From an uncultured Actinomycetota bacterium (GTDB lineage Bacteria > Actinomycetota > Actinomycetes > Propionibacteriales > Propionibacteriaceae), in assembly GCA_963758075.1 (NCBI GenBank), contig CAVWTT010000001.1, positions 76,973-140,972 of the forward strand: a DNA stretch of 64,000 bases, written 5' to 3'. Under the pieces are notes generated by a model. It saw only the letters and a list, made by a program, of their open reading frames with translations. It was not told the origin of the DNA and did no database searches. The position numbers and the translations under genes are program-made. Every line of letters begins with the position of its first letter. The first letter of the stretch is position 1. This document shows, piece by piece, positions 1-64,000 of this stretch.

Positions 1-553
1 CGACCGGCTGCTGGCCGCCTGGCCCGCGGTGCTGGAGCGCATGGGCGGCCGCCCCGCCGAACTCGTCCTGGTCGGCGACGGCCCGCAGGCGGCGGTGTTG
101 CGGCGCACCGCCGGGCGGCTCGGCATCGCCGACTCGGTGCGGTTCACCGGACCGCTGCCGGCCGCGGAGGTCGGCGCGGTGTTGCGTACCGGGACGGTGT
201 TCGCGCTGCCGGTGCGGACTCGGCTCGCCGGCCTGAACCCGGAGGGGCTGGGCCTGGTCTTCCTGGAGGCGGCGGCCAGCGGTCTGCCGGTGATCGCCGG
301 CCGGTCCGGCGGCGCCGCGGAGACGGTGCGTCCGGGCCGGACCGGCTTCGTCGTCGAACCCGACGACCTCACCGCACTGGCCGCCTCGGTCGCCGACCTG
401 CTGGGCGACCCTGAACGCGCCCGAGCGATGGGCCGGGCCGGCCGGACCCATGTCCTGGACCGGTACGGGGATGCGGTCGCTCGACGAGTCCTCGCCGACG
501 TCCTCGGCGACGACGCCGCTCGGTCCGGCGGTGACGGCGGCCGGGCACATTAG
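1..553 (+). CDS. Glycosyltransferase family 4 (PimB'-like mannosyltransferase), 5' end outside window
   Basis: GT-B C-terminal motif EGLGLVFLEAAASGLPVIAGRSGGAAE; frame open from window start; position next to SRPBCC/glk matches conserved actinobacterial synteny. Confidence 0.85.
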   Translation, partial: DRLLAAWPAVLERMGGRPAELVLVGDGPQAAVLRRTAGRLGIADSVRFTGPLPAAEVGAVLRTGTVFALPVRTRLAGLNPEGLGLVFLEAAASGLPVIAGRSGGAAETVRPGRTGFVVEPDDLTALAASVADLLGDPERARAMGRAGRTHVLDRYGDAVARRVLADVLGDDAARSGGDGGRAH

Positions 554-563
554 GGTGGTTGTC

Positions 564-1004
564 GTGGCCGACAGCACCCAGTCCCGTATCGAGATCCCGG
601 CTCCACCGGAGCAGGTGATGGCGGTGATCACCGACCTGGAGTCCTACCCGGAGTGGGTGGACGCCCTGTCGGCGGTCGAGGTGTTGACCCGGACCGACGG
701 TCACCCGGACACGGTGCGGATGGTGCTGGATCATCCGCTGCTCTCCGACGACTACACCGTCCGCTATCACTGGGGCAGCGACGAGATCAGCTGGCAGCTG
801 CTGTCCGGGCGGACCTTGACCGCGATGGACGGGTCCTACACCGTGCAGCCGTCGGATGCCGGCAGCAGCGTGACCTACCGGCTCACCGTCGATCTGAGAC
901 GCCGACTGCCCGGGCTGATCAAACGCACCGCGGAGAAGGCGATCACCGACACCGCCCTGCAGGGGCTGAGGCGGCGGGTGGTCGCCATCCGGGGCACCCG
1001 CTGA
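564..1004 (+). CDS. SRPBCC (polyketide cyclase/START-like) family protein
   Basis: MADSTQSRIEIPAPPEQVMAVITDLESYPEW signature; GTG at 564 lies 7 nt after a TAGGGT -10 (leaderless start). Confidence 0.85.
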   Translation: MADSTQSRIEIPAPPEQVMAVITDLESYPEWVDALSAVEVLTRTDGHPDTVRMVLDHPLLSDDYTVRYHWGSDEISWQLLSGRTLTAMDGSYTVQPSDAGSSVTYRLTVDLRRRLPGLIKRTAEKAITDTALQGLRRRVVAIRGTR

Positions 1005-2116
1005 TGGCCCGCGCCGCATTGCCTCCGGCAGCGGTGCCGTACAGCATCGGGGTGGACATCGGCGGCACCAAGGTCGCCGCCGGGGTGGTCGACGGGCACG
1101 GCCGGATCGTCGAACGGCTGCTGGCCGCGACGCCGTCGCACAGTCCGCGCGCCGTCGAGGACACCATCACCTCCGTGGTGGAGCAGCTGCGGCGCAACCA
1201 CCGGGTGGAGACCGTCGGCATCGGCGCCGCCGGCTGGGTCGACACCGACCAGGCCGTGGTCCGGTTCTCCCCGCACCTGGCCTGGCGGCAGGAACCGCTG
1301 AAGGCGCGGCTGCAGGAGCGGATCGACCTGCCGCTGATCGTCGACAACGACGCCAACGCCGCGGCCTGGGCCGAGTACCGGTTCGGCGCCGGCCGTGGCG
1401 CATCGGTGATGGTCTGCATCACCCTGGGAACCGGCATCGGCGGCGGACTGGTGCTCAACGGCCAGCTCTTCCGTGGCAGCTACGGAATGGCGGGGGAGTG
1501 GGGCCACATGATCGCCGTCCCCGGCGGTCACCTGTGTGAGTGCGGCAACCGCGGCTGCTGGGAGCAGTACGCCAGCGGCAACGCGCTGGTCCGCGACGCC
1601 CGGGAGCTGGTGCGGTCGGGGTCGCCGGTCGTGCAGGGACTCCTCGACGCCGTCGGCGGCCCGGACCAGATCACCGGCCCGGCGATCACCGACGCCGCCG
1701 TCAACGGTGAATCGCTGGCCCAGGAGTTGCTGGCCGACATCGGCCGCTGGCTGGGCATCGGCATCGCGAACCTGGTGGCCGCCCTGGACCCCGAACTGGT
1801 CGTCATCGGCGGCGGCGTCAGCGCCGCCGGGGACCTGCTGCTCGACCCGACCCGGGAGATGTTCGCCCGCACCCTCACCGGTCGTGGTTTCCGCCCGCAG
1901 GCCCGGATCGAACTGGCCGGCTTCCGCAACGACGCCGGCCTGATCGGCGCCGCGGACCTGGCCAGGCACTCGCTGTTCGAGCCCCCGGGCCGGGTCATCG
2001 GTGGCTTCTGGCCGCGCCGGCGGCGCAGCGCCAAACGCACCCGGACCCGACGCGAACCCGGCACGCTACGCCAGGCCGCCGCCAAACGCGCCCAGCGCAG
2101 GCTCGACAACCCCTGA
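1004..2116 (+). CDS. glk: ROK-family glucokinase
   Basis: IGVDIGGTK, NDANAAAWAEY, GTGIGGG, EWGH and CECGNRGCWE zinc motif; ATG overlaps the upstream TGA. Confidence 0.9.
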   Translation: MARAALPPAAVPYSIGVDIGGTKVAAGVVDGHGRIVERLLAATPSHSPRAVEDTITSVVEQLRRNHRVETVGIGAAGWVDTDQAVVRFSPHLAWRQEPLKARLQERIDLPLIVDNDANAAAWAEYRFGAGRGASVMVCITLGTGIGGGLVLNGQLFRGSYGMAGEWGHMIAVPGGHLCECGNRGCWEQYASGNALVRDARELVRSGSPVVQGLLDAVGGPDQITGPAITDAAVNGESLAQELLADIGRWLGIGIANLVAALDPELVVIGGGVSAAGDLLLDPTREMFARTLTGRGFRPQARIELAGFRNDAGLIGAADLARHSLFEPPGRVIGGFWPRRRRSAKRTRTRREPGTLRQAAAKRAQRRLDNP

Positions 2117-2191
2117 CCGCCTCCCGCGCCCTGAGCCCGCCCAACGCAACGGCGGCGCATTCCGGGCCCCCGAGCTGTGTCGCGTGGGGAG

Positions 2192-4247
2192 TCAGGCCGC
2201 CGGGGATGGCGCGCGGTCGGTCGAGGTCTGCCAGACGGTGTCGGCGAAGGTTCCGGTGCCCAGGTCGTGGGTGCCGGCCGGGTTGGTGACGATGACCCGC
2301 CCGAATCTGGTCCGCCACACGAAGGTGCCCGCGACCGGTTGTGTCACGTTGATCGGGCCGAACGTCTTGTACCGGTGCTCACCCCGCGTCAACGGGCCCA
2401 GATTGTCCAGCCGGGTCTGCCCGGGTGGCCCGTCCGGTGGACCATTGGGCGGTCCGCCCGGTGATGCGCCCGGTGGTGCGCCGGGTGGTGCGCCGGGTGG
2501 GCCGGTGTAGGGCACCGTGTGGTCCAGGTCGAGCCGGTGGCGGCTGGTGGTGCCGGACCAGGGGAACACGCTGGCCGGGGACCGGGCCAGTACGGCCTCG
2601 ACCATCCGGTCAGGTATCTCGTAGCCGTCGGCAGGTGGGATCCGGGCCGGGTCGAGCACCGGCAGGACCCGGACCCGGCAGCCCCGACCGAGCCATTCCC
2701 GCACCGACGCCAGCAGCACGGGGCCGATGTCCTCGACCCGGGCCACGCCCGGATCCTCGCCAGCAGCTGAAGGCCGGCAGGGCGTCGGCGCTGATGTGGA
2801 CGTGCAGAACCACTCTGGGGGTGAGCTTGTCCGGGTCGATGCGTCGGGCCAGGTCCTTCATCACCGCCTCCCGCCGCTCCGCCCGCTCGGCTCAGCCTCC
2901 GGTTGCGGGTCCAGCCCTGGCCGGGGATCCTCGGATCCGGGCTCGGCGGGCATCGGCAGGTCGGGGCCGGGTAGGTCCGAGGCGGGCGGCTCTGTGGGTG
3001 GTCCCGGGTCGAAGTCGGCAAGGTCCGAGGCGGGCGGCTCTACAGGTAGTGCCGGCTCGAAGTCGGCAAGGTCGGAGTCCGAAGGCTCCGACCCCGGACC
3101 TGGATCCGGCAGGTCGCGCATCGGTAGATCGGGCATCGGCCCGGCCGGAATCTGCTGGTCGCGCATCGGCTGGCCGGGCATCGGTAGATCGGGCATCGGC
3201 CCACCCGGAATCTGCTGGTCGCGCATCGGCTGGCCGGGCATCGGCAGATCGGGCATCGGCCCACCCGGAATCTGCCGGCCGCGCATCGGCTGGCCGGGCA
3301 TCGACAGATCGGGCATCGGCCCACCCGGAACCTGCCGGTCGCGCATCGGCTGGCCGGGCATCGGCAGATCGGCCGCCGGCACCCCGGTCGCAGCGGTCCG
3401 GTGGTCCGCCACCTGGAGGTGGGCTTCGAGGTCGGTGAACAGGTCCGGCTGATCCACCTGCGCCAGGACCTGCAGGGCCAGCGCGGGTTGGGCCAGGATC
3501 CCGGCTGCGACCGCCTGCCACTCGGCCGCCGTCCGGGCACCCCGATCCGGGATGCCGGCCGGCAGGTCGTCGGCCCGGCCCATCAGGATGTCGGCGAGCC
3601 GCTTGAGTGGCTGCCTTCAGCAGGATGGCGTCGGGGGTGTCGACCAGCATCGACACCTCGGTCAGCCCGTACTCGCTGCCCTGCCCGGTGCGGATGTAGC
3701 GGAACCGCTTCGCGTTCTCGGTCTCCTGCTCGACCCGGACCCGGTCCACCCGCAGGATCTCGGCAGCCAGCAGGTGCTCCAACCGGGTCCAGGACAGCTG
3801 CCCCACCACCCGCACCACCCGACGATCCACCACCATCGCCTGCTCGACGCTCAGCAGTCGGGTGCGGGCGGCGACCCGGCGGGCATCCCTGGCCGGCACC
3901 TGCCCGGCCTGCACCCGCCCCCACAGCCGCGGCAGCCGGTGCCGCAGATCCAGTGCATCGGCGATCAGCATCCGGGCCTGGCCGGGACTCACACCGATCT
4001 CCACTCCCAACTCGGCGGGGGCGAACTCGGCCACCTCCGGGGTGCCGTCGCCACCGAACCTGGCTGTCTCTTCTCCGGCGATGGCCAGGTCGGTGTAGCG
4101 GTGCAGGATTCCGTCGGCCGGATGGTGGTCGGCCCACAGGGCGGCGAGTTCGAGGAGGCGGCAGCCGGCGGCCCGTTCGGCCCGCACACAGGCGGCTGCG
4201 GCGGCAGCCACCTGATGGCTGTCCCACCGCTCCAACGCCTCTCCCAT
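2192..4247 (-). pseudogene. DUF222 / HNH-endonuclease (13E12-repeat-like) protein, about 684 aa if repaired; split by three single-base frameshifts (near 3607, 2890, 2770)
   Basis: N-terminal EFAPAELGVEIGVSPGQARMLIADALDLRHRLPRLW, middle VVLHVHIS, C-terminal DLDHTVPY...NLGPLTRGEHRYKT; segments lie in alternating frames (+1,-1,+1). Pseudogene versus assembly error unresolved. Confidence 0.8.
3121..3372. repeat. 60-bp tandem repeat x4.2 inside the DUF222 gene (peptide PMPGQPMRDQQIPGGPMPDL); neighbouring 48-bp repeat at about 2973-3077
   Basis: Lines 3121-3360 align as four near-identical 60-mers. Confidence 0.95.
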
Positions 4248-4254
4248 GACCGTC

Positions 4255-4276
4255 ACGCTAGACGGGAGCACTGACA
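4255..4276 (-). promoter_or_regulatory. PafBC-type (RecA-NDp) DNA-damage promoter, leaderless, for the DUF222/HNH gene
   Basis: Minus strand TGTCAG-N10-TA-GCG-T, then 7 nt to ATG at 4247; matches TGTC[AG]G-N10-TANNNT. Confidence 0.8.
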
Positions 4277-4477
4277 AAACAGCCCTCCTGCCGTCGCGAT
4301 CGAGGACCCCGTGAAGGGCGTCCCTGGTCCGGGACGTGCTGCCATCCTCGGACTCGCCGTCACCCGCCGCCGGACCAGGTGAAACCGACAGATGCCCAGG
4401 CTCGGGCGCGCCCTCCGACGAGCTCAGGACGCGGGTCGGTCGGCGACCCTTCGACAGGCAGAACGCGGATCGGACGA

Positions 4478-4984
4478 TCAGAGCACAGCGCCGTCACCGG
4501 AGTCGGGGGGACGTCGACGGGGCAGGCGGCTGAGCAGGATGCCGAAGCCGATGGCGAAGGCCAGCACCGCAAGCCATCCCGCCCAGGTGGGCAGGCCGAC
4601 CCCGAAGGCGGCCAGCAGCATGATCACGACCGCGATGGTGATCCCGGTCCAGCCGAGCAGCACGGGCACCGACGGCCGGGGCCACCCCACCGGTGGTGGG
4701 GTATAGCGCTCCTCCCGGTCCACCGGAGGCGGTGCGGGCTGCCGGGTCGGCGGCAGGGCCGCCGGATCGGTACCGAGGACGTCGCGGACGAGGTCGGCAA
4801 CGCTCCGGTCGCCGAGTACCGGGCCCTCGTCGGGATGATCGCGGCTGTCCCCGCCGGCGTCCGCCGCCGTGTCCCGGCCCTGCACCGGGCCGTCGGCCCA
4901 GTGCGCGATCAGGTCGGCGAAGGCGCGGTCGATCACGTCCTGGTCGTCGAACCGGTCGTCGGAGCCGGGTTCCCGGTCGGTCAT
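4478..4984 (-). CDS. Hypothetical membrane protein
   Basis: Acidic N-terminus (DVIDRAFADLIAHW), two C-terminal hydrophobic segments; 3 nt downstream of the hydrolase stop. Confidence 0.7.
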   Translation of the reverse strand: MTDREPGSDDRFDDQDVIDRAFADLIAHWADGPVQGRDTAADAGGDSRDHPDEGPVLGDRSVADLVRDVLGTDPAALPPTRQPAPPPVDREERYTPPPVGWPRPSVPVLLGWTGITIAVVIMLLAAFGVGLPTWAGWLAVLAFAIGFGILLSRLPRRRPPDSGDGAVL

Positions 4985-4987
4985 CGA

Positions 4988-5809
4988 TCAGCCGTCCGTC
5001 GCCGCGGCCGAGGTGATCCGGTGCACGAAGACCGTCGATCCGGTGAAGATGGTGTCGGCGTCGTAGTCCAGCGTCGCCACGTGGAAGCTACGGGGCAACA
5101 GCTGTTCGGTGAGGTCGGTGCTCGCCACGCCGTCGCGGAGGATCCGCGCCGACGTCGGGTCGACGACGTGGTCGTGCTCGGACCGGAACAGCAGGATCGG
5201 CTGCCGCACCCGGCCCAGATCACAGATCGTCTGCTGCCACAGGTCGGCCATCGTCGCGACGGCCGAGAACGGCATCCGCTGGTAACCCAGTTCGTCCACC
5301 GACGGGCGGGCGATGTCGTTGGTGATCCCGGTCGCCGACCCGGGCAGACGCCGCAGGACCGGGAGCAGGCGCAACCGGGGATCCGGATTGTTCAGGGCCG
5401 GGTTGACCAGGCAGAGCCCGCTGACCGGCGCGCTGCCGCCGTCGACCGGATGACGTTCGGCCAGTCGCAGTGCCAGCGCGCCGCCCATCGACAGCCCACC
5501 GACGACCACCGCCCGGCAGTGGGTGGCGAGTTCGGTCAGCGCCCGTTCGGCGACGGCGTACCAGTCCTGCCAGTTCGTCACGGCGAGTTCCTGCCACACC
5601 GTGCCGTGCCCCGGCAGCCGGGGCACCCGGACCCGAACGCCGTGGGCGGCCAGGTGCTCGGCCCACGGGCGCATCGACGCCGGCGAGCCGGTGAAGCCGT
5701 GCAGCAGCAACACCCCGACCGGGCCGTCACCGGCTGCGAACGGCTCCGCGCCGGGCCGCACCTCGACGGGGGCCAACGGGGCGGGTCTGCGATGCACCGA
5801 CCACCTCAC
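4988..5809 (-). CDS. Alpha/beta-fold hydrolase (carboxylesterase-like)
   Basis: HGFTG oxyanion and GLSMGG nucleophile motifs, C-terminal DHVV/FHVATLD; start chosen 6 nt after a TACGCT -10. Confidence 0.85.
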   Translation of the reverse strand: MRWSVHRRPAPLAPVEVRPGAEPFAAGDGPVGVLLLHGFTGSPASMRPWAEHLAAHGVRVRVPRLPGHGTVWQELAVTNWQDWYAVAERALTELATHCRAVVVGGLSMGGALALRLAERHPVDGGSAPVSGLCLVNPALNNPDPRLRLLPVLRRLPGSATGITNDIARPSVDELGYQRMPFSAVATMADLWQQTICDLGRVRQPILLFRSEHDHVVDPTSARILRDGVASTDLTEQLLPRSFHVATLDYDADTIFTGSTVFVHRITSAAATDG

Positions 5810-5916
5810 TCCAGCAGCGTAGCGAGACCGGTACCCTCTGCGGGCCGGACTAGGGTTTACACCGACCCCCGGGTACACCGAGCAGGTCGGGCACACGGGT
5901 GCCGCGAGGAGGACCG

Positions 5917-6690
5917 TTGTTCTACTGGTTAGTCAAGCACCTGATCGCCCAGCCGATGTTCTCCCTCTGGTGGCGCCCCTGGGTCGAAGGTGTGGAGAAC
6001 ATCCCGGACAAGGGCCCCGCGATCCTGGCCAGCAATCACCTGGGCGACGGCGAGACCATCGCGCTGCCGGCGTTCCTGAAACGGCGGGTGGTCTTCACCG
6101 CCAAGGCCGAACTGTTCGCCCTCGGCGGCTTCAAGGGGTGGATCTTCGCCTGGTTCCTGCGCCGGATCAAGATGTTGCCGCTGGACCGTTCCGGCGGCAA
6201 GGCCAGCGCCCACGACATGGCCGCCTTCGCCCAGGTGCTGGTCGACGGCGGCGTCCTGATCGTGTTCCCCGAGGGCGGCCGATCACCGGACGGGCGGCTC
6301 TACCGCGGCAGGACCGGGGTGGCTCGGTTGGCGTTGCAGACCGGTGTCCCGGTGCTGCCGGTGGCGGTGTCGGACACCCAGATGAGTCGCGGCCGGTTGG
6401 GCCTCCCGCGGCTCCGCCGGCCCGGTATCCGGATCGGTCGGCCGATGGATTTCTCCGCCTACCGGGGCGCCGGCAACGACCGCGACACCCTGCGTTGGAT
6501 CACCGACGAGGTGATGAACCAGATCATGCGACTGTCCGGCCAGACCTACGTCGACGCCTACGTCACTGCGGTGAAGGCCGGACTGCGGTCGGGGCGTCCG
6601 GTGGAGGCGCCGGAGCTCAGTCGTCCCGGGCAGGGCCGGCCGGTGCCACCGGTGCCACCGTTGCCGACCGGGGACGCGGAAGCGGCCTGA
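5917..6690 (+). CDS. Lysophospholipid acyltransferase (PlsC family), paralog 1
   Basis: NHLGDGE, FTAKAE, FPEGGRSPDG motifs; AGGAGG RBS before TTG 5917. Confidence 0.85.
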   Translation: MFYWLVKHLIAQPMFSLWWRPWVEGVENIPDKGPAILASNHLGDGETIALPAFLKRRVVFTAKAELFALGGFKGWIFAWFLRRIKMLPLDRSGGKASAHDMAAFAQVLVDGGVLIVFPEGGRSPDGRLYRGRTGVARLALQTGVPVLPVAVSDTQMSRGRLGLPRLRRPGIRIGRPMDFSAYRGAGNDRDTLRWITDEVMNQIMRLSGQTYVDAYVTAVKAGLRSGRPVEAPELSRPGQGRPVPPVPPLPTGDAEAA

Positions 6691-7487
6691 TGAGCCGCCG
6701 ACGCAAGCTTGCGGTACGGCCGATCCGGGTGCCGGAGATCTCCGTCCCGGACCGGCTGCGCGGCCCCGAGGAGGAGGAGAGCAACGCCGGAGCGGTGCTC
6801 TACTGGCTGCTCCGCAACATCGTGATCGGGCCGGTGGTGACACGGACGTTCCGGCCCCAGGTCGAGGGCGTGGAGAACGTGCCCGCCCGAGGACCGGCGA
6901 TCCTGGCCGCCAACCACCTGTCCTACGCCGACTGGCTGTTCATGCCGCTGGCCCTGGACCGGCGGGTCACCTTCGTGGCCAAATCCGACTATTTCACCGG
7001 CGCCGGGGTGCGTGGCTGGGCCCAGCGCCGGTTCTTCAAGGGCACGGGTCAGGTGCCGATCGATCGCAGCGGCGGCCGGGCCAGCGAGGGCGCGTTACGG
7101 GCCGGCCTGAAGGTGCTGCAGCGCGGAGAACTGTTCGGCATCTTTCCCGAGGGCACCCGCAGCCACGACGGGCGGCTGTACAAGGGCCGTACCGGGGTGG
7201 CTCGGCTGGTGCTGGAGTCCGGCGTGCCGGTGGTCCCGGTGGGACTGATCGGCACCGACGTGATCGCCCCGCCGGGCAAGGTGCTGGCCAAGGTGACCAG
7301 CCCGACCATCCGGTTCGGTCGGCCGCTGGACTTCTCCCGCTACGCAGGACTGGCGGAGGATCGGTTCATCCTCCGATCGGTCACCGACGAGGTCGTCTAC
7401 GCGATCATGGAGCTGTCCGGCCAGACCTACGTCGACCGCTACGCCACCGAGGTGCGGGCGCCCGGCACCGACGTCCGGCCCGCCTGA
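6690..7487 (+). CDS. Lysophospholipid acyltransferase (PlsC family), paralog 2
   Basis: NHLSYAD (HX4D), FVAKSDY, FPEGTRSHDG; ATG overlaps the upstream TGA. Confidence 0.9.
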   Translation: MSRRRKLAVRPIRVPEISVPDRLRGPEEEESNAGAVLYWLLRNIVIGPVVTRTFRPQVEGVENVPARGPAILAANHLSYADWLFMPLALDRRVTFVAKSDYFTGAGVRGWAQRRFFKGTGQVPIDRSGGRASEGALRAGLKVLQRGELFGIFPEGTRSHDGRLYKGRTGVARLVLESGVPVVPVGLIGTDVIAPPGKVLAKVTSPTIRFGRPLDFSRYAGLAEDRFILRSVTDEVVYAIMELSGQTYVDRYATEVRAPGTDVRPA

Positions 7488-7537
7488 CCGCGGCGGCGGT
7501 GCGGGCCGCCGGAGCACCCCGACCGGCGCCCACAGCC

Positions 7538-7575
7538 CCGGACGGATCGACCGGACGGATCGACCGGACGGATCG
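7538..7575. repeat. 13-bp tandem repeat x3 (CCGGACGGATCGA) upstream of DAHP synthase
   Basis: Direct reading of the sequence. Confidence 0.9.
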
Positions 7576-7615
7576 CGATGAGGCGAGTCGGCGTGGTCCG
7601 GATTAGTCTTGGTCC

Positions 7616-9010
7616 GTGCCTGAGCTGCCGAGTCTGCCGACGCTGAAAGATCTCCACCAGTTGTTGCCGCTCCAGCAGCCGACCTATGCCGATCCCGACG
7701 AGGTCAGCGACGTCGTCCGGCGGCTGCGCCGGCTGCCGCCGCTGGTCTTCGCAGGGGAGTGCGATGAACTGCGGGAGAAGATGGCCCGGGTCGCCGCCGG
7801 CCGGGCGTTCCTGCTGCAGGGCGGCGACTGCGCCGAGACCTTCGCCGGTGTCACCGCCGCGAACATCCAGAACAAGCTGCGCACGCTGCTGTCGATGGCG
7901 ATCGTGCTCACCTACGCCGCTCAGGTGCCGGTGATCAAGGTCGGCCGGATGGCCGGTCAGTACACCAAGCCGCGCAGCTCCGACACCGAGACCCGCAACG
8001 GCGTGACGTTGCCGGCCTACCGGGGTGACGCGGTGAACGGCTTCGACTTCACCGAGAAGGCGCGTCGGCACGACCCGCAGCGACTGCTCGGCGTCTACAA
8101 CGCCTCCTCCGCCACGCTGAACCTGGTCCGTGCCTTCGTCAAGGGTGGGTTCGCCGACATGCGGACCATGCACTCCTGGAACTCCGATTTCGTCCGCAAC
8201 AGCCCGGCCGGCGTCCGCTACGAACAGCTGACTGCCGAGATCGAGCGGGCGCTGGCGTTCATCGAGGCCTGCGGCATCGACAGCCTGCAGACCCGGACCG
8301 TCGACTTCTACTCCAGCCACGAGGGCCTCAGCCTGGAGTACGAGCATGCGATGACCCGGATCGACTCCCGCACCCACCGGCCGTACAACACCTCCGGCCA
8401 CCTGATCTGGATCGGCGAACGCACCCGGCAGATCGACGGCGCCCACATCGAGCTGATGCGCCACGTCCGCAACCCGGTCGCGGTCAAGCTCGGGCCGACC
8501 ACCAGCGCCGACACCGCGCTGCAACTGGCCGACCGGCTGGACCCGGACAACGAACCCGGCCGGGTCACCTTCATCACCAGGATGGGCGCCGGTCGGATCC
8601 GCGACCTGCTGCCCGACGTGGTGGAGAAGGTCACTGCCAGCGGCCGCCAGGTCGCCTGGGTGTGCGACCCGATGCACGGCAACACCTACGAGTCGGCCGG
8701 TGGCTACAAGACCCGCGCGTTCTCCGACGTCATCGACGAGGTGAACGGCTTCTTCGACGTCCACGACGAGCTGGGCACCTGGCCCGGCGGCGTGCACATC
8801 GAACTCACCGGCGACGACGTGACCGAGTGTGTCGGCGGCGCCCAGGAACTGGCCGAGGCCGACCTGTCCAGCCGGTACGAGACCCTGTGCGATCCGCGGC
8901 TGAACCGGAACCAGTCGCTGGAGCTGGCCTTCCAGGTCGCCGAACGGCTGGTGCAGAGCCGCAACAACCGGCCCAGCCCGGTGATCGAGATGCCGCCCGT
9001 CGACTTCTGA
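7616..9010 (+). CDS. aroG: Class II DAHP synthase (3-deoxy-7-phosphoheptulonate synthase)
   Basis: LLQGGDCAE, GRMAGQYTKPRS, WIGERTRQ, DPMHGNT, CDPRLN motifs. Confidence 0.95.
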   Translation: MPELPSLPTLKDLHQLLPLQQPTYADPDEVSDVVRRLRRLPPLVFAGECDELREKMARVAAGRAFLLQGGDCAETFAGVTAANIQNKLRTLLSMAIVLTYAAQVPVIKVGRMAGQYTKPRSSDTETRNGVTLPAYRGDAVNGFDFTEKARRHDPQRLLGVYNASSATLNLVRAFVKGGFADMRTMHSWNSDFVRNSPAGVRYEQLTAEIERALAFIEACGIDSLQTRTVDFYSSHEGLSLEYEHAMTRIDSRTHRPYNTSGHLIWIGERTRQIDGAHIELMRHVRNPVAVKLGPTTSADTALQLADRLDPDNEPGRVTFITRMGAGRIRDLLPDVVEKVTASGRQVAWVCDPMHGNTYESAGGYKTRAFSDVIDEVNGFFDVHDELGTWPGGVHIELTGDDVTECVGGAQELAEADLSSRYETLCDPRLNRNQSLELAFQVAERLVQSRNNRPSPVIEMPPVDF

Positions 9011-9022
9011 ACCGTCGGCGCG

Positions 9023-9105
9023 GACCGGACCACCGCGACCGGACCACCGCGACCGGACCACCGCGACCGGACCACCGCGACCGGACCACCGCGACCGGAC
9101 CACCG
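9023..9105. repeat. 14-bp intergenic tandem repeat x6 (GACCGGACCACCGC)
   Basis: Six contiguous copies with no spacers, 13 nt after the aroG stop. Confidence 0.95.
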
Positions 9106-9160
9106 GGCCCCCGTCGCCCGCGGTGCGCTGACGCGAAGATTTGCTGACTAGGGTTGTGCC

Positions 9161-9829
9161 GTGCAGATCAGCCACCTCGGACACGCCGCCGTACTAGCCG
9201 AGACCGACCGGACCCGGATCCTCATCGATCCCGGCAACTTCGATCCGGCCTGGCAGGACCTGACCGACCTCGACGCCGTCCTGGTCACCCATCAGCACGC
9301 CGACCACCTCGACCCGGCCGCGGTCCCGGCCCTGCTGCAGGCCAACCCGCAGGCCAGGGTGATCGTGGAGGAATCGGTGCTGGCGCTGGCCGGCTCGCAG
9401 GGCGCCACCGGTCCGGTGCCCGAGCTGCCCGGCGCCGTCGCTCTCGCCGCGGGGGAGACGGTGTCGCTGGGTGCGATGACCATCACCGCGGTCGGCGGCC
9501 TGCACGCGGTGATCCACGCCGACATCCCGCGGATCGGCAACGTCGGGTATCTGCTCAGGGCGGAGGGTGAGCCGACGCTGCTGCACCCGGGCGACTCCTA
9601 CGACTACGTCCCCGAGGGTGTCGACCTGGTGGCGTTCCCCGCCCACGGGCCCTGGGCGGCGCTGAAGGAGGGCATCGACTTCGCGCGCGCTGTCGGCGCG
9701 TCCCACGGGTTCCCGATCCACGACGGGCTGCTCAACGACCGCGGCCGCGACATGGTGATCGGCCGGATCAACCAGATGACCCCCACCGAACTGGTCGACC
9801 TGCGCGGCGCCGGTCCGCACACCTTCTGA
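9161..9829 (+). CDS. MBL-fold metallo-hydrolase
   Basis: HLGHAA, THQHADH (HxHxDH), HPGD, PIHDG. Confidence 0.9.
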   Translation: MQISHLGHAAVLAETDRTRILIDPGNFDPAWQDLTDLDAVLVTHQHADHLDPAAVPALLQANPQARVIVEESVLALAGSQGATGPVPELPGAVALAAGETVSLGAMTITAVGGLHAVIHADIPRIGNVGYLLRAEGEPTLLHPGDSYDYVPEGVDLVAFPAHGPWAALKEGIDFARAVGASHGFPIHDGLLNDRGRDMVIGRINQMTPTELVDLRGAGPHTF

Positions 9830-9917
9830 CCCACCCGCCGACCGGGATCCGGCCTCGACGCTGCTGGGCGGCCGCCCGGCGCGGGAGCCGCCGGCGTCGT
9901 GTGGCACCGTTGCCGCC

Positions 9918-10934
9918 ATGAGGACGAACACGCTCGGCCGGACCGGACGCGACGTGTCGGTCATCGGGCTCGGCACCTGGCAGCTCGGCACCGACTGGGG
10001 TCAGGTGACCGAATCCGACGCCCAGGCCGTGCTGGAGGCCTCGGTGGCAGCGGGAGTCAGCTTCTTCGACACCGCCGACGTGTACGGCGACGGTCGCAGC
10101 GAGACACTGATCGGCAGGTTCCTGGCCGGACGTCCCGACGCCGCGGTCACCGTGGCGACCAAGATGGGCCGCCGGGTGGATCAGGTCCCGGAGAACTACA
10201 CGCTGACGAATTTCCGCGGTTGGCTGGACCGGTCCCGACGCAACCTCGGCGTCGACACCATCGACCTGGTCCAGCTGCACTGTCCACCGACCCCCGTGTA
10301 CGCCGACGACCGCGTCTTCGACGGGCTGGACCAGTTGGTGGCCGAGCAGGTCATCGCCGCCTACGGCGTCAGCGTGGAGACCACGGCCCAGGCGCTGACC
10401 GCGATCGGCCGCAGCGGTGTCGCGACCGTCCAGATCATCCTCAACGCGTTCCGGCTCAAGCCACTGGACGAGGTGCTGCCCGCGGCCGCGGCGGCCGGCG
10501 TCGGCATCATCGCGCGGGTGCCGCTGGCCAGCGGCCTGCTGTCCGGCCGCTACACCGAGGACACCACCTTCCCCGAGGGCGATCACCGAACCTACAACCG
10601 CCACGGTGAGGCCTTCGACGTCGGCGAGACCTTCTCCGGGGTGGACTACGCCACCGGTGTCGCCGCTGCCAGGGAATTCAGCGCGGCGGTCGCCCGGCTG
10701 CGCAGCGATCTCGGTGTGAGCGATCCGTCCCAGCTGACGCCGGCCCAGGCGGCGCTGGCCTGGGCCGCCCAGCAGCCCGGCGTCTCCACGGTGATCCCCG
10801 GCGCCCGCAACGTCGAGCAGGCCCGGGCCAATGCCGCCGCCGCGGACCTGCCGACGCTGCCCGCCGACTTCCTGCAGACGGTCACCGACATCTACGACCG
10901 CCACATCCGGGCCGGCGTGCACCAGCGTTGGTGA
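9918..10934 (+). CDS. Aldo/keto reductase
   Basis: IGLGTWQLG, FDTADVYG, TKMG, QLH, VIPGAR. Confidence 0.9.
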   Translation: MRTNTLGRTGRDVSVIGLGTWQLGTDWGQVTESDAQAVLEASVAAGVSFFDTADVYGDGRSETLIGRFLAGRPDAAVTVATKMGRRVDQVPENYTLTNFRGWLDRSRRNLGVDTIDLVQLHCPPTPVYADDRVFDGLDQLVAEQVIAAYGVSVETTAQALTAIGRSGVATVQIILNAFRLKPLDEVLPAAAAAGVGIIARVPLASGLLSGRYTEDTTFPEGDHRTYNRHGEAFDVGETFSGVDYATGVAAAREFSAAVARLRSDLGVSDPSQLTPAQAALAWAAQQPGVSTVIPGARNVEQARANAAAADLPTLPADFLQTVTDIYDRHIRAGVHQRW

Positions 10935-10958
10935 CCCGCCCGCTGCGGACCGGCCCGT

Positions 10959-13052
10959 TCAGATCAGGCTCAGGGTGACGGTGGAGCCCTCGGCCGCCCG
11001 GGTGCCGCCCTTCGGGTCGGAGGAGGCGACGTAGCCCAGGCCGAGGTAGATCACTCCGGAGTGTTGGGTGCGGACGGTGAAACCGCGGGCCTGGAGCGTC
11101 TTCGTGGCCGCCTGGACACCCATCGAGCGGACATTGGGGACGGTCACCATCACCGGTCCCAGCGACTCGACCAGCGTGATGTGGTCATGGGCGAAGCCGG
11201 TGCCTCGGGCGGGGGACTGGCTGATCACGTCGCCGGCGGCGACGGTCGCGGAATGCTGCCGGTTGAGGTCGACGACGAACCCGGCGGCGCGCAGCCGACT
11301 GCCGGCCCGATCTGCGGCCCGGCCGGTGAAGTCCTGGATCGGGATGGGCTTGCGGCCGGCCGAGACGACCAGATCCACCCGCGTGCCGGGCCGCAACCGG
11401 GCGCCGGGATCGGCGGAGGCGCTGAGCACGACGCCCTTGGCGACGGTCTCGCTGTGCCGGTCGGTGACGTCGCCGGTCGCCAGATGACCGGAGGTCAGCG
11501 CCTGCTCGGCCCGGCTGCGGGACAGTCCGACCACCGTCGGCATCGGATAGCGCTCCGGACCCCTGGAGACCACGGCGTCGATCAGCCCGCCGCGCAGGAC
11601 CTTGCCGCCCGGCCGGGGCTTGGTGTCGATGACCATGCCCTTGGGCACGGTCTCGGAGAACCGGCGGCTGAAGTCGACCCGCAGACCGGCCTCGTCGGCG
11701 ATCGCGGCCGCGCGGGTCTGCGGCAGCGACGTCAGCGCCGGCGCGGTGGTGAACCGGCCCTTGGCGTAGTACCAGCCGGCCGCGGCAGCGGTGAGGGTGA
11801 GCAGCAGCACCACCAGCAGGGCGATCCAGCCGCGGCCGCGATGACGGGACCGGTGCACGGGCCGGTTCGGCGGCACCGGCCGCGGTGACGGCGACGGACC
11901 GGACATCGGCGTTCTGGGCGTGGAGGGCCCGCTGAGGAAGCGGATGTCGGTCGGAGTGTATTCAGCCCGGTCGGCCTCCTCCTCGGCGGCGGCCGCGGCC
12001 AGCATCGGGCCGAGGGCGGTGGTACCTGCGTACGGATCGACCGGATCCGGTGTCGACGGTCCCTGCTCCAGACGGCTTGTCCCCAACGGCTGCAGCCCGG
12101 GCCCGGCAGGCCGGGGGTCGGGCCCGTCGAGGCCGGCTCGCAGCACCGCCAGCGGCACGGTGAGGTCCTGGGTGAGTTCCGGGTCGGCGGTGATCCCGGA
12201 CCGCAGTGCTGATCGGACCCGCCGGACCTGGGCCAACATCACCCGGGCGTCGTGCGGCCGGGCGTCGGCGTTACGGGCGGTGGCCCGGGCGACCAGGGCG
12301 TCGAGGTAGTCCGGGACCGGACCCGCGGTGGCGTACTGCGACGGTGGCGGGACGTCCTTGTGGACGTGGGCGTAGGCGACCTGGATGGGCGACTCGCCGG
12401 TGTGCGGTTTGCGCCCGGTCAGCAGCTCGAACAGCACCACCCCGGTGCTGTAGACGTCGGACCGGGCATCGGCCCGACCCGAAACGACCAGTTCCGGTGG
12501 CAGGTAGGAGACGGTGCCGATCAGCAGGCCGGCGGTCGCGGTGGAGGTCTGGGCGGTCACCGCGCGGGCCAGCCCGAAGTCGCCGACCTTGATCCGGCCC
12601 TGCTCGGAGATCAGCACGTTCTCCGGCTTGATGTCACGGTGGACCAGGCCGGCCTCGTGCGCGGCGGCCAGGGCGCTCAGCACCGGTTCGATCATCGTCA
12701 ACGCCCGCAGCGGCGCCAGCGGCGCCTGCCGGGAGATGACGCTGCGCAGGGTGGTGCCCTCCACCAGTTCCATCACGATGTAGGGCCGGCCGCCGTCGTC
12801 ACCCTGGTCGAAGACGGAGACCACGTTGGGGTGGGACAGCCGCGCCGCAGCCCTGGCCTCCCGGTCGAACTTGCGGCGGAAGTCCTCGTCGTCACCCAGC
12901 CCGACATGCATGACCTTCAGGGCGACCATCCGGTCCAGCCGGGTGTCGGCCGCACGATAGACGGTGGCCATCCCGCCGCGGGCCAGCCGGTCGACCACGT
13001 GGTAACGGCGGTCGAGTACGTGCCCGACCAGCGGGTCGTTCGTACTCGTCAT
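10959..13052 (-). CDS. pknL: Stk1/PASTA-family Ser/Thr protein kinase (PknL-like by synteny)
   Basis: LARGGMATVY, VALK, HRDIKPEN, DFG; one TM segment; C-terminal PASTA repeats; convergent with the aroG block as in other actinobacteria. Confidence 0.85.
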   Translation of the reverse strand: MTSTNDPLVGHVLDRRYHVVDRLARGGMATVYRAADTRLDRMVALKVMHVGLGDDEDFRRKFDREARAAARLSHPNVVSVFDQGDDGGRPYIVMELVEGTTLRSVISRQAPLAPLRALTMIEPVLSALAAAHEAGLVHRDIKPENVLISEQGRIKVGDFGLARAVTAQTSTATAGLLIGTVSYLPPELVVSGRADARSDVYSTGVVLFELLTGRKPHTGESPIQVAYAHVHKDVPPPSQYATAGPVPDYLDALVARATARNADARPHDARVMLAQVRRVRSALRSGITADPELTQDLTVPLAVLRAGLDGPDPRPAGPGLQPLGTSRLEQGPSTPDPVDPYAGTTALGPMLAAAAAEEEADRAEYTPTDIRFLSGPSTPRTPMSGPSPSPRPVPPNRPVHRSRHRGRGWIALLVVLLLTLTAAAAGWYYAKGRFTTAPALTSLPQTRAAAIADEAGLRVDFSRRFSETVPKGMVIDTKPRPGGKVLRGGLIDAVVSRGPERYPMPTVVGLSRSRAEQALTSGHLATGDVTDRHSETVAKGVVLSASADPGARLRPGTRVDLVVSAGRKPIPIQDFTGRAADRAGSRLRAAGFVVDLNRQHSATVAAGDVISQSPARGTGFAHDHITLVESLGPVMVTVPNVRSMGVQAATKTLQARGFTVRTQHSGVIYLGLGYVASSDPKGGTRAAEGSTVTLSLI

Positions 13053-13410
13053 CGTCACGCCTGCTCCAGGAGCTTCTGCCGGGGATCTGCCGGACGGAGG
13101 TGTGGGCGGTCGGCACGCAGGCCGCCGGCGCACGCGGATCGGTTCGACCCAGGCCGAGTGTATGGCGGGTCCAAGGGCTGTCCGCTCCAACGCGCCGACC
13201 CGCGGCTGCGGCCGACGCGAGCACCCGCCCCGCCGGGCAGGTTTGAGCGAGGCCCAGGTGCGGTCGGCCCCGCCGGCCGCTTCTTGACCGGCGGGGCCTG
13301 GGTGTGCGGGACTGCCTAGGACCGCCCGCACCCTTGGGCCTCCTGCTACCCACCGGACCCCCGGTCCTCACGCAGGTCGGTGCCGGGTTCCGGTCGGTAA
13401 TGTGGCCGGG

Positions 13411-14100
13411 ATGAACGTCATGATCGGGGTGAAGGCCCGGATCACCCTGGCCCGGCTGATGCTGATCGCCGACCCGGTGTCGGGTTCCGGTGACCGGGTC
13501 GCGATGTTGACCGCGGCGATCGGGGGCGGTGTCGACCTGGTCCGGCTGCGCCGGTCCGGTACGCCGTCGGGCAGCGAGGTCGACGCGGGCCGTGCCGCCG
13601 CCCGGGCCGTGACCGGCCACGGTGCCCTGCTGGTGGTCGACGAAGCCGCCGGCCCGGACGCCGACGCCGACGCCGTCTGCCTCTCCGGGTCGCCCACCGG
13701 ACCGACACCGGTGTGGCGGCAGCGGCTGGGCCCCTTCACCAAGCTCGGCGCCGCGGCCACGGATGCCGGCAGCCTGCGGCGCCTGTTGGCCGATCCACTG
13801 ATCGACTTCGTGGTCGTCGACGCCGAGGCCGACCTCGGCCTGGTCGCCGAGGCGGCCGGGCGGGCGCCGGTCGGCGCCCCGGATTCCACGCCGTGGTTCG
13901 CCGCCGGGGAATTCGACCCGACACGGCTGGAGGAGGCTCTCGAGGCGGGCGCCCGCCGGATCGCGGTGTCCCGGACCCTGACCGAGGCCGCCGATCCCGC
14001 CGCAGTCGCCGCCGGACTGTCGGCACGGCTGGCCGAGGTGTGGTCCGCCGAGCCGGAGTTGATCCGGTTGACCTTCGCTGCCCTGGCCGACCAGGCCTGA
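13411..14100 (+). CDS. Thiamine-phosphate-synthase (ThiE/TenI)-fold protein with degenerate active site
   Basis: Overall pattern GGVDLVRLR...PWFAAG...ALEAGARRIAVSR resembles ThiE, but ND, HLGQ, STH and GP..T.TK motifs are absent; leaderless start after TAATGT. Confidence 0.65.
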   Translation: MNVMIGVKARITLARLMLIADPVSGSGDRVAMLTAAIGGGVDLVRLRRSGTPSGSEVDAGRAAARAVTGHGALLVVDEAAGPDADADAVCLSGSPTGPTPVWRQRLGPFTKLGAAATDAGSLRRLLADPLIDFVVVDAEADLGLVAEAAGRAPVGAPDSTPWFAAGEFDPTRLEEALEAGARRIAVSRTLTEAADPAAVAAGLSARLAEVWSAEPELIRLTFAALADQA

Positions 14101-14137
14101 CCCGGCGAGGCGACCACCGGCGCGGCGACGGCGCCGG

Positions 14138-15226
14138 TCAGGTCCGACGCGGGGTGCTCTCCCGGATGATGACCGACCCGTCGATGGGAACCACGGTGCG
14201 TTCGGGGTTCGCCGCCAGCGCCAACCGGACCGCCTCCCGGCCGATCTGCTGCAACGGCAGCGCCACCGTGGTCAGGGCCGGCGAGACGTCGCGGAGCGTC
14301 TCGATGTCGTCGAAGCCCGCGATGGCGATGTCGTGGCCCAGCCGCAGCCCGGCGGTGCGGAAGTACGCCATCGCCCCGACCGCCATCACGTCGTTGACCG
14401 CGAACACCAGGTCGACGTCGACGAGCCCGCGACGGTGCAGTTCGGCGGCGGCCACGAAGCCGCCGTCCCGGGTGAAGTCGCCGTGCACGACCCGTCGATC
14501 CGGCACCGGCACCCCGAGCTGGGCACAGCGGGTGACGAATCCGTCGGCCCGGTCATGGGCGGTGAGCAGTCCCTGCGGTCCGGCCAGCACCGCCATCGAC
14601 CGGTAGCCGAGTTCGACGAGTTGACCGGCCAGTTCGGCCGCAGCCTCGAGATTGCGTACGGCCACGGTCCGGAACGGCATCGTCGGCTGAGCCACGATGG
14701 TGACCTGGCCGCCGGCCTGCTGGAATGCGGTGAGCTCGGCCCGCAGCTCGTCGGCGAGTCGACCGTCGGCGCGGCGGCTGCCGACCAGGATCAGCGACCG
14801 TGGCCGCATCCCCCGTACCGCCCGGACGAGTTCGACCTCCCGCTCGGCGCGTCGTTCGGTGATCGACATGGTGACCACCAGACCCTCGTCCTCGGCGGCC
14901 CGCATCACTCCGGAGGCGATGGAGGAGAAGTACGGGTCGGCGATGTCGGAGACCACCACGGCGACGGTCTGGCTGGTGCCGCGAGCGACCGCCTGGGCCG
15001 AATAGTTGGCCGAATAGTTCAGCCGCCGGGCCGCGGCCAGGACCCGCTGCCGGTACTCCTCCCGAACGGTACGGGTGCTGCCGTTGAGAGATCGTGAGGC
15101 GGTGGCCAGCGACACGCCGGCCTCCCGGGCCACGTCACTCAGGGTCGCGTTGCGGATGCGGGGCTGGCCAGGGTCGGCGGTCGTCCGGTCGGGGGCGGAC
15201 CCGGCGACGCTGTCGGTGTCGTCCAC
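14138..15226 (-). CDS. LacI-family transcriptional regulator
   Basis: TLSDVAREAGVSLATASRSLN HTH; NDVMAVGA and GFDD motifs. Confidence 0.92.
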   Translation of the reverse strand: MDDTDSVAGSAPDRTTADPGQPRIRNATLSDVAREAGVSLATASRSLNGSTRTVREEYRQRVLAAARRLNYSANYSAQAVARGTSQTVAVVVSDIADPYFSSIASGVMRAAEDEGLVVTMSITERRAEREVELVRAVRGMRPRSLILVGSRRADGRLADELRAELTAFQQAGGQVTIVAQPTMPFRTVAVRNLEAAAELAGQLVELGYRSMAVLAGPQGLLTAHDRADGFVTRCAQLGVPVPDRRVVHGDFTRDGGFVAAAELHRRGLVDVDLVFAVNDVMAVGAMAYFRTAGLRLGHDIAIAGFDDIETLRDVSPALTTVALPLQQIGREAVRLALAANPERTVVPIDGSVIIRESTPRRT

Positions 15227-15307
15227 GGAGCAAGACTAGACGCACGCTTTCCAAAATGACGAGGCCACCCGGTGTTGGATCGGCAGATATCCGGGTCATC
15301 CGTGTGA

Positions 15308-15352
15308 TTGACGCGGCATACCGGGGGCGACTAATCTGGGAAGCGCTTTCCC
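15308..15352 (+). promoter_or_regulatory. Housekeeping-sigma promoter (TTGACG-N18-TAATCT) followed by LacI-type operator GGGAAGCGCTTTCCC
   Basis: -35 at 15308-15313, -10 at 15332-15337, imperfect palindrome centred on AGCGCT at 15338-15352; partial site CGCTTTCC near 15245. Confidence 0.75.
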
Positions 15353-15374
15353 TTCGAGCAGGAAGACAGTCACC

Positions 15375-16550
15375 GTGGCACACAAGGAAGTCGGCATCAT
15401 CGTCAACGGCGTCACCGGCCGGATGGGCTACCGCCAGCACCTGGTGCGGTCACTGCTGGCGATCCGCGACGACGGCGGCGTCGAACTGGACGGAGGCGGT
15501 CGCGTTCAGGTCCGCCCGGTGCTGGTCGGCCGCAACGCCGACAAACTCTCCGACATCGCCGCCCGGCACCAGATCGCCGACTGGAGTACCGACCTGGACG
15601 CCGCACTGGCCGATCCGGGCATCGACATCTACTTCGACACCCAGCTGACCAGCGCTCGGGTGCCGGCGGTGAAGAAGGCCATCGCGGCCGGCAAGCACGT
15701 CTACGCCGAGAAGCCGATCGCCGAGACCTCGGCCGAGGCGTTCGAGCTGATCGAGCTGGCCGAACGGGCCGGCGTCAAGAACGGCGTCGTGCACGACAAG
15801 CTGTACCTGCCGGGGCTGCGCAAGCTGGCCAGGCTGATCGACTCCGGCTACTTCGGCCGGATCCTGTCGGTCCGCGGCGAATTCGGCTACTGGGTGTTCG
15901 AGGGGGACTGGATGCCCTCCCAGCGACCCAGCTGGAACTACCGCGCCGAGGACGGGGGCGGCATCATCTCCGACATGTTCCCGCACTGGAACTACGTGCT
16001 GGAGAACCTGTTCGGCCGGGTCCAGTCGGTCTATGCCCGCGGTGTCACCCACATCGGCGAACGTATCGACGAGCACGGCAAGGCCTACCAGGCGACCGCG
16101 GACGACGCCGCGTACGCGGTGTTCGAGCTGGAGGGCGGGGCGATCGCCCAGATCAACTCCAGTTGGGACGTGCGGGTCAACCGCCGTGAGCTGGTGGAGT
16201 TCCAGGTCGACGGAACGCTGGGCAGCGCGGTGGTCGGCCTGTTCGGCGCCCGCATCCAGCCGCGGACCGCGAGCCCGCGGCCGACCTGGAACCCCGACGT
16301 CAAGGACGAGCACGACTACCTGGCCGACTGGCACGAGCTGCCGGAGACGATGCCCTTGGGCAACGGCTTCCGGGCGCAGTGGGAGGACTTCATCCGCCAC
16401 GTGCTCGCTGACGGACCGCACCCCTACGACTTCCGGTCCGGGGCTCGCGGGGTCCGACTGGCGGAGCTGGCGATGCAGAGCTCGACCGACGGTCGCAGGA
16501 TCGAGGTACCGGCCGAGCAGGCCACCGGAGCCGCCGCGGCAGGCGCCTGA
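15375..16550 (+). CDS. Gfo/Idh/MocA-family oxidoreductase
   Basis: NGVTGRMG, EKP, DMFPHW motifs. Confidence 0.9.
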   Translation: MAHKEVGIIVNGVTGRMGYRQHLVRSLLAIRDDGGVELDGGGRVQVRPVLVGRNADKLSDIAARHQIADWSTDLDAALADPGIDIYFDTQLTSARVPAVKKAIAAGKHVYAEKPIAETSAEAFELIELAERAGVKNGVVHDKLYLPGLRKLARLIDSGYFGRILSVRGEFGYWVFEGDWMPSQRPSWNYRAEDGGGIISDMFPHWNYVLENLFGRVQSVYARGVTHIGERIDEHGKAYQATADDAAYAVFELEGGAIAQINSSWDVRVNRRELVEFQVDGTLGSAVVGLFGARIQPRTASPRPTWNPDVKDEHDYLADWHELPETMPLGNGFRAQWEDFIRHVLADGPHPYDFRSGARGVRLAELAMQSSTDGRRIEVPAEQATGAAAAGA

Positions 16551-17734
16551 TGGTCAGCGTCACCCTGCTCGACGAGCGCGGCCGTACCCGCCGGCACGAG
16601 CTGCCGGCGGCCGCCCCGCTGCAGCGACCGGCCGGCCGGTTCGCCAGCCGGGTCGCCTATGCCGCCGCCCACGTCGTCCCGCATGCCTGGGCCGACAACG
16701 TGCCCGGGGCACCGGCCGACATCGACTGGGAGGCCACCCTCGGCTTCCGCCGACACCTGTGGTCGTGGGGACTCGGTGTCGCCGATGCGATGGACACCGC
16801 GCAGCGGAACATGGGGCTGGACGCTGTCGCCACCCGTGAACTGATCGCGCGGACCGCCGCCGAGGCGAAGGCCTGCTCCGGTTTCGACGACCCGGCCGAC
16901 GCGGTGGTGGTCGGGGTCAACACCGACCAGCTCGACCAGCCGGCGGTCGGTCTGGACCAGGTGGTGGCCGGCTACCTGGAGCAGTTGCACTTCGCCCAGT
17001 CCCAGGGTGTCGGAGTGGTCTTGATGGCCAGCCGTCACCTGGCCCGCGCCGCCGGGTCGGCGCAGGACTACGTCGATGTCTACCGCCGCGTGCTGGCCGA
17101 AGCAGACCGGCCGGTGATCCTGCACTGGCTCGGCGAGGCATTCGACCCACAGCTGGCCGCCTATTTCGGTAGCAGCGACGTGGCCGAGTCGAGCCGGACC
17201 GTGCTGCAGATCATCGGTGAGCACACCGAGGTGGTGCGCGGCATCAAGATGAGCCTGCTGGACGCCGACGCCGAGATCGCGCTGCGTGACCAATTGCCCC
17301 CGGGCGTGCGGATGTTCACCGGCGACGACTACAACTACGTCGGTCTGATCGCCGGCGACGACCACCGCCATTCCGATGCGCTGCTGGGCGCCTTCGCAGC
17401 CGTCGGCCCGAGCGCCTCGGTGGCCATCCACGCCCTTGACGCCGGCGATCCCGGCCGCTACCGGGCCGTGCTCGGCCCGACCGAGCCGCTGGCCCGGCAG
17501 ATCTTCGCCGCACCGACCTTCTACTACAAGACCGGTGTCGCCTTCCTGTCCTGGCTGAACGGCCACCAGCCGGCGTTCGCCATGGTCGGGGGTCTGCACA
17601 GCGCCCGCAGCCTGCCGCATCTGTCCCGGATCGTCCGGCTGGCGGGGGAAGCCAACGCGCTGACCGATCCGGAACTGGCCGCGGCGCGGTGGCACGCGAT
17701 GCTGGCCCTGCACGGGATCGAGACGAACCGATGA
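16550..17734 (+). CDS. DUF993 (dihydrodipicolinate-synthase-like aldolase fold) protein
   Basis: RVAYAAAHVV, AMDTAQR, ILHWLG, IKMSLLD, FTGDDYNY, YYKTG. Confidence 0.85.
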   Translation: MVSVTLLDERGRTRRHELPAAAPLQRPAGRFASRVAYAAAHVVPHAWADNVPGAPADIDWEATLGFRRHLWSWGLGVADAMDTAQRNMGLDAVATRELIARTAAEAKACSGFDDPADAVVVGVNTDQLDQPAVGLDQVVAGYLEQLHFAQSQGVGVVLMASRHLARAAGSAQDYVDVYRRVLAEADRPVILHWLGEAFDPQLAAYFGSSDVAESSRTVLQIIGEHTEVVRGIKMSLLDADAEIALRDQLPPGVRMFTGDDYNYVGLIAGDDHRHSDALLGAFAAVGPSASVAIHALDAGDPGRYRAVLGPTEPLARQIFAAPTFYYKTGVAFLSWLNGHQPAFAMVGGLHSARSLPHLSRIVRLAGEANALTDPELAAARWHAMLALHGIETNR

Positions 17735-18573
17735 GCCACGGACGGTTCTCCCTCAACCAGGCCACCATCAAGTACGCCTCGCTGGCCGAGGCGCTGCAGG
17801 TGTGCGTCGACGCCGGGTACGAGTCGATCGGGCTGTGGCGCGAACCCGTCGCCGAGGTCGGCCTGGACAAGGCCGCCGCGCTGGTGGCCGACTCCGGGCT
17901 GCGGGTATCCAGTCTGTGCCGGGGCGGCTTCTTCACCGCGCCGCCCGGGCCGCAACGCCGGCAGGCGCTGGAGGACAACCGGCAGGCGCTGGCCGAGGCG
18001 CATCGACTGGGAACCGACACCCTGGTGTTGGTGGCCGGCGGGCTGCCGGTCGGGGACCGGGACCTGGCCGGCGCGCGGGAACGGGTCCGGGATGCCATCG
18101 GTGAACTCGCCGACGACGCCCTGGCCGCCGGCGTCAGGCTGGCGATCGAACCGCTGCACCCGATGTATGCCGCCGACCGCGCGGTGGTCAACACGCTGGC
18201 GCAGGCCCTGGACATCGCCGAGCAGTTCCCCGCCGAGGTCGCCGGTGTCGTCGTCGACACCTACCACCTCTGGTGGGACCCGCAGGTGCTGGCCCAGATC
18301 GCCCGAGCCGGTCGGCAGCGGATCACCAGCTACCAGGTCTGTGACTGGATCACCCCACTACCCGCCGACGTGCTGCTGGCCCGCGGCATCCCCGGCGACG
18401 GGCACATCGACTTCGGCGCCTTGACCCGCGCCGTCGCCGCGACCGGCTATGCCGGCGACATCGAGGTGGAGATCTTCCACGCCGACGTCTGGAACCGCCC
18501 CTACGCCGAGATCGCCACCCTGGTCGCCGACCGCTACCACCAGCTGGTCGAACCCCACCTGACCACCCGCTGA
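17731..18573 (+). CDS. Sugar phosphate isomerase/epimerase (xylose-isomerase-like TIM barrel)
   Basis: SLNQAT, SSLCRGG, AIEPLHP, DTYH, QVCDW, GDGHID, EVEIF. Confidence 0.88.
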   Translation: MSHGRFSLNQATIKYASLAEALQVCVDAGYESIGLWREPVAEVGLDKAAALVADSGLRVSSLCRGGFFTAPPGPQRRQALEDNRQALAEAHRLGTDTLVLVAGGLPVGDRDLAGARERVRDAIGELADDALAAGVRLAIEPLHPMYAADRAVVNTLAQALDIAEQFPAEVAGVVVDTYHLWWDPQVLAQIARAGRQRITSYQVCDWITPLPADVLLARGIPGDGHIDFGALTRAVAATGYAGDIEVEIFHADVWNRPYAEIATLVADRYHQLVEPHLTTR

Positions 18574-18634
18574 CCCCCGTCGAACAGCGCCGACCGACCC
18601 GCGTCCTGAGCTCGAAGGGGACCCCGGGGACAGC

Positions 18635-18814
18635 CCTCGATCACGACGGTACGGGGGCTGTTTTGTCAGTGTTCCCGTACGTGTGGCGGACCGGGTTCGG
18701 GCGGGTGATCGTCACCAACCCGGCCGGCACCCACGACCTCGGCACCGGAACCTTCGCCGACACCGTCTGGCAGACCTCGGCCGACCGCGCGCCATCCCCG
18801 GCGGCCTGACTCCC
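18635..18814 (+). mobile_element. Miniature internally deleted derivative of the DUF222/HNH element (5' flank fused to the 3' end)
   Basis: 18635-18678 matches reverse complement of 4262-4305 at 39/44; 18680-18814 matches reverse complement of 2187-2321 at 130/135. Homology is seen directly; mobility is inferred. Confidence 0.7.
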
Positions 18815-18857
18815 GAAGCCGACATCACCGGCCGCAAGGGGTGCGCCGGGCTTGGGG

Positions 18858-19991
18858 TCAGAAGGTGCGCCGGACCGCTGCGGCGGCCAGCGCGGTGAGC
18901 GCAGCGCGCCCGTCGGTGGTGATGTCGGCCCGGTCCAGCTCGGCCAGCGCCTGTTGGTGATCGTGTTCGATCATCTGCTCGACCGCCTGCCGGGCCCCGG
19001 AGCTGGTGATCACCTCCTGCAGGGCGTCGACACCGGCGGCGTCGAGGTCGGTGTCACCGAGCCGGTCCTCCAGCAGCTTCCGCCCGGTGGCGTCGGCCCG
19101 GGCGAGCGCCTGCGCGACCAGTACGGTGCGCTTGCCCTCCCGTAGATCGTCCCCGGACGGCTTGCCGGTGACCTGGCTGTCGCCGAAGACACCGAGCAGG
19201 TCGTCGCGGTACTGGAAGGCACGGCCCAGGGGCGACCCGAAAGCGGCCAGCCGATCCTGCAACCGGTGGTCCGCGCCGCCCAGGGCGGCGCCGAACTCGA
19301 CCGGACGGCGGACCGTGTACCGGGCCGACTTGTACTCCACCACCCGCTCGGCCTCCTGCAGCGCCCGCTGCAACCGCCCGGTGGGATCGGCGTCCTCGTC
19401 GGGCCGGTAGTCGCGGCGATCGCGGACCTGGGCGACCAGGTCGAGGAACTGCCCGGCCATCACCTCGGTCCGCATCCGCTCCATGATCGGCAGCGCCCGA
19501 TCCAGCATCGCCGGGGCCAACCCGCACCGTTGCAGCATCTCCGCCGACCAGATCAGCAGCAGGTCACCGAGCAGGATCGCGCCGGCCCGGCCGAACCCGA
19601 GCCCGTCCCCGAGCCAGCCCAGGTCGGCGTGCAGCCGTTCGAACCGGCGATGGGCCGCCGGCACCCCGCGGCGCAGATCGGAGCCATCCATCACGTCGTC
19701 GTGCACCAGCGCACTGACATGCAAGAGGTCCAGGCTGGCCGCGGCCCGGATCAGGGCCGGCCGGACCGGGCCCGGGTCGCCGGCCGCGGCGACGTAACCC
19801 CAGTAACAGAACGCCGGCCGCAACCGCTTGCCGCCGGCCGCCAGGTCGCCGGCCATCCGCCGCACCGGCCCCAGTTCGGCACCCATCGGTGCCAGCACGT
19901 CGGCCTGTCCGGCCAGAAAGGCCGCGATCGCCTCGGAGACCGCGTCGGTGAACGGGCTGCCCAGCGGCGCGGTCGGATCCGGTGGTGTCAC
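18858..19991 (-). CDS. idsA: Polyprenyl diphosphate synthase (GGPP synthase, IdsA/CrtE-like)
   Basis: GGKRLRP, HDDVMD (FARM), YKSARYT, FQYRDDLLG (SARM), DDLREGK. Confidence 0.9.
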   Translation of the reverse strand: MTPPDPTAPLGSPFTDAVSEAIAAFLAGQADVLAPMGAELGPVRRMAGDLAAGGKRLRPAFCYWGYVAAAGDPGPVRPALIRAAASLDLLHVSALVHDDVMDGSDLRRGVPAAHRRFERLHADLGWLGDGLGFGRAGAILLGDLLLIWSAEMLQRCGLAPAMLDRALPIMERMRTEVMAGQFLDLVAQVRDRRDYRPDEDADPTGRLQRALQEAERVVEYKSARYTVRRPVEFGAALGGADHRLQDRLAAFGSPLGRAFQYRDDLLGVFGDSQVTGKPSGDDLREGKRTVLVAQALARADATGRKLLEDRLGDTDLDAAGVDALQEVITSSGARQAVEQMIEHDHQQALAELDRADITTDGRAALTALAAAAVRRTF

Positions 19992-20075
19992 ACCGGCGAG
20001 CCTACGGTGCGGGCCCGGGCCGGTGACACGGTCGCCGCCGGAGCCTGACGGTCAGCGGCGATAGGCTTGGCGGTC

Positions 20076-20999
20076 ATGGCCGTCCACACCCGCGCGTCGG
20101 CGCCTCTGCGGGCGCCGTCCATCGCCGACCTGCTGACGCAGAGCGACCGGCCACTGTTCTCCTTCGAACTCTTCCCGCCGCGCAACGCCGAGGAGGAACG
20201 TCGGGCCTGGCTCACCGTCCGCCGGCTCGAGGCGTTGGCGCCGGACTTCGTCTCGGTCACCTACGGCGCCAACGGTTCGACCCGGGACCGGACCATCGCC
20301 ATGACCGAGCAGATCGCCGGTACCACCACGCTGCGCACGATGGCGCACCTGACCGCCGCCTCCCAGAGCACCGATCAGCTGCGCAAGGTGATCGGCTCGT
20401 ACGCCGCTGCCGGGATCCGGCACATCCTGGCCATCCGGGGCGACATGCCCGGCGGCCCGACGGTGCCCTGGCAGCAGCATCCCGGGGGCGTGGCCAACGC
20501 CACCGAACTGGTGGCCATGATCGCCGAACTCGGTGACTTCTGCATCGGTGTGGCGGCGTTCCCCGACATCCATCCGCAGGTCCGCGACGCCGACCTGGAC
20601 GCCCGGCTGCTGGCCGCCAAGGCACGGGCCGGGGCCGGCTTCGCGGTCACCCAGCTGTTCTTCACCCCGGCCCGCTACTTCGAGCTGGTGGACCGGGTGC
20701 GGACGATCGGCTGCGACATCCCCATCATCCCGGGGATCCAGCCGGTCACCAGGCTCAGCCAGATCCAGCGGTTCGCCGAGCTGTCCGGTGCCGAGCTTCC
20801 CGCCGACGTGGTGACCCGGCTGGAGGCGGCCGGCGACGACCCGCGACAGGTCCGTGCGGTAGGCGTGCAGATCGCCGGCGACCTGGCCGCGGAACTGTTG
20901 GCCGGTGGGGCGCCGGGGGTGCACCTCTACACGATGAACCGGTCGCAGGCTACTCGAGAGGTGTACGCCAGGCTGCGTCGCGAGTTCGGTCGAGGGTGA
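20076..20999 (+). CDS. metF: 5,10-methylenetetrahydrofolate reductase
   Basis: SFELFPP, SVTYGA, AHLT, RGD, TQLFF, HLYTMN; ATG 8 nt after TAGGCT. Confidence 0.92.
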   Translation: MAVHTRASAPLRAPSIADLLTQSDRPLFSFELFPPRNAEEERRAWLTVRRLEALAPDFVSVTYGANGSTRDRTIAMTEQIAGTTTLRTMAHLTAASQSTDQLRKVIGSYAAAGIRHILAIRGDMPGGPTVPWQQHPGGVANATELVAMIAELGDFCIGVAAFPDIHPQVRDADLDARLLAAKARAGAGFAVTQLFFTPARYFELVDRVRTIGCDIPIIPGIQPVTRLSQIQRFAELSGAELPADVVTRLEAAGDDPRQVRAVGVQIAGDLAAELLAGGAPGVHLYTMNRSQATREVYARLRREFGRG

Positions 21000-23232
21000 C
21001 CAGCCGCTGGGTCGGCCGGGTCAGCGCCACGTAGAGCACCCGGCTGCCACCCGGCGACTCCTCGACGACGTCGTCGGGGGAGACCACCAGCACCCCGTCG
21101 TACTCCAGGCCCTTGGACTGCAGCGCGGTGACCACGACCAGCCGGGCGGCGTCGGAGCCGTCGATGCCGGCGACCAACCCGTCCTGGATCCGGTCGATCA
21201 ACGACGGCGGGCAGATCACGCCGACGGTTCCCTCCACGGCCGTCAGCAGGTCCCGGACCGCGGCCACGGCCGCCTGTTCGAGGTTCCCGTCGGCGGTCCG
21301 CAGCTGCGGCTGCACGCCGGTGGAGCGGACGGCCCGCGGCAGGTCGGCAGCCGGATAGGCCTGTAGGGCGACACGGGCGGCGAGGTCGAACACCTCGGCC
21401 GGGCTGCGGTAGTTGGTGCTCATCCGGAACTCGCGGTGCGGGGCGTTGCCGACCACCTGCCGGATGGCGTGCTGCACCTCCTCCGGATCGGGCCACGAAC
21501 TCTGTGCCGGGTCGCCGACGATGGTCCAGCTGGCGTGCTGGCCGCGGCGGCGCAGCATCCGCCATTGCATCGGCGAGATGTCCTGGGCCTCGTCCAGCAG
21601 CACGTGGGCATAGGTCTGGTAGGGCTCGGCGAACGGGTCCTCCTCCCGATGGACCGCGAGCCGGTCGGCGGTGGTGACCACCTCGCTGACCTCGTGGCCC
21701 TCCTCGTCGAGGAAGATGTTGGGTTCCTGGTCCAGTTCCGGCATCGGGCCGATCCGGTCGACGAGTTCGTCCAGCAGGGCGGTGTCGGCGACGGTCGGCT
21801 CACCGCCGGCGAAGCTCTCGGCCAGCAGCCGGCGTTCCCGGGCGTCCAGGCTGCGGGCGGCGACCCGTTCCAGGGTGAGCGGATCCGCCAACCGGGCCAG
21901 GGTGTCCTCCGCCGAAAGGTAGGGCCACCAGGCGTTGCAGAACATCCGGAAGGTGGCCATCTCGGTGACCAGTTCACCGAACTGCTGGCGATCCAGCTCG
22001 ATGGTGTCCGGCTTCGATTGCCACAGCGCGTTCACCAGCGCCGACTCGGCCGCCTCCCGACCCTGGTTCACCCGGTAGCGGGACAGAACCTCGGAGCGGA
22101 TCCGGGCCAGGGTGTCCGACCGCAGCACCAGCGGCTCGCCCTTGATGGTGATCGCCAGCATTCCCGGTGCGCCGTTGGGCGGCTCGGCGGCCAGCCGCTT
22201 GAGGATGCCGACCATCGCCAGCCGGCCCTTGATCACCCCGACCTCGCGGGAGTCCACCCGGTCGCCACCGAGCCGGACCACGTCGGAGGCGACCGCGCCG
22301 ATCGAACGCAACGTCACCGACTCCTCGCCCAGCGACGGCAGCACCCGCTCGATGTAGTTCATGAAGACCCGGCTGGGCCCGACGACCAGGACGCCGCCGG
22401 ACTCGAACCTGCGCCGGTTGGAGTAGAGCAGGTACGCGGCCCGGTGCAGGGCGACCACCGTCTTGCCGGTGCCCGGCCCGCCGGTGATCATGGTGACACC
22501 CTGGTACGGGGCCCGGATCGCCTCGTCCTGTTCAGACTGGATGGTGGCCACGATGTCGCGCATCTGCAGGCCGCGGGCCCGGGTCAACGCCGCCATCAAG
22601 GCCCCCTCGCCGACGACGACGAGGGTCTCGTCGGCCCGGTCACCGTCCAGCAGGTCGTCCTCGACACCGATCACCCGCTGACCCCGGGACCTCAGCACGC
22701 GGCGGCGGACCACATCCATCGGACGGGTCGGGGTGGCGCGGTAGAACGGCTCGGCGGCCGGTGCCCGCCAGTCGATGACCAACGGCTCGTAGTCCTCGTC
22801 GCGGACCCCGATCCGGCCGATGTAATGGGTCTCCTGGTCGGCGCGGTCGAGCCGGCCGAACACCAGACCCTCATGCTCGGCGTCGAGTGTGGCCAGCCGT
22901 TTGGCGGCCTGGAAGGCGAAGACGTCGCGCTCGTACAGGCCGGTGCCGTCCTCCTCGCGGACGTAGGAGCCGCGGTCGGAGTGGTAGCGGGCCCGGCCCT
23001 CGGTGGCCACCTGGCGCGCCGACCGGGTCGCCTCCCCGAGCCGGGTGTAGACGCGGTCGACGTGGGCCTGTTCGGCGGCGATCTCGGCCGCGATCACCTC
23101 GGGTGAGGTGCTGGGGGCGGGGCCGCCGGTCCCCGCGGTGCGGTCGCCCGGGTGCTGGGCGGAGTGCTCGGGTGTCGTCGGATGCGACGGGCGGACGGAG
23201 GTCTGCGCTGCGCTCTCACCGGGAGTTGTCAA
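20950..23232 (-). CDS. helD: HelD-family (UvrD-like) helicase / RNA polymerase recycling ATPase
   Basis: DWRAP, IVATIQSEQD, GGPGTGKT, LDEAQD, NYRS, KGLEYD, YVALTR; start position uncertain. Confidence 0.85.
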   Translation of the reverse strand: MTTPGESAAQTSVRPSHPTTPEHSAQHPGDRTAGTGGPAPSTSPEVIAAEIAAEQAHVDRVYTRLGEATRSARQVATEGRARYHSDRGSYVREEDGTGLYERDVFAFQAAKRLATLDAEHEGLVFGRLDRADQETHYIGRIGVRDEDYEPLVIDWRAPAAEPFYRATPTRPMDVVRRRVLRSRGQRVIGVEDDLLDGDRADETLVVVGEGALMAALTRARGLQMRDIVATIQSEQDEAIRAPYQGVTMITGGPGTGKTVVALHRAAYLLYSNRRRFESGGVLVVGPSRVFMNYIERVLPSLGEESVTLRSIGAVASDVVRLGGDRVDSREVGVIKGRLAMVGILKRLAAEPPNGAPGMLAITIKGEPLVLRSDTLARIRSEVLSRYRVNQGREAAESALVNALWQSKPDTIELDRQQFGELVTEMATFRMFCNAWWPYLSAEDTLARLADPLTLERVAARSLDARERRLLAESFAGGEPTVADTALLDELVDRIGPMPELDQEPNIFLDEEGHEVSEVVTTADRLAVHREEDPFAEPYQTYAHVLLDEAQDISPMQWRMLRRRGQHASWTIVGDPAQSSWPDPEEVQHAIRQVVGNAPHREFRMSTNYRSPAEVFDLAARVALQAYPAADLPRAVRSTGVQPQLRTADGNLEQAAVAAVRDLLTAVEGTVGVICPPSLIDRIQDGLVAGIDGSDAARLVVVTALQSKGLEYDGVLVVSPDDVVEESPGGSRVLYVALTRPTQRLVTLDRTRDAAWRTPLE

Positions 23233-23318
23233 GAAGGATCCTTACTCCGTGGGTCGAGCACGCAACTTTACTCCGCCCCCGACCGCGGCAAGGCGTCAGT
23301 TGATCATCCCGGCGGCCG

Positions 23319-24581
23319 CTATCGCGGCTCGAGCGGCCGATCGGGGGCGACCAGACGCTGGCAGGCATAGGCCGCCAGGGCGCCCGACAGCACCTGCTGG
23401 GACGGTTCGGCGCCACCACGGGAGTACGCCCCGGCCAGGAACAGCCCCGACACTCGGCTGGTCACCGGCGGCCGGTCCAGCCAACTGCCGAAACCACGCC
23501 AGCCGACGCCGGTCGGGTCGGTGCGGCCGGCGCGGTAGTCGTGGCCGATGCACAGGGTCCGGCTGCCGGCGGTCCGGGTCCATTCCAGCAGCGGCCCGGT
23601 ACCGGACCGGTGCCGAACGGTTTCGGTCGGTCCCGCGTCCGTCCCGCGACCATCGGCCCAGTCGAGCCGGATCTCGGGGGTGATCGCCGGCGGCAGTCGG
23701 TGCAGCCGGCGGCGTTCGGACCGGGCGACCCGGCGCGGCAGCAGTCGGTCGTAGAGCTGCCGGGCGTCGCAGCAGGCGATCACCGCGTCCGCCGTCAGCG
23801 ACCCGTCGGTGCTGTCGACCGCGGGCGGGTCGACGCGGACGCCGACCGCACGCACACCGGTGCGCAGTTCGACCCGTCGCAGCTGCAGCCGCTGCTCGAG
23901 CAGGCCGACCATGGTGGCGCCGGAGCCGGCGGTCCAGCGGCCGAAGGTGCGGTCCAGGTAGAGCTGGACGGCGTGGAAGGCCGGTGTCCGGTCCGGCGTC
24001 GAGCCGGCCCGGTAGGCGAGGTCGCCGACGATCGTGGCCAGCTGCGGCTGTTCGAGCCGGCGGGCCAGCCCGGCGAGGGTCTGGTGGTGCCACAGCCGGT
24101 GGCGTACGGGTCGGCCGAGCTGGCGGCGGTCGGTCAGTTCGGCCTCGATGCCGAGCGGTCTCAGCGCCTGCCAGACGTCGCCGAGGCCGTCGACCAGGGC
24201 CTGCCACCGGTCCGCGGCCGGCCGGCCCCAGCGCGCGGTGATCGCGGCATGCTGGTCGCCGCGGCCGATCGGCAGCACGAACTCGGTGCCGTCGGCGAAC
24301 ACGTGCCGGGCCGGCGCGGCCGGCACCAACTCCTCGCCGGTGCGGGCGAACTCCGCCTCCAGCGCCCGGCCGCTCTTGCGGAACAGGTCCCGCCACGGGG
24401 CCGGGAAGGAGAAGATCGGCGGGGCCATGTCGACGACCGTGCCGTTCAGGTCCACCGGCGCCCAGGCGCCGCCGATCCGGTCCCGCGCCTCCAGCACGGT
24501 GACCCGGTGACGGGCCTTCGCCAGCCGGGCCGCGGCCGCCAGACCGGCCAGCCCCGCCCCGATCACCACCACCGATGCCAC
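23319..24581 (-). CDS. Phytoene desaturase (CrtI)-like FAD-dependent oxidoreductase
   Basis: VIGAGLAGL Rossmann motif, PAPWRDLFRKSGR, C-terminal LFLAGA; shorter than typical CrtI. Confidence 0.75.
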   Translation of the reverse strand: MASVVVIGAGLAGLAAAARLAKARHRVTVLEARDRIGGAWAPVDLNGTVVDMAPPIFSFPAPWRDLFRKSGRALEAEFARTGEELVPAAPARHVFADGTEFVLPIGRGDQHAAITARWGRPAADRWQALVDGLGDVWQALRPLGIEAELTDRRQLGRPVRHRLWHHQTLAGLARRLEQPQLATIVGDLAYRAGSTPDRTPAFHAVQLYLDRTFGRWTAGSGATMVGLLEQRLQLRRVELRTGVRAVGVRVDPPAVDSTDGSLTADAVIACCDARQLYDRLLPRRVARSERRRLHRLPPAITPEIRLDWADGRGTDAGPTETVRHRSGTGPLLEWTRTAGSRTLCIGHDYRAGRTDPTGVGWRGFGSWLDRPPVTSRVSGLFLAGAYSRGGAEPSQQVLSGALAAYACQRLVAPDRPLEPR

Positions 24582-24646
24582 GTCGGCAGAGCCTAGCCGG
24601 CGGTCGGCCGCAGCATTGCAGCGGCAGCGGGACCGGCCGGCGCCGG

Positions 24647-25942
24647 TCAGACGGTCGCCGGCAGCTCCGCGTTCAGGCGGACGGGCAGCGACTTCAGGCC
24701 GTACACGATCGACAACTCCTGGAAGGACAGCTCGCCGGGTTCCACCGCCAACTCCATGTCGGGGAACCGCCCGGCCAGCGCCACGAACGCCGCCCGCAGC
24801 TCCATCCGGGCCAGCTCGGCCCCGACGCAGCGGTGCAGCCCGTACCCGAAGGCGACGTGCGACTGGGCCGGATTGCGGTGCGGGTCGAATCGGTCGGGAT
24901 CGGCACCGAACACGGCCGGGTCGCGGTCGGCGCCGCTGAGGGAGACCAGAATCGGGTCGCCGGCCTTGATCCGGCGGCCGCCGAGGAGGTGGTCGTGGCG
25001 GGCGAACCGGGGAAAACCGATCTGTACCACCGTCAGGTAACGCAGCATCTCCTCCACGACGGCGTCGACGGTCTCCGGATGCCGGGCCAGTAGCCCGATC
25101 GTCTCCGGGTTGCGCAGCAGCGCCAGGGCGCCCAGGGACAGCATGCTGACCGAGGTCTCGTAGCCGCCGGTGAAGACGCCGTCGGCCAGCCCGGCCAACT
25201 CGCGGTCGGTGATGTCGGCGCCGTGATCCTTGATGATCTGGCCGATCAGCCCGTCACCGGGTTCCCGCCGCTGCTGCTGGACGGCCTCGATCAGGTAGGT
25301 CTTGGACTCCGCCCCGGCACCCAACGCACCCATGCCGCCGCTGGTGACATCGAATCGGGCCGGCCCCAGTTCGAGGAACGGCGTTCGATCCTGCACCGGC
25401 AGGCCGAGCAGGTCGCAGATCACCGTGAACGGGATCGGGAAGGCGAAATCGGTGACCAGGTCGACCACCGGTCCCCGGACGGCGATCTCGTCCAGCTGCT
25501 GCTCGACGGTCGCGCTGATCTTCGGTTCCAGCCGCTGCAACCGACGCCGGGTGAACTCCGGGGTCAGGATCCTGCGCAGCCGGGTGTGGTCGGGTGGATC
25601 GGTGAAGCCGAGACCGCCGATGTCGTGGGCGTCGGAGGTCTGTTGGTTGCCCACATAGGGCCGGACGTCGTTGCTGTAGCCGTCCCGGTCGCCCAGCACC
25701 TGCTTGGCCTCGGCGTAGCCGGACACCATCCAGACGCTCAGCCCGAACAACTTGCCGAGCCGCGTCACCGGCTCGCCGGCCCGCCGCTCGGCCAGCTCCG
25801 GGACCGGGTCCATGCCGTTACGCAGGAACGGCAGCCGGAACGGCTTCGGCACCGCCGACAGTTTGGACAGGTCCAGTTGGCCGCCGGTACGCGCGAGCAT
25901 GCGCCGTCCGAGCCAGGAGCGGAGCGTCGATCTCAGACCCAT
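24647..25942 (-). CDS. Cytochrome P450
   Basis: FTDPPDHTRLRR, GGYET I-helix, EEMLR (ExxR), FGYGLHRCVG heme-ligand Cys. Confidence 0.93.
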   Translation of the reverse strand: MGLRSTLRSWLGRRMLARTGGQLDLSKLSAVPKPFRLPFLRNGMDPVPELAERRAGEPVTRLGKLFGLSVWMVSGYAEAKQVLGDRDGYSNDVRPYVGNQQTSDAHDIGGLGFTDPPDHTRLRRILTPEFTRRRLQRLEPKISATVEQQLDEIAVRGPVVDLVTDFAFPIPFTVICDLLGLPVQDRTPFLELGPARFDVTSGGMGALGAGAESKTYLIEAVQQQRREPGDGLIGQIIKDHGADITDRELAGLADGVFTGGYETSVSMLSLGALALLRNPETIGLLARHPETVDAVVEEMLRYLTVVQIGFPRFARHDHLLGGRRIKAGDPILVSLSGADRDPAVFGADPDRFDPHRNPAQSHVAFGYGLHRCVGAELARMELRAAFVALAGRFPDMELAVEPGELSFQELSIVYGLKSLPVRLNAELPATV

Positions 25943-26104
25943 CGTCATCCAGTTCCATCGGGCCACCGGCGCGGTCGGTCCGGCGGCGGGATCTGCGCCC
26001 GGCCACGTGCCGACCGCGGCGTTCCAGCCAGTCCGACCCTACTTGGCGGTGGTGATCATTCCGGCCGGGCGCGCGCTGTGACCTGGCGCACTACGGTGGG
26101 GCCC

Positions 26105-26881
26105 ATGACCGATGTCACGCCGACCGATGTCGCGCCCGGGCTGGCGCCGGTGGCCGAGGACTGGCAGCGGGCGCTCTGCGTGGTGGCCCATCCCGACGAC
26201 ATGGAGTTCGGTACCTCGGCGGCAGTGGCCCGCTGGACCGATCAGGGCAAGTCGGTCGTCTATGCGATGGTCACCAGCGGTGAGGCCGGCATCGACGGGT
26301 TGGCTCCCGCGGAGTGCCGCGAGATCCGTGAGGCCGAGCAGATCGACTCGGCGCGCCTGGTCGGTGTGGACCGGGTGGACTTCCTGGGCCAACCCGACGG
26401 TGTGCTGGAGTACGGCGTGGCGCTGCGGAAGGTGATCTGCGCCAGTATCCGAGAGCACCAACCCGAGATCGTCATCACCGGGAACTTCCATGATCGGTTC
26501 GGGCCGGGGATGCTGAACCAGGCCGACCACATCGCAACCGGTCGGGCCGTACTGGACGCCATCCGCGACGCGGCCAATCGTTGGGTCTTCTCCGACCAGG
26601 TGGAGGCGGGGCTGGAGCCCTGGCACGGCGTCCGGCAGTTGTGGGAGGCCGGCTCGCCGGAGCCCACCCATGCGGTGGACACCTCCGATCATCTCGACCG
26701 TGGCATCGCCGCGCTGGCCGCGCACCAGGCCTACCTGGACGGACTGGACTTCCACATCGACCCCGAGGAGTTCCTCGAAGGTCTGGCCCGACAGGTCGGC
26801 GCCCGCTTCCGGACCCGGTTCGCCACCTCCTTCGAGGTGTACTCCTTCATTCCCGACATCGAGACCGAACAGCAACTCTGA
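26105..26881 (+). CDS. PIG-L family deacetylase
   Basis: VVAHPDD, TSGEAG, QADH, AHQAY; leaderless ATG 6 nt after TACGGT. Confidence 0.88.
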   Translation: MTDVTPTDVAPGLAPVAEDWQRALCVVAHPDDMEFGTSAAVARWTDQGKSVVYAMVTSGEAGIDGLAPAECREIREAEQIDSARLVGVDRVDFLGQPDGVLEYGVALRKVICASIREHQPEIVITGNFHDRFGPGMLNQADHIATGRAVLDAIRDAANRWVFSDQVEAGLEPWHGVRQLWEAGSPEPTHAVDTSDHLDRGIAALAAHQAYLDGLDFHIDPEEFLEGLARQVGARFRTRFATSFEVYSFIPDIETEQQL

Positions 26882-26919
26882 GCCGGCGTCTACCGCCGGC
26901 CGCCGCCGGACCCGGCTTT

Positions 26920-26941
26920 TGTCAGCGGCCGGTTGTACTCT
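26920..26941 (+). promoter_or_regulatory. PafBC-type (RecA-NDp) promoter of the methyltransferase-dinB operon
   Basis: TGTCAG-CGGCCGGTTG-TA-CTC-T. Confidence 0.8.
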
Positions 26942-26949
26942 TCAAGATG

Positions 26950-26965
26950 TCGAAAGGCTGTTCGA
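26950..26965 (+). promoter_or_regulatory. LexA (SOS) box
   Basis: TCGAAAGGCTGTTCGA, one mismatch to actinobacterial TCGAAC-N4-GTTCGA, 8 nt after the -10. Confidence 0.8.
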
Positions 26966-27228
26966 TTTTCTCGCCCGGCCCTCGAATCCGCTTTCCGCGG
27001 ACGGGCATCAGCCCGTGCCTGTGACCGGGCGGGTGACCGGACAGCTGACGATGGCGCCGTGTTCGCGGCACGGTGCAGACCGGGCCGCTCCGGCCGGACG
27101 GACCTCGACCCCCGCCCGGCCGGAGCTTCCGACGCGCATCAACGACTCGACGACCGGTGCCCGGCTGTGGGGGAGGGGCTGAGAGACTGTGCAGACAGGG
27201 CTGATCGACGCGGCACAGGAGGATCACC

Positions 27229-27954
27229 ATGGCCGAGCACCGGCGCCCCCACCGGAACCGGTCGGTCGCCGACGCGTTCCTGGTCGACCTGGTGTCGGGC
27301 CAGATACGGCGTTGGCAGCAGCGGCGCGGGATCGACGATTACCGTGTCGTCGACCTCGGCGGCGGCACCGGAACCTTCGCGATCACCCTGGCCGAGGCCG
27401 GCCACCCGGTGACGGTGATCGATCCGAGCCTGGACGCGCTCGCCTCGCTGCAGCGCCGGACGGCCGAACGCGGTCTGGGCGACCGGCTGCGCGGGGTGCA
27501 GGGCGACGCGGCCGACCTGCTGGGCCTGCTCGGCGCGGCGTCGACCGACGTGATGATCTGTCATCGCACGCTGGAGGTGATCGACGACCCGGCGACGGCA
27601 CTGACCGCGATGGGCGAGGTGGTCAGGCCGGGTGGGCTGCTCAGCGTGCTGGTGCCGCAGCGGCGGGCCACGGTGTTGTCCCGGGTACTGCAGGGCCATG
27701 TTGCCGCGGCCCTGGAGGCCATGGACGACCCGGCCCGCTTCGATCTGGAGGACGTCGTCGCCCTGATCGAGCAGGCGGGCTTCACCGTGGACGAGATCGA
27801 CGGGATCGGCGCACTGGTCCAGCACGTGCCGGTGGCGGTCATCGAGTCCGAGCCGGGTGTCGCCGACCAGTTGTACGCGCTGGAAACGCGGATCAGCCGC
27901 GACCCGGCCTTCCGGGCACTGGCCCCGTGGGCCCACATCAGCGCCTGGCGCTGA
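27229..27954 (+). CDS. Class I SAM-dependent methyltransferase upstream of dinB
   Basis: VVDLGGGTG motif I, VIDPS, QGDAADL, CHRTLE; AGGAGG RBS. Confidence 0.88.
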   Translation: MAEHRRPHRNRSVADAFLVDLVSGQIRRWQQRRGIDDYRVVDLGGGTGTFAITLAEAGHPVTVIDPSLDALASLQRRTAERGLGDRLRGVQGDAADLLGLLGAASTDVMICHRTLEVIDDPATALTAMGEVVRPGGLLSVLVPQRRATVLSRVLQGHVAAALEAMDDPARFDLEDVVALIEQAGFTVDEIDGIGALVQHVPVAVIESEPGVADQLYALETRISRDPAFRALAPWAHISAWR

Positions 27955-27988
27955 CCGGCCCGGCCTCGCCGCGGCGGGCGGGCGTGCC

Positions 27989-29203
27989 GTGAGCGTGATC
28001 ATGCACGTCGACATGGACGCGTTCTACGCCTCCGTGGCGCTGCGGCACCGACCTGAGTTGTGGCAGGTGCCGGTGATCGTCGCCGGCGCGCACCGCAGTG
28101 TGGTGCTGGCGGCCAACTACCCGGCCCGCCGTCTCGGCATCAGCTCGGGGATGCCGGCGATGCGGGCTCGGCGACTGGTGCCGGAGCTGGTCACGGTGGC
28201 TCCGGACCACGACGCCTTCGCCCAGGTCTCGGCCGGCATCTTCGCCATCTTCGACACCATCACCTCGCGGGTCGAGCGCGGCTCTATCGAGGAGGCGTTC
28301 CTGGACGTCACCGGGTCCCTGCGCCGGCTGGGACCGCCGGCAAGCATCGGCGAACGGATCCGGGCCGCGGTGGCCGACGAACAGAAGATCACCTGCTCGG
28401 TGGGCATCGCCCCGACCCGGTTCGTCGCCAAGATGGCCTCCCGGCAGGCCAAACCCGACGGGTTGATCGAGGTGGCCGCGGACCGGGTCGCCGACTTCCT
28501 GCACCCGCTGCCGGTGGAGCAGATGTGGGGCGTCGGCCGGTCCACCGCCGACGCGCTGCACCGACTCGGCATCGTCACCGTTGCCGATCTGGCCCGGATG
28601 CCCCGGTCTGTGCTGCAACACCGGTTCGGTCCCCGCGCCGGCGCCGTACTGGCCGACCTGGCCTGGGGCCGCGACGGCCGCCGGATCACCCTGGGCGCGC
28701 GGGAACACAGCACCGGCGCCCAGGAGACGTTCGCCGTCGACACCGCCGACCCGGTGGTGATCGAACGGGAACTGCTGCGGATGTCGGCGACGGTGGCCCG
28801 GCGGCTGCGCCGGGCCGGGCAGCTGGCTCGGACGGTGAGCATCTCCCTGCGCTACGCCGACTTCCAGGTCGTCAACCGGTCCACCGTGCTGTCCACACCA
28901 TCGGACGTGACCGGCGAGCTCCACGTCGCCGCGACCGCGCTGTTCGCCGGTCTGGCCCGTCGGGGCCGCCGGATCCGCCGCGTCGGCGTGCGCGCCGAGC
29001 AGCTGATCGCTGCCGACCGGGCCGACCGGCAACCCCGGCTCACCGATCCCGAGCGAGGGTGGCGCGAGCTCGAGTTCGCGATGGACGCCGCCGGTGAACG
29101 ATTCGGCCGGACCGCCGTGCAGCGGCTCGCTCTGCTGGGCAGCCCCGTCGATACGGCGAAGGAGCCACCGCCGTCCGGCACGGCCGGCGCCGACCGCCGA
29201 TGA
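27989..29203 (+). CDS. dinB: DNA polymerase IV (Y-family); second catalytic motif reads SIEE instead of SIDE
   Basis: HVDMDAFYA, NYPAR, CSVGI, KMAS..KPDG, WGVG, little-finger domain. Confidence 0.9.
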   Translation: MSVIMHVDMDAFYASVALRHRPELWQVPVIVAGAHRSVVLAANYPARRLGISSGMPAMRARRLVPELVTVAPDHDAFAQVSAGIFAIFDTITSRVERGSIEEAFLDVTGSLRRLGPPASIGERIRAAVADEQKITCSVGIAPTRFVAKMASRQAKPDGLIEVAADRVADFLHPLPVEQMWGVGRSTADALHRLGIVTVADLARMPRSVLQHRFGPRAGAVLADLAWGRDGRRITLGAREHSTGAQETFAVDTADPVVIERELLRMSATVARRLRRAGQLARTVSISLRYADFQVVNRSTVLSTPSDVTGELHVAATALFAGLARRGRRIRRVGVRAEQLIAADRADRQPRLTDPERGWRELEFAMDAAGERFGRTAVQRLALLGSPVDTAKEPPPSGTAGADRR

Positions 29204-29435
29204 CCCGGACGAACCTTGCCCCGCCGGGGTGCTGGGACGTATGGTCAGCGCCACATCTCAAGCGATCGATGTGGATCGTTCCGACTTCCCCGGGTGGTTC
29301 CGGCCGTGCCGGACCAGGGGCCGGATGAGGGGTTTACCGGTTGAGGTTTCCCCGCTCCCCGGTGACGCCTAGACTGGTCGGCACATCCACGGACTGCGTG
29401 GACGAGGCGGACACTCAGACAGTGGGAGGTGGCCC

Positions 29436-29828
29436 ATGGCCCTCTCAGATGAAGAAGAGCGACTTCTCCATCAGATGGAGGCTGCGCTCGCGGCCGACGA
29501 CCCCAAGCTGTCGCACGCCCTCAGCGGCGGGGGCAGCCGTCGGGTGCACCGCCGGCGAGCCGCCGTCGCCGGTGTCAGCTTCTTCGCCGGGCTGGCGTTG
29601 CTGATCCTCGGGATGTCCACCAACATCTTCTTCAGTGTGCTGGGTTTCGTCATCATGCTGGCCGCCGCCGTCACCGCCATCTACGCCTGGCAGCACGTCA
29701 ACGACGCCCCGGCCGACACCGGGCGTACCGACCGCCCCAAGGCTCCGCAGTCCGCTCCGAACGGCCAGGGCTTCATGGATCGGATGGAGGAGCGCTGGCG
29801 CAAGCGCCGCGACGAGTCCGGCTTCTGA
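29436..29828 (+). CDS. DUF3040 domain membrane protein
   Basis: MALSDEEERLLHQMEAALAADDPK signature, two TM segments, FMDRMEERW tail. Confidence 0.88.
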   Translation: MALSDEEERLLHQMEAALAADDPKLSHALSGGGSRRVHRRRAAVAGVSFFAGLALLILGMSTNIFFSVLGFVIMLAAAVTAIYAWQHVNDAPADTGRTDRPKAPQSAPNGQGFMDRMEERWRKRRDESGF

Positions 29829-29882
29829 GCCGCCCGGCCCTCTCCCGGCGCCGATTTCCGGCTGACCCGCGGGGCTGCGGCG

Positions 29883-32114
29883 TCAGCGCCGGCGGCGGAA
29901 GACCGACCTCGGCAGGACCGTCATAGCGACCCTCGACCGCCAGGAGCGGTCGGCGACCAGTCCTCGTCGGATCGTGCGCACCAGCCCGGGCACCTCGGCG
30001 GCCGCCGCGACGTCGGTGAACCTTTGGGCATACCGCTCCTGCTCGACCAGGACGCCGAGCCGGCTCAGCGCCTGCCGGGTCGATGGATCGGTGGACCGGC
30101 CGATCGCGGCGCTGATCTGGCGGGGTGATCCCGTGGGCCAGCGTCGACGCAGATCCCCGACCGTGTCCCTGACCTCGGCCCAGCCGGCCTCCACCCGGTC
30201 GCCGGGACCGTGACTGCCGCGCTCGAGCCGAGCACTGCGGCGACTGATCCGGACTGCGGCCGGCGCGACCAACAGGACCAGCAGCGCCAGTCCGGCGCCG
30301 GCGCCCACGGCCATGCTCCGCCAGTCCCCGGTCGGGGTCGTCGTCGGACCGGGCCCGCGCGTGGTGCCGGTCGGGTCCCGCGGTTGCCGGCCGGCCTGCG
30401 GCTGCAGCGTCGGCTGGGGCACGTCGGGCAGGTTCGTCGGGCTGTCACCGGCTTGATCGGCTCGCGGTGCGGTCCAGTCCGGCGCCGAGCCGGTCACCAG
30501 GGACGGTGTCGGCTCGTACCGCACCCAGCCGTAACCGCTGAAGTACAGCTCCGGCCAGGCATGGGCGTCCCGCGTCGTGACCGTCCAGACGTCGCCGTGC
30601 CGGGTGCCGGGCAGGAAGCCCACCGCCACCCGGCTGGGAATGCCGACGATCCGGGCCAGCAGGGCCATCGAGGCGGCGAACTGCTCGCAGTAGCCGTGCC
30701 GGTCGTTGAAGAGGAAGTTCTCCAACGCCTGGTAGCCGCTACCCGGCCGCGGATCGGTGCTGTAGGTGAAATTGTCCGGATTGCGGAGGTAGGCCTGGAT
30801 CGCCGCCGCCTTGCCCGCGGCCGAGCGGGCATGCGTGGTGATCCGACCGGCCAGCCGGATCAGGTTGCGCGGCAGGTTGTCCGGCACGGCGGTGGTCAGC
30901 GAGGCATCCGGGGGGTCGCCGGAGATGACGTCGTTCAAGGTCGCCGGGTCCGGATCGATGTCCTCGCTGACCACGGTGTAGTCGAGGTTGCGGGTGGCCT
31001 GGTCCCGCGGGCTGTGGCGATCGGCGGAGATGACCACCAGCGAGTTCGGGTCGTAGCCCCACCGGCCGCCGGCATCGAAGCTGCGCGGGGCGAACGGCAG
31101 CGGCAGGTACTCAGTGGAGAAGTCACCCATCCGGATGGTGGTCCGACGCTCCTTCACCGGCTCGGTCAACCCCGGCGGCTGCGGTAGCTGCGAGCCGGGA
31201 TCGATCGAGGTCGGGGCGTTCTGCCATCCGGCCGCGCTGAACGCCGGTAGCGATGCCATCCGCAGGTAGACCCCGCCCGGGCGGTCGGTCCGGTAGGTGA
31301 GCACCACCCGGTCCGCCGGCAGCGTGAGGTTGCGTTTCAGGTCAAGGGTCGGATCGGAGAGCCGCAACGGCCCGCCGCTGCCGGCGCTGCCCTCACCGAA
31401 ACCCCAGCCACCGAGCGTCAGGGTCGGCAGCGAGGCGGCCGCGACCAGGCTGGCCACCACGGCCGGCACCGCGACATAGGTGGCTGCCCGCCACACCACT
31501 GAGCCCGGGACCGTGCCCCCGGAGGTGTCGCGGCTGAGGCCCCGGGTCCAGCGGGCGTTCCGGTTCAGGCCGTCGGCGATCAGGATGGCCAGGTAGCCCA
31601 CCGCGATGCACAGGAACGCGCCGGCACCGGTGTCGGTGCCCAGCCCGATCGCCGGAACCAGGAAGACGGCCAACGGCGGCCCCAGTCCGAGGGCCGGCTT
31701 GCGGAAGGTCACCACCAGCAGATCGGTGAGGATCGCCATCGCCCCGAGCGACACCAGGAAGACGAAGCGGACCCCGTCGTCGGGGGTCATCGGTGCCGAT
31801 TCGGTCCGCATGTGCTCGGCAGCCGTGCCGAACAGGGCACCGACGCGTTCGGCGAAACCCGTCGACGGGTCCTGGATCATCCGCGACGACACCAGCGTCG
31901 CGAACCCGGTCAGGGCGATCAGCTGTCCGGCCAGAGCGCCGACCGAGCCGGCCGGTGTACGTCGACTGATCAGGCCGATCCCCGCGATGACGATGATGAG
32001 CAGCCAGCTGATGCCCAGGTAGGAACTGTCCTGGGTCAGCGGCTGCAGCGTGAAGCAGGCCAGGATCATGGCGACGGCCACGCCGATCGCGGACCGGTCG
32101 GTGGAACGCATCAT
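29883..32114 (-). CDS. Transglutaminase-like (TgpA/DUF3488) membrane protein
   Basis: Multi-TM N-terminus; GYCEQFA, AHAWPE, YEPT putative catalytic triad. Confidence 0.9.
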   Translation of the reverse strand: MMRSTDRSAIGVAVAMILACFTLQPLTQDSSYLGISWLLIIVIAGIGLISRRTPAGSVGALAGQLIALTGFATLVSSRMIQDPSTGFAERVGALFGTAAEHMRTESAPMTPDDGVRFVFLVSLGAMAILTDLLVVTFRKPALGLGPPLAVFLVPAIGLGTDTGAGAFLCIAVGYLAILIADGLNRNARWTRGLSRDTSGGTVPGSVVWRAATYVAVPAVVASLVAAASLPTLTLGGWGFGEGSAGSGGPLRLSDPTLDLKRNLTLPADRVVLTYRTDRPGGVYLRMASLPAFSAAGWQNAPTSIDPGSQLPQPPGLTEPVKERRTTIRMGDFSTEYLPLPFAPRSFDAGGRWGYDPNSLVVISADRHSPRDQATRNLDYTVVSEDIDPDPATLNDVISGDPPDASLTTAVPDNLPRNLIRLAGRITTHARSAAGKAAAIQAYLRNPDNFTYSTDPRPGSGYQALENFLFNDRHGYCEQFAASMALLARIVGIPSRVAVGFLPGTRHGDVWTVTTRDAHAWPELYFSGYGWVRYEPTPSLVTGSAPDWTAPRADQAGDSPTNLPDVPQPTLQPQAGRQPRDPTGTTRGPGPTTTPTGDWRSMAVGAGAGLALLVLLVAPAAVRISRRSARLERGSHGPGDRVEAGWAEVRDTVGDLRRRWPTGSPRQISAAIGRSTDPSTRQALSRLGVLVEQERYAQRFTDVAAAAEVPGLVRTIRRGLVADRSWRSRVAMTVLPRSVFRRRR

Positions 32115-33544
32115 CCCGCCGCCTCACCGGCCGGCACCGGGGTTGCGGCCGGCTGCCGGGCTCGAGACAGGGTCCCGTCGGTGAGCCGCGCCCAGGCATC
32201 GGCAACCGACATCCGGCCGGTGACCCGCACCACCCGCCAGCCCTCCGCGGTGAGCAGTCGCGCCGTCTCCTCCAGATCGGCGGGGCGATGGGCGGCATCG
32301 AACCGGCCGACGGAGCCGGCGCCCTCCGGTCGGGACCCGGCGCCGGCGGCAGCCGCAGCGGACACTCGGCTGCCGCGGCGCCGCGCCGCGGGATCGTCGA
32401 AGCTGTCGACGTCCAGCAGCAGGGCCAGCCCCTGGGTGCGCTGTCGACGGGTCCGCAGCAGTGCGTGGGCGTCGTCGGGGGAGAGCCGGCCCATCACCGC
32501 GACCACCAGCTCGCCGGAGTGGTCCAGCGACGCCGCCTGCAAGGCGTAGCGCAGGCTGAACGTGCGGCGCGGCCGCAGGTCGGTCAGCCGCGAGACCAGC
32601 AGGTCGGAGGTGGCCGTCCGGTTCGTCGCGGCGTCGGCGCCGAGGTCGACGGGACCGTCGGCCTCGTGTACCGACAGCCGGTAGCCGTCCTGGATGAACC
32701 GCAGGCCGATCGACGCGGCTGCCGAGACCGCCCATTCCAGCGAGTTGTGCACGCCGGTACCGGCATGGGATCCCGACCGGGAGTCCAGGATGATTCGCGC
32801 TGCCGGATCCCAGGACTGTTCCTCCCGGCGCACCATCAGGTCGCCCCGACGGGCCGTCGACCGCCAATGCACCCGGCGCACGTCATCACCGTGGCGGTAC
32901 TCCCGGATCAGCACGTCGTCGGCGCCGACCACACCGATGCGTTGCGGCTGTGACTCGCCGGAGCTGCCGGTGCCGCCACTGGTCGGCAGCGAGGTCAACG
33001 GCACAAGTTGCGGGGTGACGAGCACCTCGGTGCTGGTGTTGAACCGCTGATCGCGCCGGACCATGCCGAAGGCGTCCTCGGTGCGGACGGTCAACGGGCC
33101 GCAGCGCCAGCGTCCGCGAACCCGGCCGATCAGCGGATAGTCCAGTTCCCGCCGCCAGCTCAGGCCGGCCCGATCGATCGTGAACCGGGGCTGCTCGCCG
33201 AGTTCGGGCGGCACCTGGTCCTCCAGCATCACCATCCCGATGGGCAGCCGGCTCTGCAGTCCGAGGGTGATCCGGCCGACCAGTGGCGAGCCGAGTTGGA
33301 TCCGCTGCGGTACCACCGTGCGCCGCGCCGACAGCCGTAGCCTGGCCACCGACACCAACACCAGGGAGATCAGCGGGACCGCGACCAGCAGTAGGCCGAC
33401 GCGAGCGACGTCACGTTGTCCGGCGGCCATCGCCACCAGCACGGTGGCGATGCCGGCCAGCAGGGTCAGCCGGCCGCGCAGGGTGAGCAGGCCCACGAAC
33501 CGCCGGTCCTCGAGGTCGGCCCGTTCGGGCCGTTCGCCGGTCAT
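32111..33544 (-). CDS. DUF58 domain protein
   Basis: IREYRHGDDVRRVHWRSTARRGDLMVRREE. Confidence 0.9.
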   Translation of the reverse strand: MTGERPERADLEDRRFVGLLTLRGRLTLLAGIATVLVAMAAGQRDVARVGLLLVAVPLISLVLVSVARLRLSARRTVVPQRIQLGSPLVGRITLGLQSRLPIGMVMLEDQVPPELGEQPRFTIDRAGLSWRRELDYPLIGRVRGRWRCGPLTVRTEDAFGMVRRDQRFNTSTEVLVTPQLVPLTSLPTSGGTGSSGESQPQRIGVVGADDVLIREYRHGDDVRRVHWRSTARRGDLMVRREEQSWDPAARIILDSRSGSHAGTGVHNSLEWAVSAAASIGLRFIQDGYRLSVHEADGPVDLGADAATNRTATSDLLVSRLTDLRPRRTFSLRYALQAASLDHSGELVVAVMGRLSPDDAHALLRTRRQRTQGLALLLDVDSFDDPAARRRGSRVSAAAAAGAGSRPEGAGSVGRFDAAHRPADLEETARLLTAEGWRVVRVTGRMSVADAWARLTDGTLSRARQPAATPVPAGEAAG

Positions 33545-34620
33545 CTCCGGTCGGGCACTGCCACGGCGCGGACCGCGGCGGCGATGATGTCCTCGACACC
33601 GCGCCGGGCCAGTTGGGCCTCTGTCGACAGCAGCACCCGGTGGGCCAGCACCGGCCCGGCCAGGGTGCTGACGTCGTCGGGGCTGACGTACTCCCGGCCG
33701 TCCAGCGCGGCCCTGGCACGGGCCGCCCGGAGCAGGTGCAGGGTGGCCCGGGGTGAGGCGCCCAGCCGGAGGTCGCGGCTGCGTCGGGTCGCGGTCACGA
33801 CGCCGACGATGTAGTCCTTGACGGCCGGGCTGACGTAGGTCTGCTGGGCTGCCCTGATCAGCCCGCGGACGGTGGCGGCGTCGGTGACCGGCCGGAGTTC
33901 GGTCAGCGGGTCGGCCGAGCCGTGGGCGTCCAGCATGTCCAGCTCCGAGGCCGGGGTCGGATAGCCCATCTCGATCCGGGCCATGAACCGGTCCCGCTGC
34001 GCCTCCGGCAGCGGATAGGTGCCCTCCATCTCGATCGGGTTCTGGGTGGCCACCACCATGAACGGGGTCTGCAGGCGGTAGGTGGTGCCGTCGACGGAGA
34101 CCTGGCCCTCCTCCATCGCCTCCAGCAGGGCCGACTGCGTCTTGGGTGAGGCCCGGTTGATCTCGTCCCCGACGACGATGTTGGCGAAGATGCCACCCGG
34201 CTTGAACTCGAACTCGCGGCTCTCGGCGTTGAACACCGAGACACCGGTGATGTCGGACGGGAGCAGGTCGGGGGTGAACTGCAACCGGCGGACCGAGCAA
34301 TCGATGGATCGGCCGATCGCCTTGGCCAGCATGGTCTTGCCGACCCCGGGCACGTCCTCGACGAGCAGGTGGCCCTCGGCCAGCAGCACCATCAGCGCCA
34401 GGTCGACCGGGGCGCGCTTGCCCTCGATGACCTGTTCGATGGCCGTGCGGACCGCGGTCATCACCTCGACGACGTCGTCGAGCCGGTAGCCGGCGGGGTC
34501 CGGCTCGGAACGGGAGTGGCCGTTGGTCACCGGCCTGGTGGGCGCGTCCGCGGCCCGGTCCGACGTACCGACGACGACCTCGTCGTACGCCCCGGCCTGG
34601 CCCTGGGATCTCAAGCTCAC
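33541..34620 (-). CDS. moxR: MoxR-family AAA+ ATPase
   Basis: EDVPGVGKT, QFTPDLLPSD, DEINR, TQNPIE, LPEAQRDRF; start uncertain. Confidence 0.92.
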   Translation of the reverse strand: MSLRSQGQAGAYDEVVVGTSDRAADAPTRPVTNGHSRSEPDPAGYRLDDVVEVMTAVRTAIEQVIEGKRAPVDLALMVLLAEGHLLVEDVPGVGKTMLAKAIGRSIDCSVRRLQFTPDLLPSDITGVSVFNAESREFEFKPGGIFANIVVGDEINRASPKTQSALLEAMEEGQVSVDGTTYRLQTPFMVVATQNPIEMEGTYPLPEAQRDRFMARIEMGYPTPASELDMLDAHGSADPLTELRPVTDAATVRGLIRAAQQTYVSPAVKDYIVGVVTATRRSRDLRLGASPRATLHLLRAARARAALDGREYVSPDDVSTLAGPVLAHRVLLSTEAQLARRGVEDIIAAAVRAVAVPDRR

Positions 34621-34938
34621 GCGATGTCCTTCCGCTGCGGCGGCGCCCCCGGCCGCCCGCACGGATCGCCTACGGCCGGGTGGTCCGACCGCGACCCTGC
34701 CGGCGTTGGTATCCGACAGGACGCCGGCGACGACGTTTCGGCGACGCAGTTCTGCGCGGTGCGGCGATCTGCGAGCTACATGCTATGCGCCGCTACCCAG
34801 CCGTGCAGCGGGTCGGCGGCGGGTGCCCTGACGTCGGCCGCAGCGTTGCGAGGATCGGCTGCTCGGGCCGACGCGAGGTCGGACCTGGGATCACGGTGTG
34901 GCGGTGGTGGGGGGCGGGTGGGGCGAAAACTATGCTGG

Positions 34939-34972
34939 GTGGAGCAAAGTGGAGTACAGTGGCGCGAAATGG
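34939..34972 (+). promoter_or_regulatory. MraZ autorepression array: (G/A)TGG boxes at 10-bp period, just after a TATGCT -10
   Basis: GTGG at 34939, 34949, 34959; ATGG at 34969; weaker ACGG and ATGA continue the period. Confidence 0.8.
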
Positions 34973-35031
34973 AGGGCAACGGGTCGAAATGAGGCAGTCG
35001 GGATCCGTGCTGGAGCTGGGAGGTGTGCGCC

Positions 35032-35460
35032 GTGTTCCTCGGTACGCACACTCCGAAACTCGACGACAAGGGCCGACTGATCCTTCCGGCGAAGTTCCGG
35101 GAGGAACTGGCCGACGGACTCGTGGTCACCAGGGCGCAGGACCGATGCCTGGCCATCTATCCGACGGCCACCTTCATCGAGATGACGAAGTCGATCTCCC
35201 AGGCCCCGACCAGTGTCAAGCAGGTCCGCGACTTCCAGCGGATGCTCGCCGCCGGGGCCTCGGACGAAACCCCGGACAAGCAGGGCCGGATCACCATCCC
35301 GCAGCAGCTCCGGGCCTACGCCGGCCTGGAGACCAACGTGGTGGTGGTGGGTGCGATCAACCGGGTCGAGGTCTGGGACGCGGGTGCCTGGCAGGAGTAC
35401 TCCGCCGAGCAGGAGCCGGCGTTCGCGGAGATGAACGAAGAGGTGTTCCCGGGCCTGTGA
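35032..35460 (+). CDS. mraZ: Division/cell wall cluster transcriptional repressor MraZ
   Basis: MFLGTHTPKLDDKGRL and second DKQGRI repeat; GGAGGT RBS. Confidence 0.95.
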   Translation: MFLGTHTPKLDDKGRLILPAKFREELADGLVVTRAQDRCLAIYPTATFIEMTKSISQAPTSVKQVRDFQRMLAAGASDETPDKQGRITIPQQLRAYAGLETNVVVVGAINRVEVWDAGAWQEYSAEQEPAFAEMNEEVFPGL

Positions 35461-35504
35461 CAACCGACGCAGGCCCGGACCGTAGGTCCCCGTAACGGGG
35501 TGCA

Positions 35505-35615
35505 CGGCTCGTGCCATCAGGCTTCAGTCCGTGGGTCTGACTCCCTGGCGCACCTTCCCCGGCGCCAGGTAGGACTTCCCACAGATCCCGGACTGAAACC
35601 CGAGGGCACGAGCCG
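35505..35615 (+). ncRNA. mraW RNA motif-like cis-regulatory hairpin
   Basis: Apical stem CCTGGCGC/GCGCCAGG with ACCTTCCCCG loop, enclosed by a 9-bp (TTCAGTCCG/CGGACTGAA) and an 11-bp (CGGCTCGTGCC/GGCACGAGCCG) helix; located 5' of rsmH. Confidence 0.75.
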
Positions 35616-35701
35616 GGCAGCAGGAACTCGGACGAGTTCGGATGAATCTGGGGTCGAGATGGCAGCAGTGGGTGGCACCGCGACGCGGGAGCGCGACCTC
35701 G

Positions 35702-36685
35702 ATGGCTGACGCCGTACACGTCCCCGTGATGGTGGAGCGGATCACCGCTCTGTTGGCTCCCGCGCTGCAGCCGAGTCCGGGAACCGACACGGCGGCGCCG
35801 GTCCTGGTCGACTGCACGCTCGGTCTCGGCGGCCACGCAGCTGCGCTGCTGCAGGCCTGCCCCGCGGCCCGGTTGATCGGCCTGGACCGCGACACCGATG
35901 CGCTCGCGGTGGCATCGGACCGGCTGGGTCCCCACGCCGACCGGATCGACCTGGTGCACGCGGTCTACGACGAGCTGCCCGACGTGCTCGCCGACCGGGG
36001 CATCGCCGCTGTCCAAGCCGTCCTGCTGGACCTGGGGCTGTCGTCACTGCAGATCGACCGCACCGAACGGGGCTTCGCCTACGCCCAGGAGGGGCCGCTC
36101 GACATGCGGATGGACCGGACCCAGCCGCTGACCGCAGAGGACGTCGTCAACGACTACTCCGCCGAGCAACTCGCCCGGATCCTGCGTGACTGGGGAGAGG
36201 AACGCTACGCCCACCGGATCGCACGGGCGATCGTGGCCGAACGCGCCGCCGACCGGATCACCGGCTCGGCCCGGCTGGTCCGGATCATCGCCGGCGCCGT
36301 GCCGCAGGCCGCCCAGCGGACCGGCGGCCATCCCGCCAAACGCACCTTCCAGGCCCTGCGGATCGAGGTGAACGCAGAACTGACCGCGCTGCGTGGAGTC
36401 CTGCCCGGTGCGGTCGCCGCTCTCGACCTCGGCGGTCGCATCGCCGTGCTGGCCTACCACTCCCTGGAGGACCGGCTGGTCAAACAGACGCTGCGGTCGG
36501 CCTCCAGCAGCCGGGCTCCCCGGGACCTGCCGGTGGTCCCCGCCGGGATGGGACCCGAGCTGCGGCTGCTGACCCGCGGCGCCGAGCGACCCGACGAGCA
36601 GGAGTCCGCGGCCAACCCGCGGGCCCGCTCGGCCCGGCTCCGCGCTGCCGAACGGATCGCGCCGGCGTCGGGACAGGCGGCATGA
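35702..36685 (+). CDS. rsmH: 16S rRNA m4C1402 methyltransferase
   Basis: HVPVM, DCTLGLGGHA, DLGLSSLQ, DMRMD, FQALRIEVN, YHSLEDR, NPRARSARLR. Confidence 0.96.
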   Translation: MADAVHVPVMVERITALLAPALQPSPGTDTAAPVLVDCTLGLGGHAAALLQACPAARLIGLDRDTDALAVASDRLGPHADRIDLVHAVYDELPDVLADRGIAAVQAVLLDLGLSSLQIDRTERGFAYAQEGPLDMRMDRTQPLTAEDVVNDYSAEQLARILRDWGEERYAHRIARAIVAERAADRITGSARLVRIIAGAVPQAAQRTGGHPAKRTFQALRIEVNAELTALRGVLPGAVAALDLGGRIAVLAYHSLEDRLVKQTLRSASSSRAPRDLPVVPAGMGPELRLLTRGAERPDEQESAANPRARSARLRAAERIAPASGQAA

Positions 36686-36867
36686 CCGACCCGAGGGGTG
36701 TCCAGCCGCGACCGGCCGCGGACGACCCGACCAGCGCCGACGGCACCGTCCGGACCAGCACCGTCCGGACCAGCACCGTCCGGACCAGCACCGTCGAAAC
36801 CAGCACCGTCCGGACCAGCACCGTCGAAACCAGCACCGTCGAGAGCACCGAGGAGGCGAGCCGATGA
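36682..36867 (+). CDS. Putative 61-aa Thr/Ser-rich micro-ORF with (TSTV[R/E]) repeats
   Basis: ATGA overlaps with both the rsmH stop and the ftsL start; in-frame 15-bp repeat. Confidence 0.45.
   Translation: MTDPRGVQPRPAADDPTSADGTVRTSTVRTSTVRTSTVETSTVRTSTVETSTVESTEEASR
36743..36849. repeat. 15-bp tandem repeat x6-7 (GCACCGTC[CGG/GAA]ACCA)
   Basis: Direct reading. Confidence 0.93.
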
Positions 36868-37463
36868 GCGCACTGTGGGCCGATACCCGGCCGGACCGGG
36901 CCGAAGGCCGAGCCAGCACAACGCCGATCCGCCGGCCCGTCCTGCTCCAGGGCGGCGCAGCCCACGGCCGGCTGGGCCGGGTGCCGTTCGTGCTGGTGCT
37001 GATGGCGCTGTTCGGCGTCGGCATGGCCGGCCTGCTGGCCCTCAACACGACCCTGCAGGGGCAGGCCTTCCAGGCCCGCACGCTGCACAGCCAGGCCAAC
37101 CAGCTCACCTACCGGCAGGCTGCCCTGGAACGACAGGTCGACAGCCTGCGATCGATCGACAATCTCGCTGCACGGGCCTTCGGAATGGGCCTGCGGCCCG
37201 ACCCGGAACCCGGATTCGTGCAGCTGCCCGAGGGCAGGGTGATCGGTCATCCCACCCCGGTGACCGGTCACGAAGTGCCGGGGCTGGTCAAGACCCCGGA
37301 GCAGATCAAGGCCAAGCGCGAGGCGGCCGCAGCCAAGAAGAAGGCCGCCGCGGCCAAGCGGCAGGCTGATGCGGCGCGCCGGCAGGCCGAACGCCAGCAG
37401 GCCGGCGGTGCCCCGACCGGCACCGGACAGAACAGCACGAGCAACCACGGCGGACAGGGCTGA
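36864..37463 (+). CDS. ftsL: Cell division protein FtsL-like
   Basis: RVPFVLVL TM segment, LNTTLQGQAF, coiled coil, A..LG M motif; position between rsmH and ftsI; AGGAGG RBS. Confidence 0.8.
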   Translation: MSALWADTRPDRAEGRASTTPIRRPVLLQGGAAHGRLGRVPFVLVLMALFGVGMAGLLALNTTLQGQAFQARTLHSQANQLTYRQAALERQVDSLRSIDNLAARAFGMGLRPDPEPGFVQLPEGRVIGHPTPVTGHEVPGLVKTPEQIKAKREAAAAKKKAAAAKRQADAARRQAERQQAGGAPTGTGQNSTSNHGGQG

Positions 37464-37469
37464 TCGACA

Positions 37470-39575
37470 GTGGGCGAGCGACGAGAGCACCCGGCCAAGC
37501 GGATCACGACGGGCAGCCGGAGCGGCCGCCCGAGCGGTTCGGGCACCACCCGGACGAGCCGGACCGATCGAACGAGCCGGACCGATCGAACGACCCGGAC
37601 CGATCGAACGACCCGGACCGATCGAACGACCCGGACTCGAACGACCCGGACGTCCCGGACCGATCGGACGACCCGGGCGCCGCGGCCCGGCGCCGACCGC
37701 CGGCCGCCGACCCGACCCGCGCCCGGCCCGACCGAGCGGGCTGCCCGCCGCGCCGAGCGGCGCCGGACCCGCAAGCCGCTGCGCATCCCGCTCGGATCGG
37801 GGACCCGGCGGGTACGGATCATCGGCATCGCGATGGCGTTCGCCATCTCGATCTGTGCCGGTCGGCTGCTGCAACTGCAGGGTTTCGACTCCGCGGCCTA
37901 CGGGGCGATCGCCGCCGCCGACCTGACCACCACCACACCGCTGCTGCCCGCCCGCGGCGAGATCACCGACCGCAACGGCATCACGTTGGCCGGCACGGAG
38001 CCGGCAGTCGACATCACCGCCGATCCGACCCTGACCAGCCAGGACTGTGCCAAGTCCTACTTCGGTGACCTGTGCGGCCTGGCCCAGGCAACCCGGATCG
38101 CCCAGATCATCGGTTCGCACACCCACATCGACGAGCAGCAGACGATCGCCACCCTGATGCGCCACGACACCCGATTCGCCTACGTGAAGAAGAAGGTGCC
38201 TGCCGACGTCTACACCGACATCGCCGACGCACTCGACCAGGAGAACCTGCCCGGCATCTACCGGGAGAACGACCCGATCCGCACCTACCCGGCCGGCAAC
38301 GTCGGGTCCAACGTCATCGGCTTCGTCGGCGCCGACAACAAGGGTCGTGCCGGTCTGGAGTACGCCCTGAACCCCTCGCTGAGTGGGGTGGAGGGCAAGG
38401 AGTCCTACGAGAGCGCCCCCAACGGCAGCCGGATCCCGCTGGGCCAGAGCAGCGTCACCCCGGCCAAGAACGGCGTCAACTACCAGCTCACCATCGACTC
38501 CGGTCTGCAATGGGTGGTCCAGCGCCGGCTGGATGCGGCGGTCACCACGGCGGGCGCCAAGGACGGGATGGCCATCACCATGGACGTCACCAACGGCCAG
38601 ATTCTGGCCATGGCCCAGTCGCCGGGCTACAACTCCGCCGACCCGGGTGCGGCGAAACCGGCGGATCTCGGCAATCGGGTCGTCAGCCACCTGTACGAGC
38701 CCGGCAGTGTGGAGAAGGTCCTCACCTCGGCCGCGCTGATCGATAGCGGCACCACCGATCCGGAGACCAAGGTCCGGGTGCCCTCGACCATCGCCTCCGG
38801 CGGCGGCCGGATCAAGGACGCCGAAGCACACGGAACCGTGCACTACCGGATGCGCGGGGTCATCGCGAACTCGTCCAACATCGGTACCGTGCTGATGGCG
38901 CGGCAGATGGACAAGGCCACCCTCCGCGGCTACCTGTCCCGGTTCGGGCTGGGCCGGCCGACGGGCATCGAACTGCCCGGCGAGGCGTCCGGGATGCTGC
39001 CACCGGCCGACATGAAGGACTACAGCCGCGACCAGATCGCATTCGGCCAGGGCCTGTCGGTGACCGCGGTCCAGGAGGCCTCGGCGATCGCCGGCATCGT
39101 CAACGGCGGCGTCTACCACACGCCGTCGGTGATCGAATCGGCCAGCAACGCCGACGGCACGCCGGTGCCGGTCGACCACCCCTCCGCGCGCCGGATCATC
39201 TCCGCCGACACGTCGGCCAAGGTGCGCGACCTGATGCAGGCCGTCGTCACCCACAACGCGGTCAGCCAGCAGTACCTGATGCTGGACCACTACAGCAGTG
39301 GCGGCAAGACCGGCACCGCGCAGCGGTACAACGCCGGTTGCGGCTGCTACCGCGGCTACGTCACCTCGTTCATAGGTTTCGCCCCGCTGGACAACCCGAA
39401 GATCCTCACCTATGTGGTGATCGACGATCCCAAGTACGGCGACAGCGGCACCGGGACCGCCGGGCCCGCCTACGGAGACATCATGGACTTCGCCCTGCCG
39501 CGGTACGGCATCGTGGTGGACCAGAAGGACAAGCAGGCCGGCGCCGCGAAGATGAACCGCCCGCTGGAGTGGTGA
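37470..39575 (+). CDS. ftsI: Septal penicillin-binding protein (FtsI/PbpB) with Arg/Thr-rich repeat N-terminus
   Basis: RGEITDRNG, EPGSVEK (SxxK), SSN, KTGTAQ; 18-bp repeat at 37559-37630. Confidence 0.93.
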   Translation: MGERREHPAKRITTGSRSGRPSGSGTTRTSRTDRTSRTDRTTRTDRTTRTDRTTRTRTTRTSRTDRTTRAPRPGADRRPPTRPAPGPTERAARRAERRRTRKPLRIPLGSGTRRVRIIGIAMAFAISICAGRLLQLQGFDSAAYGAIAAADLTTTTPLLPARGEITDRNGITLAGTEPAVDITADPTLTSQDCAKSYFGDLCGLAQATRIAQIIGSHTHIDEQQTIATLMRHDTRFAYVKKKVPADVYTDIADALDQENLPGIYRENDPIRTYPAGNVGSNVIGFVGADNKGRAGLEYALNPSLSGVEGKESYESAPNGSRIPLGQSSVTPAKNGVNYQLTIDSGLQWVVQRRLDAAVTTAGAKDGMAITMDVTNGQILAMAQSPGYNSADPGAAKPADLGNRVVSHLYEPGSVEKVLTSAALIDSGTTDPETKVRVPSTIASGGGRIKDAEAHGTVHYRMRGVIANSSNIGTVLMARQMDKATLRGYLSRFGLGRPTGIELPGEASGMLPPADMKDYSRDQIAFGQGLSVTAVQEASAIAGIVNGGVYHTPSVIESASNADGTPVPVDHPSARRIISADTSAKVRDLMQAVVTHNAVSQQYLMLDHYSSGGKTGTAQRYNAGCGCYRGYVTSFIGFAPLDNPKILTYVVIDDPKYGDSGTGTAGPAYGDIMDFALPRYGIVVDQKDKQAGAAKMNRPLEW

Positions 39576-41287
39576 CCGGCCCGGTGATTGCCCGAACGGC
39601 TCCGGGCGCGGGTAGCGTCGGCGCCGTGCCCGCCACCCCCGCCGCGGCGACCGCCGGACCATCGCTGCGTCCGGCGACGACCCGACCGTTCCCCGTCGAC
39701 CGGTTGGCCGCCCTGCTGGGTGCCGACGTCGGCGCCGGAGATCCGGCCGCCCGCGCGGTGACGGGCGTCGCCTTCGACTCCCGCTCGGTCCGTCCCGGCG
39801 ATCTGTACGTCGCGCTGCCGGGGGCACGGACCCACGGCGCCCGGTTCGTGTCGTCGGTGCTCGCCGCCGGCGCGGCCGCGGTGCTGACCGACCCGGCCGG
39901 CTCAGCCATGGCGGCCGGAGCGGCGGTCGAGGATGCTGCCGCCCGGACGACCGCGGAGCTGCCGGTGTTGGTGGTGGCGGACCCGCGGGCGGCGATGGCC
40001 GTCGCCGCAGCCGAGGTGTACGGCCGACCCGCCGCACGACTGACGATGATCGGTGTCACCGGAACCAACGGCAAGACCACCACCGGCTACCTGCTGGCCG
40101 CCGGGCTGCGAGCCGCCGGCCGCCGGTGCGGACTGATCGGGACGCTCGGTTACTTCCTGGACGGCCGGGAACTGGCCGGCGACCGGACCACGGTCACCAC
40201 CCCGGAGTCGCCGGACCTGCAGGCGCTGCTGGCGCTCATGGTCGAACAGGGCGCCGAGGCGGTGGTGATGGAGGTGTCCTCGCACGCCCTGGCACTGGAC
40301 CGGGCCGACCAGATCTGCTTCGACGTGGCGGGCTTCACCAACTTCGGCCGCGACCACCTGGACTTCCACGGCACGGTGGAGGCCTACTTCGAGGCCAAGT
40401 CCAGCCTCTTCACCGCCGAGCACGCCCGCCGGGCGGTGATCAACATCGACGACGCGCGCGGGCCCGACCTGGTCGCGCGCGCCGAGGCGGACGGGTTGGA
40501 CGTGGCGACGATCGGCTTCGCCGCCGCCCGGGATCCGGTCCGCGACCACTACCGCTGTCTGGGCCACGACCCGACCGGGGACCCGGTCGCGGTGCGCCTC
40601 GACACTCCGGGTGGCCCGGTGGACTTCGGGCTGGGACTGCCGGGCCGCTACAACGTGGCCAACGCGGTCATGGCGCTGGCGATGCTCGACCGGATCGGGG
40701 TCCCGGCGGCCGAGGCCGCGCCGGGACTGGCCACGGCAACGGTCCCGGGCCGGATGCAGCGGGTCGACCTCGGGTCCGGGGCGCCCCGGGTCTACGTCGA
40801 CTTCGCCCACACCCCGCAGGCCGTCGGCTCGGTGCTGGCCGAACTGCGGGCCGGACTGGCCGGCGGTCGGCTGATCGCCCTGCTCGGGTGCGGTGGCGAC
40901 CGGGATCGGGCCAAGCGCGGGACGATGGGCGCCGCGGCCGCCGACCTGGCCGACGTGGTGGTCGTCACCGACGACAACCCGCGGTCGGAGGACCCGGCCG
41001 CGATCCGGGCCGCGGTGCTGGCGGGTGCCCGGGACCGGGCCGCCGACCGGGCCGCCGACCGGGCCGTCGCCCCCACAGTGCTGGACGGCGGCGACCGCCG
41101 GTCGGCGATCGAACGGGCGTTGTGCAGTGCCGGCCCGGCCGACGTCGTCGCGGTACTCGGCAAGGGGCACGAACGGGGACAACAGGTCGGTGACCGGGTG
41201 CTGCCCTTCGACGACGTCGATCAGGTCACCACGGCCTGGCGCCGCCGCCGAACCCGTACAGACAGCCCGGAGGAGGGCGGTTCATGA
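39572..41287 (+). CDS. murE: UDP-MurNAc-dipeptide:diaminopimelate ligase
   Basis: [36 protein letters not shown]. Confidence 0.95.
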   Translation: MTGPVIARTAPGAGSVGAVPATPAAATAGPSLRPATTRPFPVDRLAALLGADVGAGDPAARAVTGVAFDSRSVRPGDLYVALPGARTHGARFVSSVLAAGAAAVLTDPAGSAMAAGAAVEDAAARTTAELPVLVVADPRAAMAVAAAEVYGRPAARLTMIGVTGTNGKTTTGYLLAAGLRAAGRRCGLIGTLGYFLDGRELAGDRTTVTTPESPDLQALLALMVEQGAEAVVMEVSSHALALDRADQICFDVAGFTNFGRDHLDFHGTVEAYFEAKSSLFTAEHARRAVINIDDARGPDLVARAEADGLDVATIGFAAARDPVRDHYRCLGHDPTGDPVAVRLDTPGGPVDFGLGLPGRYNVANAVMALAMLDRIGVPAAEAAPGLATATVPGRMQRVDLGSGAPRVYVDFAHTPQAVGSVLAELRAGLAGGRLIALLGCGGDRDRAKRGTMGAAAADLADVVVVTDDNPRSEDPAAIRAAVLAGARDRAADRAADRAVAPTVLDGGDRRSAIERALCSAGPADVVAVLGKGHERGQQVGDRVLPFDDVDQVTTAWRRRRTRTDSPEEGGS

Positions 41288-42723
41288 TCAACACGACGGT
41301 GGCGGAGTTGGCTGCGGTGATCGGCGCCCGCCCGGTGGTCGGCCAGGGTGAGCCGGACCCAGCCGCGCTGGCCACACCGGTGACCGACCTGGTCGTCGAT
41401 TCCCGCAAGGCCGGCCCGGGCAGCCTGTTCGTGGCGCTGCCCGGGGAACACGTCGACGGCCACGACTACGTCGCCGCAGCCGTCCGGGCCGGCGCGGTGG
41501 CGGCGATCACCAGCCGCCCGGTCCCCGGCATGCTGTGCCTGCTCACCGAGGATCCGCTGGCCGCGATGGGGCAGGTCGGACGGCACGTGATCGCCGCCGC
41601 CCGCGCCCGCGGCCTGCAGGTCATCGGCATCACCGGGTCGGCTGGCAAGACCACCACCAAGGACCTGCTCGCCCAGATCCTGGAGCGGGTCGCGCCGGTG
41701 GTCGCGCCGCGGGAATCGATGAACAACGAGATCGGCCTGCCCATCACCGCCAGCTGGGTCGGTGCCGACACCCGGTTCCTGATCTCGGAGATGGGGGCCA
41801 AGGGCGTCGGCCACATCCGCTACCTGTGCGACATCACCCCTCCCGACGTCGGTGTCGAACTCAACGTCGGCACCGCCCACCTGGGCATGTTCGGCAGCCA
41901 GGACGCCATCGCCCGGGCCAAGGGCGAACTGGTCGAGGCGCTGTCGGCCTCCGGCCGGGCCGTCCTCAATCTCGCCGATCCCCGGGTCCGGGCGATGGCG
42001 GGCCGGACCACCGCGCAGGTGATCGGCTTCGGTATCGCCGACGAACTGCCCGCGGGCCCGACCGCCGACGTGTCGGCCGTTCGGACGACCGCCGACGAAC
42101 TGGACCGCTGGTCCTTCGATCTGCACGCCGGCGGCGAACGGCACCCGGTCCGACTGCGACTGCTCGGTCGCCACCAGGTGTCCAACGCGCTGGCGGCCGC
42201 CGCTGCGGCGACCGCGGTCGGGGTGCCGCCGGCGCTGATCGCGGAGACGCTGAGCACTGTCGGGACCCGCTCGCGCTGGCGGATGGAACTGCATGACCTT
42301 CCCGGCGACGCGGTGCTGATCAACGACGCCTACAACGCCAACCCCGCCTCGATGGCCGCGGCACTGCAGACGCTGGCCACCATCGGGGACCGCCGTCGCA
42401 GCGCCCGGCCGGGCGCCCGCACCGTCGCGGTGCTGGGAGAGATGCTCGAACTCGGACCCGACACCGCCGAACTCCACGCCGGTGTCGGTCGACTGGCTGC
42501 CGACCACGGCATCGACCTGCTGATCACCGTGGGTCCCGGCGCCGATCCGATCGGCGACGGTGCCCGGTCTGCGGGCATGGCCGGTGACCGGGTCGTCGGT
42601 GTACCCGACAAGGCGGCCGCCGCCGACCGGCTGGGCCGGCTCGGTCCTGGCGACGTGGTGCTGATCAAGGCCTCCCGCGACGTCGGTCTGGAGACCGTCG
42701 CCGATCGGCTGCTGGCCGGATGA
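41284..42723 (+). CDS. murF: UDP-MurNAc-tripeptide:D-Ala-D-Ala ligase
   Basis: DSR, GITGSAGKTTTKD, NNEIG, INDAYNANP, GEMLELG, KASR. Confidence 0.95.
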   Translation: MINTTVAELAAVIGARPVVGQGEPDPAALATPVTDLVVDSRKAGPGSLFVALPGEHVDGHDYVAAAVRAGAVAAITSRPVPGMLCLLTEDPLAAMGQVGRHVIAAARARGLQVIGITGSAGKTTTKDLLAQILERVAPVVAPRESMNNEIGLPITASWVGADTRFLISEMGAKGVGHIRYLCDITPPDVGVELNVGTAHLGMFGSQDAIARAKGELVEALSASGRAVLNLADPRVRAMAGRTTAQVIGFGIADELPAGPTADVSAVRTTADELDRWSFDLHAGGERHPVRLRLLGRHQVSNALAAAAAATAVGVPPALIAETLSTVGTRSRWRMELHDLPGDAVLINDAYNANPASMAAALQTLATIGDRRRSARPGARTVAVLGEMLELGPDTAELHAGVGRLAADHGIDLLITVGPGADPIGDGARSAGMAGDRVVGVPDKAAAADRLGRLGPGDVVLIKASRDVGLETVADRLLAG

Positions 42724-42739
42724 ATCCGCCGGTGCCGGC

Positions 42740-43822
42740 ATGATCGCGATCGTGCTCGCCGGCGTGCTGGGCCTGTTCGGATCCCTGCTGGGCACCCAGG
42801 TCGCCGTGCACGCCTTCACCCGTCGCGGCTACGGTCAACCGATCCACGCCGACGGCCCCCGACGCCGTCAGATCAAACGGGGTAGGCCGACCATGGGCGG
42901 TCTGGTGATCATCCTCGCGGTCGACCTCGGCTACCTGGGCGCCAAGCTGATCACCGTCAGCGCACCCGGAGCCTCGACCCTGCTGGTGCTGTTCCTGCTC
43001 AACGGCCTCGGTCTGGTCGGTTTCCTCGACGACCGGGCCAAGGCCGGCCGCCGGCATCCCCGCGGCCTTCCCGGCTGGGCCAAGATCAGCGGCCAGTCCC
43101 TGGTCGCGGTGCTGTTCGCCGTCTCGGCGCTGCGGTTCCCCGACGACCGCGGCGTCACCCCGGCCTCGCGGGCGGTCTCCTTCCTGCGCGACATCCCGGC
43201 GCTCGAGCTGCCGCTGGTTCTGGTGCTGGTCTGGGTGCTGGTGATGGTGGCCGGCGCCAGCAACGGGGTCAACCTGACCGACGGGCTGGACGGGCTGGCC
43301 GCCGGATCGTGCACGATGATCTTCGGCGCCTACACGCTGATCAACATCTGGCAGTACAACCAGTCCTGTGCCCGGGTCACCTCGGCCGGACCGAACTGCT
43401 ACGAGGTCCGTGATCCCTACGACCTGGCCGCGCTGGCGCTGGCGCTGGCCGGCGGATGTTTCGGGTTCCTGTGGTGGAACGCCAAACCGGCCCGGATCAC
43501 CATGGGCCACACCGGGGCGTGGTCCCTGGGTGGGGCGATGGCCGGGATGGCCGTGGTCACCCGGACCGAGCTGCTGCTGGTGGTCCTGGGGGGACTGTTG
43601 GTGCTGGAGGCCGGATCGGTGATCCTGCAGACCGGCTGGTTCAAGTTGACTCAGCGGTTGGCCGGCAAGCCGCACCGGTTGTTCCGGATGGCGCCGTTGC
43701 ACCATCACTTCGAACTGCTCGGCTGGGATGAGGTGACGATCGTGATGAGATTCTGGATCATCGCCGGACTGTGTGTCGCGGTCGGGTTAGGCGTCTTCTA
43801 CGCAGAGTGGCTGGTCGGTTGA
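42740..43822 (+). CDS. mraY: Phospho-MurNAc-pentapeptide translocase, divergent (MGD motif reads MGH)
   Basis: [31 protein letters not shown]; canonical dcw position. Confidence 0.88.
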
Positions 43823-43830
43823 GGGAACGG

Positions 43831-45330
43831 ATGGAACAGGTGAGCAGGTTGGAATGGCTGGCACGGGCCGACGGGTCCAGTGACTGGAGCCGGGTCGCGG
43901 TCGTGGTGGCGGGCCTGGGAGTCGCAGGTTTCGCTGCGGCCGACGGACTGATCGAACGCGGCGCCCGCGTCACCGTGCTGGACCACGGGCAGTCACAGGC
44001 GCTGACCGAGCGGGCCACCCTGCTGCAGACCCTCGGCGCTACGGTCCGGCTCGGTCCGGGATCCACTGACAGCCTGCCGGCCGGCACCGACCTGGTGATC
44101 ACCACCGGGCTGCCGCCGAGCCAGCCGATGCTGGCGCAGGCGGCCGCGACGGGCGTCGCGATCTGGGGCGAACCGGAGCTGGCCTGGCGGCTGCTGCAGC
44201 CGGCCAGGCCGATCCCGTGGCTGGGCATCACCGGCACCAACGGCAAGACCACGACCACCGAGATGCTGGCCGCGATGCTGACGGCGGCAGGACTGCGCAC
44301 CGCCGCGGTGGGCAACATCGGCCGGCCGCTGATGGAGATCGTGCTGGACCCGCAGCCCTACGACGTCCTGGCCGTCGAGCTGTCCAGCCACCAGCTGCAC
44401 TGGTCGAACTCGCTGGCGCTGCATTCGGCGGCGGTGCTGAACCTGCACCCCGATCACATCGAATGGCACGGCAGCCAGGCCGCCTACGCCGCGGCCAAGG
44501 CCAAGATCTACCAGCGGGTCAGCCACTCCTGCGTCTACAACGTGGCCGAGGAGAGCACCCGGCGGATGGTGGAGGAGGCCGAGGTCGTCGAGGGCGCCCG
44601 GGCGATCGGCTTCACCCTCGGCGTGCCGAAGGTCGCCATGGTCGGGCTGGTGGAGGACATCCTCGTCGACCGGGCCTTCATCCCGCAGCGGCAGACGTCG
44701 GCGGTCGAGCTGGCCACCATCGCCGACGTGGCCCCGGACGCATCCGGCGCCGGCGCGGCACCGCACAACGTCGCCAATGCCTTGGCCGCCGGCGCACTGG
44801 CCCGATCGTTCGGGGCGCCGCCGCGGGCGGTCCGGGACGGCCTGCGGGCGATGCGCGTCGGCGGGCATCGGATCCAGACCGTCACCACGGTGGGCGACGT
44901 GCGCTACGTGGACGACTCCAAGGCGACCAACCCGCATGCGGCGCACGCGTCACTGACCGCGTTCGACCAGGTGGTCTGGGTCGCCGGTGGCCAGGCCAAG
45001 GGCGTCGGCTTCGACGACCTGGTCAGCACCCACGCCGACCAGCTGCGCGGCGCGGTGCTGATCGGCGTGGACCGGGAGCGGATAGCCGAGGCCCTGGCCC
45101 GACACGCGCCCCAGGTCCCGGTCATCAGCATCGACGACGCCGACACTGGTGCCATGGCTCGGGCGGTCCGCGCGGCCGCCTCCCTGGCCCGGCCCGGGGA
45201 CGTGGTGCTGCTGGCGCCGGCATGTGCGAGCCGGGACATGTACGCCGACTACGCCGCCCGCGGTGAAGCATTCGCCGCGGCGGCCCGGGCCCTGCAGGAC
45301 GACGCCGGACCGCAGGCCGGAGGGGAGTGA
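43831..45330 (+). CDS. murD: UDP-MurNAc-L-Ala:D-Glu ligase
   Basis: [32 protein letters not shown]. Confidence 0.95.
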
Positions 45331-46655
45331 CCAGGGTGACGCTGACCAGCGATGTCAACGCCGCGGCCGACCGGAGCACGCGCGGCTCGACCCGGCCGGG
45401 ATCGCCGGGTTCACCGGTCGGCGCCAAACCCGGCCGGCTGGACTGGATCCGGGAGATGCTGGACAAGCCGCTGGCCAGTTTCCACCTGGTGCTGGCGTCG
45501 TCGGGGATGCTGATCGCGCTCGGCCTGATGATGGTGCTCTCCAGCTCCAGCGTGTACGCCTACCAGTACCAGGGCGACGCCTACTACTACCTGAAGCGGC
45601 AGTCGCTGTTCCTCGGTGTCGGCCTGGTCGGGGCCCTGGTGGTGATGCGGATGTCCCGGTCGATGCTGCGGGTCGTCGGCTGGATCGCGCTGTTCGCGTC
45701 GGCGGCGATGGTCATCCTCACCTACACCCCGCTGGGCAAGACGGTCAACGGCAACCGGAACTGGCTGGAGCTGGGCACCCCGCTGCTCACCCTGCAGCCG
45801 TCGGAGTTCGCGAAACTGGCGATGATCGTCTGGGCCGCCGACGTGCTGGCCCGCAAGGACCGGCTGTTGGACCAGCCCAAACACCTGCTCGTCCCGTTCC
45901 TGCCGGTCACCGGGCTGCTGATCCTGCTGGTGGTGTTCCAGGGTGATGCCGGCACCGCGGTGGTGATGGCCGGGATCGTCGCCGGCGTCCTGTGGATCGT
46001 CGGTGCGCCGATGCGCATCTTCACCTCGATCGGCGCCGTCGGGGTGGCCGGCGTCATCGGCCTGTTCGTCACCAGCCCCAACCGGATGACCCGGCTGTTC
46101 GCGTTCCTCAACCCGGCCGCCGACCTCCAGGGCGCCAACATGCAGTCCACGGTGGCGATGCGCGGCATCGCCTCCGGCGGCTGGTGGGGCGTCGGCCTGG
46201 GCGCCAGCAGGCAGAAGTGGGGCAGCCTGCCCGAGGCCCACACCGACTTCATCTTCGCCGTCATCGGCGAGGAACTCGGACTGTTCGGCAGCCTCGCCGT
46301 GCTCGGCCTGTTCCTGGTGCTCGGCTACGCAGGATTGCGGATCGCCTCCCGCTCCGACGACAAGTTCTCCCGCTACCTGGCCGCCGGCATCACCTCCTGG
46401 TTCATGATCCAGGCGCTGATCAACCTCGGCGTCGTGCTCCGGTTGTTGCCGATCGCCGGGGTTCCGCTGCCGCTGCTGTCCTACGGCGGATCGGCGCTGA
46501 TGGCCAATGTGATCGCCGTCGGCGTGCTGATTGCCTGCGCCCGTAACGAGCCGGCCGCGCGCAGGATGCTGGACCGCACACCGAAGCCGATGCGCCCGGA
46601 GATGACCACCGTCGTCGACGGCCGCGGCCGCGGCGGCCGGGGCAGCGCCCGATGA
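45327..46655 (+). CDS. ftsW: SEDS peptidoglycan polymerase FtsW
   Basis: [24 protein letters not shown]; multiple TM segments. Confidence 0.95.
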
Positions 46656-47845
46656 GCCGCCCGCACAGCGTCGTCCTGGCCGGCGGCGGGTCGGCCGGGC
46701 ACACCTCGCCGCTGATCGCCACGGCCGAGCAACTGGCCCGGATGGCACCGGGGGTCCGGCTGACCGCGATCGGTACCGCCCGCGGTCTGGAGACCCGGAC
46801 GGTGCCGGCCGCCGGGCTACCGCTGGAACTCATCCCGCCGGTGCCGATGCCGCGCCGGCCGGGTCCCGACCTGGTCAAGCTGCCGGTCCGGTTGGCACGG
46901 TCGGTGTCGGCCGCCGCCGCCATCCTGCGGCGGACCCAGGCCGATGTCGTGCTCGGCTTCGGCGGCTACGTCGCCACCCCGGCCTACCTGGCCGCCCGCC
47001 GGCTGCGGATCCCGATCGTCATCCATGAGCAGAACGCACTGCCCGGGCTGGCCAACCGGCTGGCCGCCCGGCTCACCCCGTACGTGGCCACCTCGTTCCC
47101 GGACACGCCGCTGCCGCGGGCGACCTGGATCGGCCTGCCGCTGCGGGAGTCGATCGTCCGGCTCGCCGAGAGCCCCGTCGACGAACGCGCCCGGCTGCGG
47201 ACCCGTTCCCGGTCCGGCTTCGGCCTGCGACCCGACCTGCCGACCCTGCTCGTCACCGGAGGCTCCCAGGGCGCGGTCCGGGTCAACCGGGCCGTCAGGG
47301 ACGCGCGGGACCGACTGCTGGCCGCGGGCATCCAGATCCTGCACGTGCTGGGCGGCCGGAACATCACCGACGCCGACCAGCCGGTGACCGACCCGGCCAC
47401 CGGTGCCTGCTACCGACCGGTCGGCTTCGTGGAGCGGATGGAGGACGCCTACGCCGCCGCCGACCTGGTGCTCAGCCGGGCCGGCGCCAGCTCGGTGCTG
47501 GAAGCCGCCCTGGTCGGGTTGCCGGCGCTGCTGGTGCCCTACGCCGTCGGCAACGGCGAGCAGGCCCGCAACGCCACCGCCGTGGTCCGCGCCGGCGGCG
47601 CTCGGGTGCTGCCGGACGCGGAGCTGACCGGCGCCGTCCTGCTGGCCCAGGTTCCCCCGTTGCTGGCCGACCGGCAGCTGTGGGCCACGATGGCGGCGGC
47701 GGCCCGCAGCGTAGCCTCGACCGAGGCGGCTCGACGGCTCGCCCGGATGACCCTGGACGCCGCCGACGCCTCGGACCGTCGCTCCCACCCGAGCCGGCAG
47801 CCGGCAGCGACGGGAACCGACAGCCAGACAGCGGGAGACTCCTGA
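46652..47845 (+). CDS. murG: Lipid II GlcNAc transferase
   Basis: AGGGSAGH, GFGGY, HEQN, GGSQGA, RAGAS. Confidence 0.95.
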   Translation: MSRPHSVVLAGGGSAGHTSPLIATAEQLARMAPGVRLTAIGTARGLETRTVPAAGLPLELIPPVPMPRRPGPDLVKLPVRLARSVSAAAAILRRTQADVVLGFGGYVATPAYLAARRLRIPIVIHEQNALPGLANRLAARLTPYVATSFPDTPLPRATWIGLPLRESIVRLAESPVDERARLRTRSRSGFGLRPDLPTLLVTGGSQGAVRVNRAVRDARDRLLAAGIQILHVLGGRNITDADQPVTDPATGACYRPVGFVERMEDAYAAADLVLSRAGASSVLEAALVGLPALLVPYAVGNGEQARNATAVVRAGGARVLPDAELTGAVLLAQVPPLLADRQLWATMAAAARSVASTEAARRLARMTLDAADASDRRSHPSRQPAATGTDSQTAGDS

Positions 47846-49414
47846 ATGCCACTGATCGAACCGAGCCCGATCCCCGACCCCGACACGCTGGGACCGATCC
47901 ACTTCATCGCCATCGGCGGCTCCGGCATGAACGGGGTCGCCACCGTCTACGCCCAGCGCGGCATCGAGGTCAGCGGCAGCGACCGGTCCGACTCCGACTA
48001 CCTGCGGTCACTGGCCGCACTCGGTGTCCGCACCCATGTCGGCCATGCCGCCGACCAGCTCGGCGCGGCCCGAAGCGTGGTGGCCTCCTCGGCGATCCGT
48101 GAGACCAACCCGGAACTCGCCGAGGCCCGCCGGCGTGGACTGCCGGTGCTGCACCGCAGCGTGGCCCTGGCGGCCCTGATGAAGGGCCGTCGCGGCATCG
48201 CGGTCGCCGGCACCCACGGCAAGACCACCACCACGGCGATGATCGCCCACCTGCTCGGTTCGCTCGGCGCCGATCCGTCCTACGTCATCGGCGGGGCCCT
48301 CTACCACACCGACGGTGACGGGGTGGGCGAGGGCCGGCACGGCGGCGGCGGTCACGCCAAGACCGGCGGCCATCTGGGTGGCGGACCCGACTTCGTCGTC
48401 GAGGCCGACGAGTCCGACGGCTCGTTCCTGCAATATCCGACCGAGATCGCGGTCGTCACCAATGTCGACCCCGACCATCTGGTCAACTGGGGCACCCCGG
48501 AGAACTACCGCGCCGGTTTCCGCCGCTTCCTCACCGGTAGCGATCCGAGCACCGGCACCCGGCCGCGGCTGGTGGTCCTCAGCGCCGACGACCCGGGCGC
48601 CGTCGCACTGGCCGCCGACATCGGCGCCCGCGCCACGGACACCGACCCCGGCCCGGAGCTGGTGACCTTCGGGCGCGCCGCCGGCGCCGACATCCGGATC
48701 ACCGACGAGACCTTCGCCGGCCTCGGCTCACAGTTCGTCCTGCACGATCGGACCGCCCAGGACGGGTCCGGACCGGTGCGCCTGGTCGTGCCCGGCGACT
48801 ACAACATGCTCAACGCCGCCGCCGCGTACGCCGTCGCCACCCGGATCGGTCACGACCCGGCCGCCGTCCGGCAGGCGCTGGCCGGCTACCCGGGCACCTA
48901 CCGTCGCTTCCAACTCGTCGGCAGCGGCCGCCGGGTCCGGGTCTTCGACGACTACGCCCACCATCCGACCGAGGTGGCGAACACGGTCCGGGCGGCCCGG
49001 GCCGCGGTCGACGACAGCGGAGAAGGCCGGTTGGTCGCGGTGATGCAACCCCACCTGTACTCCCGCACCCGGGACTTCTGGCGCGAGTTCGGCCAGGCCC
49101 TGCAGCCGGCCGACGAGGTCGTGGTGATGGACGTCTGCGGCGACCGCGAAGATCCGATCCCCGGCATCACCGGCCGGCTGGTCGCCGACGCCGTACCCGC
49201 CGGCAGCGCACGCGTCACCTACCAACCCGACTGGGACGCCACCGCCGCCACCGTGGCCGGCATCGCCCGGCCCGGCGACCTGGTGGTCACCCTCGGCTGT
49301 GGTGACGTCACCAGGGTGGCGCCGTTGATCGTGGCCGAACTGCGTACCGCGGATCCGCCCACCGGCGGCTCGGCGTCGGGACCGGAGGCTGCCGGCCGGG
49401 AGGTCTCCCGATGA
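47846..49414 (+). CDS. murC: UDP-MurNAc:L-Ala ligase
   Basis: IGGSGM, GTHGKTTT, EADESD, DDYAHHP, QPHLYSR. Confidence 0.95.
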   Translation: MPLIEPSPIPDPDTLGPIHFIAIGGSGMNGVATVYAQRGIEVSGSDRSDSDYLRSLAALGVRTHVGHAADQLGAARSVVASSAIRETNPELAEARRRGLPVLHRSVALAALMKGRRGIAVAGTHGKTTTTAMIAHLLGSLGADPSYVIGGALYHTDGDGVGEGRHGGGGHAKTGGHLGGGPDFVVEADESDGSFLQYPTEIAVVTNVDPDHLVNWGTPENYRAGFRRFLTGSDPSTGTRPRLVVLSADDPGAVALAADIGARATDTDPGPELVTFGRAAGADIRITDETFAGLGSQFVLHDRTAQDGSGPVRLVVPGDYNMLNAAAAYAVATRIGHDPAAVRQALAGYPGTYRRFQLVGSGRRVRVFDDYAHHPTEVANTVRAARAAVDDSGEGRLVAVMQPHLYSRTRDFWREFGQALQPADEVVVMDVCGDREDPIPGITGRLVADAVPAGSARVTYQPDWDATAATVAGIARPGDLVVTLGCGDVTRVAPLIVAELRTADPPTGGSASGPEAAGREVSR

Positions 49415-50157
49415 CCATCAGCCCTCCGCAATCGCGGCTCGACTCCGGCCCGGAGGAGACGGTGCTGCTGGACTGGCGGCGCCGACGCAACCGGCGCCGG
49501 CTGCTGCTGCGGCTCGGCATCCCGCTGCTGGTGCTGTTGCTGGCGGCCGCCGGCATCTGGGTCGTGGGCTTCTCCGCCGTCCTCGACGTCCGCTCCGTGC
49601 GCACCACCGGCCTGACGGCACTGGACCGGGGCCAGGTTCTCCGGGCCGCGGCTGTGCCGGATGGTGCTCCGCTGGCCCGGGTGGACCTGACCGCGGTCCA
49701 CGACCGGGTCGCTGCGCTGCGGCCGGTCGATTCGGTCACGGTTGAACGCCACTGGCCGCACACCGTGCAGATCGACGTGGTCGAACGCACCGCGGTCTAT
49801 GCGGTCCCGCAGACCCCGACCGGGTTCCTGCTGGTGGACCGCTACGGCGTCGCCTACCGCACCGTCAGCGACGCGCCGCCGGCACTGCCGCGGGCGGCGA
49901 TCGATCCGTCCCAGACCCAGCTCCTGCAGCCGTTGGCGACGGTCGCCGGGGCACTGCCGCCGTCGCTGCGCAGCAAGGTGGACCGGATCGAGGCTGACAG
50001 CCTGGACGCCATCGTGCTCCGGCTGCACAACGGCCGGACCGTCGTCTGGGGCAGCGCCGACCGGTCGGCGCTGAAATCCCGGGTGCTCACCGCGTTGTTG
50101 AAGGTCCACGGCAGCCATTACGACGTGTCCGCGCCCGGGAACCCGGCCGTCCGCTGA
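49411..50157 (+). CDS. ftsQ: Cell division protein FtsQ/DivIB
   Basis: Single TM segment, POTRA-like domain, WPHTV..ER, YDVSAPGNP. Confidence 0.9.
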   Translation: MTISPPQSRLDSGPEETVLLDWRRRRNRRRLLLRLGIPLLVLLLAAAGIWVVGFSAVLDVRSVRTTGLTALDRGQVLRAAAVPDGAPLARVDLTAVHDRVAALRPVDSVTVERHWPHTVQIDVVERTAVYAVPQTPTGFLLVDRYGVAYRTVSDAPPALPRAAIDPSQTQLLQPLATVAGALPPSLRSKVDRIEADSLDAIVLRLHNGRTVVWGSADRSALKSRVLTALLKVHGSHYDVSAPGNPAVR

Positions 50158-50170
50158 CCATGTCCCGACA

Positions 50171-50330
50171 GGGTCACCGTGAAGTAGAAGTTGAGACCCT
50201 GACGGCGTGTCGGGGCCTTTGGGCGGGCCGAGCGTGCGTCGTGTGGACTTTCTCTGCGCCGACCTCATAGCCTGACGACCGCGCCCCGGTCTGGACTTGC
50301 GAGACTCACCCGTTGACCTCAGGTTGAGAC
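50171..50330 (+). promoter_or_regulatory. ftsZ promoter region with two imperfect inverted repeats ending GTTGAG and a GGCGTGTC motif
   Basis: GGGTCACCGTGAAGTAGAAGTTGAGACCC (50171-50199), CTCACCCGTTGACCTCAGGTTGAG (50305-50328), GGCGTGTC (50204-50211). Confidence 0.45.
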
Positions 50331-50442
50331 TGACGCCTGCTGGTCAGGCGGGCCGGGTCACGGCCGGTCATGCAGAGTCGGGCCGGGGCACAGACACGGG
50401 GCACAGAATCGGCTATCCGGCAGGGAAGAAGAGGCGGAATCA

Positions 50443-51774
50443 GTGGTCACTGCATCACAGAACTACCTGGCGATCATCAAGGTGGTCGGTGTCGGCGGTG
50501 GCGGCGTCAACGCGGTCAACCGGATGATCGAGGCCGGTCTGCGCGGCGTCGAGTTCATCGCCGTGAACACCGACGCCCAGGCCCTGCTGATGAGTGACGC
50601 CGACGTCAAACTCGACATCGGCCGTGACCTGACCCGCGGACTCGGCGCCGGCGCCGATCCGGACAAGGGCCGACAGGCAGCCGAGGATCACGCCGAGGAG
50701 ATCGAGGAGGCGCTCAAGGGTGCCGACATGGTCTTCGTCACCGCCGGTGAGGGCGGCGGCACCGGCACCGGCGGTGCGCCGGTGGTCGCCCGGATCGCCC
50801 GCGCGCTGGGCGCGCTGACGATCGGCGTGGTGACCCGCCCGTTCAGCTTCGAGGGTCGGCGCCGTTCGGTGCAGGCCGAGGACGGGATCGGCCACCTCCG
50901 CGAGGAGGTCGACACCCTGATCGTCATCCCCAACGACAAGTTGCTGGCGATGACCGACCACCAGGTCGCGATCCTCGACGCGTTCAAGCAGGCCGACCAG
51001 GTGCTGATGCAGGGTGTCTCCGGGATCACCGACCTGATCACCACCCCCGGCCTGATCAACCTCGACTTCGCCGACGTCAAATCGGTGATGTCCAATGCCG
51101 GCTCGGCTCTGATGGGCATCGGTTCGGCCCGCGGTGATGAGCGGGCGCGAGCCGCCGCCGAACTGGCCGTCTCCTCGCCACTGCTGGAGGAGAGCATCGA
51201 CGGCGCCCGCGGTGTGCTGCTCTCCATCGCCGGCGGATCCGATCTGGGACTGTTCGAGGTGTCCGCCGCCGCCGACCTCATCCAGGCCGCGGCCCACGAG
51301 GAGGCCAATATCATCTTCGGCACGGTGATCGACGATGCGCTCGGCGACGAGGTCCGGGTCACCGTCATCGCTGCCGGCTTCGAGGACGGCCATCCGCCGC
51401 GCCGCCAGCCCGGCATCGGCCGGGCCCCGTCGGTGCGGACCGGACAAGCCGCGCTGGGTGCTCAGTCCGGCTCGACCGGCAGCCAGCCCGCATCCACGGG
51501 CAGCAGGCAGTCGGCCGGCACCGCCGGCCCGACGACGACCTCGGCCCAGGGCGGCTCCCAGCCGTCGAGCGTCCCGTCCTCGGCCCCCGCCGGCGCTCGA
51601 CCGACCAACCCGGCCGGCTCCGGGTCGGCCAACGGCAGCCGCCCGTCCGGGGCGGCCACCTCGGGTTCGTCCGCCGGCCAGGGCCCGTCCTCGACGGGCA
51701 GCACCGGCGCCCGACCGTCGGCGCAGCCCTCCGAGGACGACGACGACCTGGACGTGCCCGACTTCTTGAAGTAG
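50443..51774 (+). CDS. ftsZ: Cell division protein FtsZ
   Basis: GVGGGG, GGGTGTG, NLDFAD, C-terminal DLDVPDFLK. Confidence 0.98.
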
Positions 51775-51933
51775 CAGCGTGTCGGCGGGCTGGTCCGTTG
51801 ATCCGGTCGATCCCGCCGGTAGGGTCGAGCAGAACGCGGCCGGACCGGCGCCGGATCACGTCCGGTCGGTGCCGACCGCAGACGCGGAAACAGGTTGCTG
51901 GAGATCCGGCGAAGGGAAGAGGTCGCAGGAGAG

Positions 51934-52497
51934 ATGGCGGATAGGTTGAAGCGCGCCGCGGCATGGCTCGGTCTCGTCACCGATGACCGCTACCCGGAGT
52001 ACGACGACACCGAGCCGACCGAGGGCGTGTCCCGGGAGGACCTGCTGGCCGAAGCCGAGCGGCGTACCCCGAGCAGCCCCGACTCGGCCAGTGTCACCCC
52101 GTTGGAGACCCGCCGGCCCGCGGTCCGCGAACCCGTCGGCGCAGCCGCGCGCGGCGCCACCGCCACCGCGACCGCCCCGGCAGTCGCCGACGTACCCGCA
52201 GCACCATCGGAGAGGGCCGACTTGTCCCGGATCGTCACGATTCACCCTCGGAGCTTCAACGACGCCCGGACGATCGGCGAACACTTCCGTGACGGCGTTC
52301 CGGTGATCATGAACCTGTCACAGATGGAGAACGCCGACGCCAAGCGGTTGGTCGACTTCGCCGCTGGGCTGATCCTTGGGCTGCGTGGCAATATCGAACG
52401 CGTCACCAGCAAGGTCTTCCTGCTGTCCCCGCAGAACGTCAACGTGACCGCGGAGGACAAGGAGCGCATCGCCGGCGGGTTCTTCAACCAGAGCTAG
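51934..52497 (+). CDS. sepF: Cell division protein SepF
   Basis: [25 protein letters not shown]...[14 protein letters not shown]. Confidence 0.95.
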
Positions 52498-52569
52498 CCC
52501 CCGGCGCGGCCGCCGTGAAGGCGCTGGGACAGACCACGCACCGGCCACCAGTCACGAGGACCTGCAGGA

Positions 52570-52860
52570 ATGGCGATCATCGGCTACATCATCTACTGGA
52601 TCCTCTGGCTCTTCCTGCTGCTGTTGATCGCCCGGATGGTGCTGTCCTGGGTGCCGGTGTTGGTCCGCGACTGGCACCCGCGCGGAGCCATGCTGGTGGT
52701 CGCGGAGACCATCTACACCATCACCGATCCGCCGCTGCGGCTGCTGCGCAAGGTGTTGAAGCCGGTGCGGATCGGCTCCATGATGCTGGACATCGCGTTC
52801 CTGGGGCTGTGGCTCGCGGTGATCGTGCTGATGCGCGTGAACGCCGCCGTCTTCTGGTGA
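52570..52860 (+). CDS. yggT: YggT family membrane protein
   Basis: YTITDPPLRLLRKVL; position after sepF. Confidence 0.9.
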   Translation: MAIIGYIIYWILWLFLLLLIARMVLSWVPVLVRDWHPRGAMLVVAETIYTITDPPLRLLRKVLKPVRIGSMMLDIAFLGLWLAVIVLMRVNAAVFW

Positions 52861-53024
52861 CGGGCACCGTCGCTGCGGCCGACGACACGCCCCGACCGAC
52901 CGCATCGAGGCGAATTCCGGCCGACAGCAGCGCCATTGGGTACGGTTGGCACGCCCGCCCGGGGTCATGACCGCACGGGCGAGGCAGGAATCGTGCGAAG
53001 AGTTTCGACAATCCGAGGTGAACG

Positions 53025-53873
53025 ATGTCGCTGACGCTGGATGAGATCCGGAACATCAAGTTCCGGATGGCGAAGAGGTCGGGCTATGAGGTCCTGGACG
53101 TCGACGAGTTCGTCGACCAGGTGGAGGCCTCCTACGAGCAGGTGCTCGAGGAGAACGCGAACCTGAAGCGTCAGCTCGAGTCGCTGAAGACCACCGCCGA
53201 CGCCGGCGACCGGTCGGAGGAAGCAGTGGTCCGACCCGCGACCGCCACCGCCGAGTCGCCCAGCGGCGAGCGCATCGTCGTCACCACCAGCGGCGAGGCC
53301 AGCGCGGCCGTCGTCCGGCTGGTCCAGATGGCGACCGAGCAGTCCGAGGCCCTGGTCGCCGAGGCCGAGCAGGAGGCGCAGCGCATCAGCACCGAGGCCG
53401 GGCAGCAGGCCGAGCAGGTGCAGAGCGAAGCCAGGGCCCACGCCGAACGGATCCAGTCCGAGGCCCAGGGCAACGCCGACCGGCTGAACCAGGACACCGA
53501 GGACAAGCGGCGGGAGATGTTCTCCGAACTGGAGAAGCAGCGTGACCAGCTCGCCACGTCGGTCACCGAGTTGCGCCAGTTCGAGGCCCACTACCGGCAG
53601 AACCTGACCGACGAACTTCGGGGCCACATCGACACCGTGTCCTCCGGGCGCGCCGAACCGGACTCCGCACCGAAGGTCCTGACCGATCTCGACGACCGGC
53701 CGACCGCCGACGAGCGGACCAACGGCTCACGTGACAGCGCCACGACGGCCCCGGAGTCCGATCAGCGGCCCGCCGAGGACAGTGCCTTCCCCGACGCCCC
53801 GGAGTCGGGCGATCGGCAGCCGGCGCCGAGTGCCACCCCGCGGTTGGATGCGCTGCTGAACGAGGAGCACTGA
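53025..53873 (+). CDS. divIVA: DivIVA/Wag31
   Basis: LTLDEIRNIKF...GYEVLDVDEFVD; coiled coils; FEAHYR. Confidence 0.92.
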   Translation: MSLTLDEIRNIKFRMAKRSGYEVLDVDEFVDQVEASYEQVLEENANLKRQLESLKTTADAGDRSEEAVVRPATATAESPSGERIVVTTSGEASAAVVRLVQMATEQSEALVAEAEQEAQRISTEAGQQAEQVQSEARAHAERIQSEAQGNADRLNQDTEDKRREMFSELEKQRDQLATSVTELRQFEAHYRQNLTDELRGHIDTVSSGRAEPDSAPKVLTDLDDRPTADERTNGSRDSATTAPESDQRPAEDSAFPDAPESGDRQPAPSATPRLDALLNEEH

Positions 53874-54073
53874 GCACGAAGAACCCCTGAGCACCACGAG
53901 CGCCCGGGACCTCGGTCGTTCCAGCCGGCCGGGGCCCGGCGCAGGTCGCTCGCCGCGCGCTTCGGCTGTGCCGAAGGCGAGATTGTCAGCCGATCTCGCG
54001 TGGTTTCGTTGAAGAATGCCCGATCGGGCCCTACTGTTCGTGGAACTTGCTCGCATCCCGAGGGGGCTCGACG

Positions 54074-55466
54074 ATGACCGCCGACGCGACTCGTACAGCC
54101 AGGACCGGACCGTCCGCCACGTCCTCCGCACCGGACCGCGCTCGGACAGCCGCCGGGGCGACCCCGAAGAAGTCGAAGACCGGATCGGTCGGACCGGCGT
54201 CGGCACAGGCCGCACCGAGGAAGGCGGCCGTCACCAAGGCGACCGCAGAGAAGGCTGCCGCCAAGAAGCCGGCAACGAAGAAGCCGGCAACGAAGAAGCC
54301 GGCAACGAAGAAGCCGGCAACGAAGAAGCCGGCAACGAACGCGAAGAAGAAGACGACGGCGAAGAAGACGACGGCGAAGCAGGACACCCGCGCCCTGAGC
54401 TCGTCGAAGGGGACGTCCCGCTCCTCGGAGCAGACCGCGTCGACATCGACAAGGACGCCGAAGAAGAAGGCCCCGTCCACCAAGGCCCCGTCCACCAAGG
54501 CCCCGTCCACCAAGGCCCCGTCCACCAAGGCCCCGTCCACCAAGGCCCCGTCCACCAAGGCCCCGTCCACCAAGGCCCCGTCCACCAAGGCCGTCCACCA
54601 GGCGTCCACCAAGGCCGCGTCCACCAAGGCCGCGTCCACCAAGGCCCGCGTCCACCAAGGCTGCGTCCACCAAGGCCCGGTCCACCAAGGCCCGGTCCAC
54701 GACGACCCGGTCCGCGGCAGCGACCGCAGCACCGGGGACTGCCGCCGCAAAGACCGCCGACCGGCCGGCCGCCGGGCGATCGGCTCCGGAAGGGCCGAGG
54801 TCCGAACCGAAACAGGTCCTTGGACCCGAATCGGACCCGAATCGGGCGCCCGGAACACGGATGTCGGAACCGGAGTCCATACTCAAGTCCCACAACAGCA
54901 CAGCCGCAACGGGTGCCGACCAGACGGCACCGCGACGGCCCGACACGAAGAAGACGAACGACGTGACAGATACCAAAGCAACCACCGACGGTCCCGTCGC
55001 CGGTGACGCCGATCGCGCGACGATCGGCGAGGCCTTCGACCACGCGATGCAGGCCGGCCGGTCCAGCCGCATCGGCGAGCTGCCCGTCCGTCCCGGCGAG
55101 GACCCCTGGACCGCGGAGGAACTGGCCGAGGTCCGGGCCGAACTCGAGGCGGAGATCGTCCGACTGGCCGACCAGATCCAGGTTTCCGAGGCCGAACTGG
55201 TCGGATTATTGCGCGACGGCAGCGAGGGCGCCGGCCGGGATCCCGCCGACGTCGGCTCGACCAACTTCGAACGCGACCACGAGATCTCACTGGCCAACAA
55301 CGCCCGCGATCTGCTGGACCAGACCCGCTCGGCGCTGCGCCACATCGCCAACGGCACCTACGGGATCTGCGACAACTGCGGTCGACCGATCGGCAAGGGA
55401 CGGTTGCAGGCGTTCCCGCGTGCCACACTGTGTGTGGAATGCAAGCAGCGCGAGGAACGTCGATAA
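54074..55466 (+). CDS. Histone-H1-like Lys/Ala/Thr-rich domain fused to a DksA/TraR C4 zinc finger (DdbA-like), about 463 aa; one +1 frameshift at about 54646
   Basis: (KKPAT)5 and (KAPST)8; removing one C from AAGGCCCGCG makes the frame continuous into DPWT..., DPADVGS and CDNC...CVEC. Confidence 0.8.
54263..54586. repeat. Two 15-bp tandem arrays: AAGAAGCCGGCAACG x5 (54263-54337) and AAGGCCCCGTCCACC x8 (54467-54586), with degenerate copies to about 54700
   Basis: Direct reading. Confidence 0.95.
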
Positions 55467-56128
55467 GGCCATCCGCCCCCACCAACAGCCGCCGGCGCAC
55501 CCGCAGCCGGTGGCTGTTCGGCGTGGTCGCGCTGGCGGGCCTGGTCGCCGACGTGATCACCAAGCAGCTCGCGGTCGACCATCTCGACCCGGCCGACCCA
55601 CCCACCTTCCTGGCTGGGTTGGTGCGCCTCCAGCTGATCCGCAACTCCGGCGCGGCGTTCAGCCTGGGCGCGGGCAACACCATCGTCTTCGCGCTGCTGG
55701 CGATCGCCGTCCTGGTCTTCGTCCTGGCGGTGCTGGTGCCCCGGCTGGGCCACCCCGGTTGGGGCGTCGCGCTCGGCCTGCTGTCGGCCGGCGTCGCCGG
55801 CAACCTCTCCGACCGGATCTTCCGGGCACCCGGAGTGCTGCGTGGCCACGTGGTCGACTTCGTCCAACTGCCGCACTGGGCCATCTTCAACGTCGCCGAC
55901 ATGTGTGTCACCAGCGCCGCGGTCCTGATCGTCATCCTCGCCGTGTTCGGCAACGTCTCCGTCAGTGGCCACCGCTACCCGCGTCCGAGCCGGTCGTCCG
56001 GCAACGACGCCCGGTCGGCGGTGACGCGAGACGACGGCGCCCGGCCGACCGAACCGTCCGCCGACCCGGTGGCGCAGCCCGAGCCCACCGATGAGGCCGC
56101 CGGACCGACGTCGAGGGACAGCCGATGA
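55439..56128 (+). CDS. lspA: Lipoprotein signal peptidase II
   Basis: NSGAAFS, GNLSDR, VVDF, FNVAD. Confidence 0.95.
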
Positions 56129-57066
56129 CCGACGCGACGACCGGCGGGTCACGGACGGTGCTGGTGCCGGAGGGACTCGAGGGGGAGCGGGTGGACACCG
56201 CGGTGGCGCGGATGCTGGGCCTGTCCCGCAGCCGGGTCGCCGATCTGGCCTCCACCGGCGCGGTCCTCGTCGACGGCGAACCGGCGGGTAAGTCCGATCG
56301 GGTCAGCGCCGGTTCCATGCTCGAGGTCGAGCTGCCCGCCCCGAGCACCGGGGTACCGGTCACTCCCCGAGTGGTCGAGGGGGTCCGGATCGTGCACGAC
56401 GACGACCACATCGTCGTGGTGGACAAGCCGGTCGGCGTCGCCGCCCACCCCAGCCTCGGCTGGGACGGCCCGTCGGTCACCGAACACCTGGCCGGCGCCG
56501 GATTCCGCATCTCCACCTCCGGTGCGCCGGAACGGCAGGGGATCGTCCAGCGCCTCGACGTCGGCACCTCCGGCCTGATGGTGCTCGCCAAGAGCGAGGT
56601 CGCCTACACCGTGCTGAAGCAGGCGTTCCGGGACCGGACCGTCGACAAGACCTACCACGCCCTCGTGCAGGGCCACCCCGACCCGTTCGAGGGGACCGTG
56701 GACGCCCCGATCGGGCGGCACCCCGGCGCCGACTACAAGATGGCCGTGATGGCCGGGGGCCGGCACAGCGTCACGCACTACCGGACGCTCGAGGCGCACC
56801 GCGGCGCGACGTTGCTGGAGATCAAGCTGGAGACCGGCCGGACCCACCAGATCCGCGTCCACATGGCCGCGATCCGGCATCCCTGCGTCGGCGATCCCAC
56901 CTACGGTGCCAATCCTCGGCTGGCCGCCGAACTCGGACTGGCCCGGCAGTGGCTGCACGCCGTCGGCCTCGCCTTCACCCATCCGGCCACGGGGGAGCGG
57001 GTCGAGTTCGGCTCGCCGTACCCCGCCGATCTCGCCCAGGCCCTGGAAGCCGTTCGCGCCGGCTGA
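56125..57066 (+). CDS. rluD: RluA-family (RluD-like) pseudouridine synthase
   Basis: S4 domain, [34 protein letters not shown]. Confidence 0.92.
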
Positions 57067-57134
57067 GAGCAGGCCGACCGAACCCAGGCAGGTCCGTTGT
57101 GCGTTCTCGCGGTGCGACGTACTAGGGTCGCGCT

Positions 57135-58550
57135 GTGCGTAGAGCGAAGATTGTCTGCACCCTCGGCCCGGCGACCTCGTCCCCGGAGCGGTTGGTCGAA
57201 CTGGTCCGTGCCGGCATGGACGTGGCCCGGCTGAACATGAGCCACGGCGACTACCCCGACCACCTGCGCAACCTGGAAGGTGTCCGCGCCGCGGCCCGGG
57301 AGGTCGGCCGCCCCATCGGGATCTTCGCCGACCTGCAGGGTCCCAAGATCCGACTCGGACGATTCGCCGAGGGGTCGGTGCAGCTGACCGTCGGCGCCCG
57401 TTTCACCATCACCACCGAGGACTGCGCCGGCGACGTCAACCGGTGCTCGACCACCTTCAAGGGGCTGCCCGGCGATGTCCGGCCCGGCGACGCCATCCTG
57501 ATCGACGACGGCCGGGTCCAACTGCAGGCCACCGAGGTCACCGACACCGACGTGATCACCACCGTCAAGGTCGGCGGCCCGGTGTCGAACAACAAGGGCA
57601 TCAACCTGCCGGGTGTGGCCGTCAGCGTCCCGGCCCTGAGTGAGAAGGATCAGGCGGACCTGCGCTGGGCCCTGGCCCAGGGCGTCGACATGATCGCCAT
57701 GTCCTTCGTCCGCAGCGCCGCAGACGCCGACGCAGCCCGCAAGATCATGGCCGAGGAGGGACGGACCGTCCCGATCATCGCCAAGATCGAGAAGCCGCAG
57801 GCGGTGGAGAACCTGGAGGAGATCATCGACGCGTTCGACGCGTTCATGGTCGCCCGCGGCGATCTCGGCGTCGAACTGCCGCTGGAGGAGGTGCCGCTGG
57901 TCCAGAAGCGGATCGTCACCGCCGCGCGGCGCTGGGCCAAGCCGGTCATCGTCGCCACCCAGATGTTGGAGTCGATGATCTCCGCACCGCGGCCCACCCG
58001 CGCCGAGGCCTCCGACGTGGCCAATGCGGTGCTGGACGGCGCCGACGCGGTGATGCTGTCCGGGGAGACCAGCGTCGGGGAATATCCGGTGGTGACCGTG
58101 GAGACGATGGCCCGGATCGTCAACGAGACCGAGGCCCACGGGATGGCGGAGATGCACGCCATCGACTGGGATCCGCACACCACCGCCGGCGTGGTGACGA
58201 AGTCGGCCGCCGACATCGCCGCCGGCGTCAGCGCCCGCTACCTGGTGGCGTTCACCCATTCCGGTGACTCGGCCCGCCGACTGTCCCGGCTGCGGTCCAC
58301 GATCCCGGTGCTGGCCTTCACTCCGCTGGAGAGCACCCAGGCCGAACTGACCCTGTCCTGGGGGATCGAGACGATCCTGGTGCCGATGGCCACCCACACC
58401 GACGACATGATCCGCCAGGTCGACAAGGCCCTGACCGAATCCGGCCGGATCTCGGAAGGGGAGCGGGTCGTCATCATCGCCGGTTCGCCTCCCGGCCGGG
58501 CCGGGGCCACCAACATGATCCGGGTCCGCCGGATCGGGCTGCCGCTCTAG
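57135..58550 (+). CDS. pyk: Pyruvate kinase
   Basis: KIVCTLGP, RLNMSHG, DLQGPKIR, AKIEK, ARGDLGVE, LSGETS. Confidence 0.97.
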   Translation: MRRAKIVCTLGPATSSPERLVELVRAGMDVARLNMSHGDYPDHLRNLEGVRAAAREVGRPIGIFADLQGPKIRLGRFAEGSVQLTVGARFTITTEDCAGDVNRCSTTFKGLPGDVRPGDAILIDDGRVQLQATEVTDTDVITTVKVGGPVSNNKGINLPGVAVSVPALSEKDQADLRWALAQGVDMIAMSFVRSAADADAARKIMAEEGRTVPIIAKIEKPQAVENLEEIIDAFDAFMVARGDLGVELPLEEVPLVQKRIVTAARRWAKPVIVATQMLESMISAPRPTRAEASDVANAVLDGADAVMLSGETSVGEYPVVTVETMARIVNETEAHGMAEMHAIDWDPHTTAGVVTKSAADIAAGVSARYLVAFTHSGDSARRLSRLRSTIPVLAFTPLESTQAELTLSWGIETILVPMATHTDDMIRQVDKALTESGRISEGERVVIIAGSPPGRAGATNMIRVRRIGLPL

Positions 58551-58578
58551 CCGGCCTGACCCGGACCCGGCGCGACGG

Positions 58579-59355
58579 TCAGCCGTCGCGCGTGAACACG
58601 CCGAGGATGCTCTGGCCGAACGGCACCCGGAGATGGTCCAGTACGCGGCTGGCGGGCACCACGACCGCGTCGTAGATCCGGACCAGGGACGGCTTCGGAC
58701 TGCCGGTACCACCCTTGCGGACCGCGGCCCACCAGGCGAGGCCGCCGAGCAGATTCACCGGACGGCACAACCGGACACCGAGCCCCGCCTGCCGCGCGGC
58801 CGCGTCCAGGGTCGCCGGAGTGTAGCGACGGACGTGACCGACGCTGCGGTCGAAGTCGCCGTACAGCGACATGTAGCCGGGCACCCAGATGACGACGGTG
58901 CCGCCGGGATGCACCAGCCGCGACATCGACTGCAGGGTCGCCACGTCGTCCTCGATGTGCTCGAGCACGTTGATGGCCAGCACCGAATCCACCGGCCGGT
59001 GCCGGTCCGCATACTGTTGGGCCTGCGCCGGGGTCATCGCCGTCACATCCAGCTGTCGGGCAGCCATCTCCGCACGGCCGACGAACCGGTCGGCCATCGA
59101 GGCCACCGCTCCCGGGTCCACATCGGTGACGATGATCCGGGTGCGGCCGGTGAACTGGGCGGAGAAGTCGCCGAGACCGGCGCCCACCTCCAACACCGAT
59201 GCGCCGCAGTGTGGGGCGATCAGATCGTACTGGTAGCGGCGGTAGTTGCGTTGGTGCTGATCGGCCCGGCCCAACTCACGCCCGGTGGCGGCGGTGAATG
59301 CGCCGACCCCGTCCGAGGCGGGGTCGGTCGGTCGAGAAGCCTGTGAGCCCTCCAT
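58579..59355 (-). CDS. Class I SAM-dependent methyltransferase
   Basis: VLEVGAGLG, INVLEHIEDD, GHVRRY; ATG 8 nt after TAGGCT. Confidence 0.85.
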   Translation of the reverse strand: MEGSQASRPTDPASDGVGAFTAATGRELGRADQHQRNYRRYQYDLIAPHCGASVLEVGAGLGDFSAQFTGRTRIIVTDVDPGAVASMADRFVGRAEMAARQLDVTAMTPAQAQQYADRHRPVDSVLAINVLEHIEDDVATLQSMSRLVHPGGTVVIWVPGYMSLYGDFDRSVGHVRRYTPATLDAAARQAGLGVRLCRPVNLLGGLAWWAAVRKGGTGSPKPSLVRIYDAVVVPASRVLDHLRVPFGQSILGVFTRDG

Positions 59356-59390
59356 GCCGCCTGAGCCTAATGCCGATCGGTGACGAATCG

Positions 59391-59473
59391 TGCCGAGGAG
59401 GGGAGTCGAACCCCCACGCCCTTGCGGGCAGACGGGTTTGAGCCGTCCGCGTATACCATTCCGCCACCTCGGC
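59391..59473 (-). tRNA. tRNA-Leu (anticodon CAA), long variable arm, CCA not encoded
   Basis: GCCGAGG acceptor stem, GGAATGGTA D-loop, GACGG-CTCAAAC-CCGTC anticodon arm, GTTCGAC T-loop; 83 nt. Confidence 0.96.
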
Positions 59474-59586
59474 CGGGAACGCTGTGGGCGCCCCTGGAAA
59501 GCGTCGCTCATTGTGCCACAGCGCGCGGGTAAGGCCCGGACCTGGCGGCCACCCGCGCCGGCCGGCGGGCTGGCTACAGTGGTCCC

Positions 59587-60240
59587 GTGACCGAGAGCAA
59601 GGCGGGCGTTTCACCGCAGCCCAACACCGCAGCGAATTCCGATCAGTCGGCCAAGAGCTCAGCTCCGCGGGTGGTCGTCGCCGAGGACGAGTCGCTGATC
59701 CGGCTCGACCTGGTCGAGATGCTCCGCGAGGAGGGCTACGACGTCGTCGGGGAGGCCGGCGACGGCGAACAGGCGGTCGCGCTGACCACCGATCTGAAGC
59801 CGGACCTGGTGGTGATGGACGTCAAGATGCCGAAGCTGGACGGTATCTCGGCCGCAGAGAAGATCGCCGGGCAGCGGATCGCACCGGTGGTGATGCTCAC
59901 CGCGTTCAGCCAGCGGGAACTCGTCGACCGGGCCCGCGAAGCCGGCGCCATGGCCTACGTGGTCAAGCCGTTCGGCAAGGACGACCTGGTGCCGGCCATC
60001 GAGATCGCGATCGCGCGCTACGCCGAGATCCTGGCGGTGGAGGCCGAGGTCGCCGATCTGGAGGAGCGGCTGGAGTCGCGCAAGATCGTGGACAAGGCCA
60101 AGGGCCTGCTGCAGGTCGGTCTCGGATTGACCGAGCCGGAGGCGTTCCGCTGGATCCAGAAGACGGCGATGGACCTGCGCAAATCCATGCGCGAGGTGGC
60201 CGAGGGCGTCATCGCCCATGGAGCCAAGCCCGGCAAGTGA
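59587..60240 (+). CDS. pdtaR: ANTAR-domain response regulator (PdtaR-like)
   Basis: AEDE, MDVKMP, TAF, KPF receiver domain; RKIVDKAKGLL...EPEAFRWIQKTAMD ANTAR domain. Confidence 0.9.
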   Translation: MTESKAGVSPQPNTAANSDQSAKSSAPRVVVAEDESLIRLDLVEMLREEGYDVVGEAGDGEQAVALTTDLKPDLVVMDVKMPKLDGISAAEKIAGQRIAPVVMLTAFSQRELVDRAREAGAMAYVVKPFGKDDLVPAIEIAIARYAEILAVEAEVADLEERLESRKIVDKAKGLLQVGLGLTEPEAFRWIQKTAMDLRKSMREVAEGVIAHGAKPGK

Positions 60241-60253
60241 GCGCCGACCGGGT

Positions 60254-61015
60254 TCACCGGACCGTGCCGCGGGCAGCAGCAGCAGCCGCAGTCACCGTGA
60301 ACGGGCCGGCGCCCAGCTGCCGGCGGCATTCCTGACGCAGCCGCTCGCGGTCGCCGTCGGACAGCCCACGGACGTGGTCCCCGGCCGGACCGACGCCGGT
60401 GGTGTTCGGCTGCCACCAGTCCTCGAAGTCGGCGTAGTCGACGGTGACGGCGAGCAACGCTTCGGTGACGGGGTCCAGACCGGCCCCCCGGAGCAGTTCC
60501 CCGACCCGCCGATCGGTCGCAGCGGCCAGTACCGCATCCGGTGGCAGCTGCGGATCGACGACCCGGATCGCCGTCCACAGCGGGGTGATCGGCCCGCGGC
60601 CGCCGGCGTGGTCCCAGACGCAGGCGGCCACCGTGCCGCCCGGCCGGGTCACCCGGACCAGCTCGGCCAGCCCGGCCCGCGGGTCGGGCATGAACGGGAG
60701 CACCAGCTGGGCGACGGCCAGGTCGAAACTGTCGTCGGCATAGGGCAGCGGGTCCGCACTGCCCTGGCGCACCTCGACCCCCGGACACCGCTCCCGGACG
60801 GCGGCCACGAACGGCGGCGACGGGTCGACCGCGGCCACCTGCCCCGGTCCGAGTACGGCGACCAGCCGCTCGGTCAGGGCTCCCGGTCCGCAACCCACGT
60901 CGAGGGCCCGCTGCCCGGCGCCGGCCCCGGCGAAGCCGCAGAACTGGTCGGCCAGCGGTTCGGAGTAGCGGCCCATGAACCGCAGGTAGGTGTCGGCGGC
61001 GACGTTGAACCCCAT
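60254..61015 (-). CDS. Class I SAM-dependent methyltransferase
   Basis: YLRFMGRYS, ALDVGCGPG, QLVLPFMPDP. Confidence 0.88.
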   Translation of the reverse strand: MGFNVAADTYLRFMGRYSEPLADQFCGFAGAGAGQRALDVGCGPGALTERLVAVLGPGQVAAVDPSPPFVAAVRERCPGVEVRQGSADPLPYADDSFDLAVAQLVLPFMPDPRAGLAELVRVTRPGGTVAACVWDHAGGRGPITPLWTAIRVVDPQLPPDAVLAAATDRRVGELLRGAGLDPVTEALLAVTVDYADFEDWWQPNTTGVGPAGDHVRGLSDGDRERLRQECRRQLGAGPFTVTAAAAAARGTVR

Positions 61016-61117
61016 GCTTCAGGCTACGGCCACCGGCGCCTGGCCGCCGGGCATCCGCGCTCCAACGTGTCGAAGGGTGCGCTCACGGATCCGTGCGCCC
61101 TGCCGGTGCGAGCGCGG

Positions 61118-61561
61118 CTAACGCTCCGCGCCGGTCTGCCCCGTTCCCGGTGCCGACACCAGCTGGCAGGTGAGCCGTGCGGTGCAGACCCGGTTGTCGT
61201 GATCGTCCACCAGCACGATCTCGTACATCGCCACGCTGCGGCCCAGCTTGATCGCGGTCGCGGTGCCGGTGACCCAGCCGGAACGGACCGCCCGGTGATG
61301 GGTCGCATTGAGGTCCACTCCGACCGCGACCTTCTCCGGCCGTGCGTGGGCATAGGCGGCCATCGACCCGAGGGTCTCGGCCAGCACGCAGGAGGCGCCG
61401 CCGTGCCACAGACCGTACGGCTGGGTGTTGCCCGCCACCGGCATCCGGCCGACGGCCCGTTCCGGCCGGAGTTCGAGCAACTCCAGACCCATCGTGTCGT
61501 CCAGAGCACTGCGCATCCCGGCCAGCCAGTCGGGCAGCATCGCGGCGGTCGTGTCGGCCAT
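61118..61561 (-). CDS. PaaI/hotdog-fold thioesterase
   Basis: GNTQPYGLWHGGASCVLAE, NATHH; ATG 7 nt after TAGCTT. Confidence 0.9.
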   Translation of the reverse strand: MADTTAAMLPDWLAGMRSALDDTMGLELLELRPERAVGRMPVAGNTQPYGLWHGGASCVLAETLGSMAAYAHARPEKVAVGVDLNATHHRAVRSGWVTGTATAIKLGRSVAMYEIVLVDDHDNRVCTARLTCQLVSAPGTGQTGAER

Positions 61562-61647
61562 GGCGGACAAGCTACCGGTCCGCCGCCGCGCGGTCCGGTC
61601 CGTGCCGGTGGCGCCCGCGGCCTGCGGCCGGGCCGTGGGCGCAGGGC

Positions 61648-61669
61648 TGTCGGCACGGCTGGCTAGAGT
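61648..61669 (+). promoter_or_regulatory. PafBC-type promoter driving leaderless polA
   Basis: TGTCGG-CACGGCTGGC-TA-GAG-T, then 7 nt to GTG 61677. Confidence 0.75.
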
Positions 61670-61676
61670 CGGATCC

Positions 61677-64000
61677 GTGCCGACCCAGACAGCGCGCAAA
61701 CCAACCCCGGGCAGGCGGACCGCGGGCCCGGCCGCCGGAGACCGCAGCGAACCGAGGGGTCCGCGGCTGCTGCTGATCGACGGCCACTCGGTCGCCTATC
61801 GCGCCTTCTTCGCACTGCCGGTGGAGAACTTCTCCACCCGCACCGGGCAGCACACCAACGCGGTGTTCGGTTTCACCTCGATGCTGATCAACGTGCTCCG
61901 CGACGAGCAGCCGACCCATGTCGGTGTCGCGTTCGACGTGTCTCGGCAGACCTTCCGCACCGAGGCCTACGCCGACTACAAGGCCAACCGGTCCAAGTCA
62001 CCGGACGAGTTCAGGGGCCAGGTGGCGCTGATCAAGGAAGTGCTCGACGCCCTCAACATCGTCGCGGTGGAGAAGGACGGTTACGAGGCCGACGACATCA
62101 TCGGCACCCTGGCGAAGCGGTCGGCCGCCAGCGGCATGGATGTTCTCATCTGCACCGGTGACCGGGACTCCTTCCAACTGGTCGACGAACACACCACCGT
62201 GCTCTACCCCCGTAAAGGGGTCTCCGACCTGGCCCGGATGACGCCGGAGACGGTGTTGGAGAAGTATCTGGTGTCGCCGGGCCGCTACCCGGAGTTGGCC
62301 GCACTCGTCGGCGAATCCAGCGACAACCTGCCCGGCATCCCCGGCGTCGGCCCGAAGACCGCAGCCAAGTGGCTGGACACCTACGACGGCCTGGAGAACC
62401 TGATCACCCGGGCCGGCGAGATCAAGGGCAAGGCCGGGGCGGCGTTCCGGGAACGGATCGCCGACGTCCGGCTGAACCGGCAGATCAACGCCCTGGTGTG
62501 CGACCTCGACCTGCCGGTGGGCATCGACGACCTGGCCCGGCGTGACTGGGACCGGGAGGCCGTCCACCAGCTCTTCGACGGGCTGGAGTTCCGGGTGCTG
62601 CGGGACCGGCTGCTGGAGAGCCTGCCGGTCCACGACGCCGAGCCCGAGGGGGGCTTCGACCTGGCCGGCGAGGTGCTGGCGCCCGGCCGGCTGGCGGAGT
62701 GGCTGACCGAGCACGCCGGTGTCGGACGGGCCGGGGTGACGCCGATCGGGCATTGGGGTCGCGGCGCCGGCGACCTGACCGCGGTCGCGGTCGCCACTGG
62801 CGACGGCAAGGCCGCCTACGTGTCCACCACCGAGCTGATCCCCGAGGACGAGCAGGCGCTGGCCGACTGGCTGGCCGATCCGCAGCGGCAGAAGGTCCTC
62901 CACGACGCCAAGGGCCCGATGCTGGCGATCTGGTCCCGGGGCTGGGACCTGCACGGGCTCGTCTCGGACACCCAGCTGGCCGCCTACCTGGTCCGGCCGG
63001 ACCAGCGGACCTACCACCTGGACGACCTCACCGTCCGCTATCTCAAGCGTGAACTGCGGATCGACACCGCCGACACGCCGGAGCCGACGGTGCAGCCGAC
63101 CAGCTGGCCCTCGACTTCGGCGAGGACGACCCGCAGACCGGAGCCGATGCCGCGATGGTGCAGGCCCGGGCGGTGGTCGACCTGGCCGCGGCACTGGACG
63201 ACGAGATCGAGGACCGCGGCGGCACCAGACTGCTGCAGCAGGTCGAGCTGCCGCTGCAGCGGACCCTGGCCCGGATGGAACGCACCGGCATCGCGGTCGA
63301 CACCGACCACCTGCAGGCGCTGGAGTCACAGTTCGGTGCGGTCGTCGACGACGCGGCGCAGGCCGCCTACGACGTGCTCGGCAAGGAGATCAATCTGGGC
63401 TCGCCCAAACAGCTGCAGGTGGTGCTCTTCGATGAACTCGGCATGCCCAAGACCCGCCGCACCCGGACCGGCTACACCACCGACGCCGATGCCCTGCAGC
63501 AGCTGTTCGGCAAGACCGAACACCCGTTCCTGGCCCATCTGCTCAAGCACCGGGACGCGATCCGGCTGAAACAGACCGTTGAAGGTCTGCTCGCCGCGGT
63601 GTCCGACGACGGCCGGATCCATACCACCTACATGCAGACCATCGCCGCCACCGGCCGGCTGTCCAGCACCGATCCGAACCTGCAGAACATCCCCATTCGG
63701 ACCGAGGAGGGCCGCCGGATCCGGGAGGCGTTCGTGGTCGGTCCGTCCTTCGAGTCGCTGATGAGCGCGGACTACAGCCAGATCGAGATGCGGATCATGG
63801 CCGACCGGTCCGGCGATGCCGGGCTGATCGAGGCGTTCAACTCCGGCGTGGACTTCCACACGGTCACCGCGTCACGGGTGTTCGGTGTCGCCGCGGACGC
63901 GGTCACCCCGGCGCAGCGGGCCAAGATCAAGGCGATGAACTACGGGCTCGCCTACGGTCTCAGCGCCTACGGTCTGAGCCAACAGCTGAACATCGAGGTG
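61677..64000 (+). CDS. polA: DNA polymerase I, 3' end outside window; apparent one-base deletion at about 63090
   Basis: LLIDGHS, EADD, GESSDNLPG, GPKTA; after the shift NLGSPKQL, TGRLSS, ADYSQIE, NYGLAYG. Confidence 0.95.

Follow-up and report, generated by a model that had tools for sequence, protein, structure and literature searches.

Between two convergent open reading frames (ORFs) at 17689..18573 (+) and 18858..19991 (−) of the 64,000-nt stretch of DNA analysed here, hereafter the window, lies a short sequence that joins the upstream flank of a DUF222 gene to the 3′ end of the same kind of gene. A reading made from the sequence alone had placed it at 18635–18814 and taken it for a MITE-like miniature of a DUF222/HNH element, with two retained ends that would define the cis-acting termini of a mobile class. 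The locus therefore raises the question of whether it is a non-autonomous element in its own right or what is left of a full-length member of the family. We find that it is an ordinary internally deleted leftover rather than a MITE: 18576–18836 is, with high probability, a dead relic left when one copy of a DUF222 repeat of the REP13E12 type, which has 15 full copies in the genome, lost its middle by a single deletion.

Anatomy of the relic

We compared 18560–18860 with the whole 3.83-Mb assembly (5 contigs, C1–C5) by BLASTN and read both regions of the window directly. Both halves of the sequence-only description were reproduced. Positions 18635–18678 are the reverse complement of 4262–4305, in the upstream flank of the window's full DUF222 gene (39/44, E 6e-9 genome-wide), and 18680–18823 are the reverse complement of ~2178–2321, the last 42 codons of that gene plus flank (94.5%, E 7e-59 genome-wide). 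About 1.9 kb of interior sequence is missing between them, and the convergent intergenic setting is as had been described.

The 5′ segment (18635..18678, +) is the promoter-proximal part of the unit and keeps the −26 element of a PafBC-type promoter, TGTCAG, at 18664–18669 (motif from PMC8635444); the −10 hexamer did not survive at the junction, where CGTGTG stands in place of the TAGCGT of full copies, and here too the earlier description holds. The junction consists of a single A (18679..18679, +) that fits neither parental side. The parental sequences at this point are ...CCCGTctagCGTGgtgg on the 5′ side and ...ccttCGTGTGGCGG on the 3′ side, and because CGT/CGTG is present in both, the junction sits in a CGT(G) microhomology, as proposed. 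Beyond it, the 3′ segment (18680..18809, +) holds the last 42 codons and the stop codon (TGA, 18807–18809) of the DUF222 ORF at 94–98% identity to full copies. This ORF remnant has neither start codon nor promoter and is followed by ~27 nt of family-conserved tail (GACTCCCGAAGCCGACATCACCGGCC, 18810..18836, +).

The matches within 18635–18814 thus stand, but the homology is wider on both sides, at ~18576–18836. Upstream, a leader remnant at 18576..18617 (+) consists of a REP doublet, in which the spacer gaccgacc separates the end of one REP from the beginning of another; BLASTN aligns 18576–18614 with the reverse complement of 4458–4419 (36/40), and the sole other genomic match of this doublet, at C1:288278, is also upstream of a DUF222 fragment. 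A REP-like hairpin at 18599..18624 (+), cgcgtcctgagctc-gaaggggac, is a member of the family GCGCCCT-GAGCTCGTCGA-AGGGCGC. Downstream, the homology runs to ~18836 when copies other than the window's own are compared; the earlier limit at 18814 arose because the tail of the window's own copy has diverged. Altogether, unit-derived sequence covers ~260 of the 284 bp between the stop codons of the convergent neighbours.

The relic does not have the window's full copy as its parent, since 15 full copies exist and others are closer: the 3′ block is nearest to copies C2b, C5b and C5c (97.7–98.5%, versus 95.5% for the window copy). Like the class-1 copies, the relic also lacks the ~105-nt leader segment (4306–4415) of the window copy. 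It carries 3 private substitutions in 159 nt, including some in the leader, compared with 0–5 in full copies, and its identity to the full copies is about the same as their identity to each other. The relic is therefore either young or has been kept similar by conversion, and because the copies are thoroughly mosaic (see below), its age is unreadable from identity or private substitutions.

The DUF222 family of the genome

The whole-genome BLASTN proposed as a check found 15 full copies at 85–95% nucleotide identity (five each on C2 and C5, three on C1 and one each on C3 and C4), and one additional DUF222 paralogue stands at 67%; a search with all 15 units added four further relics, which are described below. 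Homology between units begins 45–190 nt upstream of the promoter box, a 5′ limit that varies from copy to copy, and ends ~30 nt past the stop codon. A complete unit is made up of a leader with REPs, the leaderless promoter of PafBC type, 1.6–2.0 kb of ORF and a tail of ~30 nt. The window's own full-length unit (2117..4477, −) is frameshifted and fills the gap between 653..2116 (+) and 4478..4984 (−); on the minus strand it has a REP doublet at 4458–4407, a class-2 leader at 4306–4415, a PafBC box at 4276–4255, an ATG at 4247–4245, a stop codon at 2194–2192 and a tail with a degenerate inverted REP at 2191–2125.

Exchange between copies is extensive. For nearly all copies, the nearest neighbour in one block is not the nearest in the next, and identity in one block does not correlate with that in another (r −0.10 to 0.20). 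The four-gamete test fails for 64% of informative site pairs. The copies are thus mosaics that point to pervasive gene conversion.

Several further features vary among the copies. The ~105-nt leader insert between REP and promoter (4306–4415, − strand), with a 10-bp stem formed by CCTGGTCCGG...CCGGACCAGG, is common to 5/15 copies and also occurs solo, with a decayed promoter, at C1:783894–784018; it may represent either a small element of its own or a structured leader. Tandem repeats of 60 nt (4.4 copies, 94% matches) and 48 nt at 3107–3372 and 2973–3077 encode a Pro-rich linker of the PMPDLPMPGQPMRDQQIPGG type in the minus-strand ORF, and the number of these repeats differs among paralogues and produces most of the variation in ORF length (~530–650 codons in intact copies). 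A 12-nt repeat at 2451–2500 lies within the HNH-like motif. Outside the units, at C5:867.6 kb and C5:1369.4 kb, a 24-nt sequence (ccattcacccggtcgcggggtcga) is repeated in tandem at least 7 times immediately beyond the 3′ side of copy C5d, and a run of ~16 C lies downstream of copy C5a. The 3′ flanks of C4a, C1c and C2e share 184–334 nt of extra homology (90–95%) past the unit (contig C4, of 14.6 kb; C2:1109950; C1:10134), which probably reflects a repeat of larger size or, alternatively, a break of the assembly in repeats.

The promoter recurs across the family. Full copies carry TGTCAG-N10-TAGCGT 7 nt upstream of the ATG, which fits the PafBC (RecA-NDp) promoter motif tGTCgg(N10)tA(N3)T (PMC8635444). 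To widen the comparison beyond this genome, we drew on 80 related loci (L025–L104) obtained by a profile scan with one genome per species and covering Propionibacteriaceae, including Microlunatus, Nocardioidaceae and soil metagenome-assembled genomes; a scan of genome contigs with a single protein had found no relative. GTC[AG]G-N10-TANNNT lies 6–8 nt ahead of the ATG or GTG in 57/80 of these loci and in 0/80 control regions, which makes a PafBC-type leaderless promoter a trait of the family in Propionibacteriaceae and Nocardioidaceae. Going by this motif, the DUF222 promoter is presumably induced by DNA damage. Such a family promoter fits the mitomycin induction reported for putative HNH endonucleases of Mycobacterium tuberculosis (PMC8151990). 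The same promoter pattern gave 0 matches in a scan of metagenome contigs.

REP hairpins accompany the units. The repeat GCGCCCT-GAGCTCGTCGA-AGGGCGC has 66 genomic matches at up to 2 mismatches, versus 3 for a reversed control, and 136 by nhmmer at E≤1. A REP lies within 250 bp upstream in 8/16 DUF222 loci, always on the gene's strand, and downstream in 6/16, mostly on the opposite strand, against a genome-wide expectation of ~0.14 per side; these counts are not independent, because paralogues share parts of the leader. Across the 80 Propionibacteriales loci of other genomes, upstream regions have 1.2 REPs per kb (23 in the orientation of the gene, 5 opposite) and downstream regions 1.0 per kb (8 and 15, respectively), compared with 0.21 per kb in the far flanks. 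This is an enrichment of ~5-fold, which is smaller relative to intergenic DNA, since the far flanks are mostly coding. As in REP/BIME and REP–RAYT (REPIN) systems, a short GC-rich hairpin (~136 copies) occupies intergenic gaps, is enriched beside one gene family and is biased in orientation. In contrast to REP–RAYT, the DUF222 partner occurs in many copies and does not belong to the HUH/Y1 transposases, and a REP flanks only about half of these copies. On these distributions, the relation between REP and DUF222 reads as an association. In the relative L024, the linker reads ...WPEPVEGRD..., a translated REP-like sequence, and REP units may thus occur inside the variable DUF222 linker as well.

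The protein is recognised by Pfam only as DUF222 (PF02720): the 642-aa product of the intact paralogue C5a reaches 39.1 bits, where the cut-off is 24.4 (E 7.4e-10). The HNH label of the sequence-only reading found no such backing. Pfam gave no HNH match to the C-terminus at E≤10, and 63 subfamily members yielded a single weak HNH_4 match (E 0.16). Foldseek of the C-terminal model against the PDB gave nothing at E≤0.001, a profile search of PDB sequences with the C-terminus gave nothing, and NCBIfam was likewise negative. The four zinc cysteines are replaced (FPWSGTTSR...PLTRGEHRYK), and D75-H76 and H124 (numbering of the C-terminal fragment) are conserved. An AlphaFold2 model built on a 63-sequence alignment (pLDDT 75.9) places strands at 73–76 (DLDH) and 116–119, with a Pro/Gly-rich disordered insert between them, and a helix at 121–129 (EHRYKT); this predicted strand–strand–helix order matches expectation for a ββα-Me core. 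The HNH label of the C-terminus is accordingly putative.

Insertion of the family and origin of the relic

Several lines of evidence bear on the suggestion that DUF222 genes are a mobile class. First, the site of the window's full copy is empty in sister species, as an earlier proposal to look at 2117–4477 had anticipated. The genes on either side are syntenic, with no DUF222 between them, in 20 same-genus species, and in 8/8 retrieved same-genus sites, each from a different sister species, the orthologues of 653..2116 and 4478..4984 are adjacent. The intervening gap, measurable in 7 of the 8, is 16–21 bp (n = 4), 161 bp (n = 2) or 252 bp (n = 1), versus 2361 bp here; this is an interspecies comparison at one of the 15 copies. 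In L011, the same-genus species with the 252-bp gap, that gap is an array of alternating REP hairpins and holds no DUF222 gene. Second, relatives carry from 0 to ~13 DUF222 genes each, of subfamilies with at most 53% protein identity to the present one. Third, nucleotide homology between paralogues ends 0–400 bp from the ORF in most multi-copy genomes among the 80 loci, with one genome in which it reaches ~0.5–1.6 kb past the ORF. Boundaries close to the gene, an empty site and lineage-specific copy numbers typify a selfish gene cassette that is complete in itself, and they support a view of DUF222 units as inserted, lineage-specific selfish DNA. The part of the mobile-class proposal that assigned cis-acting ends to them was not supported.

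Free-standing, nuclease-like and present or absent at otherwise conserved sites, the units resemble homing-endonuclease genes, as they do in their many frameshifted or truncated copies and deletion relics; in the Goddard and Burt model, such genes are said to pass through a cycle of invasion, fixation, degeneration and loss. The DUF222 copies differ from them in being scattered over many unrelated intergenic sites instead of occupying a single cognate target, and both their nuclease activity and a target sequence are putative.

Against this background, the proposal that the relic is a MITE-like non-autonomous element, which keeps the cis-acting ends of the DUF222/HNH element and is moved in trans by intact copies, has some appeal. 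Like MITEs and other internally deleted derivatives of insertion sequences or transposons, the relic comes from a longer coding unit, has undergone an internal deletion and retains both ends; the family looks inserted and lineage-specific, intact and probably inducible copies are present in the same genome, and a second relic, at C1:814.5k, also retains the 3′ tail. We nevertheless consider this reading highly improbable. MITEs are amplified, whereas the relic is a single copy: searches with BLASTN and with all 15 units found no second occurrence of its junction in the 3.83-Mb genome, and a degenerate pattern of the junction gave 0 matches in metagenome contigs.

The other relics argue in the same direction. 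Searching the genome with all 15 units revealed four, each of a different shape: C1:288278–288621 retains the first 280 nt together with the promoter and the REP doublet, hence the 5′ end only; C1:783894–784018 has only leader sequence, a class-2 leader with a decayed promoter; C2:638930–639035 is an internal piece; and C1:814508–814679 has 174 nt of internal sequence, joined 12 nt on to the stop codon and a 32-nt tail. These siblings thus hold one end or none. With five relics of differing shapes, retention of both ends is not a recurrent pattern, and keeping exactly the two ends, which had been read as the signature of an element, is what any single internal deletion does.

The ends themselves carry no distinguishing mark. 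Leaving aside the Pro-rich linker with its many indels, pairwise identity is flat at 91–97% along the unit; the ends are thus no better conserved than the remainder and are not set apart as cis-acting sequences by their retention in the relic. When the upstream flank was aligned with the reverse complement of the downstream flank at 16 loci, all shuffles were exceeded at only 2, the relic not among them; inverted matches at the flanks are short and REP-based. No direct repeat was seen bracketing the unit-derived stretch of the relic. This agrees with the earlier remark that neither terminal inverted repeats nor a target duplication were seen. The missing inverted repeats set the relic apart from MITEs, and so does the lack of a recognisable transposase partner, as the DUF222 protein contains no transposase-type domain (Pfam finds DUF222 alone, NCBIfam nothing).

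Three neighbouring ideas were rejected. Flanking REPs are not a defined terminal inverted repeat: their enrichment is real, but the per-copy inverted alignments do not beat shuffles. A search for parS-like palindromes of at least 14 nt found none that was unit-specific and none in the relic. The full copy and the relic do not bracket the accessory cluster as a composite element, since gene order is shared with relatives beyond the full copy, at least as far as 7400.

It is very improbable that the relic has been co-opted, with the −26 element and REP hairpin serving as a PafBC decoy or as an element that acts on the transcription or mRNA stability of the convergent genes. Both TGTCAG and the hairpin have been kept, and the 3′ ends of genes are a common location of REPs in enterobacterial REP/BIME systems. 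However, folding of the relic gives no signal above shuffles on either strand (z 0.01 and 0.36), no promoter or terminator consensus was found in it and it matches no Rfam family; together, these results also give no signal of an RNA gene or terminator. Moreover, the site has no orthologue in relatives through which conservation could be demonstrated. The relic's flanking genes are adjacent in 0/30 relatives, where the neighbour of the polyprenyl synthase gene varies, so that the proposed search for an empty site at this locus, productive at the full copy, came to nothing; an exact-protein look-up of the flanking gene gave no match.

Least probable of all is an assembly artefact, in which a full copy at this site was collapsed among 15 near-identical repeats: the genome is in 5 contigs, the 14.6-kb contig ends near a DUF222 copy and several copies have frameshifts that are possibly sequencing errors, but a junction at microhomology with one extra base, private substitutions that extend into the leader, the precise internal removal of 1.9 kb between unique flanks, which is not usual for repeat collapse, and real relics of other shapes elsewhere in the genome all speak against it.

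The dead relic of a full unit accounts for these observations, and its derivation by internal deletion, also proposed by the sequence-only reading, is borne out by the homology and the junction. For the order of events, we infer that a full unit once filled the convergent gap between 17689..18573 and 18858..19991 and then lost everything between the −10 hexamer and codon −42. The loss would have been a single deletion between short CGT(G) repeats, which may have occurred either in place, by replication slippage or end joining, or during copying, as abortive gap repair. The 135-nt 3′ block of the relic could still swap sequence with full copies through gene conversion. Beyond that possible role, the relic, which is unamplified and lacks a −10 hexamer and a start codon, most likely does nothing.

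Kinship with REP13E12 and wider meaning

The closest known system is REP13E12 of M. tuberculosis, the ‘13E12 repeat family’ (DUF222-HNH; Gordon et al. 1999, as cited in PMC10589994). Both are dispersed, multi-copy, single-gene units with a DUF222 domain; both exchange sequence between copies by gene conversion, REP13E12 being a gene-conversion hotspot in M. tuberculosis (PMC13061034); and, as a third parallel, the present units carry a DNA-damage-type promoter and putative HNH endonucleases of M. tuberculosis are induced by mitomycin (PMC8151990). The present family differs in a C-terminal domain from which the four zinc cysteines have been lost and which neither Pfam nor Foldseek identifies as HNH, in a long and variable Pro-rich tandem-repeat linker, and in its 15 copies in a 3.8-Mb Propionibacteriaceae genome with REP-like hairpins at the flanks; the role of REP13E12 as a phage attB is not known for the DUF222 units here. 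The family is thus a Cys-less, REP-associated Propionibacteriaceae subfamily. To our knowledge, neither a function nor a mechanism of spread has been defined for REP13E12/DUF222 repeats since 1999.

One speculative scheme, which we regard as unlikely, would join these features. DUF222 genes would be autonomous, PafBC-induced selfish genes with a Cys-less HNH-like nuclease that breaks REP-type hairpins in intergenic gaps, after which repair would copy the unit in, with flanking REPs and unit ends supplying short homology for recombination. Relics with internal deletions, 18576–18836 among them, would arise when gap repair aborts at microhomology, and the relic would then mark minimal homology arms rather than transposase-binding ends.

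Taken alone, 18576–18836 is an ordinary pseudogene relic, and it does not supply a link between the spread of the units and DNA damage or REP targets. The family around it is of moderate interest. This genome is a clean case in several respects: the family has recently burst to 15 copies, one site is empty in other species, gene conversion is pervasive, the PafBC-type leaderless promoter is conserved, REPs are enriched at the flanks and the putative nuclease domain is without its zinc site. If the spread of such units were tied to DNA-damage induction and REP targets, it would explain a very large actinobacterial gene family.
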